IMG/VR virus record: IMGVR_UViG_3300020042_007960
Span: 1-34,190 of that record
Direction: 5' to 3' (one strand)
From: a virus
Lineage: Duplodnaviria > Caudoviricetes
Length of the DNA: 34,190 nucleotides
The notes beneath the pieces were generated by a model. It was not told the DNA's origin, did not search any database, and saw only the letters and a program-made list of their open reading frames with translations. The translations under genes were made by a program, and so were the position numbers. The stretch's first letter is position 1, and every line of letters starts with the position of its first letter. Below, one piece after another: positions 1-34,190 of this stretch.

Positions 1-8
1 GTGGTCCA

Positions 9-1919
9 TTGACAACGTCTGGTGTATACAGTACAATGACTCTATACACAACACAGTCGGGTGCGCTAGCAAACGCAATGACGTTCTCCGCACCTACTAA
101 TAATAGCTCGGTCTACACGCTTCCAAATATTCAAAACTTGAGTTGGATACGTCTTTACCATAACTCAATTAGTGGCACCACACCATACAGAATATATCAG
201 TTTCTTCCCCGCACACTTATCCAAGTAGATGATTTAGAAGCGGACGTTATTGACGTTGTTTCGCTACGAGTTAGCGGTAGTATTGTTGTAACAGCAGATA
301 GTCTTGCAAATGGTAGTATTACCGGCGCGAAAATTATGGCTGGAACCGTGTCCGGTGTTCTTATCACCCCGGGTACTATTACGGCGAATGAAATATCCGC
401 CGGAACTATTACAGCAAATAAACTTAATGTAACCCAACTAGATGCAGTAGCCGCTAACATGGGCACGCTTATAGTAAATAGCGGAATAAGCGTAGGAACA
501 GACGGGTATATTTGGACTGGTACTGGTTCAGCAGCTACTCCCACGACCGGGTTAAAAATTTACACAACCAGTGGAGTTAGTAGACTAACTACTTATGCAA
601 GCGGTGTAGCTCAAGTAGACATTGCAAGCAATGGTAAGCTTCTTGCCGGAGCTGGGACAGTTATCCTTGATAGTGCGGGTATGACAGCCGGAAAAACTGT
701 AGTAAACAGTAACGGTATTACAGTTGGTGATTTGACGTCACTACTAAATAACAACGATGCTCTTAAAATTATGGTCAGTGGTACAAGTGGTAATAACGGG
801 GGTATTTCATTTTATAACGGAGCGTACTCCTCAGTATCCCCGCAATCAGCAATCACAACTGACGCTACAAACAACTTCGTTATAGCAAATAACGTACCGG
901 GTGGTAATTTAATTATTCAGAATGCGCCTACAGGTAACAATTCTATATATCTATACAACTCTAACGTAAACATAATGCCCACTGCAAATGACCTCAACCC
1001 AGGCGCAATATTCGGTTACCGCCGCGACGCTATTGGCACTCCATTGCTTAGGTATTATCTAGGACCTGACGGATTCTTTTTTAGAAATAATGCGGTAGAG
1101 GACATAATGGTCATAGACGCAGTCACCGGCGATATAACTACAGATGGGGGCATTTTTGCCGGAACTAGTAATAATAAATTCACTGTAGCCTCTAGTACTG
1201 GTAATACTGCAATTGCTGGTACTTTAGGCGTTACCGGACAAACAACACTTACAGGTTCCTTAGCCGCAAACGGGGGTATTACAGTAGACTCGACCGCATT
1301 TACAGTCGCTGATACAACAGGGAACACAGCAATTGCGGGTACTTTAGGCGTTACCGGACAAACAACACTTGGAGCGCTTAACGCCACGGGAGCAGTTGGT
1401 TTTGGAACATCTAGCAATAAAGTCACAATCGCAGCAGCAACAGGGAACACAGAAATTGCAGGTACTCTTGAGGTAACCGGCAAAATAACCTCCGCAGAAA
1501 TGGGTTATCTTACTGCCAGAAGAACAGCAACCCTCGCAATCACAACTGCGGGCACGACTATTGTATGGAGTGTAACAAGGTCTGCTAATATTTCTGTTTC
1601 TTCAGACACTATTACTATAGACAATGCTGGTTATTACATGTTTTCCGCTACCTTCGGAACAGTTGCCAACTTAACAAGCCTTCGTATGACTTTGCAAAGA
1701 GGCGGCGTTAATTACGTGAGTACCGTAGAAAGCGACGGTTTGAGCACCGGAGGTGGTTATATATTTAACTTTAGCACTGGATTCTATGCTACAGCGGGCT
1801 CAACTTATAAAATTGTCCTCACACCGTCTTCAAACACGACACTAAACTTCAACGGTGAGGGCTTTGCAGGACCGACTCCAATTCTGAATATATTTCAATC
1901 TATAGGTGTATTACTATGA
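9..1919 (+). CDS. Tail fibre / receptor-binding protein (probably 5'-truncated by the window edge)
   Basis: Gly/Thr/Ser-rich; 'GSITGAKI...GTITANEISAGTITANKL' fibre-shaft repeats; three 40-aa-period TGNTxIAGTLxVTG repeats; followed by a fibre chaperone gene. Confidence 0.8.
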   Translation: MTTSGVYSTMTLYTTQSGALANAMTFSAPTNNSSVYTLPNIQNLSWIRLYHNSISGTTPYRIYQFLPRTLIQVDDLEADVIDVVSLRVSGSIVVTADSLANGSITGAKIMAGTVSGVLITPGTITANEISAGTITANKLNVTQLDAVAANMGTLIVNSGISVGTDGYIWTGTGSAATPTTGLKIYTTSGVSRLTTYASGVAQVDIASNGKLLAGAGTVILDSAGMTAGKTVVNSNGITVGDLTSLLNNNDALKIMVSGTSGNNGGISFYNGAYSSVSPQSAITTDATNNFVIANNVPGGNLIIQNAPTGNNSIYLYNSNVNIMPTANDLNPGAIFGYRRDAIGTPLLRYYLGPDGFFFRNNAVEDIMVIDAVTGDITTDGGIFAGTSNNKFTVASSTGNTAIAGTLGVTGQTTLTGSLAANGGITVDSTAFTVADTTGNTAIAGTLGVTGQTTLGALNATGAVGFGTSSNKVTIAAATGNTEIAGTLEVTGKITSAEMGYLTARRTATLAITTAGTTIVWSVTRSANISVSSDTITIDNAGYYMFSATFGTVANLTSLRMTLQRGGVNYVSTVESDGLSTGGGYIFNFSTGFYATAGSTYKIVLTPSSNTTLNFNGEGFAGPTPILNIFQSIGVLL

Positions 1920-2242
1920 CTATTTTTAAAATTTATGACCCGGAAACAATTACTTTTGGGTACTGGGACGAGTATGGTACGCCGTACTCTGCCCCCTTAC
2001 CCGATGACAGCACGGTCCAAGAAAAACCGTTTACTTTAGCACAGGCGCTACGAGAATTAAGAGCCCGCCGCAATACCTATCTTTACGAATGTGACTGGAC
2101 ACAGTTACCAGATACAGGACTAAGCGCTGATAAACTATTAGAGTGGCGAGATTATAGACAGCAGTTACGAGACTTTCCAGCCTTAGTAGCGACTCAGGGA
2201 TGGGGAAATGTTCAGTGGCCAGCACAACCACTTGACAGATAA
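1916..2242 (+). CDS. Phage tail fibre assembly chaperone
   Basis: 'LRARRNTYLYECDWTQLPD...WRDYRQQLRDFP...VQWP' motif typical of this family; ATGA overlap with the fibre gene. Confidence 0.85.
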   Translation: MTIFKIYDPETITFGYWDEYGTPYSAPLPDDSTVQEKPFTLAQALRELRARRNTYLYECDWTQLPDTGLSADKLLEWRDYRQQLRDFPALVATQGWGNVQWPAQPLDR

Positions 2243-2260
2243 AAATTTATCGTGTATAAT
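2232..2260 (+). promoter_or_regulatory. Consensus sigma70-type promoter
   Basis: TTGACA (2232-2237), 17 bp, TATAAT (2255-2260). Confidence 0.8.
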
Positions 2261-2268
2261 GAGGACAG

Positions 2269-2847
2269 ATGATTACATCCGTAACTAATATTGACTATCT
2301 TATTGACTCTGTTCGTCTACGTCTAGGTGACTTTGAGGGAACAACTTATTCAACAACTCTTGTACGGACGGCAATTGTAAGTGCGGTGAAATTTTTACAA
2401 AAGCGTTGGCGTAGTAAATACCAGATTTTAATCTCCGGGTCTTACACAGGAAACAACTCTAGTGCCCCGTCCGGATATGCAGAAGCAAACACTATTGACG
2501 GTGTGGGGTACATTCCAATTGGGCTAAACGTTAATGACGCGTATAGAAACCCTTACGTTGTATTCTCACAAGAACAACCCCCAGTCATAGAACAAAACGA
2601 CGAAGATGCGATTGTTTTAGCAACAGCGTATATTATACACTTAGCTAAGCTAACAAATAGCTCTTCAACGTTTGTATCTTGGAGCACCGAAGACATTCGG
2701 TTTACAAATACAACCGCGGCAAATACCATGAGAAATGTTTTAGAAACATTACAAACCGAGTTAAACACACTGTTTGCAACACGCATTGCTCAACCAGTAA
2801 TGAGCAGACAGCCTCTAAATATAGTGACAGGAACAAAGGTTTATTAA
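2269..2847 (+). CDS. Hypothetical protein, possibly head-tail connector-like
   Basis: 192-aa ORF; N-terminal 'LIDSVRLRLGD' resembles connector/adaptor proteins; weak. Confidence 0.45.
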   Translation: MITSVTNIDYLIDSVRLRLGDFEGTTYSTTLVRTAIVSAVKFLQKRWRSKYQILISGSYTGNNSSAPSGYAEANTIDGVGYIPIGLNVNDAYRNPYVVFSQEQPPVIEQNDEDAIVLATAYIIHLAKLTNSSSTFVSWSTEDIRFTNTTAANTMRNVLETLQTELNTLFATRIAQPVMSRQPLNIVTGTKVY

Positions 2848-2857
2848 AGGAGAAAGT

Positions 2858-4054
2858 ATGGCAAGGAATTTACCAAAGATGTTGTATGTTGGAGACTTCC
2901 CAGCTCCAACGGGATTCGGGATTGTATCTCGAAATTTGATTAGTACATTTCGTAAACACTACGATATGCACATTATTGGGGTTAACTACTTTGGGGATTA
3001 TGACCCTCTTATTGAGGGCCTTAAAGTATATCCGGCCTCGGCTGGTGGTGGCGAAGTTTACGGGTTTGATAAGTTCTTCAAGCTTTTGATGCAGATAACC
3101 CCTGATGTCTGTTTTGTGTTAAATGACGTTTGGATTGCAATGGATTATAATAAACACATCACAGAGTATAAGAAGAGTTTTCCTGACAACAAAACAACGT
3201 TTGTTTTGTATACCCCAATTGACGCGGAAAATATCAAAAAAGATTTTGTGGATAGAATAGATAATTTTGACCACGTTGTAACGTATACTGAGTTTGGAAA
3301 GCGACAGCTTCTGCTCAGCGGTATTGAGCGGCCAGTTCATGTTGTACCACATGGTGTTGACCTAACTAAATTTAAACGTTTAGATAAGAAGGCTACAAAG
3401 TCTTCTATGAAAATTGGAACTGATTCGTTTGTTGTGTTGAACGTTAGTAGAAATCAACCACGCAAGCGTCTTGATATGTTCTTCTACATCTTTGCTGAAT
3501 GGGTACGTCGATACGACATACCTGATACAGTACGGTGTTACTATCATGGCGCCCTTCAAGACTACGGTATTGATATCCTTCAATGGTGTGACTACCTTGG
3601 TATTAAGGACCGCCTAGCAATCTCTCGTCCAGACCTAACGCCGGACAACGGCTTAACTGATGAGCAGATGAACATGGTGTATAACTGCGCAGACGTGTTC
3701 TTTACTACGACTGCGGCAGAAGGCTGGGGACTTCCAATTGCAGAAGCAATGGCTGTCGGCGTACCGTGTATTATTCCAAACCACTCGGCCTTAGCAGAGT
3801 GGCCGGATGGAAACGCCCTCTACACTGAGTGTTATCCATTTCCAAGCCTGACAGACCGTGGGTTAAATACAATCCACCATCTTACGGAAGTAGAGTCAGC
3901 TATTCAGGCCCTCCATAAGTTATATACGGATTCCCAGTTCCGTAAGGAACTCGGAGAAGCCTCGTATAAGCACATGCAAAGTCCTAAGTTTAACTGGGAA
4001 CGCATTGCAAAGCAATTTATGGAGATTATAAAGAATGGAAAAAACGGAGATTGA
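2858..4054 (+). CDS. Glycosyltransferase family 4 (GT-B fold)
   Basis: 'TGFG', 'VPHGVD', 'RNQPRK', 'EGWGLPIAEAMAVGVP' motifs; AAGGAG RBS. Confidence 0.9.
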   Translation: MARNLPKMLYVGDFPAPTGFGIVSRNLISTFRKHYDMHIIGVNYFGDYDPLIEGLKVYPASAGGGEVYGFDKFFKLLMQITPDVCFVLNDVWIAMDYNKHITEYKKSFPDNKTTFVLYTPIDAENIKKDFVDRIDNFDHVVTYTEFGKRQLLLSGIERPVHVVPHGVDLTKFKRLDKKATKSSMKIGTDSFVVLNVSRNQPRKRLDMFFYIFAEWVRRYDIPDTVRCYYHGALQDYGIDILQWCDYLGIKDRLAISRPDLTPDNGLTDEQMNMVYNCADVFFTTTAAEGWGLPIAEAMAVGVPCIIPNHSALAEWPDGNALYTECYPFPSLTDRGLNTIHHLTEVESAIQALHKLYTDSQFRKELGEASYKHMQSPKFNWERIAKQFMEIIKNGKNGD

Positions 4055-4196
4055 AAGCCTGGCTAAGAAGTATGCACGCAGGCTCTTGACAAAGTTGGAA
4101 GAACTTGGTATACTTAATTCTGTTGTTAGGAAATATGTTTTGGACGAGATGAATAATCTCGCGCGAGAATTATCCAACAATAATAATAATAAATGA
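4035..4196 (+). CDS. Small hypothetical protein (53 aa, MEKTEIESLAKKYARRLL...)
   Basis: Read manually; fills the intergenic gap; GGAG upstream. Confidence 0.55.
   Translation: MEKTEIESLAKKYARRLLTKLEELGILNSVVRKYVLDEMNNLARELSNNNNNK
4086..4114 (+). promoter_or_regulatory. Sigma70-type promoter upstream of the replication module
   Basis: TTGACA, 17 bp, TATACT with a TGn extended -10. Confidence 0.7.
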
Positions 4197-4220
4197 CGAA
4201 ATGAAAGAGGAACAAACAAA

Positions 4221-5030
4221 ATGGGTTTTGGAAGCATGATTAAGAATGCCGCAAGTGATGTAGGCGGCAATGACACAAAGTTACCTAATGTATTTTTGGA
4301 TATCCGCGAAGGAAAACGAACATTCCGGTTTATCCCCGATGTAAACAACCCAGGAGAGCCCATGATGGGCGAAATTGCTAATAGCATTTGGCTAGCAGTA
4401 AAGAAAGACGGTATGACTGTTCAGCGGCGTGTTTTCCTTGACGCGGCTGGTGAGCGACTTATCCCAACTGACAGTGCTGAAAAGATTAAACGGCGGTTCT
4501 TTATTAACGTTTACGACCGCACCCGTGTGGTTAAGTTTCCTGATGGTAGTGTTCTTTATCCGAACGTGAAGAACGAGTTTTGGAAGCGTGAGGGTGACCG
4601 AACTACTCAAGTTACGGACATCAAGCCAGAGCCTAATAACAAGATTATGGTTCTTGAAGGCAGTGTTTCTCTTCGTGCTGACCGTCGTGGTGGGTTGTTG
4701 AATGAAATTGACGACCTCTCTAAGACATTGTTTGCAGAGGACGGTATGACCCTAATTCCTATTACTGAAGTAGACATCGAAATGGTTACACGCGGTACTG
4801 GACTTAGTACAACACGAACAGTGCATCCCGGTATGAATCGTGAAGCGTTCCCACAGACTGCTATGCAACTTCCGTTGTATGACCTGAATACCTTTACGAA
4901 GCCCTGGCCAGTGGCAGCAATTAAAGAAATCTTGGGTGGTATCGAATACTCAGAAGTTCTTAAGAAATATAATATTCCAGTTATCCCACAGATGGGTGTC
5001 GCTTCTACAGAAGAACCCTCACTGTTCTAG
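4221..5030 (+). CDS. Putative single-stranded DNA-binding protein (gp32-like)
   Basis: 'RTFRFIP' and 'KRRFFINVYDR' segments; acidic-then-aromatic C-terminus (EEPSLF); lies just before primase/helicase. Confidence 0.6.
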   Translation: MGFGSMIKNAASDVGGNDTKLPNVFLDIREGKRTFRFIPDVNNPGEPMMGEIANSIWLAVKKDGMTVQRRVFLDAAGERLIPTDSAEKIKRRFFINVYDRTRVVKFPDGSVLYPNVKNEFWKREGDRTTQVTDIKPEPNNKIMVLEGSVSLRADRRGGLLNEIDDLSKTLFAEDGMTLIPITEVDIEMVTRGTGLSTTRTVHPGMNREAFPQTAMQLPLYDLNTFTKPWPVAAIKEILGGIEYSEVLKKYNIPVIPQMGVASTEEPSLF

Positions 5031-5042
5031 TCCACTTAACAA

Positions 5043-5076
5043 GGGGGCGTATGATTCATACGCCCCCAAGATTTTT
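5043..5076 (+). terminator. Hairpin / intrinsic terminator after the SSB gene
   Basis: GGGGGCGTATG-att-CATACGCCCCC 11-bp stem, then aagattttt. Confidence 0.65.
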
Positions 5077-5090
5077 ATTGAAGGGACAAT

Positions 5091-5969
5091 ATGAGCTATA
5101 AAACGGAATGTCCCCGATGTGGTGGTAATGATTTTTATGTGACACCTGCTAACGGAGTTGGCTACTGCTTTCACTGTACATACTTTGAGAGAGATGGTGA
5201 CAAAAAATCAGAAGATACTTCACTAGAATGTGCGGTACCCGTCATCAGGGCCTTATATAAAAAATTGACCGAGTACTATCACAGTTGTATCACGCCTGAG
5301 GTACGTAAGTATCTTCATAAGCGGGGATACACTGATACAATGATAGAGGAATTAAAACTAGGGTATATACCTGACGAGAATAGGTCAGATATAGACAACA
5401 CACTTGGGAGAGATAGCGGTCTTTATGCGGGTGGTAAAGCAGTGCTAGGAAACAGAATTTCTTTTCCCTACATTGCAGACAACACAATTGTTGATATACG
5501 CGGTCGAGCTATGGACACGGAAGACCCAATTCGGTATAAATCACCGCTGGGTTCTGCACACCTGCGTGGTGCAGACTACCCGTATAACTATAAAGATAGC
5601 CAAGCTGACCATGTTATTACAGAGGGCGAGATTAAAGCCGCGATAGCGTCGCAGAATGGGGTAGCTTGCGTAGCTGTCCCGGGTATCGTGTCGTGGAGAC
5701 CTAAGTTAAGTGGCGTACAGAAGCAAACAATTGTGTTTGATTCAACACGGAATAAATCAACGCGTGAAATTACATATCGTGCAATCGATAAACTTGCTCA
5801 CAGACTGTATAATCCGCACGTAGCTATGCTACCACTACGCGGTAATGATAAGATGGATATAGACTCGTTTATAATAGCATATGGTGCAGGAGAATTTCGC
5901 ACTATTATTAACAGTGCGCTACCATATGAGGACTGGGCAAAAATACAAAGGAGAAGAAATGTACACTGA
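5091..5969 (+). CDS. DNA primase (Zn finger + TOPRIM)
   Basis: CPRC...CFHC; 'YLHKRG', 'RISFPY', 'IRGR', 'ITEGEIKA', 'MDID'. Confidence 0.88.
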   Translation: MSYKTECPRCGGNDFYVTPANGVGYCFHCTYFERDGDKKSEDTSLECAVPVIRALYKKLTEYYHSCITPEVRKYLHKRGYTDTMIEELKLGYIPDENRSDIDNTLGRDSGLYAGGKAVLGNRISFPYIADNTIVDIRGRAMDTEDPIRYKSPLGSAHLRGADYPYNYKDSQADHVITEGEIKAAIASQNGVACVAVPGIVSWRPKLSGVQKQTIVFDSTRNKSTREITYRAIDKLAHRLYNPHVAMLPLRGNDKMDIDSFIIAYGAGEFRTIINSALPYEDWAKIQRRRNVH

Positions 5970-7152
5970 TATTACAGCTGAATGGAGACTTCTAGCCAGC
6001 ATTGTTGATAATCCAGAAGTAATGCATTCCATTACAAAGGAAATTTTTACAGAAGAGCGTCAGTTTATTTTAGAGGCGATGCGTGGCGCCTACATTAAAT
6101 ACGGTGAACTTACCTATGAGGGTCTTCGACTAGCATTAAAGGGTGAGGTTCCCGCGGAACTTACGAGTGGTGTTGTGGCAAATCAGCGAGCTCTTATTGA
6201 TGAGCTTGTGTTAGTTGCAAGACGACGTCAACTGCTTCAAGCGTCAAGAGAACTTGAGATACAAAGTAAACGCTTCGAGCCTGACGAGTCAGCGATTAAT
6301 CAAGCTTTAGAATTTGAACCCCTGGCGCCAACATCTGACTCAACAATTGTTCCTGGCGCACAGCGAATGTTAGGTGACCTATTCCGTAAGGCTAACGGTC
6401 AGTATCAGTTTGTCCATACTGGGCTAAAATTTCTTGATACTATGCTAGGCGGAGAGTGGATGCCGAAGACGCTTACCGTCCTTATGGCTAAGCCAGGTAC
6501 TGGAAAAACAGCGCTTGTTGGGCAGTCTATGCTAGAAATGGCTATGCGCTATAATATACCGTCGCTTCTTATTAGTCTAGAAATGGCTAAAGAACAACTT
6601 GTAATGCGCTGGGTATCCTACATGCTTGAGATTGACTCCGCAAATCTATTGATTGGGCGAATTACTACTCAACAACGGCAGCAGATTGAAGATGCGGTTA
6701 TTAAACTACAGCAACTACCACTGCACGTTATTGACACCCCAACAATTAAACTAGACCAGATTAAGAAAGAGATTAAAGACTTTGCAATGACCGGCGGTAA
6801 GGTAGTATTTTTGGATTACATCCAGATTGTAAATCACTTCAATACCGGACTGCGCAACTATGACTTAGGTGAGGTTGCTCAAGCGCTTAAAGAAAGCGCG
6901 AAAGAAAACAATATTGCAGTTGTCGCGCTCTCGCAAATGAATAAGGGTAAGGACGGCGGGTTAGACTCAGTTCGTGACTCTGGTGAAATTTCGCAGATTT
7001 CCGACACGGTTATTGAGCTTTCACCTATTGATGAGTTTGTTGACGACACGGGTATGCGCGGGATTAGCATTAAGTTCCATAAGAATCGTAATGGCCGCCT
7101 AGGAACGTCATCAGCAGCTTTTAACGGGGCCTTCCAAAAGTTTATAGCATGA
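5959..7152 (+). CDS. dnaB: DnaB-like replicative helicase
   Basis: Walker A AKPGTGKT, 'SLEM', 'FLDYIQ', 'LSQMN', 'KNRNG'; start moved to ATG 5959 behind AAGGAG. Confidence 0.92.
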   Translation: MYTDITAEWRLLASIVDNPEVMHSITKEIFTEERQFILEAMRGAYIKYGELTYEGLRLALKGEVPAELTSGVVANQRALIDELVLVARRRQLLQASRELEIQSKRFEPDESAINQALEFEPLAPTSDSTIVPGAQRMLGDLFRKANGQYQFVHTGLKFLDTMLGGEWMPKTLTVLMAKPGTGKTALVGQSMLEMAMRYNIPSLLISLEMAKEQLVMRWVSYMLEIDSANLLIGRITTQQRQQIEDAVIKLQQLPLHVIDTPTIKLDQIKKEIKDFAMTGGKVVFLDYIQIVNHFNTGLRNYDLGEVAQALKESAKENNIAVVALSQMNKGKDGGLDSVRDSGEISQISDTVIELSPIDEFVDDTGMRGISIKFHKNRNGRLGTSSAAFNGAFQKFIA

Positions 7153-7757
7153 GGCGAGTAACAAGAGACCCTGCGCCAATTACAAGTAAAGGAAACTTTA
7201 AGAAAGTAGACGAGCGCAGAAAAGAAATAAATAGGTTAAATAGACAGCGGGCTAAAGCGATGGAACGCCGCGTAGCTCGTTATCTAGATGGAACTCAAAC
7301 TCCTCAGTCTGGAGCCGGCTCAGCAAAAGGCGATATTCTTATTGACTTTATAAATCGCCCAGGGAAGTACATGATTGAGTGCAAAATGAGCTCACTGCGG
7401 CGGAATAATATCCCAAAATTACAATTAACCAAGGCCTGGATACCTAAGATGATATCTGATGCTAAAGCAATGCGGGCATTGTTTCCTGTGCTTGTGTACC
7501 ATTACCATGAAAAAGCTGGGGACTATATTGTAATTAACTGCACAGATTTACATAAGATAAACGTGTACCCGGAGAAGTTAGATACTACAGAGCCTAATAG
7601 AAAAGAACATGATACCTATTCAAAGAGTGCGGTGTTTTTCTCAACCTGGTCAGACGTTTGTAAATCCCCGCCATACTACTCTTTACTTTCCATAGATAAT
7701 GTGTTATACTATCACATGACACTAGAATATTTTAGGGATATAGTAAAGGATACGTAA
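7149..7757 (+). CDS. PD-(D/E)XK endonuclease, Holliday junction resolvase-like
   Basis: 'MERRVARYL...SGAG..KGDI...IECK' Hjc-like motif order. Confidence 0.7.
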   Translation: MRRVTRDPAPITSKGNFKKVDERRKEINRLNRQRAKAMERRVARYLDGTQTPQSGAGSAKGDILIDFINRPGKYMIECKMSSLRRNNIPKLQLTKAWIPKMISDAKAMRALFPVLVYHYHEKAGDYIVINCTDLHKINVYPEKLDTTEPNRKEHDTYSKSAVFFSTWSDVCKSPPYYSLLSIDNVLYYHMTLEYFRDIVKDT

Positions 7758-8099
7758 ATGGCTAAAGAGCTATTGGTTACTGAGTCAGTTTTTTCTGAGA
7801 TAATGGGCAGGGACGTGGGTATCACGGTTCGCTCAAAGAGCAATGAAGTCTGGCATAAGTTTGATGGAGTTACTCTGCTTAAGGTAGAGAATCAAAAATC
7901 AACAGGAATGAAGAACGCACCGGACAAGCGTATGCGAGATACAAAAGCGTACACGCCTCCAATGATAGCACTTAATTTTTCCGGCGGAAACAATCTCGTA
8001 TTTATCGTTGAGGACTTCGCACTAGTAGCACGTTACAGAGGTGTTAGTTTTGTATTTGAGGACTATTTTGTTGATATAGTAGAATGGGAACAGAAATGA
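7758..8099 (+). CDS. Hypothetical protein
   Basis: 113-aa ORF, AAGGA RBS, abuts both neighbours. Confidence 0.7.
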   Translation: MAKELLVTESVFSEIMGRDVGITVRSKSNEVWHKFDGVTLLKVENQKSTGMKNAPDKRMRDTKAYTPPMIALNFSGGNNLVFIVEDFALVARYRGVSFVFEDYFVDIVEWEQK

Positions 8100-10027
8100 A
8101 CTACACGATTATAACAACTGAAGGCCAGTTGCATCGAATGCTCGGTGAGCTGAGTTCAGCAACGGTTATCTTTGTTGATACAGAAACAACACATCTAGAC
8201 CCATATCGTGCTAAGCTTTTGATGATTCAAATTCATGCAGAGAATATCGGAACGTTTGTTGTAGACTGTACGACCGGGATTAATGTAAAACTACTAAACA
8301 CACTGTGGAGCAATGACTTTCTTATCAAAGTTTTTCATAACGCGGCGTATGACGTCAAGATTATTTTTCACAACTGTGGTGTTTTGATTAAGAATGTCTA
8401 TGATACTATGATTACAGAGCGGATGCTAACCGCAGGTTTTATTAAATTACAGGCTTCACTGCTTGCAGTCGCTGAGCGTCGCTTAAACATTAAGTTAGAT
8501 AAGTCTGTACGAGCGACGTTTACTGAGAGCGAGATATCTGAGCTAAGCAAAGAACAGATAGAATACGCAGTCAATGACGTTCTTGTTCTTCCTGAAATCA
8601 GACGCCAGCAGTTAGCAGAGATTGAGCAACACCAGCTACAAAATGTTCATGCTCTTGAGATGGAGCTTTGTCCAATTACCTCGCTCATAGAGTACACAGG
8701 GATGCCGTTTGACGCGGGCCACTTACATACTTTAGAACCAAAGTTTGCGCACATTATTAAAGAAGCAGAGCGAGTACTTCAGGACATGTTTATCAATGCG
8801 GGAGTGTGTAACCAGATTATCTTTAGTAAAGAGGGCTACACAGGATTTAACCCCTCTTCAACCCAGCAGATGATAGAGCTGTTTAATAAAGTTGGTATTG
8901 GAATTGAAAGTCTTAATGCTAAGCTAGTTATGCAGTGGGATTTTAAAAACCGGCGCACTGCTAAAAACTTTGCAATTGACTTTACCGACTTTAGTGACGA
9001 TATTGACATAAGTGATGCGATGGATAAGTTTGGTAGCTTTGAGAATAAGTATCTTCAAGCCTATTCATTTTACGTAGCCGCTAAGAAAATTCACGGCACA
9101 TACGTCAAAGCATTACCGCTTATGGAAAACCCTGTAACAAAGCGTATTCACTGCTCGTTTAATCAGTATGGCGCGGCAACAGGCCGGTTTTCCAGTTCCT
9201 CACCAAATCTACAGAACATTCCCTCTGACCAGAAGATGCGTAACCTCGGTGTTGATTCGAGTATTCGCCACTCATTCAGAGTGAAAGACGGGCGCAATCT
9301 TATTATTGCCGACTACTCAACTATTGAGTTGGTTATTATTGCAGATGCAAGTGGTGACCAGGGGCTTATTAATAATCTTGAAGACTTACATACCTTCGTA
9401 GCCCGGGAAGTGCTGGGGGTCAAGGATATTACTGAAAAAAATAAGAAGGAACTTCCGTATAGAATCTGGCGTGACATTGCAAAAATGGTAAACTATTCCA
9501 TTGCATATAACGTTGGTGGTAATAGTCTAAGCAAACAGATGTCTGTCTTGATGGCGCCCCTCGGAGAAAAGATGTCCTCTGAGCGTGCTGATAAGATTAT
9601 TGACGACTGGAAAGGGAGATTTCCACAGGCCGCTGAGTGGTTGAAGAACAGTGCGCGGTCTGTTGTTTTATATGGTGAGGTTACAGATAGTTTTGGTAGA
9701 AAGCGTTTCTGGGACAGGACTGAGTTTTACGATAAATGGAAGAGGGCCTCCGCCGAACGAGAAGCCATGAACTTTCCAATTCAGGCCCTCTCTGCTTCAA
9801 TGGTAAAGCTTGCTTTAATTGGCACGCACAATCGGCTTAACTTAAAAAAAGGGCGCATTGTATCAACAGTACATGACGAAATTATCGTAGAAGCCGGGAC
9901 TGCATATGCAATTGAGGCCGCACAAATATTAAAAGAAGAAATGGAAAAAGCAGCGCAACGAGTACTTCCTAATTTAGGTAGTACAGTATTAGTTACGCCA
10001 GCTATATCAGATAAATATGACAAGTAA
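8096..10027 (+). CDS. polA: Family A DNA polymerase with 3'-5' exonuclease domain
   Basis: ExoI DTET, ExoII HNAAYD, ExoIII YAVND; 'TGRFSSSSPNLQNIP'; motif A ADYSTIEL; motif B RDIAKMVNYSIAY; motif C VHDE; ATGA overlap start. Confidence 0.95.
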   Translation: MNYTIITTEGQLHRMLGELSSATVIFVDTETTHLDPYRAKLLMIQIHAENIGTFVVDCTTGINVKLLNTLWSNDFLIKVFHNAAYDVKIIFHNCGVLIKNVYDTMITERMLTAGFIKLQASLLAVAERRLNIKLDKSVRATFTESEISELSKEQIEYAVNDVLVLPEIRRQQLAEIEQHQLQNVHALEMELCPITSLIEYTGMPFDAGHLHTLEPKFAHIIKEAERVLQDMFINAGVCNQIIFSKEGYTGFNPSSTQQMIELFNKVGIGIESLNAKLVMQWDFKNRRTAKNFAIDFTDFSDDIDISDAMDKFGSFENKYLQAYSFYVAAKKIHGTYVKALPLMENPVTKRIHCSFNQYGAATGRFSSSSPNLQNIPSDQKMRNLGVDSSIRHSFRVKDGRNLIIADYSTIELVIIADASGDQGLINNLEDLHTFVAREVLGVKDITEKNKKELPYRIWRDIAKMVNYSIAYNVGGNSLSKQMSVLMAPLGEKMSSERADKIIDDWKGRFPQAAEWLKNSARSVVLYGEVTDSFGRKRFWDRTEFYDKWKRASAEREAMNFPIQALSASMVKLALIGTHNRLNLKKGRIVSTVHDEIIVEAGTAYAIEAAQILKEEMEKAAQRVLPNLGSTVLVTPAISDKYDK

Positions 10028-10244
10028 GGAGACTGAAGATTATGGATTTCTTCTCAAGGGAAGACAAGTGGGAGATAATTATTGGGTCGATTATTTTTTT
10101 TATAGTCCTACCATTGACGATTTGGTTTTACGTGAAACCCTGGTTGGACGAACTCGGTTAGAGGCTTACGCAAAAGCATCAGCAACAATTAGAGGACATT
10201 TAGGAGGATTTGAATGGCAAGAGTTATTACGTTCGATGGAATGA
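10017..10244 (+). CDS. Hypothetical protein
   Basis: 75-aa ORF overlapping both neighbours in operon fashion. Confidence 0.6.
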   Translation: MTSKETEDYGFLLKGRQVGDNYWVDYFFYSPTIDDLVLRETLVGRTRLEAYAKASATIRGHLGGFEWQELLRSME

Positions 10245-11194
10245 CCATTGGTGACGTGTATAGGAAGCACACGTATTTCCCGTCAAGTTTGCCCTCAGTT
10301 AATAGGGCAATTGGGGATATGCGCGGTGTACAGGGAGGGAGCATCGTTCAAATACTTGCGGAACCGGGGCATGGAAAGACGACTATGGCGCTTGACTTTA
10401 TTGCACAAGCCCAAAAAATTGGACTAAAGGAAGTCAGCATTAAGACTGGTGGTTCAAAAGTGAATCAAGAGATTAATGCAGTTTTTGTAGACCTTGAGCG
10501 GACATTTGATGCTGAGTACGCTAAGCGACTCGGGGTTAACATGGATAAGCTTGCAGTATACAAACCGGACTTTGCTGAAAAAGCATTACCGACAATTGAG
10601 CACCTGCTTGAACAGGGGTTACAGCTCGTGATATTTGACTCAGTACCCGCGATGATTACAAAGGATGAATTTGACAAGGATGTTGACGAGCCGGCCAGGA
10701 TGGCGGGTAGTGCAAACATTATGTCACGCTGGCTTATCCGCCTCATTGGTCTTGTTGATAATTCAGACGCACTGTTTATTTTTATTAATCAATACCGCGC
10801 AAACCTATCACCAATGGCACGTTCTGAAAAGAAACCATTTGGCCCGAGAGCGCTTCGTTACTACTCAAAAATTATTCTTGAACTAGCTAAAATTAAAAAC
10901 GAAGATGACCGCTCAACGATTCAGATGACTGTAAGTAAGAATAAGCAGGCCCCGGAGGGGATGAAGGTTGAATATGCCATGCTGAAGGGCCGTGGAGCCT
11001 CTCAGGCGCACGATATATTCAATCTGGGGGTAGAGTATGGGTTTATTAAAAAGAGCGGCTCCTGGTACGAATATGAAGGAAGTAAAGCACAGGGTGCAGA
11101 TTCTGCAATTGCACTGTTTCCCATGAAAGAAATTAAAGTGAAAGTTGAGGAGGAACTGCAAAATGAGCTTCTTGCCCAAAAACAAAGTCAATGA
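10214..11194 (+). CDS. recA: RecA/UvsX-like recombinase
   Basis: Walker A AEPGHGKTT; 'FVDLE', 'IFDSV', 'FINQYR', 'ALRYYS', 'KNK.AP', 'KSGSWY'. Confidence 0.93.
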   Translation: MARVITFDGMTIGDVYRKHTYFPSSLPSVNRAIGDMRGVQGGSIVQILAEPGHGKTTMALDFIAQAQKIGLKEVSIKTGGSKVNQEINAVFVDLERTFDAEYAKRLGVNMDKLAVYKPDFAEKALPTIEHLLEQGLQLVIFDSVPAMITKDEFDKDVDEPARMAGSANIMSRWLIRLIGLVDNSDALFIFINQYRANLSPMARSEKKPFGPRALRYYSKIILELAKIKNEDDRSTIQMTVSKNKQAPEGMKVEYAMLKGRGASQAHDIFNLGVEYGFIKKSGSWYEYEGSKAQGADSAIALFPMKEIKVKVEEELQNELLAQKQSQ

Positions 11195-11525
11195 GTGGCT
11201 GGATAATGTTCCAGACTACTACGATATGACGGCAGCCTACGACAAATTGGGAAAGCTAAAAGCACAATCAATCCGACTAAAGAGGGAGATTGAAAAAGTT
11301 GAAGAACAAGTTGCCATCGAAGCTGATAAACCGCGTTCAAACGAAACCCGTTCAAAGCGTTTACAAGCAACGTCCCTACTCAAGGACTCACTGGCAAATA
11401 TTGAAGCGGAAATTTCAATATGGGAAATGACAGTTAAAACTTTTGAGTATCGTAAGTCTATGTTTGCTTCGGCGGCATACACTACAAAAATTAGATTAGA
11501 AGTACAGAATGGAGACGAACTATGA
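11163..11525 (+). CDS. Coiled-coil hypothetical protein (possibly a UvsY-like mediator)
   Basis: Helical heptad pattern; directly after recA; start ATG 11163 behind GAGGAGG. Confidence 0.55.
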   Translation: MSFLPKNKVNEWLDNVPDYYDMTAAYDKLGKLKAQSIRLKREIEKVEEQVAIEADKPRSNETRSKRLQATSLLKDSLANIEAEISIWEMTVKTFEYRKSMFASAAYTTKIRLEVQNGDEL

Positions 11526-12259
11526 CAGAAGGGAAGTTTAGCGCTTCCCGCATAAATACGTACAAGACATGCCCGCGGCTCTATTATTTCAAATATATTG
11601 AACAACTAGAAGAACCAAAACATATTTTGACGATTATGGGCAGCGCATTACATAAATCAATTGAAGACTTTTACGCAAAAGGAATACCACCTCAAGCGAC
11701 ATTTAATAAAGAATTTTATAGTGGAGTTTCCTACGCCGAAGCCCAGCTGGGTATAGTAATGGGAAAGAATACCCCAGCCCAGGTTTCAATGCTCGGTAAG
11801 AGTATTGTAGACGCAATAGACTGGGGGTTAAAACCGCTTGAGTTGGAAAAAGCATTTGAGCTACCGTTTCCAAATAAAGAAAATCCCGTTTGTATCTTAC
11901 GCGGTGTTATTGATATGGTACTTGAAGATGGTGTAATTATAGACCACAAGTCAAGTAAGGTACAGCCCTCTAAGAAAAAATTATCTGAAAACTACCAATT
12001 TATTTTATACGCCTGGGCTTACAAAGAGCTTTACGGTAAGCTACCCGAAAAAGTATACTGGCATCACCTACGCACACAGCAGTTTATAGAAGCAGATGTA
12101 CTAAAAGATTTTGATGAAAAGTTGACAAGCATCGTAAATGATGTTATACTGATAATTAACGACACACAACACGAAAAAGTAGAGCGAAACGGTTTCTGCG
12201 ACCACGTGTGTCACTTTAAAGATAGATGTTGGAGTAACCATGTCGAAGGCGATAGTTAG
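11522..12259 (+). CDS. PD-(D/E)XK RecB/Cas4-like exonuclease with probable Fe-S cluster
   Basis: 'SASRINTYKTCPR', 'GSALH', 'GVID...IIDHKS', 'QFILY'; C-terminal CxxxC...C. Confidence 0.85.
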   Translation: MTEGKFSASRINTYKTCPRLYYFKYIEQLEEPKHILTIMGSALHKSIEDFYAKGIPPQATFNKEFYSGVSYAEAQLGIVMGKNTPAQVSMLGKSIVDAIDWGLKPLELEKAFELPFPNKENPVCILRGVIDMVLEDGVIIDHKSSKVQPSKKKLSENYQFILYAWAYKELYGKLPEKVYWHHLRTQQFIEADVLKDFDEKLTSIVNDVILIINDTQHEKVERNGFCDHVCHFKDRCWSNHVEGDS

Positions 12260-12602
12260 AGAAAAATTTAAGGACTTCTTCAAAGGTAAACTTTCTGTAG
12301 AAGAGCGGTCAGAGATTAAGGACGCCTATTCGGCTTTGTATGGACTGCTTATAGATTATGACGTTTTTTCTATTCCATACTTAGTACGCTATTCTCAGGG
12401 ATATACTATTCCAGAGATAGCTGAAATTTATGGTTCTACAGAGGCTACTATCAGGGAAACACTACACTACACGTACTCACTGTTTGGTGAGGTGCTTCAA
12501 CTAGATGATGAGATGATTGCACGTAGAGTAGATAAACCCATGAGGGCTGCTGCTGCAAATGTTTTGCACAGAATTTATACAGAATTTTTGGAGATAGAAT
12601 GA
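12240..12602 (+). CDS. Helix-turn-helix protein (sigma70 region 4-like)
   Basis: 'YSQGYTIPEIAEIYGSTEATIRETL'. Confidence 0.6.
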   Translation: MSKAIVREKFKDFFKGKLSVEERSEIKDAYSALYGLLIDYDVFSIPYLVRYSQGYTIPEIAEIYGSTEATIRETLHYTYSLFGEVLQLDDEMIARRVDKPMRAAAANVLHRIYTEFLEIE

Positions 12603-13582
12603 TTACAGAAGAGATTGTACAAGAAGCGTTACGCATTCGTGCGGAATCTCCAAGGACAACATTTCGTCAAATAGCCGAAAAATTACTAGGAAATCCAGAC
12701 TACGCTGTTGCTCTCCGCAAGTTTATTGCGGGCCAGCAGCGGGGGTCTGAGGTGGCGATTGTTACAAAAGAACGGCGGCGCATATTAGTTGACGCTAGTT
12801 CTATGACAAAACATGTTGTTACGAGACTTCCGGGACAGTTTAAGATGAATCTACCTTACGCGGCACACGCTGAGGTAGCGTCTGCTATGATTATCTCAGA
12901 CTTACACTGTCCCCATGTGGATAGGGCTATGATAGAGGCGATGGTTAGGGATAGCAAACAAGCTGGTATTGACACGCTTATTGTTGCCGGTGATATTATT
13001 GACGGCCAGTTTACAGGAAGACATAAAAACCCGCCGCATCTTACCGCATCCGCTGAGGCAGAGTTAAGTCATATGCGGTACTACCTTAAGTATTTTGAAT
13101 ACACGTTTAAGAAGGTGTACGTATGCCCAGGTAATCACGACGGTTGGGTGACTAATTACTACGAGGTTTCTTTTAAGGACCTTATTCAGATGCTACTGGG
13201 TGACCATAAACTAATCGTTTCTGACTATGAGTATATAACAGTCAACGATAACATTGTTGTGGGTCACTTAGAGGAGTGGAATGAGGTACCTGGTTACCTA
13301 GCCTGGAAGATTGCAAACCAATTTAAAAGACACGCTATTGTTGGTCATGACCACATTAGAGGGGTCTACACAGAAAATAGTTCTAAGCTACATGGAATTA
13401 GTCTTGGGGCGTGTCTTGTTCCGGATAATATCTACTACAAGAGAGCCTCGTTTAATTCATTCCCTGCATTTCAGAATGGTTATGGTGTTTTGGAAAGTCC
13501 AGAAACTCTACGGCTTATGTCGTGGGACGGTAAGAAAACAAAGCACGAAAAAACAATATACTTATCAAAAACTACTAAGTGA
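12599..13582 (+). CDS. Calcineurin-like metallophosphoesterase with N-terminal HTH
   Basis: DLH, GDIID, GNHD, GH and GHDH motifs; 'TFRQIAEKL' at the N-terminus. Confidence 0.85.
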   Translation: MITEEIVQEALRIRAESPRTTFRQIAEKLLGNPDYAVALRKFIAGQQRGSEVAIVTKERRRILVDASSMTKHVVTRLPGQFKMNLPYAAHAEVASAMIISDLHCPHVDRAMIEAMVRDSKQAGIDTLIVAGDIIDGQFTGRHKNPPHLTASAEAELSHMRYYLKYFEYTFKKVYVCPGNHDGWVTNYYEVSFKDLIQMLLGDHKLIVSDYEYITVNDNIVVGHLEEWNEVPGYLAWKIANQFKRHAIVGHDHIRGVYTENSSKLHGISLGACLVPDNIYYKRASFNSFPAFQNGYGVLESPETLRLMSWDGKKTKHEKTIYLSKTTK

Positions 13583-13588
13583 GGTTGT

Positions 13589-14137
13589 ATGACAATTGAC
13601 AAGCTGGAGTCTTCTGGTATAATGAATGGAGTGAGCGTACCGCCCGAACTGATTAAAGAAAAAATCTATTCAATGAACAAAGAGATTAGATACTTAGATG
13701 AGATTGTGCAGGCTTATTCTGTGTACGGTAAGCTAACTACTATTGGAAGTTTAATGCCGTTTTGTCAAGCAATTCACGAGACTGGTTGGTTTACCTCTAG
13801 GCGCTGGGTTGAGAACTTCAACCCGGCCGGTATAGGTGCTACGAATGATGGCGCAGAGGGGAATAAATGGGTGTGTGCAACAGCAGGTATTCTAGCTCAG
13901 TATGGGCACCTGCTTGCGTATTCTGTTAAACAAGAATCCGCCACCGATACTCAAAAACTACTCATGCAATTCTCACCAAGATATGCTATACTAAAGAAAC
14001 ATAAATTGCTTGGGGTCGCCCCTACGTGGGTTGACTTAAACGGACGCTGGGCTTACCCAGGTAAAACTTACGCCCAAGCAATAGCAAACATCGCTAAGTT
14101 ATTTACTAACCGCGGTAACTACTATAACGAAATTTAA
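13589..14137 (+). CDS. Glucosaminidase-family peptidoglycan hydrolase (endolysin-like)
   Basis: 'QAIHETGWF', 'NFNPAGIG', 'LNGRWAYPGKTY'. Confidence 0.75.
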   Translation: MTIDKLESSGIMNGVSVPPELIKEKIYSMNKEIRYLDEIVQAYSVYGKLTTIGSLMPFCQAIHETGWFTSRRWVENFNPAGIGATNDGAEGNKWVCATAGILAQYGHLLAYSVKQESATDTQKLLMQFSPRYAILKKHKLLGVAPTWVDLNGRWAYPGKTYAQAIANIAKLFTNRGNYYNEI

Positions 14138-14139
14138 TA

Positions 14140-14538
14140 ATGGAGGACTACTTGAGCTTATTTGTGACTATTCTTTTGGGGTATTATCTAAGAGTGTGTG
14201 ACTTCGGATACTGCAAAATGACAGAGGTTGGGCCGGAAGTTATTGCAATTACTTCATGTGAAAGCGGTGACGGACTAAACTTCGGTACTATTGATTGGGA
14301 TGCTGTTAGTAAAACAAAAGATACGGGTGCGTTTCAATTTAATGATGCAACGTGGGCACTGTTTGACACCGGATTTAAACACGCAAAGGACGCGCCACAT
14401 TCATTACAAGTTTACAAGTTTTACGAATTATGGAATCATGGCTTGGGATGGACTCATTGGAAGGCATCAAGAAAATGCTGGGGCCAGTGGATATCGGTTA
14501 CGAAGGATGGGAGGGCGGTTTGGAACGGCGAACAGTAA
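14140..14538 (+). CDS. Rpf-like lytic transglycosylase (lysozyme-like fold)
   Basis: 'ITSCESG', 'GAFQFNDATW', 'A.DAP..LQ', 'GWTHW..C'; hydrophobic N-terminus. Confidence 0.75.
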   Translation: MEDYLSLFVTILLGYYLRVCDFGYCKMTEVGPEVIAITSCESGDGLNFGTIDWDAVSKTKDTGAFQFNDATWALFDTGFKHAKDAPHSLQVYKFYELWNHGLGWTHWKASRKCWGQWISVTKDGRAVWNGEQ

Positions 14539-14798
14539 TCTACTTTAGTGCAGAATGGTGCACGCCGTGTAAGAAACTGGCACCTATGCTAGAAAAAACT
14601 GTACGTAAGTATAAGGATGACATTGACTTTATTAAAGTAGACGCGGACGCTGAAAAGCCCCTTGTCAACTTTTATGGAATTAAGTCTGTTCCCACATTCG
14701 TACTTGTTAAGGGTAACGATAGCTTTGAAGTAACTCCGGTTACAGTTAACCCGCAATTTCTAGAAGACTACTTTTACAAAGCATTAATTAAAAAGTAG
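14520..14798 (+). CDS. trxA: Thioredoxin
   Basis: 'FSAEWCTPCK', 'KVDAD', 'GIKSVPT'; probable TTG start behind GGAGG. Confidence 0.88.
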   Translation: MERRTVIYFSAEWCTPCKKLAPMLEKTVRKYKDDIDFIKVDADAEKPLVNFYGIKSVPTFVLVKGNDSFEVTPVTVNPQFLEDYFYKALIKK

Positions 14799-14820
14799 CT
14801 ACCGAGAATTCCTCGGTAAC

Positions 14821-14880
14821 TTGACCTGGTGAACATTCTAGTTTACCTGGTGACTATTCTAGTTTACCTGGTGACTATTT
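14821..14880. repeat. Three tandem 21-bp repeats, candidate operator array upstream of tRNA-Leu/pstS
   Basis: ACCTGGTGA cores at 14824, 14845 and 14866; unit TTTACCTGGTGACTATTCTAG. Confidence 0.8.
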
Positions 14881-14900
14881 GCCCGGGTAATACCGGGCAC

Positions 14901-14984
14901 GCCGAGGTGGTGAAATGGCATACACGTTAGCCTTAGGAGCTAATGACGCAAGTTGTGAGGGTTCGACTCCCTTCCTCGGCACCA
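14901..14984 (+). tRNA. tRNA-Leu(TAG)
   Basis: GCCGAGG/CCTCGGC acceptor stem, TTAGC-CTTAGGA-GCTAA anticodon arm, long variable arm, TTCGA, encoded CCA. Confidence 0.93.
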
Positions 14985-15028
14985 CTGGTAGCAAAAGCTA
15001 CCAAATAACTCAGTATAGAAGAGGTTTT

Positions 15029-16363
15029 ATGCGTTTTAAAGGTTTGTTGCTTTGTGTAGTGCTTGCAGTTTTGTGTGCGTGTGGCGCTCCAGCCGTTGTG
15101 GTTACACCCACTAATGTTCCTGATAATCTACCCGCAGCTCCTACAGCAACTATTGAAGTAGAAATCCCAACAGAAATCCCGACAGAAATCCCGACGGTAG
15201 TCCCAACAAAGGTTCCAACGGAAATCCCAACAGAAATCGCCACAAACATTCCTATTGCGACTCCTACTACAGTAGTTACGAACACCGTAGTTCCAACTGC
15301 GGTAATTATCCCAACGGCCACAACTGCTCCAGTAGCAGCGGTTACCGAATGGGAGCCACGACAATTGACTGCGAAGTTGGTTGGCTCTGGTGCAAGTTTC
15401 CCTAACCCATTGTACCAAGTATGGATTGCAGTGTACACGAAGAACGTCGTTCCTGGTGTGCAGTTAAGTTACTCTAGTGTTGGTTCGGGTCAGGGTCAGA
15501 AAGACTTTATTGCTTACTTGACCGACTTTGGTGGGTCTGACTCAGCAATTAAATCGGGCGATGTTACTACCAAGGCTCCAGACGCAATTCACTTGCCAAT
15601 GGTCATGGGTGGTGTCATGCCGATGGCTAACATTCCTGGTATTAAAACAGGTCTGAAGTTTACTCCAGAAACTCTCGCCGGTATTTATCTAGGTGCAATT
15701 ACTAACTGGAATGACCCACGTATCGCTCAAGATAACGCAGGTGTTGCTCTCCCAGACTTGGCGATTACTCCGGTTTATCGCTCTGACAGTTCAGGTACGA
15801 CGTCAATTTGGACTGACTACCTAAGCAAGGTCAGTGCGGATTGGAGGGCCAAGGTTGGTTCTGGTAGTGCTGTGAGTTTCCCAGCGGGTATTGGTGCCTC
15901 TGGTAACGCCGGTGTTTCAGCAACAGTCCTTAATACCAACGGTGGTGTTGGTTATGTTGAAGTTGGTTACGCCTTAGCGGCCGGCTTCCCACTACCATTC
16001 GTCAAGAACGCCGCTGGTAACTTTGTCAAGCCCGAAACTGCAAGCGTCAGCGCCGCTGCTACGGGTTTGAATATCTCGTCCAACCCACAAAAGTTGGCTA
16101 CGTCTATCACAAACAGTGCTTCTGCCGACGCCTATCCAATTGCAGCATTTACGTATGTTCTTGTTCGTCAATCGACCTACACGGATGTAGTTAAAGCGCA
16201 GGCCCTGTCAGACTTCCTTTACTGGGGTTTGACCACGGGTCAGGGAGCAACAGTCCGTTTGGGCTATGCACCACTTCCCGAGGCAATGCGCCAAGCTTCA
16301 ATGAAAGCACTTAAGACTGTTGCAGTCAATGGTCAATCAGTACTGGACGCCCCAGTTAAGTAA
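15029..16363 (+). CDS. pstS: Phosphate ABC transporter substrate-binding lipoprotein PstS with Pro/Thr-rich linker
   Basis: Lipobox-like LCAC; (PTEI)n linker; 'GSGASFPNPLY', 'VGSGQG', 'DFGGSD', 'RSDSSGTT', 'GYVE', 'YPI'; true start ATG 15029 behind GAGG. Confidence 0.95.
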   Translation: MRFKGLLLCVVLAVLCACGAPAVVVTPTNVPDNLPAAPTATIEVEIPTEIPTEIPTVVPTKVPTEIPTEIATNIPIATPTTVVTNTVVPTAVIIPTATTAPVAAVTEWEPRQLTAKLVGSGASFPNPLYQVWIAVYTKNVVPGVQLSYSSVGSGQGQKDFIAYLTDFGGSDSAIKSGDVTTKAPDAIHLPMVMGGVMPMANIPGIKTGLKFTPETLAGIYLGAITNWNDPRIAQDNAGVALPDLAITPVYRSDSSGTTSIWTDYLSKVSADWRAKVGSGSAVSFPAGIGASGNAGVSATVLNTNGGVGYVEVGYALAAGFPLPFVKNAAGNFVKPETASVSAAATGLNISSNPQKLATSITNSASADAYPIAAFTYVLVRQSTYTDVVKAQALSDFLYWGLTTGQGATVRLGYAPLPEAMRQASMKALKTVAVNGQSVLDAPVK

Positions 16364-16407
16364 GTTAACTTGGTTATAAAACTCGCCGGCCTAACCAACC
16401 GGCATAA

Positions 16408-16483
16408 GGGCCAATAGCTCAGAGGTTAGAGCAAATTCCTCATAAGAATGGTGTCGATAGTTCAATCCTATCTTGGCCCACCA
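16408..16483 (+). tRNA. tRNA with CAT anticodon (elongator Met or Ile2)
   Basis: GGGCCAA/TTGGCCC stem, CTCATAA loop, GATAG-TTCAATC-CTATC T arm, CCA; G1-C72 is paired, so not an initiator. Confidence 0.88.
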
Positions 16484-16484
16484 A

Positions 16485-16570
16485 GCCAGAGTGGCGGAAC
16501 GGCAGACGCTACGGTCTTAAAAACCGTTGAAAGTGATTTCGTGCGGGTTCGACTCCCGCCTTTGGCACCA
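16485..16570 (+). tRNA. tRNA-Leu(TAA)
   Basis: GCCAGAG/CTTTGGC, ACGGT-CTTAAAA-ACCGT, long variable arm, CCA. Confidence 0.93.
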
Positions 16571-16571
16571 A

Positions 16572-16646
16572 GGGTCAATAGCTCAAAGGCAGAGCATGTG
16601 CCTTTTAAGCGCTTGGTTGTAGGTTCGACTCCTGCTTGACCCACCA
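16572..16646 (+). tRNA. tRNA-Lys(TTT)
   Basis: GGGTCAA/TTGACCC, CTTTTAA loop, TTCGA, CCA. Confidence 0.9.
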
Positions 16647-16660
16647 TTAAAGGAGTGAGT

Positions 16661-16843
16661 ATGACTAAAGTACTTAATTGTTTGTGTGGTCAGTGTCGAT
16701 TGTCTAAGAAACGGTCTACTACGTATAAACAGCATAACAGAAATGTACGTAGAAAAATTCGCCGGCTTGTATTTTATAATGTTTTGCATTATAATTATGA
16801 GATAGATATTCCAGAAAAACATAGCGGGGTTTACCTCGCTTAA
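16661..16843 (+). CDS. Small basic hypothetical protein (CxCxxC)
   Basis: AAGGAG RBS; fills the gap between tRNAs exactly. Confidence 0.6.
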   Translation: MTKVLNCLCGQCRLSKKRSTTYKQHNRNVRRKIRRLVFYNVLHYNYEIDIPEKHSGVYLA

Positions 16844-16844
16844 T

Positions 16845-16919
16845 GCCAACGTGGCGCAATGGTAGCGCAACTGTTTTGTAAACAGTCGGTCGTCGGTTCA
16901 AATCCGACCGTTGGCTCCA
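16845..16919 (+). tRNA. tRNA-Thr(TGT)
   Basis: GCCAACG/CGTTGGC, ACTGT-TTTGTAA-ACAGT, CCA. Confidence 0.93.
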
Positions 16920-16928
16920 GTAATTCAC

Positions 16929-16957
16929 TTGACAAGTAGTCAACAATGTAGTATTCT
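16929..16957 (+). promoter_or_regulatory. Sigma70-type promoter for the Mom-like gene
   Basis: TTGACA, 17 bp, TATTCT. Confidence 0.6.
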
Positions 16958-16978
16958 TAATATAGAAAGGATGAACAA

Positions 16979-17605
16979 ATGCAGAATCTATACCACGTAA
17001 AAAGAATTTCTGGGAAAGATACTAAAGAGTTTATTATAAAGAATCACTACACACATGGATGCCATAATGGTCCTATGGGATTTGGTTTATTTGAGGGGGA
17101 CTTTTTAATAGGAGTTTGTGCTTTTGCAACCCCTTGTTCAGAAAATGTACGTTCTAGTATTTTTGGAAAAGAATTTAAAGATTCCGTAACTGAGTTACAC
17201 CGACTTTTTATCGTTGACGGAACTCCAAAAAATACTGAAAGTTGGTTTGTAAGCCGGGCATTAAACATGCTTAAGGAAGAGAAGCCACATATTCAAGCAG
17301 TAGTATCTTTTGCTGACGGTACTCAAGGACATGTAGGCACAATCTACCAAGCACTTAATGCTATTTATTATGGAACTTCAGGAAAAGCCACATTCTACCG
17401 AGACGGGGACGGTCGATTACGGCATCCAAGACAGAACGGTACTAATATTACAAAAGAAACTGCACAAGTATTAAACTGGATTCCAGAAAAAAGAGAGGCT
17501 AAACACCGATATTTATTTCTACTGGGAACTCCATTTCAAAAAAAGAAACTACGTAAAAAGACTCTAGTAGTAGCAAAACCGTATCCAAAAAAGTTAACAG
17601 TTTAG
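16979..17605 (+). CDS. Mom-family (GNAT-fold) DNA adenine modification protein
   Basis: 'IIKNHY', 'GVCAF', 'ELHRL', 'PKNTESWFVSRAL', 'SFAD..QGHVGTIYQA.N', 'KHRY'. Confidence 0.8.
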   Translation: MQNLYHVKRISGKDTKEFIIKNHYTHGCHNGPMGFGLFEGDFLIGVCAFATPCSENVRSSIFGKEFKDSVTELHRLFIVDGTPKNTESWFVSRALNMLKEEKPHIQAVVSFADGTQGHVGTIYQALNAIYYGTSGKATFYRDGDGRLRHPRQNGTNITKETAQVLNWIPEKREAKHRYLFLLGTPFQKKKLRKKTLVVAKPYPKKLTV

Positions 17606-17618
17606 GCTGTTAATATTT

Positions 17619-17655
17619 GCCAGCATAGCTCAGCGGATAGAGCAATTGCCTTTAA
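17619..17655 (+). pseudogene. tRNA 5'-half remnant (Arg-like)
   Basis: GCCAGCA-TA-GCTC-AGCGGATA-GAGC-A-ATTGC-CTT; breaks off in the anticodon loop; no matching 3' half seen. Confidence 0.7.
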
Positions 17656-17665
17656 AGGAGAGTGT

Positions 17666-17893
17666 ATGGAACAGAATTCAATAACGGACCCACTCAGCCC
17701 ACTAGATAAGCCTTGTTCTTTTTGTGGTACTGAGTATGAGGATGATAACTGGGGTGTGCTAGGTTGGATAGGGATTCTACCCATCTCACTTTGTATTGAT
17801 TGTCAAACTGGGGTGTTTAACATGGTCTATCAACTCACTCCGCTAGAAGACCTAGAAGATATGATAAAGGAACTTAAAGACGAGCCGACGTAG
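17666..17893 (+). CDS. Small hypothetical protein with two CxxC motifs (Zn-binding)
   Basis: AAGGAG RBS; CSFC...CIDC. Confidence 0.7.
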   Translation: MEQNSITDPLSPLDKPCSFCGTEYEDDNWGVLGWIGILPISLCIDCQTGVFNMVYQLTPLEDLEDMIKELKDEPT

Positions 17894-17959
17894 CTTAATG
17901 GACAAAGTAGCTGTCTTCTAAACAGTTGAGTGTAGGTTCGAGTCCTACCGTTGGTACCA
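17884..17959 (+). tRNA. tRNA-Arg(TCT)
   Basis: GCCGACG/CGTTGGT, GCTGT-CTTCTAA-ACAGT, GTAGG-TTCGAGT-CCTAC, ACCA. Confidence 0.85.
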
Positions 17960-17993
17960 ACCGCATTAGCGGTACATTCTATAGGAGAAAGAT

Positions 17994-18659
17994 ATGCCAA
18001 AAGTAATTCACTTGGATAATCCGGGTGGTACGTACACAGCAACGCCCACGTTTGTAGAGCCAGATAAGTCTGGAGCAATCTATCACACGTCAATGGGTTC
18101 TAATTCAGCAGGGACTCCATTTGGTATTCACGTGTGGAAAGACGCCCCAAATAAACCACCTCAGGAAATTTTGTTCTATCCTGGCGACCACGGCGCGCTT
18201 AAGGTTATGGGAAATACTTTGTATTTTATTCATAATAGAGCCGCGCAGAAAGACTCTCAACTAGAAGAAATTCCCGGCTATATTTATCCGGGTGATACTG
18301 TACCATCTACTGTAGTTAACATTAATGACAAGCAGGTAGCAGAACTCAAACAGCAACTTGGCACAGCACAGGCCCAAGCAAACGCTGCTTATGCACAATC
18401 ACAGAAGGCTATGAGTCTTGTTAGTACATTGACTAATCAAGTAAATGCACTAAATGCACGAGTAACTAAATTAGAACAATCCGGCGGTGGTACTTCACCT
18501 GTCGATAAGCAACAAATTGAGGATATCGTCTGGCAGAAGATTATGGATGTGCTGTGGATTATCCGTCAGGCTATGAACTCCGGCTCTTCGACTGACCCAA
18601 ATATTCAAGGATATCTTATGGACTTGACCGCATTTATTAAGAAAGTCGTAGGGAAGTAA
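17994..18659 (+). CDS. Hypothetical protein with central coiled coil
   Basis: 221-aa ORF, AGGAG RBS, Q/A-rich heptads. Confidence 0.75.
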   Translation: MPKVIHLDNPGGTYTATPTFVEPDKSGAIYHTSMGSNSAGTPFGIHVWKDAPNKPPQEILFYPGDHGALKVMGNTLYFIHNRAAQKDSQLEEIPGYIYPGDTVPSTVVNINDKQVAELKQQLGTAQAQANAAYAQSQKAMSLVSTLTNQVNALNARVTKLEQSGGGTSPVDKQQIEDIVWQKIMDVLWIIRQAMNSGSSTDPNIQGYLMDLTAFIKKVVGK

Positions 18660-18661
18660 TC

Positions 18662-19321
18662 ATGCCCAATAGCGTAAAGCTAATTGCTATAACGCAACCG
18701 GTCGATAGTAATATGACTATTGAGGACTACATTGCATATGTTGCTCGGGTATCTAACCCGGGCAACCAGAACAATAAAACAACCACTAAAAAATTATTAA
18801 AATATCTTGCACGAGAAAAACACTGGTCACCATTCGAAATGGCGGATGTTGTGCTAGAAATTGAAGCAACTCGGGATATAGCACGCCAAATCTTACGACA
18901 TCGGAGCTTTTCATTTCAGGAATTTAGTCAGCGCTATGCTGACCCTACCGAATTAGGGTTTGATATTTCAGAAGCTCGTCTACAAGACACGGTAAACCGA
19001 CAAAATAGTATTGAATCAAGCGATGTGGAGTTGCACGAAAATTGGGACTTACGTCAGCAGATTGTTGTAAACTCAGCTAAAGCTGCTTATGACTGGGCTA
19101 TTGAACACGGTATTGCAAAAGAACAGGCGCGCAAAGTACTTCCTGAAGGACTTACAATGTCACGTATGTACATGAAAGGTTCAGTACGTAGCTGGATTCA
19201 TTATTGTGACCTGCGCATGGGTAACGGAACACAGAAAGAACACCGTGAGGTTGCTGCTTTGTGTTGGAATAAAATTTTAAATGTAATACCATCTTTAAAA
19301 GATGTGCTAGAGAAGGAGTAG
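18662..19321 (+). CDS. thyX: Flavin-dependent thymidylate synthase
   Basis: 'HWSPFE', 'RHRSFSFQEFSQRY', 'EQARKVLP', 'TQKEHR'. Confidence 0.96.
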   Translation: MPNSVKLIAITQPVDSNMTIEDYIAYVARVSNPGNQNNKTTTKKLLKYLAREKHWSPFEMADVVLEIEATRDIARQILRHRSFSFQEFSQRYADPTELGFDISEARLQDTVNRQNSIESSDVELHENWDLRQQIVVNSAKAAYDWAIEHGIAKEQARKVLPEGLTMSRMYMKGSVRSWIHYCDLRMGNGTQKEHREVAALCWNKILNVIPSLKDVLEKE

Positions 19322-19324
19322 AGT

Positions 19325-19933
19325 ATGCATGTAGAAGCGTGGAAGTGGGTTGAACACTCCTTCCGTAGAACAGGTGATAAAGCGGGTAAGGTCGCCGAAA
19401 TCGGCAGCTATGACCACAATGGAACCGCCCGCTCTTTGTTTGCACCAATCTCTTCAGAGTATGTGGGTGTAGACGTAATCAAGGGTAAGGGGGTCGATTT
19501 TGTTGGTAATCTTACTGACAAACCTGTGCTAGAAAAATTTAAAAATAAGTACGGGCTTTTTTCTACAGTAATCTCTACTGAAACACTAGAACATACACCG
19601 CCGATGCCAATCTTACGAGCAATGTTTTCTCTATTAGATACAGAACTTTCTGTTTGCAGAGTTATTTTAACCTGCGCTAATACACGGCGAACTCCGCACG
19701 GTCATGACGGCTTTGAAGTAAAAGAGGGTGAGTATTACGGTGGTGTTGATGAAAAAGAGTTATATCAAATGATTCTTTTTTGCTTAAAAGACTTAAGCAT
19801 TACTTGGGAAACGCACACTATTGACATCGAGATTCACTGGAATAATCCTACATCAGACAAAGATACCTACGCATACATTGAAATTGTTAAAAAAGAAGTT
19901 CCTATTGTACTCGGGGAGCTGATTGAGATATAA
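19325..19933 (+). CDS. Class I SAM-dependent methyltransferase
   Basis: 'VAEIGS', 'YVGVD...GVD', 'VISTETLEH'. Confidence 0.75.
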   Translation: MHVEAWKWVEHSFRRTGDKAGKVAEIGSYDHNGTARSLFAPISSEYVGVDVIKGKGVDFVGNLTDKPVLEKFKNKYGLFSTVISTETLEHTPPMPILRAMFSLLDTELSVCRVILTCANTRRTPHGHDGFEVKEGEYYGGVDEKELYQMILFCLKDLSITWETHTIDIEIHWNNPTSDKDTYAYIEIVKKEVPIVLGELIEI

Positions 19934-21354
19934 TGAACATACACGTCTTTCTTGTAAACTGGGACTCAGTGTACAACTCGGTATTACATACTGAGCAACA
20001 ACTTTTAGATATTGGGGTCAAGTACACAGTGCTTGACTCCGGTTCAGAAATAAAAGACCGCTTGAATTGGGAGTACATTGGTGATGTCAGATTTTATGGA
20101 CAGCTGTACGAAGCTTTAAAAAGGACTAACGACGAAGATTATATTATATTTATGCTTGGGGACGCTACATTTGATGACATAAGTTTATTACTAAAGCGAC
20201 TAGTCTTTATTAATAAATACTTAAATGTCGGTGTTTACGCGCCGTACTATACAAACTCACCCTGGAATTATCAGCAAACGTATTTAGAACCAATTGCTTT
20301 TGATACTTCACTAGTAATTGCCAGTCAGACTGACGGGATAGTGACAGCTTTTCATAAGTCGATATATACTGAATTACTAAACTATATGCACTACCTTGAT
20401 GAAAAAGTTGGCATACTTAATTTAAGAACTGGCTGGGGAATGGATTATGTATGGTGCGCAATCTCGGTTAGCCTAGGAAAATTTATTGTAAGAGACACTA
20501 GGGTAATAGGACAGCACCCACACGGTAGTAGCTATGACCACGGAAAAGCTTCTGAAGAAATGGCCCTTGTTATGGGTCTGTACTCGTCTTGGTCTAAAAA
20601 CCAAGAAAGCACAGAAGCTATATTTCAAAACATTCGTAGAAGAATGGGTTCAGACTCTCGAATAACCCCCTGGGTTTTTTACTGTAACTCAACACTATAC
20701 AAAGAAGTAAGCAACTTACCATATCATATTGTTTCTGTAAGCGATTCAAGATTACATAAAGTGAACAGCATAGTGAGTAGTGTAAACGCGAGCCGACTTG
20801 AAATCTCTTCTATAAATGCTTACAGTGAGCAAAGTCTAAGTGACTTCTACAAGAGAAATCCAGAGTTTTATGTAGCAGGTAATTGGTTTAGGCCCGGTGA
20901 GGTGGGTTGCTTTGCAAGTCATTATGAATTTTGGAAATATGTTAGGGATAATAAATTAGAGCACGCAATAATTTTTGAAGATGACTGTACACTGCACAAT
21001 AACTTTAACATCCGTAGCTCAATGTATATGGACGAAGTACCTAAGACGTTTGATATATTTAGTTTATTTGTGCACAGTAATCAGGCTACTAGATATACTC
21101 CTGAGCACCGGGTCACTAATCAAATTGCAAAGGGTTATCAGGACTGGTCAACACTTTGTTACGTAATTTCAGCGAAGGGCGCTCAAAAATTATGCTCTAT
21201 AGTTGAGCAGGGTGGCATGACTGAGCCAGTTGACTGGTTTATTTTTCGTAAAGGACACGCTGGAATTCTAGAAACTTACACACTATCCCCGGGAGAACCC
21301 CACTTAGTCGATATTGACGAGGGTTGTGTGCCATCTATAGATAGAAAGATATAA
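19933..21354 (+). CDS. Two-domain glycosyltransferase (GT-A-like N-terminus + GT25 C-terminus)
   Basis: C-terminal 'GEVGCFASH..FW', 'IIFEDD', 'YVISAKGAQKL', 'PVD'; N-terminal 'GWGMD'. Confidence 0.8.
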   Translation: MNIHVFLVNWDSVYNSVLHTEQQLLDIGVKYTVLDSGSEIKDRLNWEYIGDVRFYGQLYEALKRTNDEDYIIFMLGDATFDDISLLLKRLVFINKYLNVGVYAPYYTNSPWNYQQTYLEPIAFDTSLVIASQTDGIVTAFHKSIYTELLNYMHYLDEKVGILNLRTGWGMDYVWCAISVSLGKFIVRDTRVIGQHPHGSSYDHGKASEEMALVMGLYSSWSKNQESTEAIFQNIRRRMGSDSRITPWVFYCNSTLYKEVSNLPYHIVSVSDSRLHKVNSIVSSVNASRLEISSINAYSEQSLSDFYKRNPEFYVAGNWFRPGEVGCFASHYEFWKYVRDNKLEHAIIFEDDCTLHNNFNIRSSMYMDEVPKTFDIFSLFVHSNQATRYTPEHRVTNQIAKGYQDWSTLCYVISAKGAQKLCSIVEQGGMTEPVDWFIFRKGHAGILETYTLSPGEPHLVDIDEGCVPSIDRKI

Positions 21355-21358
21355 TTTA

Positions 21359-22006
21359 ATGCACTATATACCATATGTAAACTCGCCGGAATTATTAAAG
21401 AAGTCGTATCATTCAGCACGGTTTATGCAAGAAGTAACTATTATAGACAACAGGGGTTTGCTATCACCAATTGAAGACCCTAAAAAGTTTATTAAACTAT
21501 GTAAAGGACATAAAATTCGCAAGTTAGACATAAGTTTAACGACTGCTCAAATTATGAACTACATGCTTTTAGATAGTTATAAGCGCGGTGATAAGTTCTT
21601 TACCTGGCAGCACGGGGATGTTGAATACTCTCCAGAGCTGGGAAGAAATTTTGAAAAGTACGTTTACAGTCTAGAACGAGCTGACTGGGGTATTATATAC
21701 ACGAACCACGACTTAGTAGCTGCTTACAATGTACAAGCACTGATGCAGGTTTACGGCTGGGACCAGTACTCATTTCCGTATTACTTTCTAGATAATGATA
21801 TTGCCTGTCGCTTAGACTACGCCGGCTATAAAATGGTTGTTAAAGATTTCGGCGGTGATATTTCACATTATGCTTCTACAAGTATAAATGAGGATAGGTA
21901 CAGAGGACATATTAACGGACTGCTATTTCCTATCTGTAAGCAACTGCTAGATGAACGACACAATGGTCATGAAGTTATAAACATAGGAGAAAAGGATTTT
22001 ACTTGA
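21359..22006 (+). CDS. Putative GT2-like glycosyltransferase
   Basis: 'IPYVN', 'IIDN', 'HGDV', 'GWD...PYYFLDND...RL..AGY'. Confidence 0.65.
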   Translation: MHYIPYVNSPELLKKSYHSARFMQEVTIIDNRGLLSPIEDPKKFIKLCKGHKIRKLDISLTTAQIMNYMLLDSYKRGDKFFTWQHGDVEYSPELGRNFEKYVYSLERADWGIIYTNHDLVAAYNVQALMQVYGWDQYSFPYYFLDNDIACRLDYAGYKMVVKDFGGDISHYASTSINEDRYRGHINGLLFPICKQLLDERHNGHEVINIGEKDFT

Positions 22007-22031
22007 CTTCTACGCTAATGTATGTTATTAT
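22003..22031 (+). promoter_or_regulatory. Sigma70-type promoter
   Basis: TTGACT, 17 bp, TATTAT with a TGn extension. Confidence 0.6.
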
Positions 22032-22052
22032 TATTGAGTAAGGAGAAACCAA

Positions 22053-22175
22053 TTGGCTAAGAAACCGGCTAAGGACTACAAGTATGCAAAGGTAAAAGAC
22101 CCGCGCCCAAAAACTCACTCAGAACGAAAGGTAGAGAAATACAAAAAGTATGTTCAACAGACCGAAGAAGAGTAA
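22053..22175 (+). CDS. Small basic protein (40 aa, MAKKPAKDYKYAKVKD...)
   Basis: AAGGAG RBS and TTG start directly after the promoter; read manually. Confidence 0.55.
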   Translation: MAKKPAKDYKYAKVKDPRPKTHSERKVEKYKKYVQQTEEE

Positions 22176-22581
22176 ACACCCTAAGGACATTATTACAAAA
22201 ATCTACTTTACCCTAATTAAGGTGGATTACCCAAAACCATATGAAATTTCTGCAACAGGTCATTTTTGTACTGATAGTGGTGCATGTTCTTTTGACTGCA
22301 CTCTCTATGTTTCTCAAGTGTCTATCAATAACACTGTAACTGTATTTGGTAACATTCAACTCAACACACCGCTTACTTTTGGAAGCCCCGAAATCTCTGC
22401 ACAAAGCGTGCGAACCGGAATCAATTTTGATTTTCCTATGAATAAAAATTTGCGGGATATACCACACGCAATTGTATATGGCGTATTACAACATGGTACA
22501 CTAGATGAGGAGTGTGTAATTGACTATCAGACAGAACTTCTTGAAAAACTTTGGGAAATGGTGGACAAAGAAGATGCCTAG
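22150..22581 (+). CDS. Hypothetical protein
   Basis: 143-aa ORF in operon. Confidence 0.65.
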   Translation: MFNRPKKSKHPKDIITKIYFTLIKVDYPKPYEISATGHFCTDSGACSFDCTLYVSQVSINNTVTVFGNIQLNTPLTFGSPEISAQSVRTGINFDFPMNKNLRDIPHAIVYGVLQHGTLDEECVIDYQTELLEKLWEMVDKEDA

Positions 22582-22900
22582 AATTTTTAGCGTAACAAAT
22601 CTATTTACATTCAAAGACGAAGAAATTCCCGCGCAGTTTACATTTGATGTACCTGTAAAAGGAGACTACTACTTTATACAAGATGGCGAAGAAGTATTCT
22701 TGTATATTGAAGGCCGTACCGAAGCCGATACGTTTAAAGTAGAAGGCAGGCTTGTCGCCGAGGGTGACGACATTCCTGACCAATTTGAAACACAGACAAT
22801 ACTGTGTGCTTTACATGAGGAGGAATTGATATGGTATACCGTCGCGACAAAAGAACATGTGACTGTAACGAATGCAAACGAGTGGAAGAAGAAGTTCTAG
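22574..22900 (+). CDS. Hypothetical acidic protein
   Basis: ORF with start moved to ATG 22574, overlapping the upstream stop. Confidence 0.65.
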   Translation: MPRIFSVTNLFTFKDEEIPAQFTFDVPVKGDYYFIQDGEEVFLYIEGRTEADTFKVEGRLVAEGDDIPDQFETQTILCALHEEELIWYTVATKEHVTVTNANEWKKKF

Positions 22901-23010
22901 CAAAGCCACACTGGAGGCTTGACCTCGAGGATGCTTTAGGGCACCTAGGCTCTCTGACTATTTTTGTAGGAATACTACTTGGGTTTGGAAAGCTAATCAG
23001 TTTATTCTAG
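22882..23010 (+). CDS. Possible small membrane protein (42 aa)
   Basis: GTG-start ORF read manually, hydrophobic C-terminus; no strong RBS. Confidence 0.35.
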   Translation: MEEEVLAKPHWRLDLEDALGHLGSLTIFVGILLGFGKLISLF

Positions 23011-23021
23011 TTAGCAAACCA

Positions 23022-23087
23022 GAAATTTGAATTTCGATTTTTGAATTTTGAATTTTGAATTTTGATTTTTAGATTTTAAATTTTAGA
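23022..23087. repeat. Tandem heptamer repeat (TTTTGAA)n, degenerate
   Basis: ...ttttgaattttgaattttgaattttgatttttagattttaaattttaga. Confidence 0.85.
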
Positions 23088-23101
23088 AGGAATTTTATTT
23101 T

Positions 23102-23713
23102 ATGAAAACTACACTTGACATTATTTATTTTAACCCGGCCACTGAATCTGTTAAACTTCATTGGGCCGTAACAGGAATGCTTGCAAGAGCTTATGGAGCA
23201 CGGCACGCATACAGTGTTTTGCTTGATGAGGGTGCTATAGACGTGTACTTTACGGATACATCTTTTCAGGCTAGAGTTGGTTCTTTTAGTAAAGTTATCT
23301 GGGTTGATACTCGACCTGCTATCATGAAAGCAAACGATAATCTACCCTTTATACTTGTCTCAAATACTATAGGAGCAGATACAATACGTCTTATACTAAA
23401 TAAGCAACTAACTGATAAAAGTCTCGCCTCACTATACTATTCGGTCCTTTTAACATTAAATGAAACATCATTATACAAAAGCATCAATAGAGAAGTATGG
23501 AATGAATACAAGAAGATGTATCCAGACCTTGAACCAGACTTTCCTTGTGATTGCAAAGATTGTCAAGAACAAAAAGAAGAAAAAGAAATCGCCGCGCTTA
23601 TTCTACCTATAGTAAATCTATTAAAGAAAACAATAAGAGAACAGAAGAAAGGGAAGAAGGAACCAGAGAGCTGCGAGTGCAGTCGAGATGAGTATTGTAG
23701 CTGTCAGCCATGA
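23102..23713 (+). CDS. Hypothetical protein with Cys-rich C-terminus
   Basis: 203-aa ORF, AAGGA upstream; last + strand gene before the switch. Confidence 0.7.
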   Translation: MKTTLDIIYFNPATESVKLHWAVTGMLARAYGARHAYSVLLDEGAIDVYFTDTSFQARVGSFSKVIWVDTRPAIMKANDNLPFILVSNTIGADTIRLILNKQLTDKSLASLYYSVLLTLNETSLYKSINREVWNEYKKMYPDLEPDFPCDCKDCQEQKEEKEIAALILPIVNLLKKTIREQKKGKKEPESCECSRDEYCSCQP

Positions 23714-23716
23714 TAG

Positions 23717-23747
23717 TTATCCACAAGTTATCCACAATCTATACACA
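23717..23747 (+). promoter_or_regulatory. Tandem DnaA boxes
   Basis: TTATCCACA at 23717 and 23728; CTATACACA at 23739; 11-bp period. Confidence 0.75.
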
Positions 23748-23840
23748 ATTTAAGGGTTCCCTATCTATATAGAGAATACAGAGGGTTTCTGTTAACATAA
23801 TCGACAAGGTAAAGCAGGGGCAAAAAGCCCTTGAAGATGT

Positions 23841-23888
23841 ACACTATATCTAGTATACCTTTTCCCTATGCACCACTATATCTAGTAT
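23841..23888. promoter_or_regulatory. Tandem NrdR-box-like sites
   Basis: CACTATATCTAGTAT at 23842 and 23874, offset 32 bp; matches NrdR consensus acaCwAtATaTwGtg. Confidence 0.65.
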
Positions 23889-24234
23889 GCAAGAAAGAAA
23901 AAAAACCTCGAAGCTCCAAAAAGAACCAACTGGCCCCGGGAAAAAACTCTCGAGGCCTCAGTATTGCCCAAAAAAAAACTCTCGGAGGCTCAGTATAGGG
24001 CAGTAGTGGGGGTTCTTCGAGGAGCTATACGTTTTTCAAACGGGTGCGAAAGGCCCTCTAAAGTTCTAACTTGACATAATAACATTAGAATTACATTAGA
24101 ATATAAGTTAAAAAGTTTCCACTTGGTCTTCGCGTTATGTAGAAAAACGCACCAAACTACGCGCAAACGGGGCCAGGTTGACATAAGTGGACCAAGTAGG
24201 GGCTGTTTAGGGCGTCCTAATGCTCTAAAGTCTA

Positions 24235-24259
24235 GGGGGTAGGGGGTCCCCCTACCCCC
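24235..24259. repeat. G/C palindrome copy 1
   Basis: GGGGGTAGGGGG-T-CCCCCTACCCCC. Confidence 0.95.
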
Positions 24260-24275
24260 TGTAAAGCCTTTACAC

Positions 24276-24491
24276 CTACCCAGCGACCGAGTCGCTAGGT
24301 AGGGAGACCAGGAAAGACTTTGCACGTTGGATATGTGTAAAGCTATACACACGCCCCTTATACTCGATTACAATCTGTTCCTCATGACCTTCGTACTCTA
24401 CATCATAGAGAGAACAGTAAACAATAACCGCGCGGGCTTTCTCTGCACACTCTTGCAGCGTCATACCAAATCCTGTTTTAGTGTTTACCAT
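24276..24491 (-). CDS. Hypothetical protein
   Basis: 71-aa ORF, AAGGA RBS. Confidence 0.65.
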   Translation of the reverse strand: MVNTKTGFGMTLQECAEKARAVIVYCSLYDVEYEGHEEQIVIEYKGRVYSFTHIQRAKSFLVSLPSDSVAG

Positions 24492-24496
24492 TCTGT

Positions 24497-24736
24497 TTAT
24501 TCCTTTACACTATAACCGGCGTAAATCCTCTTCAATGACTCAAGCATCGTAGCCGTCACCATTGCACCGCCGATAGTGAACAGGTGACCATCAACGCCCA
24601 TGAAGTAGCAGACAGGTTCAGGGTAGTTTTCGTACCCGTTTTCAAAGTATGCAATATCCTTGCCGTCAATTACCACATTCTCGACAATTTTGGTGTACTC
24701 TGCACCACGCATCGCAACAATCTTATCACTCATCAT
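24497..24736 (-). CDS. Hypothetical protein
   Basis: 79-aa ORF, GAGG RBS. Confidence 0.7.
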   Translation of the reverse strand: MMSDKIVAMRGAEYTKIVENVVIDGKDIAYFENGYENYPEPVCYFMGVDGHLFTIGGAMVTATMLESLKRIYAGYSVKE

Positions 24737-24753
24737 AGTACAAGCCTCTTTCT

Positions 24754-24876
24754 TTACTTGCGGTCTGCAAGATTCTTAATAGCTTCAATCACGTTAACAC
24801 TAGCCAACAACAACAACACGAGTTTAAGCAGAGGAAGAAAAAACATCAAGAAAATAAAGACGTTTACTAAATTCAA
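24754..24876 (-). CDS. Small membrane protein (40 aa, MNLVNVFIFLMFFLPLLKL...)
   Basis: TTG start behind AAGGGGG; first gene after promoter P1; read manually. Confidence 0.55.
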   Translation of the reverse strand: MNLVNVFIFLMFFLPLLKLVLLLLASVNVIEAIKNLADRK

Positions 24877-24912
24877 TCACTTGTACCCCCTTTCGTTTAT
24901 TCCTACCTGTTT

Positions 24913-24958
24913 ATTATACCACGCTGGAGTACAAAGTAAAATGAGAGGATGATGAGCG
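24913..24958 (-). promoter_or_regulatory. Cassette promoter P1 (CTCTCAT boxes + TGGTATAAT)
   Basis: CGCTCAT-N4-CTCTCAT, 22 bp, TATAAT, then AAACAGGTAG leader. Confidence 0.8.
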
Positions 24959-24990
24959 GCGGAATTCTTTACAGGGTGTAAGGAGTTTTA

Positions 24991-25015
24991 GGGGGTAGGG
25001 GGTCCCCCTACCCCC
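24991..25015. repeat. G/C palindrome copy 2
   Basis: GGGGGTAGGGGG-T-CCCCCTACCCCC. Confidence 0.95.
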
Positions 25016-25025
25016 AGACATGAAG

Positions 25026-25058
25026 CCCCCAGTCTATTGACTGGGGGTCTTTTTTTTT
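25026..25058 (+). terminator. Intrinsic terminator-like hairpin with T tract on the + strand
   Basis: CCCCCAGTC-tatt-GACTGGGGG, then tc and T9. Confidence 0.7.
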
Positions 25059-25060
25059 AT

Positions 25061-25351
25061 TTAATATAATTCTTTAAAAGGCTCACGATTATCTTTATAC
25101 CAATCTTTTGCATACCGTTCCCACCACAGAATATAGGATTGCGCTAAATCATACATAGCCTTGTCATACTCATACTCGTCAAATATTTTATTGTCGTCAT
25201 ATTCAAGTACAGCGGCGGCATTATATAAGTGCAGCTTTTCCTGTAGAACAGCAAAACATTCACCGCCTTCAATCTCTACGTCAATAGTATGCTCATCACC
25301 ACCGCCATCAACAGCAGAGCCGACAACCGCTATCCAACGTTTATCAATCAT
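25061..25351 (-). CDS. Hypothetical protein
   Basis: 96-aa ORF, TAATG-coupled to the upstream gene. Confidence 0.7.
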   Translation of the reverse strand: MIDKRWIAVVGSAVDGGGDEHTIDVEIEGGECFAVLQEKLHLYNAAAVLEYDDNKIFDEYEYDKAMYDLAQSYILWWERYAKDWYKDNREPFKELY

Positions 25352-25605
25352 TAGAGAATACCTTTCTCTGGTTTCATATCGCCAAAGACTTCATTTGTCC
25401 AAGCCCACTTTCCAAACGAAACACCGTTCCATTCACCGAAGAGAGCCGAAGCTTCTGCGATACAGGTGGAGTCCATGACTTTGGAGTACCACTGTTGCGA
25501 GTTCTTAAAACGAACAATAATCTTGTTCGCCTCAACATCGTACCCAACAGCATCCACAGCAGACGACCGGTCGTCATTTACCTTCACAATAACAGTCTTG
25601 TTCAT
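25351..25605 (-). CDS. KTSC-domain-like protein
   Basis: 'SSAVDAVGYD.EANKIIVRFKNSQQWY...SFGKW' resembles the KTSC pattern; AAGGAG RBS. Confidence 0.6.
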   Translation of the reverse strand: MNKTVIVKVNDDRSSAVDAVGYDVEANKIIVRFKNSQQWYSKVMDSTCIAEASALFGEWNGVSFGKWAWTNEVFGDMKPEKGIL

Positions 25606-25628
25606 ACATTCTCCTTAATTAAGATTAC

Positions 25629-25850
25629 CTAGTAATTGTACCATACATTGTGTGGACTGTCAAGCTTGAGATACTTAATCTTGTACTCATCTAAGAACTT
25701 GACGACACCCTCATAACCACCCTGGTCAAACGCTTGAAAATATTCATTATCAAGGTCTTGGTTACTTACGTCTTCTGTGTCGACGATAATAAGCGGTACA
25801 TCATGGAGAATATACCCGCAGTTTTTATCCGCCGAAAAATACTGTAACAT
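25629..25850 (-). CDS. Hypothetical protein
   Basis: 73-aa ORF, TAATG coupling. Confidence 0.65.
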   Translation of the reverse strand: MLQYFSADKNCGYILHDVPLIIVDTEDVSNQDLDNEYFQAFDQGGYEGVVKFLDEYKIKYLKLDSPHNVWYNY

Positions 25851-26101
25851 TATTCTTCACCCTCTTCCTCTTCATCCTCTTCCTCAGAGCAGATACGCCC
25901 GTCTTCAAAGATGAGACCATCACGGACGCCACGGTCGTACATCTTGACCAGGTCTCGACACGTCTGAATAAAAGCCGGCAAATGTTCCTGCTCATACTCA
26001 TTGATAGATTCCTCCTGGTGAATGAGGTTATACAGCACATCATTGCATACATTCAAATCCTCAAGCGTGTTCTCAATCGCACAATAGCTCATAGTAGGCA
26101 T
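25850..26101 (-). CDS. Hypothetical protein with acidic tail
   Basis: AAGGAG RBS; 'MPTMSYCAIENTLEDL..C' N-terminus. Confidence 0.75.
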   Translation of the reverse strand: MPTMSYCAIENTLEDLNVCNDVLYNLIHQEESINEYEQEHLPAFIQTCRDLVKMYDRGVRDGLIFEDGRICSEEEDEEEEGEE

Positions 26102-26135
26102 TCGGTCACTCCTTCACTAAATCTCTTACCTATTA

Positions 26136-26180
26136 AGTATACCACAGCAGAAGACGAACTACATTAATGTTAGATGAGAG
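26136..26180 (-). promoter_or_regulatory. Cassette promoter P2
   Basis: CTCTCAT-N4-CATTAAT, 21 bp, TATACT preceded by TGG. Confidence 0.75.
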
Positions 26181-26184
26181 GCCT

Positions 26185-26209
26185 GGGGGTAGGGGGACCC
26201 CCTACCCCC
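26185..26209. repeat. G/C palindrome copy 3
   Basis: GGGGGTAGGGGG-A-CCCCCTACCCCC. Confidence 0.95.
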
Positions 26210-26223
26210 TACGCCCCGCCCCG

Positions 26224-26505
26224 TCAAGCCTCTTGAGACTTGACGAGGTAGAGGTTACCGCTGTTATAGGTCATAGAAAGCCCGTGCGCTTCTAGTTTAT
26301 AATTGAGCGTGCCCACCATATCATCGACGATATAGGCTAGGTGCTTAGAATCCATCAGGTCACTAACGGGCCACATAGGCTTGACGAATTGCTTAAGAAA
26401 AGCAAACATACTCCAGTTGCCTTCGTCGTACCCTAAATCTTCGCCGGTGAATACTTCTACTACTTCAGAATCAGAAAGTTCTAAAAGCTCTTCAAGACTC
26501 ATCAT
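26224..26505 (-). CDS. Hypothetical protein
   Basis: Start moved to ATG 26505 behind GGAGG. Confidence 0.7.
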   Translation of the reverse strand: MMSLEELLELSDSEVVEVFTGEDLGYDEGNWSMFAFLKQFVKPMWPVSDLMDSKHLAYIVDDMVGTLNYKLEAHGLSMTYNSGNLYLVKSQEA

Positions 26506-26506
26506 A

Positions 26507-26935
26507 CTATTTAGCCTCCACATCAAACATGCGATTAATCCAGCCAACAAGAGTCACCAACTTTGAAGCAGGTTCGTTCACCTGAAGCATTGCCGAAGCT
26601 ATCCAGAAAATTTTAGAATTCTCAGCGCTCAAGATATCCAGCTCCAACATTGAAGCAAGCATCATCCGCCGTGAGAATTCCCAGACTTCAGACTTTTCAA
26701 AAGAAGTATCGTGATGAATACCCGCATCATCTTCCATAGCGACGATATCATTGAGAAAAGCCTCAACCTCATCAATAACACTCAAGTCGTCAATAGCCGA
26801 ATCAAAGTCACTGTAGGCATCCTTGACGTTGTCAATAGCAGAGTCCAGACTGTCCAGCGCACGGCGCAAGTCACGCAACACATCATGCCCGATTGAAAGA
26901 TTGTCCGCACGTTCACGCAATTCTTGAAAGTTCAT
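26507..26935 (-). CDS. Hypothetical acidic coiled-coil protein
   Basis: AAGGA RBS; own promoter P3. Confidence 0.7.
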   Translation of the reverse strand: MNFQELRERADNLSIGHDVLRDLRRALDSLDSAIDNVKDAYSDFDSAIDDLSVIDEVEAFLNDIVAMEDDAGIHHDTSFEKSEVWEFSRRMMLASMLELDILSAENSKIFWIASAMLQVNEPASKLVTLVGWINRMFDVEAK

Positions 26936-26966
26936 TGTCATTCCTTCTACTTATTACTACTCATTC

Positions 26967-26995
26967 ATTATACCACCAACACAACCAGAAGTCAA
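26967..26995 (-). promoter_or_regulatory. Canonical promoter P3 (no CTCTCAT box)
   Basis: TTGACT, 17 bp, TATAAT preceded by TGG. Confidence 0.8.
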
Positions 26996-27243
26996 GCAAT
27001 TGTGAGCGGAGTTTTGAAGTGGCTAACTTTAGCCTTGTGTCGCAACTCGTACTCTACCTGCTCATCGTAAGGGATTTTTACCAGGTCATATGCGTACACA
27101 CTACCGGCTTCGGTCTCCCAGCCGAACACCATAGCCACGGGCGTTCCCGTGTGAACGTCACTAAGCAACTTAGCAGCCCAGCCCGTACCTTTGAGCAACG
27201 CCCAGTCGCCCTTCTTGAATCCCAACTTCTTAGCAGTAGTCAT
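26992..27243 (-). CDS. Hypothetical protein
   Basis: 83-aa ORF, GAGG RBS, own promoter P4. Confidence 0.75.
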   Translation of the reverse strand: MTTAKKLGFKKGDWALLKGTGWAAKLLSDVHTGTPVAMVFGWETEAGSVYAYDLVKIPYDEQVEYELRHKAKVSHFKTPLTIA

Positions 27244-27274
27244 TCTGTCCTCTTTCTTTTTCTCTTACCTGTTT

Positions 27275-27320
27275 ATTATAACACAGCTGTACAGCGAATT
27301 ACATTAATGGTTCATGAGAG
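27275..27320 (-). promoter_or_regulatory. Cassette promoter P4
   Basis: CTCTCAT-N4-CATTAAT, 22 bp, TATAAT preceded by TGT, then AAACAGGTAAG. Confidence 0.78.
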
Positions 27321-27324
27321 CGCC

Positions 27325-27348
27325 GGGGGTGGGGGACCCCCTACCCCC
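27325..27348. repeat. G/C palindrome copy 4 (1-nt deletion)
   Basis: GGGGGTGGGGG-A-CCCCCTACCCCC. Confidence 0.9.
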
Positions 27349-27381
27349 TAAACCCTTTACAGGGTCTAGGGGAATTTATTT

Positions 27382-27765
27382 TTATTTTTCTGGTTTCTGG
27401 TGAAGGATAAGTATAATATCACCGTCGAATGTATCAATCTCCGCATTGGGATAATCACCCTCGCGCAATACCTCTTCACATTCTGCTTTTACAATGTGAA
27501 ATTTAACATGGTCAGCCTGAATAGGAAACTCAGGTGTAAGCATTACTTTATCCCGCATGACGTTGGGCAACAATTGAATCAAAGAAGTCCACGCGATACC
27601 ATACCAGTCGGGATGCTTAATATTTTCTTGGTCTTCTGCCTCAATACCGATATACCGCAAAATACGGTATGGTTGCGTCGGTGTCAAATAACCGTCAATA
27701 TAACTAGTATCCTCACGCAGTGCGTTCACAATAAGCGCCGCTTCATATCTAATATCACCTGACAT
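27382..27765 (-). CDS. Hypothetical protein
   Basis: 127-aa ORF, GGAGG RBS. Confidence 0.75.
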   Translation of the reverse strand: MSGDIRYEAALIVNALREDTSYIDGYLTPTQPYRILRYIGIEAEDQENIKHPDWYGIAWTSLIQLLPNVMRDKVMLTPEFPIQADHVKFHIVKAECEEVLREGDYPNAEIDTFDGDIILILHQKPEK

Positions 27766-28440
27766 CTAGTAACCTCCCTTAATAGTACCACCACAGGAAC
27801 ACGTATACGAACCAGTCTCACTATTCCAGAGTGAATCAGGCTTGAAGTTCGTCTCATCAGACTCCCAACCACCGCAAATCTTATTCCCAAAATTACCCCA
27901 CCAGCGGTTATCACACTTGTCACAATATAACATAGAATTAGACAAGCCACTCAAAAAATCGTAGTAATCTTCGTTATGGTAATCAAAGATAAACGGCTTT
28001 GAGTAACCACCACGGACGTCGGCACCATTGTGCGTTTGAACAACAATATGCTCATCACCGTTCTCATCCTCAAATCTCCAGTACTGAAAAACACCATCCA
28101 GCGTAGTCTCAAAATTGTATGTGTTTTGAGACTCAATCACCGTATACTCAGGATGTTCATCGAACCAGTCCGACAGCGTCGCAACATAATGAGTATCAGG
28201 GAATTGCTTATCATACTCATGATACGATTCTGTAAGGTCTTTGTTAAATCGCAAGTGGTCGGACAGATAGTGGTACATAGATTGTTCGTACCCGTACTCA
28301 CCAAAAGTAGCCTGCGGCAATTTATCCATCTCGACGCTTGCCAACTGTTCCCACTTACGCCCGCCGTAACCACCTGAATCCAACATGTGGCGTCCGGTGT
28401 TTTCCTTCATCATCATCGCAATAACTTCACTCGTCTTCAT
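27766..28440 (-). CDS. Hypothetical protein ('ENTGRHMLDSGG', 'THNGADVRGGYS', C-terminal Zn ribbon)
   Basis: 224-aa ORF; CDKC...CSC; AGGA RBS. Confidence 0.8.
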   Translation of the reverse strand: MKTSEVIAMMMKENTGRHMLDSGGYGGRKWEQLASVEMDKLPQATFGEYGYEQSMYHYLSDHLRFNKDLTESYHEYDKQFPDTHYVATLSDWFDEHPEYTVIESQNTYNFETTLDGVFQYWRFEDENGDEHIVVQTHNGADVRGGYSKPFIFDYHNEDYYDFLSGLSNSMLYCDKCDNRWWGNFGNKICGGWESDETNFKPDSLWNSETGSYTCSCGGTIKGGY

Positions 28441-28473
28441 CTCAAATCCTGTTCACTAATTGACTACCTGTTT

Positions 28474-28519
28474 ATTATAGCACACTTTGGTACCTGTGCA
28501 AATGAGAGGAAGATGAGAG
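28474..28519 (-). promoter_or_regulatory. Cassette promoter P5
   Basis: CTCTCAT-N4-CTCTCAT, 22 bp, TATAAT preceded by TGC, then AAACAGGTAG. Confidence 0.8.
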
Positions 28520-28538
28520 GATAAGTGTAAAGAGTTTA

Positions 28539-28562
28539 GGGGGTAGGGGGTGCCCCCGCCCC
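28539..28562. repeat. G/C palindrome copy 5 (degenerate right arm), between divergent promoters
   Basis: GGGGGTAGGGGG-TG-CCCCCGCCCC. Confidence 0.85.
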
Positions 28563-28569
28563 GCCCTAT

Positions 28570-28615
28570 TTCTAATGTTCCTCTAATAAAACTCGCCGCA
28601 ATACCATGCTATAAT
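28570..28615 (+). promoter_or_regulatory. Cassette promoter P6 (inverted cassette)
   Basis: TTCTAAT-N4-CTCTAAT, 22 bp, TATAAT preceded by TGC, then AAACAGGTAAG. Confidence 0.75.
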
Positions 28616-28648
28616 AAACAGGTAAGCAAATGAAGAGAGGAACAACGA

Positions 28649-29269
28649 ATGTTGAATTATGAACCACCAGTTGAATTTTCAATTTTTGATTTTCAAAATT
28701 TGGATTTTCGATTTTACCCCGGAAAGTATTCTTATTTTTTAAGAATCTACAATCTCAATCCGGTTTCTAGTTACTATCTGCTGGAGCAGGCGAATATGGA
28801 TTACTTGCAGGCACTCTTGGATGTTCGTATGCTTGCGGGTGTCGAGAGTTCTGAGGGGTTGAAGCCTCAGTGGCTTCCAAATGGTGACGCATGGGGCTTT
28901 GCGATTAATCCCGCAAAGTTGGACGTCAATGACTGGAACTTCCTCATTGAATTGCGCTTGCGCTTGAGCACTCGTAATCAGGATATGAGGGGCGTTCTGG
29001 ATGTAGATACTCACATGCGCTATGTTCGTGAGGAGGCAATTCGCTTCTGGGATACGCTCGACTTTGACTATCGCCTTGCGATTCTCAAAGACCTTGACCT
29101 TACAGCAGAGCATCGAAACCTCTTTGCTGGAATGAATGCGTGGGCTATTTTACAGCCTGCCTACACTGGACTGTGTTTCGATATTTGGGAGCGTCAGGCT
29201 CGTACTGGAATTATTGCGCATATTACTAAAATTATATTGGAGGCAAACTATTATGGCGTTCGTATATAA
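28649..29269 (+). CDS. Hypothetical protein
   Basis: 206-aa ORF, GAGAGG RBS. Confidence 0.75.
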   Translation: MLNYEPPVEFSIFDFQNLDFRFYPGKYSYFLRIYNLNPVSSYYLLEQANMDYLQALLDVRMLAGVESSEGLKPQWLPNGDAWGFAINPAKLDVNDWNFLIELRLRLSTRNQDMRGVLDVDTHMRYVREEAIRFWDTLDFDYRLAILKDLDLTAEHRNLFAGMNAWAILQPAYTGLCFDIWERQARTGIIAHITKIILEANYYGVRI

Positions 29270-29456
29270 CGTGTGGGTGATTGGGAATGATGGAGTTACG
29301 TATTGGTATACGCAATGTGATAGCAGTGAAGCAGCCGAGAAGCGGGAGAATGAATTCCGCCGGATTACTCCTAAGGCTAGATACAAACGAACACTAACAA
29401 CATTTACAGAAAAGGAGAATGCACATGTTGACATTCGTAAAGAATGGGCTGGATAG
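29253..29456 (+). CDS. Hypothetical protein (67 aa)
   Basis: Start moved to ATG 29253 behind GGAGG. Confidence 0.65.
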   Translation: MAFVYNVWVIGNDGVTYWYTQCDSSEAAEKRENEFRRITPKARYKRTLTTFTEKENAHVDIRKEWAG

Positions 29457-29541
29457 GGTTATTCTTCTGGGTATTTTTGTGGTTGCGACTATCTATGTTA
29501 ATGTAATAGACCGTGCACGGGCAGCCGAGTCTGAAAAATAA
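29425..29541 (+). CDS. Small membrane protein (38 aa, MLTFVKNGLDRVILLGIFVV...)
   Basis: AAGGAG RBS; read manually. Confidence 0.6.
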   Translation: MLTFVKNGLDRVILLGIFVVATIYVNVIDRARAAESEK

Positions 29542-29671
29542 AAAAAATATCAAAAAAAACCCGCAGAAAAAAAACTCTGCGGGTCCTGTATAGAAAAAAA
29601 ACGTCGAGGCTCCTAGTATAGTATAGTACTAGGAGCTTATCATTGTTTATATAAATTAGAAAAAAAAATAA

Positions 29672-29723
29672 GGGGGTAGGGGGTAGGGGGTGCCCCTGAG
29701 GGGGAGGGGCACCCCCTACCCCC
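29672..29723. repeat. G/C palindrome copy 6 (compound, expanded)
   Basis: GGGGGTAGGGGGTAGGGGGTGCCCCT-gaggggg-AGGGGCACCCCCTACCCCC. Confidence 0.9.
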
Positions 29724-29766
29724 TGTAAACACTTTACACCAGGGCGGCCGTGTAAAGTGTTTACAG
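29723..29766. repeat. 17-bp perfect inverted repeat
   Basis: CTGTAAACACTTTACAC-N10-GTGTAAAGTGTTTACAG. Confidence 0.85.
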
Positions 29767-29769
29767 CGC

Positions 29770-30492
29770 TTAGTGGTACCGGAAGCCTATCACGCGGGGC
29801 GTATCAAGGCTTGGCAACGTTGAAGGCGCACACAACATGCAGTCAATACACTTTACACGTCCGTCTGTAATCTGATTAGGGCAAATGGTCAATTTTGCAT
29901 CGCCCAACTCCTCACGCGTTGGGATATTCTTTACATTCACCACTACCGTGGTAAGCCAACCTTTGGCTCTAGCATCACGTACTTCCTCGGCGGTATCGCA
30001 CGAAGCCATAAACCATTTTTTCAATGGTTGCGTTTCTTCGTAACGCCAACCGTGGGTATATCCGATATTCTTTACACCGGCTTGGGCTACTTGTTCACAA
30101 GCCCACACTTGCGCCTGAATGTAAGCAATATCCGGCGCATCATTACTGAAAACGTCACCGGACACGTGCCAACGAACAGCGTCTACACGCTTTGCAGCCG
30201 TAACACCTTCGCCCTTGTCCAACTTGCGCAAGTCGAGGAAACGCTTTACAGATACCCGCAACTTGAGAGCATCGACGGTGCCGGCTTTTGCCTGCTGAAG
30301 ATTAGAACGCCCCTTCTTAGTGTAGCATACCGTTACACGCCCAAACGCCGAACGCTTAGCCTCGCCGAAGCCGTCGGGCTCAGGATGAAACATGCACGAC
30401 GACGGGCACGACGTGCCGGTCTCATTCCACGTAACGGCTACATTTTTGCTAGTGGTCAACTTGACGTCGCCGGAATTCATTACAAACTTCAT
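29770..30492 (-). CDS. Gp88-like Cys-rich protein (radical-SAM-like TIM-barrel remnant)
   Basis: 'TSCPSSC...CY', 'VRWHVSGD', 'GYTH', 'ASCD', 'CP...CxxCxxC', 'IGF..H' C-terminus. Confidence 0.65.
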   Translation of the reverse strand: MKFVMNSGDVKLTTSKNVAVTWNETGTSCPSSCMFHPEPDGFGEAKRSAFGRVTVCYTKKGRSNLQQAKAGTVDALKLRVSVKRFLDLRKLDKGEGVTAAKRVDAVRWHVSGDVFSNDAPDIAYIQAQVWACEQVAQAGVKNIGYTHGWRYEETQPLKKWFMASCDTAEEVRDARAKGWLTTVVVNVKNIPTREELGDAKLTICPNQITDGRVKCIDCMLCAPSTLPSLDTPRVIGFRYH

Positions 30493-30527
30493 GGTCTCTG
30501 TTCCTATCACTTTTTGGCTTATGCTTA

Positions 30528-30573
30528 ATTATACCACCGCTGGAGGGCTTGTAACATTAATTTTAGATGAGAG
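30528..30573 (-). promoter_or_regulatory. Cassette promoter P7
   Basis: CTCTCAT-N4-AATTAAT, 22 bp, TATAAT preceded by TGG. Confidence 0.75.
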
Positions 30574-30603
30574 GATTATTCTTTACGGGGTGTAAAGAGT
30601 TTA

Positions 30604-30628
30604 GGGGGTAGGGGGTCCCCCTACCCCC
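30604..30628. repeat. G/C palindrome copy 7
   Basis: GGGGGTAGGGGG-T-CCCCCTACCCCC. Confidence 0.95.
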
Positions 30629-30661
30629 TAGCGGGGGTCGTTTAGGGCTTCAGGATGCCGG

Positions 30662-30823
30662 CTAGTCCATTCGGACCATAGCCGTGCAACCTTCGGGAAC
30701 GTTCTTTTCAATCCACTTGTTAACAATATCCCATTTTGTCACGGGATTGTAGTCGGAGTACTGAAAAGAAAACTGCGTAGTATAACGAACATCGCCCACA
30801 TAATACTCAACAAAGATACGCAT
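30662..30823 (-). CDS. Small hypothetical protein (53 aa, MRIFVEYYVGD...)
   Basis: AAGGAG RBS; read manually. Confidence 0.65.
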   Translation of the reverse strand: MRIFVEYYVGDVRYTTQFSFQYSDYNPVTKWDIVNKWIEKNVPEGCTAMVRMD

Positions 30824-30848
30824 AAATACTCCTTAACTCTCTTTACTA

Positions 30849-31037
30849 CTACCAGGGCAATTCGTCGGACTCAAAGTCATCGAACGGGAAGCAGTCACGC
30901 CAAAATTCCTCATTCAGGTGCATCCACTGGTCATCCGTGAGGTCGGCTTCGATGGCATTCATCCGTTCCAACTCTTGCCAAGAGAATTCCTGATTGCCAC
31001 GGGCGATTTGGTTCCAACTCTCATCTTGGATAGGCAT
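30849..31037 (-). CDS. Small acidic hypothetical protein
   Basis: GAGGAG RBS; first gene after P8. Confidence 0.7.
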   Translation of the reverse strand: MPIQDESWNQIARGNQEFSWQELERMNAIEADLTDDQWMHLNEEFWRDCFPFDDFESDELPW

Positions 31038-31066
31038 TTGTTTCTCCTCTACTTGACTACCTTGTA

Positions 31067-31112
31067 ATTATAACATGGCAATATGCACTTTTACATGAGA
31101 GTCAGATGAGAG
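31067..31112 (-). promoter_or_regulatory. Cassette promoter P8
   Basis: CTCTCAT-N4-CTCTCAT, 22 bp, TATAAT preceded by TGT. Confidence 0.8.
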
Positions 31113-31155
31113 AAAAACCGGTCAGTTTCATCTAACTCTCATTTGACAAACGGGC

Positions 31156-31179
31156 GGGGGTGGGGCACCCCCTACCCCC
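31156..31179. repeat. G/C palindrome copy 8
   Basis: GGGGGTGGGG-CA-CCCCCTACCCCC. Confidence 0.88.
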
Positions 31180-31201
31180 TAAACTCTTTACAAAACACTA
31201 C

Positions 31202-31372
31202 TCAAGAATTTTCGGCTCTCGCACGCTCACGCCAAACAGAATCTTCGGCGCTATTTACCCACTCATCGTCACAACAGGGGCAAGCATGTTGCAATACCCA
31301 CTTAAAGTGCCGAACTGCTTTTCGCACTTCCCGCCACTTTTGTTCGTGGCGCCACTGTACTCTCTTGTGCAT
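31202..31372 (-). CDS. Small hypothetical protein (56 aa, MHKRVQWRHEQKW...CPCC)
   Basis: GAGGGA RBS; sole gene after P9; read manually. Confidence 0.6.
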   Translation of the reverse strand: MHKRVQWRHEQKWREVRKAVRHFKWVLQHACPCCDDEWVNSAEDSVWRERARAENS

Positions 31373-31411
31373 CGTATTCCCTCACACTCACTTATTGAAT
31401 CTCATAAGTCA

Positions 31412-31458
31412 ATTATACACCCGCTGGATACTAAAGTCAAATGAGAATTAGATGAGAG
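31412..31458 (-). promoter_or_regulatory. Cassette promoter P9
   Basis: CTCTCAT-N4-TTCTCAT-TTGACT, 17 bp, TATAAT. Confidence 0.82.
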
Positions 31459-31490
31459 GAATACTAAAAACTCTCATTTGACAAACGGGC

Positions 31491-31514
31491 GGCGGTGGGG
31501 CACCCCCTACCCCC
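31491..31514. repeat. G/C palindrome copy 9
   Basis: GGCGGTGGGG-CA-CCCCCTACCCCC. Confidence 0.85.
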
Positions 31515-31527
31515 TAAACCCCTTACA

Positions 31528-31779
31528 CTAGAAGAGAGTTTCGATGTAGTCTTGCATCTCGTAACTGTGTTCCATCTGCAATACGTCAACGGGAATTCCC
31601 TTGTCGAATGCTGTTCGCAAGAAAACTTGCGCATCAACATCTTCTTCCAAATAAACATCTGTAGCGTCACGTGGACTGTATCCCGAAGGAATTGTTCCCA
31701 CACGCAACATATCAAAGTGACTTACACGCATATAACCGTGACCAGTCGTTTGATAAAACTCCGCAACTACAATACTCAT
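31528..31779 (-). CDS. Hypothetical protein
   Basis: AAGGAG RBS; 'GHGY', 'SGYS', 'VYLEEDVDA' segments. Confidence 0.75.
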   Translation of the reverse strand: MSIVVAEFYQTTGHGYMRVSHFDMLRVGTIPSGYSPRDATDVYLEEDVDAQVFLRTAFDKGIPVDVLQMEHSYEMQDYIETLF

Positions 31780-31806
31780 AACATCTCCTTACTTGATTAC
31801 CTTATA

Positions 31807-31852
31807 AGTATAGCACACAAAAGAAGCTTATTACATGAGAGGAAGGTGAGAG
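31807..31852 (-). promoter_or_regulatory. Cassette promoter P10
   Basis: CTCTCAC-N4-CTCTCAT, 22 bp, TATACT preceded by TGC. Confidence 0.78.
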
Positions 31853-31884
31853 AATTAAGCAAAACTCTCATTTGACAACCGGGC

Positions 31885-31908
31885 GGGGGTGGGGCACCCC
31901 CTACCCCC
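31885..31908. repeat. G/C palindrome copy 10
   Basis: GGGGGTGGGG-CA-CCCCCTACCCCC. Confidence 0.88.
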
Positions 31909-31916
31909 TAAATCCT

Positions 31917-32162
31917 TTACCCGTTGACGTACTCAATTACCACGTCCATACGGGTACCGGCAAAGGTTGAATCGCAGATATCGCAAGGACTTCGTGAGAA
32001 GTAGTCCGCCTCATCAGAGAGGGTGTAAGCCGCTTTGGCTCCCCAACGCTGCATACCGGCTTTAAATTCTGCATCCTGTGCGGAGTCCATTGAAGTACCG
32101 TACTCAATGCACATTACACAATCAACACATACTGATACATTAGCCGTAAACTGTTCTTGCAT
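31917..32162 (-). CDS. Small Zn-binding hypothetical protein
   Basis: CVDC...'FSRSPCDIC...AGTR'; AAGGAG RBS. Confidence 0.75.
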   Translation of the reverse strand: MQEQFTANVSVCVDCVMCIEYGTSMDSAQDAEFKAGMQRWGAKAAYTLSDEADYFSRSPCDICDSTFAGTRMDVVIEYVNG

Positions 32163-32191
32163 CTCAGACTCCTTACTTAACTTGATAATTC

Positions 32192-32237
32192 ATTATACCA
32201 CGACTTTATAGCAGTTTAGATGAGGGGAAGATGAGAG
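32192..32237 (-). promoter_or_regulatory. Cassette promoter P11
   Basis: CTCTCAT-N4-CCCTCAT, 22 bp, TATAAT preceded by TGG. Confidence 0.8.
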
Positions 32238-32240
32238 AGT

Positions 32241-32265
32241 GGGGGTAGGGGGACCCCCTACCCCC
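32241..32265. repeat. G/C palindrome copy 11
   Basis: GGGGGTAGGGGG-A-CCCCCTACCCCC. Confidence 0.95.
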
Positions 32266-32276
32266 TACGGGGCTAT

Positions 32277-32408
32277 TGGTGGAGATGGAGAGAATCGAAC
32301 TCTCGTCCAGAACTATTGTCACCATCTAAGGTAACGGTTTTTCGTGTCTCTGTAAAGGCAGTTATCACTACTTGACCATACATAGCACTGTCAATACCTG
32401 GCATCCCC
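32277..32408 (-). ncRNA. Miniature tmRNA-like RNA (132 nt; tRNA-like domain intact, central region much reduced)
   Basis: 5' GGGGATG-CCAGGTATTGAC; 3' GGAC-GAGAG-TTCGATT-CTCTC-CATCTCC-ACCA; G3.U70 pair and A73. Confidence 0.8.
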
Positions 32409-32417
32409 GTATATTAG

Positions 32418-32486
32418 TGTCACTGGTAGGAATCGAACCTACGTCCTGATTCTTACGAATCTTCCCGACCACTGGGCGACAGTGAC
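32418..32486 (-). ncRNA. tRNA-like RNA with a GNRA tetraloop in place of the anticodon loop
   Basis: GTCACTG/CAGTGAC stem, CCC-AGTGGTC-GGG D arm, GATTC-GTAA-GAATC, GTAGG-TTCGATT-CCTAC. Confidence 0.75.
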
Positions 32487-32489
32487 AAA

Positions 32490-32571
32490 TGGTCACTCTG
32501 TGAAGAATCGAACTCCACACCACAAAGAAGTAATTCCGGAATTCCTTCTAAGTCCGGCACCAGCCAAAGCG
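32490..32571 (-). ncRNA. Third tRNA-like RNA (acceptor stem + T arm + CCA, atypical middle)
   Basis: CGCTTTG/CAGAGTG-A-CCA, TGGAG-TTCGATT-CTTCA, AGAAG..CTTCT long hairpin. Confidence 0.6.
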
Positions 32572-32575
32572 ATAA

Positions 32576-32665
32576 CTAGACTTCATCAAACAGGGCTTGA
32601 GCAACGGCGCTGAATAAAGCCGCCCGAACTAACAACACCGCAACAACAATCAGAATCAGAATCAC
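32576..32665 (-). CDS. Hydrophobic micro-protein (29 aa, MILILIVVAVLLVRAALFSAVAQALFDEV)
   Basis: AGGAG RBS, GTG start, first in the P12 transcript. Confidence 0.55.
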   Translation of the reverse strand: MILILIVVAVLLVRAALFSAVAQALFDEV

Positions 32666-32693
32666 AATCACTCCTATCACTAACTTATATCTA

Positions 32694-32739
32694 AGTATAC
32701 CATGACTTTGTCTAAAGTAAAATGAGAGAATGATTAATC
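32694..32739 (-). promoter_or_regulatory. Cassette promoter P12 (drives the tRNA-like cluster)
   Basis: GATTAAT-N4-CTCTCAT, 22 bp, TATACT preceded by TGG. Confidence 0.75.
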
Positions 32740-32799
32740 CCACTCAGGGTCAAACACCAGCGGTTCCCACTCGAGAATCATCGAAAGAATCGGAAACAT
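32734..32799 (-). CDS. Micro-peptide (21 aa, MFPILSMILEWEPLVFDPEWD)
   Basis: AGGGGA RBS; only ORF between P13 and P12. Confidence 0.5.
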   Translation of the reverse strand: MFPILSMILEWEPLVFDPEWD

Positions 32800-32829
32800 C
32801 TTAAATCCCCTATCACTAACTTACACTTA

Positions 32830-32875
32830 AGTATACCACGACTTGATAGCGATTTACATGAGAGGAAGATGAGAG
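32830..32875 (-). promoter_or_regulatory. Cassette promoter P13
   Basis: CTCTCAT-N4-CTCTCAT, 22 bp, TATACT preceded by TGG. Confidence 0.8.
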
Positions 32876-32878
32876 AGT

Positions 32879-32903
32879 GGGGGTAGGGGGACCCCCTACC
32901 CCC
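32879..32903. repeat. G/C palindrome copy 12
   Basis: GGGGGTAGGGGG-A-CCCCCTACCCCC. Confidence 0.95.
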
Positions 32904-32929
32904 TAAGGAGTGTAAAGATTTACAGTGGA

Positions 32930-33136
32930 CTAGGAGGATTTATCCTCATCCTCATCACGAAGCCTGTCCAGGGCTTCCCAGTCATTCAAACCGGGGAAAC
33001 GGCGTTTAGCCTCCTCCAGCCGGGCTTGAGCCCGGGCGGCTTTAGCGTCCGCTTTAGCGCGGTCGCTAGGCTTTACAGCCACACGTCCAACGTAGCGCAT
33101 CATTTCGCTATTGAACACATCTTTTGCTTTAGTCAT
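32930..33136 (-). CDS. Hypothetical protein (68 aa)
   Basis: Start moved to ATG 33136 behind AAGGAG. Confidence 0.7.
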   Translation of the reverse strand: MTKAKDVFNSEMMRYVGRVAVKPSDRAKADAKAARAQARLEEAKRRFPGLNDWEALDRLRDEDEDKSS

Positions 33137-33165
33137 TTGAGACTCCTTACTTAACTTCATAATTC

Positions 33166-33211
33166 ATTATACCATAGATTTATAGCGGTTTACATGAGAG
33201 TAAGATGAGAG
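33166..33211 (-). promoter_or_regulatory. Cassette promoter P14
   Basis: CTCTCAT-N4-CTCTCAT, 22 bp, TATAAT preceded by TGG. Confidence 0.8.
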
Positions 33212-33214
33212 AGT

Positions 33215-33239
33215 GGGGGTAGGGGGACCCCCTACCCCC
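33215..33239. repeat. G/C palindrome copy 13
   Basis: GGGGGTAGGGGG-A-CCCCCTACCCCC. Confidence 0.95.
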
Positions 33240-33248
33240 TACGGGGTA

Positions 33249-33320
33249 ATTTGAATTTTATATTTTGAATTTTGAATTTTGAATTTTGAATTTTGAATTT
33301 TGAATTTTGGATTTTTGAGA
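33249..33320. repeat. Tandem heptamer repeat (TTTTGAA)n
   Basis: About six perfect TTTTGAA units plus degenerate flanks. Confidence 0.9.
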
Positions 33321-33326
33321 ATTTTT

Positions 33327-33488
33327 TTATTTTCTTTTCTTTTTCTCATTCTTTTGCTTTTGCTGCGCAAACGCTTTACGCAATTCCTGTTCGATAACCT
33401 GTTTCATGAAGGCTATCTCGGCCTGTTTGGCTTCCTCGCCACTCAGGCCCTTGACCTCATCCAAAAACTCTTGAATGTTGACACTCAT
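33327..33488 (-). CDS. Small hypothetical protein with basic tail
   Basis: Start moved to ATG 33488 behind AAGG. Confidence 0.6.
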   Translation of the reverse strand: MSVNIQEFLDEVKGLSGEEAKQAEIAFMKQVIEQELRKAFAQQKQKNEKKKRK

Positions 33489-33501
33489 GTGTAAGACCTT
33501 T

Positions 33502-33708
33502 CTACTTAACCTCAAGATGAGAAACAGCGTTCAAACAAAGGGCGCATCCACAACCAACAGCAAACGCAATACGATTACGTTTAATCTGTTTGAAGTGCTT
33601 TACCACTTCAGACTTGCTTGACTTGACAATTCCACGTTTGGACGCCCAAACAAGTACATTCCATTCATTGTCAATCGAGTCCATAATCAACTTCTCACTG
33701 AACATCAT
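33502..33708 (-). CDS. Hypothetical protein
   Basis: AAGGA RBS; first gene after P15. Confidence 0.65.
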   Translation of the reverse strand: MMFSEKLIMDSIDNEWNVLVWASKRGIVKSSKSEVVKHFKQIKRNRIAFAVGCGCALCLNAVSHLEVK

Positions 33709-33734
33709 TTGTTCCTTTCACTAACTTATAATTC

Positions 33735-33790
33735 ATTATACCACGCCCACAGGCGGAGTCAAGCGATTTTAGATGAGAGGAAGATGAGAA
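33735..33790 (-). promoter_or_regulatory. Cassette promoter P15
   Basis: TTCTCAT-N4-CTCTCAT, shifted one helical turn upstream of TTGACT, 16 bp, TATAAT. Confidence 0.75.
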
Positions 33791-33818
33791 GGATTTTGAG
33801 GAAAGTGTAAAGAGTTTA

Positions 33819-33842
33819 GGGGGTAGGGGGTGCCCCTGCCCC
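33819..33842. repeat. G/C palindrome copy 14 (degenerate right arm)
   Basis: GGGGGTAGGGGG-TG-CCCCTGCCCC. Confidence 0.85.
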
Positions 33843-33846
33843 ATTT

Positions 33847-34053
33847 CTAGAATAACATCAAGACCTGCTTCAAACGTGCCAGCATAGTAGTGTTGAAGCA
33901 GACCTCATCATCCTTAGAAATAACCGCCCGGTCGTACTTTATAGGATTCTTTTCCATAAGCTCATCATGCTGAGAGAAAACACCCCAAATAGTACCTGAC
34001 TCGCAATAAAATACAAGAACACTATCAACATCATACAGCTTCAGTTTATACAT
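33847..34053 (-). CDS. Hypothetical protein
   Basis: 68-aa ORF, AAGGA RBS. Confidence 0.65.
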   Translation of the reverse strand: MYKLKLYDVDSVLVFYCESGTIWGVFSQHDELMEKNPIKYDRAVISKDDEVCFNTTMLARLKQVLMLF

Positions 34054-34102
34054 ACTTAAAAAATCCTTCTATATATATACATATATACATTCATCTACAA
34101 AC

Positions 34103-34131
34103 ATTGTACCATGCTCACCGAAAGAAGTCAA
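34103..34131 (-). promoter_or_regulatory. Canonical promoter P16 (no CTCTCAT box seen)
   Basis: TTGACT, 17 bp, TACAAT preceded by TGG. Confidence 0.75.
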
Positions 34132-34190
34132 GCGAAAATCCCGAGAATTTTTTTCGCGGCACGGCGGGAACAACCGCCGCCTCCCGGCAA

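Follow-up and report, generated by a model that had tools for sequence, protein, structure and literature searches.

A phage cassette encodes a 132-nt tmRNA-like RNA that keeps a host-type resume signal and lacks a conserved tag frame

The window analysed here, the whole stretch of 34,190 nucleotides, is a phage record of 34 kb with genes for DNA polymerase, primase, thymidylate synthase and PstS. The sequencing runs in which it is best represented are freshwater metagenomes, and no RNA dataset is among the runs listed. Because the phage PstS is 72% identical to that of genome G010 and 62-66% identical to those of G008 and G011, the host is probably a freshwater member of the Roseiflexaceae (Chloroflexota); PstS had no match in two other genomes tried. 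Six ordinary tRNAs, all with an encoded CCA (6/6), lie at 14901-17959 on the plus strand, in agreement with an initial annotation that had placed the ordinary tRNA cluster apart from the locus studied here and on the other strand. The PstS open frame as listed (14915-16363) begins within tRNA-Leu (14901-14984), and the true PstS start is probably further downstream than listed. The cassette with which this report is concerned comprises the following features:

32694..32721, minus strand: promoter-like site TTTACT-16-TATACT with TG before the -10 (a consensus match only)
32576..32665, minus strand: hydrophobic ORF of 29 codons with a GTG start and AGGAG at 32675-32671, an optional partner of the RNAs
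32490..32571, minus strand: RNA1, a tRNA-like RNA of 82 nt (optional)
32415..32486, minus strand: RNA2, a tRNA cloverleaf of 72 nt with a GUAA tetraloop (optional; RF00005 match)
32277..32408, minus strand: RNA3, a mini-tmRNA of 132 nt (RF00023 match; alignment of 30 homologues)
32341..32372, minus strand: AGUA/GAA internal loop and 3-bp stem closing the resume loop of RNA3
32347..32365, minus strand: resume loop of RNA3, 19 nt, ATAACT followed by the resume codon GCC (32359-32357)
32241..32265, no strand: G/C palindrome bounding the cassette, without a U tract, one of 11 in the early region

The promoter-like site, the ORF and the three tandem RNAs are present on the minus strand at the places where they had been annotated. 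A scan for promoter-like sites returned two, against 1.4 in shuffles, which is weak; an equal promoter unit heads five early cassettes. The ORF reaches a best 19-residue hydropathy of 2.85, is predicted to form a single membrane helix and has no Pfam match; its codon changes in three relatives (L118, L123 and L135) are eight synonymous to two or three non-synonymous. From the ORF through RNA1 and RNA2 to RNA3, the gaps are 4, 3 and 6 nt, the last being 9 nt if RNA2 ended at its discriminator. Each of the three RNAs joins a 7-bp acceptor stem to a 5-bp T arm bearing TTCGATT. When the window was scanned for a T arm with a 7-bp acceptor stem, nine elements were found, namely the six ordinary tRNAs and RNA1-3, and none in 150 shuffled windows, which bears out the common architecture proposed earlier. 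The identical T loop, also remarked upon earlier, is present in RNA1-3 but incidental: six different T loops occur among the 30 homologues of RNA3, and those of RNA1 and RNA2 also vary among versions. Default ARAGORN, run on the window, called none of the three RNAs.

Between 24235 and 33845 of the window, 11 G/C palindromes set apart short minus-strand promoter units. A terminator role for the palindrome of this cassette was rejected, as the U tract is absent; because there is no U tract at the one scanned, the palindromes are more likely DNA-level boundaries than terminators. Tandem 7-base repeats of the TTTTGAA type are found at about 33250-33320, upstream of a palindrome, and also in the relatives L116, L118, L123 and L126, with varying copy number.

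By Rfam, RNA3 is a tmRNA (RF00023, 66.3 bits against a cut-off of 47). Its acceptor stem leads into helix 2a (10 bp) and a three-way junction, from which a 4-bp hairpin branches off; helix 2b comes next, followed by the AGUA/GAA internal loop, a 3-bp stem, the 19-nt loop and the T arm. These nested helices take up all of the 81-nt interior, and a pseudoknot ring was not found there. A permuted (two-piece) tmRNA was rejected for RNA3, with RF04321 scoring 23.2 bits against a cut-off of 47; the permuted tmRNA called by relaxed ARAGORN was likewise rejected, as it borrows RNA2 and RNA1, which are absent from relatives.

A pattern search for short tmRNAs yielded 95 loci in metagenomes, 18 in genomes and 17 in viral sequences. 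The RNA3 family consists of 40 loci with 31 distinct sequences of 131-134 nt; with one sequence cut by a contig end excluded, 30 distinct homologues of 132-134 nt were aligned (mean identity 76%, lowest 62%). In this alignment 97.4% of cells are paired, both sides have changed in 20 of the 35 pairs, and every helix has at least one pair changed on both sides; pair 37-73 is weak (15/30). None of 500 shuffles scored as high, and slid controls were 38-46% paired; the shuffle control ignores relatedness, and the slid control retains it. Because 20 of the 35 pairs show compensatory changes across the 30 homologues, RNA3 is not decaying: it is a selected RNA, neither decay nor misassembly. The earlier view that these RNAs are non-decoding and have not arisen by random decay is thereby sustained, and the relatives hold the short form, not an intact tmRNA. 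The alanine-type end is kept throughout (G3-U and CCA in 30/30, with A as discriminator), as are the D-loop GAC and the 3' GGAC, invariant in 30/30, which by sequence form a putative SmpB-binding elbow. In the internal loop, AGTA is found in 30/30 and GAA in 29/30, and we take this loop, by its motif, to be of the loop-E or sarcin-ricin type; the 3-bp stem that closes the resume loop is paired in 90 of 90 cells.

The loop of RNA3 carries AUAACU-GCC, which matches letter for letter the full tmRNA of G008, G010 and G011 (Roseiflexaceae/Chloroflexota), 363-366 nt long and with the tag AKNISAPSFARTTAFAA. Among the 30 homologues, -6 A, -4 A, -1 U and the GC of the resume codon are invariant; position -3 is A in 29/30, and -5 is U, C or G, never A. 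The codon itself is GCC in 26 and GCA in 4, and positions +7 to +12 vary. Mutations of E. coli tmRNA show that A86 (-4) is essential and that U85 can be changed to C or G, whereas A at this position does harm (PMC2481249); the conservation seen in the alignment fits this mutational pattern. The bases preceding the resume codon contact SmpB, placing that codon (PMC8012679). A hairpin that would hide the resume codon (GUAGU-GAUA-ACUGC) was rejected: it shows no covariation, is 76% paired, and scores no higher than any of 500 shuffles (500/500 as high).

Beyond the resume codon, a stop is dispensable. Across the 31 sequences of the family, UGA follows five codons in 18, a stop comes earlier in 2, and none precedes the CCA in 11, the window's RNA3 included. 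Where stops are present (20/31) they never follow Ala-Ala, and a tag frame ending in a degron was not found. On the tree, the stop has undergone about 8 changes, at least 4 of them forced by well-supported branches, and it is no more clustered than shuffled labels (62/500). The second codon in the 30 homologues specifies Phe (16), His (7), Tyr (4) or Leu (3).

To look beyond the RNA3 family, we removed that family and six further loci (L001, L004, L200, L201, L204 and L213), each of which either matches the inside of a full tmRNA or is likely misassembled; the 77 distinct interiors that remained form 45 clusters. A loose resume pattern had no power in this set (31 of the 45 against 28.5 expected). 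A matrix made from the RNA3 family only, applied to the 43 unrelated clusters with interiors of at least 55 nt, gave a mean of 2.82 against -0.36 (sd 0.49), the highest of 200 shuffles being 1.1, and 9/43 clusters pass singly. Of its best sites, 65% fall in the central part of the arm, against 29% in shuffles, with a middle window that was chosen with the RNA3 family in mind. Some of these clusters, L149 for example, may be distant kin of the RNA3 family. The 43 unrelated mini-tmRNAs are 110-143 nt long, and stops are not conserved across them. On Anaerolineae-type contigs, mini-tmRNAs of 119-125 nt (L156, L186, L190, L196, L199 and L208) have a resume-like loop closed by a CGA/GAUGA internal loop, not AGUA/GAA, which by sequence we take to be kink-turn-like. 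The short "tmRNA" matches in genomes at L200, L204 and L201 look like misassemblies, one of them containing an N gap, or like a match to the inside of a full tmRNA; short tmRNAs of either kind are a trap in pattern searches.

Against 50,697 annotated phage records, blastn of the cassette returned only matches of T-arm size, in 98 records and none above 13% of the query. The polymerase recurs at 65-74% in seven phage records, four of which (three of four among those at least 90% complete) have a 133-nt tmRNA; the complete G006 is without it. The make-up of the cassette varies from relative to relative. The ORF, RNA1 and RNA3 occur together in L118, L123 and L135; a 28-codon ORF precedes RNA3 in L126, L129 and L140; in L116, RNA3 stands behind another ORF; and in G004, G007, L124, L132 and L146 the promoter is followed directly by RNA3. 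A contig of run X6 with all three RNAs has 11 differences over 423 bases, and of the eight listed, six fall in the ORF, one in the T loop of RNA2, one in RNA3 and none in RNA1; the whole trio is present in an independent contig at depth 30. A second X6 contig joins 32272 to 32734, so that the whole cassette (32273-32733) is absent; strains differ by whole promoter units. The initial annotation had described a three-part system. Its grouping of the RNAs in one promoter unit is upheld, and G003 has a parallel trio of its own (a mini-tmRNA, a 162-nt tRNA-ended RNA and a tRNA sealed by GUGA). A fixed system of three parts is contradicted, however, by close relatives that carry RNA3 alone, RNA1 with RNA3, all three, or none: the conserved member of the cassette is RNA3, and RNA1 and RNA2 are optional.

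Other tRNA-ended RNAs occur in the same surroundings. An RNA of 156-162 nt adjoins the mini-tmRNA at G003:21822-21986 (L093), L164, L172, L185 and L239. It has an acceptor stem, a T arm and the conserved core CCCGACGGG...GAAAT; both sides have changed in 24 of 43 predicted pairs (five sequences), and no Rfam family was over cut-off in the four loci scanned. At G004:30250-31450 (L094:13250-14450) and in G007 (L095:13600-14800), two early cassettes hold tandem tRNA-ended RNAs of about 100 nt that have CCGTRGGTGCGGTA and GATTCTAGA in common, with no Rfam family over cut-off. In L115 and L154, a 60-nt tRNA without the entire anticodon arm, ending in ACTA and with the T stem of RNA2, sits about 170 nt past a 126-nt mini-tmRNA.

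RNA1 has a C1-G72 acceptor pair, an A discriminator and an encoded CCA, and its anticodon arm is replaced by a putative hairpin closed by CCGG. It lies below Rfam cut-offs, has no RF00005 match at E<=10, and does not yield a cloverleaf with an anticodon loop. Homologues were found at 3 of the 95 metagenome loci, and the RNA1 pattern had no match in viral contigs. Its four sequences offer one compensatory pair, two one-sided changes that keep pairing and one broken pair. RNA2 matches RF00005 at 42.6 bits, and its predicted fold is a cloverleaf (z -2.35) in which the acceptor, D and T arms are all present; its anticodon loop is the 4-nt GUAA, three bases fewer than the 7-nt loop, and its 3' end is ACTA, without an encoded CCA. 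RNA2 is found in contigs of runs X1, X3 and X6, the sole stem change seen being C-G to U-G (X1), and no diverged homologue was found among viral contigs (0 pattern matches) or metagenome loci. The ORF, RNA1 and RNA2 together matched 11 virus records over 14-23 bases only. The Rfam assignments considered in the initial annotation thus hold for RNA3 (RF00023) and RNA2 (RF00005) and fail for RNA1, which has no family over cut-off, and for Y RNA; covariation, too, bears out RNA3 (20/35 pairs, 0/500 shuffles) but in RNA1 does not rise above shuffles (120/500 as high).

Synthetases for most A73 tRNAs require the anticodon. Because of this, and because their acceptor ends are without alanine or histidine marks, RNA1 and RNA2 are probably uncharged. 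They could be interchangeable add-ons, likely uncharged tRNA look-alikes that would tie up host proteins with an affinity for the elbow or the 3' end of tRNA. It is rather doubtful that they have no target as products and instead mark sites to be cut by RNase P and trimmed at the 3' end, or are carried along as near-neutral passengers. In keeping with such roles, clear conservation in both is limited to the acceptor and T arm, RNA2 is without the encoded CCA that all six ordinary tRNAs of the window have, and both are lost from close relatives. Yet RNA3 carries its own processing handle, so RNA1 and RNA2 are unneeded as cut signals for it, and in relatives RNA3 lies directly behind the ORF or the promoter. 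Nor does a passenger accord with RNA1, in which 5-10 of 82 sites have changed against 11-12 of 90 in the ORF, and whose middle hairpin is invariant.

Mini-tmRNAs of the RNA3 family (133-134 nt) also occur on contigs from G008, which has three copies, and from G010 and G011, all genomes with a normal tmRNA as well. Their neighbours are Cas6e-like, Cas1, Cas2, APE2256, ClpP-like and DUF499/DUF3780/DUF1156 genes. Full-length mini-tmRNAs are present in 3 of 61 Roseiflexaceae genomes, and a 55-base end, apparently cut by the contig, in 2 more. Since the mini-tmRNA occurs in both phages and host islands, it therefore moves on mobile DNA of both kinds. The tmRNA database may already list the host-genome copies. 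Host-type loci are L202, L203, L205, L198 and L210 (in G008, G010 and G011), with L100, L105, L107, L121, L147, L163, L182, L188 and L189 in addition. Host contigs join differing left and right flanks across the mini-tmRNA gene, with up to three copies per genome; L188 and L189 are two copies about 2 kb apart on one contig, like a cassette array or an integration site. SmpB was found in none of five virus records and in three of three host genomes. RqcH/NFACT is present in 5/5 host genomes, which are incomplete; ArfB was over cut-off in none of these five incomplete genomes, the matches being only of release-factor size, and a hand-off to ArfB was rejected on this ground.

RNA3 has the anatomy of a tmRNA, covaries, conserves its frame-setting bases, has lost a conserved stop and resides in a modular cassette. 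We propose, with a probability a little under one half (about 0.48), that it is a tag-less competitor of host tmRNA, one that binds SmpB, enters stalled ribosomes and proceeds as far as the resume step. RNA3 is probably used on the ribosome, because G3-U, CCA and the frame-setting bases are invariant. Its message is probably not read to a productive end, because the stop is dispensable; and it likely competes with host rescue, because the restart signal is kept and the destroy-me tag is absent. In the scheme we envisage, RNase P and 3' trimming would cut each acceptor/T-arm unit from a single early transcript, AlaRS would charge RNA3, and SmpB and EF-Tu would deliver it. The nascent chain would be transferred, SmpB would grip the five bases before GCC, and GCC would be placed in the A site. 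A message must normally pass two ribosomal latches (PMC8012679; PMC13692277), so threading of the small, closed RNA3 loop is probably hindered. If the loop can be neither threaded nor read to a useful end, a dead-end complex would form, to be resolved by drop-off or the host RqcH route, with SmpB diverted from host tmRNA. Stalled proteins would thereby escape the host tag. A TLD-only RNA like that of the mycobacteriophage DS6A is reported to inhibit tmRNA (Mao 2009 via PMC4131195, PMC11915505), and CoCoNuT SmpB-like domains are a possible target (PMC10542128). The initial annotation had looked instead to PrrC, AriB, toxSAS and GNAT toxins as targets; this part of it is not supported, the conserved member being a tmRNA, whose natural partners are SmpB and the stalled ribosome.

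Several facts sit uneasily with competition. An RNA that did nothing but soak up SmpB could do without alanine identity (PMC4131195), a dead-end complex would cost the phage ribosomes where ArfB is not over cut-off in five incomplete host genomes, and the 13-nt single strand past GCC corresponds roughly to the segment with which E. coli tmRNA reaches uS3 (A97-A103; PMC13692277). Further, presence in host islands is odd for a purely anti-host weapon, the complete relative G006 lacks RNA3, and the in-frame UGA in 18/31 fits real rescue with a short tag. The main rival, which we hold to be unlikely, builds on this last point: RNA3 would be a working minimal rescue RNA, in which the 3-bp stem and loop E melt, the loop is read by the ribosome and the protein is let go with a short non-degron tail (A-A-F/Y/H/L-x-x-T), so that the phage gains rescue capacity and keeps its own proteins. 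Such an RNA would account for the invariance of alanine identity, CCA and frame-setting bases, for the synonymous change between GCC and GCA, and for a second codon that is always Phe, His, Tyr or Leu. ARAGORN, for its part, calls L185 a tmRNA with the tag AFNAT; the pseudoknots of E. coli tmRNA are replaceable (PMC2481249), and tags of two residues exist (PMC11915505). However, 11 sequences of the family, the window's RNA3 among them, run to the CCA end without a stop. The UGA, where present, coincides in part with the conserved GAA strand and may have arisen as a by-product, and unrelated mini-tmRNAs do not conserve stops. Passing two ribosomal latches would, moreover, be hard for a closed loop of 19 nt, as we infer from PMC8012679.

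That RNA1-3 form one decoy system against anticodon nucleases or toxins modifying the CCA or aminoacyl end is improbable. Three non-decoding designs under one promoter unit, the parallel trio of G003, other tRNA-ended non-coding RNAs beside the mini-tmRNA (L164, L172, L185, L239, L115 and L154) and a sealed GNRA loop in two unrelated sequences would all suit a decoy; the trio, however, is not kept, the conserved features of RNA3 point to SmpB and the ribosome, and no defence partner was identified. Anticodon nucleases read the anticodon, and the sealed loop removes it, leaving a decoy without what those enzymes recognize. Less probable still is that the mini-tmRNA gene acts mainly as DNA, serving phages and host islands alike as a place for recombination or integration. 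Host contigs do join differing flanks across it, in up to three copies per genome, and tmRNA genes are common integration sites (PMC11915505), but the inner arm shows compensatory change over its full length, a signal at the level of RNA, and in phages the mini-tmRNA lies directly behind promoters. The recent decay of ordinary tRNA or tmRNA genes, or a deletion in assembly, deserves next to no credence and is refuted for RNA3. RNA2 is indeed 3 nt short of a tRNA, with CTA for CCA, and misassembled short tmRNAs are among the genome matches (L200, L204); against this, the RNA3 family has 40 loci and 31 distinct sequences of 131-134 nt with a covarying inner structure of their own, and the trio recurs in the independent contig.

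A broader and more tentative suggestion can also be made. Mini-tmRNAs of 110-143 nt may represent a third widespread, "resume-only" form of tmRNA in phages and host islands, which would be charged, enter stalled ribosomes, set the host frame on a small loop and add at most a few non-degron residues. If so, resume-only tmRNAs would keep stalled proteins out of the tag-and-destroy route; within the present group of Chloroflexota phages they would be one item in a swappable kit of tRNA-ended RNAs against the host translation machinery. RNA3 is a natural minimal tmRNA, with pseudoknots and tag removed and frame-setting bases kept. It makes testable what the ribosome needs for template switching and why phages carry tmRNA, whether for more rescue or for escape from the tag. 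The form is probably under-annotated, because default ARAGORN misses RNA3 and a candidate from which much of the interior is deleted is discarded in curated searches for tmRNA (PMC11915505).

Among known RNAs, plant-mitochondrial t-elements and the stable tRNA-like RNAs of T4, likened here by description, are tRNA-shaped, non-decoding and processed from phage or organelle transcripts. RNA1 and RNA2 share the acceptor stem and T arm of canonical tRNA (RF00005), and RNA2 also its D arm and 5-bp anticodon stem; in contrast to canonical tRNA, both are without a 7-nt anticodon loop, and RNA2 is without an encoded CCA. Y RNA of the YrlA type is a poorer comparison, as no such family was among 11 matches at E<=10, and RNA1-3 all close with an acceptor stem. 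RNA3 shares with standard one-piece tmRNA (RF00023) its 5' and 3' ends, G3-U, the D-loop GGTWTYGAC, helix 2 and ATAACT-GCC. It is about 230 nt shorter than the Roseiflexaceae tmRNA and has no pseudoknots, conserved stop or Ala-Ala-ended tag. Like RNA3, the CDS-less tmRNAs of mitochondria and plastids and the Fermentibacterota tmRNAs with a 2-residue tag are selected RNAs with no tag frame or a minimal one (PMC11915505); these organellar and Fermentibacterota RNAs are, as that source has it, the cell's only tmRNA, whereas RNA3 is extra to a normal host tmRNA. The literature searched, which most subscription journals lay outside, held no description of a phage mini-tmRNA retaining the resume signal or of phage tRNA mimics with a sealed anticodon. 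The nearest relative in kind is the DS6A tmRNA (tmID 11587), known here by description: it is phage-borne, with an intact TLD and, in the available accounts, no pseudoknots and no degradation tag, as in RNA3, and has been proposed to inhibit host tmRNA via SmpB titration (PMC4131195, PMC11915505). It is described as "little more than the TLD", whereas RNA3 adds a covarying three-way junction; and, unlike the DS6A RNA as described, RNA3 has a loop with the host resume signal and first codon and is also found in host islands. A tag-less phage tmRNA has already been published in DS6A, and the form that retains the resume signal is apparently new.

Follow-up and report, generated by a model that had tools for sequence, protein, structure and literature searches.

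A long ring, by which the message is threaded into the ribosome, is generally regarded as indispensable to tmRNA; in the full-length molecule it wraps round the head of the 30S subunit. A tag-less phage tmRNA is already known: that of mycobacteriophage DS6A is entered as 'TLD only' (tmID 11587, Phage__Mycobacterium.9; PMC4131195 Table 2; PMC11915505). The TLD-only RNA of DS6A is cited in both sources as inhibiting endogenous tmRNA in E. coli, perhaps through titration of SmpB (PMC4131195). Nine standard CDS-less tmRNA genes are counted among 97,179 in PMC11915505, which also records natural two-residue Ala-Ala tags in 25 tmRNAs and names Nasuia and 9FT-COMBO-53-11 as possibly without tag frames. 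Passages of PMC9004378, PMC10542128 and PMC7824862 concern phage ssrA in its full-length or two-piece forms, defence domains resembling SmpB, and RNA repair; short forms are not their subject.

The window analysed here, a whole virus record of 34,190 bp, carries a 132-nt gene whose RNA resembles that of DS6A in being phage-borne and one-piece, with a G3.U70 acceptor, a stemless D loop, helix 2 and a T arm, and with neither ring nor degron. The DS6A RNA totals ~83 nt and has one interrupted hairpin inside helix 2 (an A-rich bulge or stretch before GCA, and a hairpin capped by CACG), whereas the window RNA has three inner helices. Its conserved 60-nt inner domain, which DS6A lacks, combines an AGUA/GAA internal loop with a loop of 19 nt that holds a canonical resume signal; the RNA is more than a DS6A-type RNA, defined as little more than a TLD with no mRNA-like element. 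Its family differs further in that half or more of the homologues encode a five-codon peptide followed by UGA, and in being found in host chromosomes also. The CDS-less tmRNAs of mitochondria and Mallomonadaceae plastids, and possibly those of Nasuia and 9FT-COMBO-53-11, are short and tag-less like the window RNA (PMC11915505), but each is its genome's only ssrA, whereas members of the window family occur in phages and, in hosts, as an addition to a normal ssrA. What appears to set this family apart is a structured loop that keeps the resume signal, together with its presence in hosts. In the literature searched, which took in few subscription journals and not the curated tmRNA database, no ringless tmRNA was found described as having a conserved resume loop.

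Sequence features and surroundings of the 132-nt gene

An earlier sequence-only reading had claimed an intact tRNA-like domain and proposed a search with RF00023. Both were borne out. The gene has the 7-bp acceptor with G3.U70, discriminator A (A73) and CCA, the stemless D loop, helix 2, the GAC linker and the T arm of a standard tmRNA, and cmscan matched it to RF00023 at both model ends (E 6e-24; score in Table 1, gathering threshold 47). Missing from it are the pseudoknot ring PK1-PK4, the usual length of ~350 nt, and a tag frame with a stop and a non-polar degron of the Ala-Ala type. Exactly 60 nt lie inside helix 2, as the earlier estimate of about 60 nt without room for pseudoknots had it; they fold as three nested or adjacent helices, with no PK1-PK4 pairing. 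The tRNA-like domain is held in common with standard ssrA (RF00023), including that of Roseiflexaceae (363-366 nt, tag AKNISAPSFARTTAFAA), and with full-length phage tmRNAs, but the window RNA is ~230 nt shorter than standard ssrA, has no PK1-PK4 or H5 and no tag ending in Ala-Ala, and its stop is dispensable. On its sequence, 32277-32408 (-) is classed as a tmRNA-like gene that is ringless and without a degron tag.

ARAGORN did not call the gene and reported six tRNAs elsewhere in the window; since this gene was missed, the class is probably under-annotated. Three other identities were rejected. A permuted (two-piece) tmRNA was ruled out by the standard order of the TLD halves and a merely partial, 23-bit match to RF04321. 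A tRNA-Ala was ruled out by the lack of a D stem and of a 7-nt anticodon loop, by the silence of ARAGORN and by an RF00023 score above that for RF00005. The AGUA/GAA element beside a codon presumably resembles T-box stem I, but the bases 3' of GAA vary, GCC lies in a separate loop, and no T-box match was obtained up to E 10.

Table 1 Features of the mini-tmRNA gene and its surroundings in the window
Feature	Position	Strand	Basis
Mini-tmRNA gene, 132 nt	32277..32408	-	RF00023, 66.3 bits; family model R1, 132 bits (by construction)
Acceptor stem, 5' strand GGGGAUG (G3 of G3.U70)	32402..32408	-	Sequence; G.U in 20/20 family rows
Acceptor stem, 3' strand CAUCUCC, discriminator A73, encoded CCA	32277..32287	-	Sequence
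Stemless D loop CCAGGUAUUGA, ending in GA	32391..32401	-	RF00023 match and family alignment
Helix 2, 5' strand CAGUGCUAUGU	32380..32390	-	Both-side changes in 9/10 pairs across the family
Helix 2, 3' strand ACAAUAGUUCUG	32308..32319	-	Family covariation
T arm GAGAG-UUCGAUU-CUCUC, preceded by GAC linker	32288..32304	-	Both-side changes in 4/5 pairs
Inner helix P3, 5' strand (partner 32335-32338)	32375..32378	-	Both-side changes in 4/4 pairs; 85% of cells paired
AGUA facing GAA (32341-32343)	32369..32372	-	GUA in 20/20, AGUA in 19/20
Helix P4 (3 bp), 5' strand GUG (partner CAC, 32344-32346)	32366..32368	-	100% of cells paired
19-nt loop AUAACU-GCC-UUU-ACA-GAG-A, closed by P4	32347..32365	-	Consensus fold
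Resume signal AUAACU and resume codon GCC (32357-32359)	32357..32365	-	Nine bases same as Roseiflexaceae ssrA; column conservation
Codon 6 of the resume frame, CGA here	32342..32344	-	UGA in 11/17 in-register homologues
Hairpin P5, UACC-UUAGAU-GGUG	32320..32333	-	Both-side changes in 2/4 pairs; missing in 3 shorter rows
Upstream tRNA-like RNA, 4-nt GUAA loop replacing the anticodon loop; probably co-transcribed	32415..32486	-	RF00005, 42.6 bits; fold
Possible third tRNA-like RNA, 82 nt, 7-bp acceptor without G3.U70, T arm, ACCA (weak)	32490..32571	-	Pattern scan
Promoter-like site with TG-TATACT, repeat family D10, upstream of the cassette	32694..32721	-	5 sites against 2.9 expected (weak alone)
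G+C-rich palindromic repeat just downstream, family D1, 13 copies in the phage arm	32242..32268	.	Repeat search

Other genes of the window encode a tail fibre, primase, DnaB, PolA, a RecA-like protein, ThyX, PstS and a glycosyltransferase. The best named relatives of PstS are from Roseiflexaceae (89% and 68-69%), the closest of them perhaps on a phage contig binned into a MAG; judged by sequence, the host is probably a freshwater member of the Roseiflexaceae. The gene for PstS, a phosphate-binding protein (14915-16363, +), Roseiflexaceae-like and with a Pro/Thr-rich linker, lies amid six tRNA genes, and as its ORF is called beginning inside tRNA-Leu, the true start is probably further downstream.

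The mini-tmRNA gene sits third in a row of tRNA-like elements in the small-ORF arm. A tRNA mimic with a GNRA tetraloop also adjoins the mini-tmRNA in a second phage, L357 (9324-9391, +), where the loop reads GUGA; this element and that at 32415-32486 are read from sequence as anticodon-less tRNA mimics. The 82-nt candidate at 32490-32571 had no Rfam tRNA match and no homologue was found for it; its tRNA-like fold is less stable than the MFE structure by 4.3 kcal/mol. Two phages, L357 (9159-9320, +) and L068 (3092-3253, +), have immediately downstream of the mini-tmRNA a 162-nt tRNA-like RNA with an acceptor stem, a long branched insert with a common AUCCCGACGGGGA-type hairpin, a T arm and ACCA; the L357 copy matched no Rfam family at the gathering threshold. 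Between 24200 and 33900 of the window, the 13 palindromes (GGGGTAGGGGGTCCCCCTACCCC type) and promoter-like modules of the form CTCTCAT...TGGTATAAT partition the small-ORF arm into cassettes, and palindrome and promoter-like motifs likewise flank the mini-tmRNA gene in L179. Three contigs from one RNA run match the last 30 nt of the gene only and then continue into other sequence.

Inner fold, resume signal and optional stop

The family was aligned as 20 distinct sequences of 126-134 nt (alignment A1), with duplicates removed and one truncated copy and two longer related rows set aside. Half of the rows (ten) were recovered by scans that ignored the inner sequence; the other ten were picked up by a pattern that includes TAACYGSCY and so the resume signal itself. 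The RNAalifold consensus consisted of the acceptor, a 10-bp helix 2, P3, P4 with its 19-nt loop, P5 and the T arm, with P3, P4 and P5 recovered unaided. In the alignment 97% of cells were paired, 23 of 33 pairs were altered on both sides, and covariation was seen in all six helices; P4, for example, appears as GCG/CGU, GUG/CAC, AUG/CAU or GAG/CUU. The covariation score was 0.49, against 0.18 for shuffled alignments, a contrast inflated by relatedness, and at most 0.12 for slid ones. The element between P3 and P4 has the look of what we take to be a bulged-G (loop E) motif.

In the window copy helix 2 contains one U.U and one bulge, and the strand folded alone gave a z of -1.85, with 13 of 200 shuffles as good and an MFE structure different from the consensus; the structure is based on covariation in homologues and not on single-sequence folding. 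Single-sequence folds also produced a competing hairpin, GUAG/CUGC, in which the resume signal would be masked; it was rejected, as it has no covariation and is broken in L023 and in L293-type rows. Far from being leftovers, the 60 inner bases are predicted to form an arm that bears the resume-signal loop at its end, plus a hairpin. The first reading of this region had rightly noticed the resume context, but had overlooked the conserved structure that holds it and was unaware of the DS6A precedent.

The nine bases AUAACUGCC equal the resume site in three full-length ssrA genes of Roseiflexaceae/Chloroflexota. Every one of the 20 rows has U(-5), A(-4), A(-3), G(+1) and C(+3), a pyrimidine stands at -1 throughout, and -2 is variable; the resume codon is GCC in 17 rows and GGC (Gly) in three. 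The same pattern holds in the ten rows from scans blind to the inner sequence, and over 17 rows identity was 0.96 across the resume signal against 0.53 across the next loop codons. This agrees with the resume-signal rules as given in PMC2481249 (U85, A86, purine 87, free 88 and pyrimidine 89), and the window copy likewise has these bases before an Ala/Gly resume codon. In the translocated state, resume-signal bases are described as held by Tyr24 and Tyr55 of SmpB (PMC8363625).

Translation of three frames confirmed that the resume frame of the window (AFTETRKTVTLDGDNSS...) has no stop, and that the +1 and +2 frames stop at UAG (codon 11) and UGA (codon 13), as had been claimed. The lack of an in-frame stop held for the window copy, but not for the family: in 11 of the 17 homologues in register, UGA follows five codons, and the remaining six have CGA. 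The UGA copies encode polar five-residue peptides such as AFTET, AHGKT, AYKQT, AFNAT and AFSET. Of the A1 rows outside the 17, one has a +1 insertion leading to UAG at codon 3, and two are divergent and out of register. The first base of codon 6 is the P4 partner of G41, so the U/C switch is a change between a G.U and a G-C pair; about four such changes are needed on the A1 tree, which is poorly resolved, and the difference may have one origin. C-to-U editing, or a stall at CGA serving as a hidden stop, was rejected: CGA accounts for 47 of the 7143 codons counted in the phage, and pairing explains the U/C change. Among 21 loop-bearing representatives of the wider class described below, in-frame stops numbered 6, against 9 and 10 in the other frames. 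Selection does not maintain a complete tag frame, because in-frame stops are unenriched and CGA replaces UGA in 6 of 17 rows, and the stop codon is optional in the family. A separate subfamily of 109-111 nt (L118, L127, L136, L149, L151 and L307, the last in a bacterial MAG) has a resume frame reading AQV and then UAA, UGA, CAA or AAA; there, too, the stop comes and goes at the loop end.

Distribution in phages and bacterial chromosomes

The search for similar short versions that had been proposed yielded 19 other distinct homologues of 126-134 nt, 51-93% identical to the window sequence, from independent samples of phages, metagenomes and Roseiflexaceae/Chloroflexota chromosomes. The four phages nearest by a neighbouring marker protein (70-74% identity; four of six loci) all have the 133-nt form. 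In five of five phage relatives, three of them at least 90% complete, this form was the sole tmRNA match, which argues for a conserved gene and against the one-off deletion from a full-length ssrA, or assembly collapse, that had been named as a way the claim might fail. No smpB was found in the same five relatives, so host SmpB would be used. An exact 19-nt pattern of the 5' end had no matches in IMG/VR; BLAST against cultured phages and plasmids gave short matches to the T arm and 3' end only, and matches in Stenotrophomonas phages were rejected as relatives, being full-length tmRNAs. A scan with ATAACNG (68 loci) added no member to the 133-nt family and returned mostly full-length, permuted or unresolved genes.

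A pattern requiring the tRNA-like ends only matched 36 IMG/VR loci, 25 of them short one-piece genes with all seven acceptor pairs and no longer alternative. Minis made up 14 of 112 matches in a metagenome scan, and 28 of 44 matches in a genome scan passed the filter; all scans together gave 102 distinct sequences of 65-165 nt. L292 and L294 (runs of N), L305 (ending in N), L282 (cut) and L309 (poor pairing) were dropped before class counts. Closed resume loops were scored by a detector requiring an A-rich stretch, GCN, then Y and A/U, all within a loop of 16-23 nt, with the strand that closes the loop beginning 12-15 nt past the G; it replaced a looser version that had been positive in 35 of 73 shuffled sequences. 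A closed resume loop was found in 21 of 37 unrelated cluster representatives (about 106-165 nt), against 2.3 +/- 1.6 in shuffles (at most 8 in 500), a contrast inflated by the detector having been written after most sequences had been seen, and 2 of 23 in the short class. The strict detector also misplaces or misses loops visible by eye (L035, L204, L023 and most of the 109-112-nt group), and by eye the smallest members have a 14-15-nt loop closed with two further pairs. As an outside check, a pattern built from AAGGCSCAY and the 3' end, leaving the 5' end free, matched 12 loci, seven known and five new; four of the new loci (three distinct sequences) were minis with a closed resume loop, and one of these, L381, has AGUA/GAA, a 3-bp helix and an 18-nt loop as in the window. 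GCN is the best conserved codon. IMG/VR phages and metagenomes also hold 29 distinct TLD-only RNAs of 65-103 nt, of the DS6A type with one hairpin inside helix 2 (L107-L162 and others).

In a search of 61 Roseiflexaceae-family genomes with family model R1 (55 candidates scored per genome), at least five strong copies were found in at least three genomes. Each of the three copy-bearing genomes has a full-length ssrA, smpB and RqcH and only two release factors; an ArfB-like third release factor was not found in these three host MAGs, which gave two RF-1 matches each. The chromosomal copies adjoin cas6e, cas1/cas2, cmr5/cmr6 and APE2256-CARF genes and a DUF499-DUF1156-SNF2 cluster, and a Clp protease-like gene, Pfam-confirmed at this one locus only, lies directly downstream of the G001 copy. 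Copies of another subfamily in Anaerolineae precede an HNH gene, one of them after rtcB (RtcB). One Roseiflexaceae MAG (G003) has three near-identical copies (L282, L295 and L312) on three contigs, two of them beside CRISPR genes; these may reflect a strain mixture in the bin.

In a Patescibacteria family (G005, G064-G072), 6 of 10 MAGs have only a 133-137-nt ssrA-like form (L306, L316, L305, L281, L288 and L346), which is flanked by ftsK and alaS at each of the five loci read. Its helix order is that of the window RNA, but whereas the window family keeps the resume codon, this WWE3-type loop has no GCN codon. A gene for SmpB was found in none of the ten MAGs (0.4-0.7 Mb, completeness not given) but in 105 of the 111 genomes that make up the remainder of the class, making the family a candidate lineage without canonical trans-translation. 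L306 (WWE3 RBG_19FT_COMBO_53_11, 133 nt) is very probably the 9FT-COMBO-53-11 entry of PMC11915505.

Proposed function and competing explanations

Two functions had been offered by the sequence-only reading, an SmpB sponge and a tag-less ribosome-rescue RNA. The second fits better, because bases contacted by SmpB only after translocation are conserved and full-length ssrA accompanies the intact copies in host chromosomes. We put at about even the chance that the window gene encodes an abbreviated, SmpB-dependent rescue RNA that would add a few non-degron residues and no host degradation tag. By analogy with trans-translation chemistry, host AlaRS would charge the mini-RNA through G3.U70 and A73, and host SmpB and EF-Tu would deliver it to a ribosome that has stalled on truncated mRNA. 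There it would accept the nascent chain, and the broken mRNA would be ejected on translocation. SmpB would grip the UAA upstream of GCC and so set GCC in the A site, and the chain would pass to tRNA-Ala at this codon, freeing the mini-RNA. The ending is the least certain step. In UGA copies whose P4 opens, RF2 would release a product ending in the polar five-residue peptide; in CGA copies, including that of the window, translation would exhaust the loop or continue to an end without a stop, and a second route would be needed, either host tmRNA or splitting followed by RqcH/Pth. The phage would gain recycled ribosomes and, through competition for SmpB, fewer host-tagged proteins. What selection retains is alanine identity, the SmpB-binding domain and the bases that set the frame after translocation; the ring, the degron and the obligatory stop are dropped. 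Several findings count against the rescue reading: no smpB was found in the Patescibacteria family, whose RNA shares the helix arrangement although its loop is without GCN; host tmRNA in E. coli is inhibited by the RNA of DS6A (PMC4131195, PMC11915505); no third release factor was found in the three host MAGs; and stops are unenriched.

The same inhibition speaks for the role proposed for DS6A, that of a decoy or jam, which we regard as possible but rather unlikely here: SmpB, and perhaps EF-Tu or AlaRS, would be titrated, or stalled ribosomes would be entered and blocked, and host trans-translation would be lowered, with the resume loop only tightening the ribosome-bound complex. The unconserved stop, the common occurrence in phages of the loop-less TLD-only forms and the position of the gene in a cassette of the small-ORF, promoter-repeat arm are in keeping with it. 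A free sponge, however, has no need of a frame signal from -5 to +1, jammed ribosomes would harm phage translation too, and intact copies persist in chromosomes that have their own ssrA and smpB; with these genes intact beside them, and with defence genes, or in other subfamilies HNH and RtcB genes, as neighbours, a helpful role after RNA damage fits the host copies better than a poison. We think it unlikely that the RNA is instead an alanylated tRNA mimic independent of SmpB, its loop binding another partner through resume-like bases inherited from tmRNA as a binding motif, and serving as a decoy for defence nucleases that cut tmRNA or tRNA, or as an alanyl donor. The Patescibacteria MAGs with the short form only and no detectable smpB would fit, as would the anticodon-less mimic flanking the phage gene, the 162-nt RNA in two relatives, the defence genes around chromosomal copies, and the small GC-CCAN-GY hairpin that many loops could form, set beside the A-rich bulge and CACG-capped hairpin of DS6A. 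But that hairpin cannot form in the window copy, the invariant and free positions of the window family are those of the SmpB frame signal, and the smpB-less lineage is the very one without GCN in its loop and is known from small MAGs of unstated completeness.

Very unlikely, in our estimate, is a minimal tagger that adds only the charged Ala and the Ala of GCC, with release by splitting and Pth and a C-terminal Ala-Ala degron promoting proteolysis. GCN is indeed the best conserved codon, natural Ala-Ala tags occur in other tmRNAs (PMC11915505), the hosts have RqcH and the G001 copy has its Clp protease-like neighbour; however, GGC (Gly) stands in 3 of 20 members, no stop follows GCC, and the Clp-like gene is confirmed at that single locus and lies beside none of the phage copies examined. 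That the gene is a functionless decayed ssrA, integration-site remnant or assembly collapse is barely credible: the U.U and bulge in helix 2, the frame without a stop and the fold of the single sequence, only weakly better than shuffles, are what such a remnant might display, but the 19 independent homologues, the covariation in all six helices and the short form as the only one in five of five phage relatives already largely refute this reading.

The rescue reading can be extended to a widespread, unannotated ringless class of ~107-146 nt in phages and chromosomes, though in this general form it is tentative and rather doubtful. Such RNAs would carry out trans-translation from a closed loop of 14-21 nt on which SmpB would set the resume codon, with one to five codons read, no ring or degron and often no stop, and one Patescibacteria family would have lost smpB and retained the fold as sole ssrA. 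In phages and in the defence regions of hosts, the window family presents a tmRNA reduced to a third of its length whose frame-setting signal stays on a loop that hardly varies in size. The published short phage form has been read as a plain inhibitor, and the form with a resume loop differs from it. As natural minimal constructs, the mini-tmRNAs may reveal the purpose of the ring and of the stop codon and whether rescue can be separated from proteolysis, and they bear on how phages use or subvert trans-translation.
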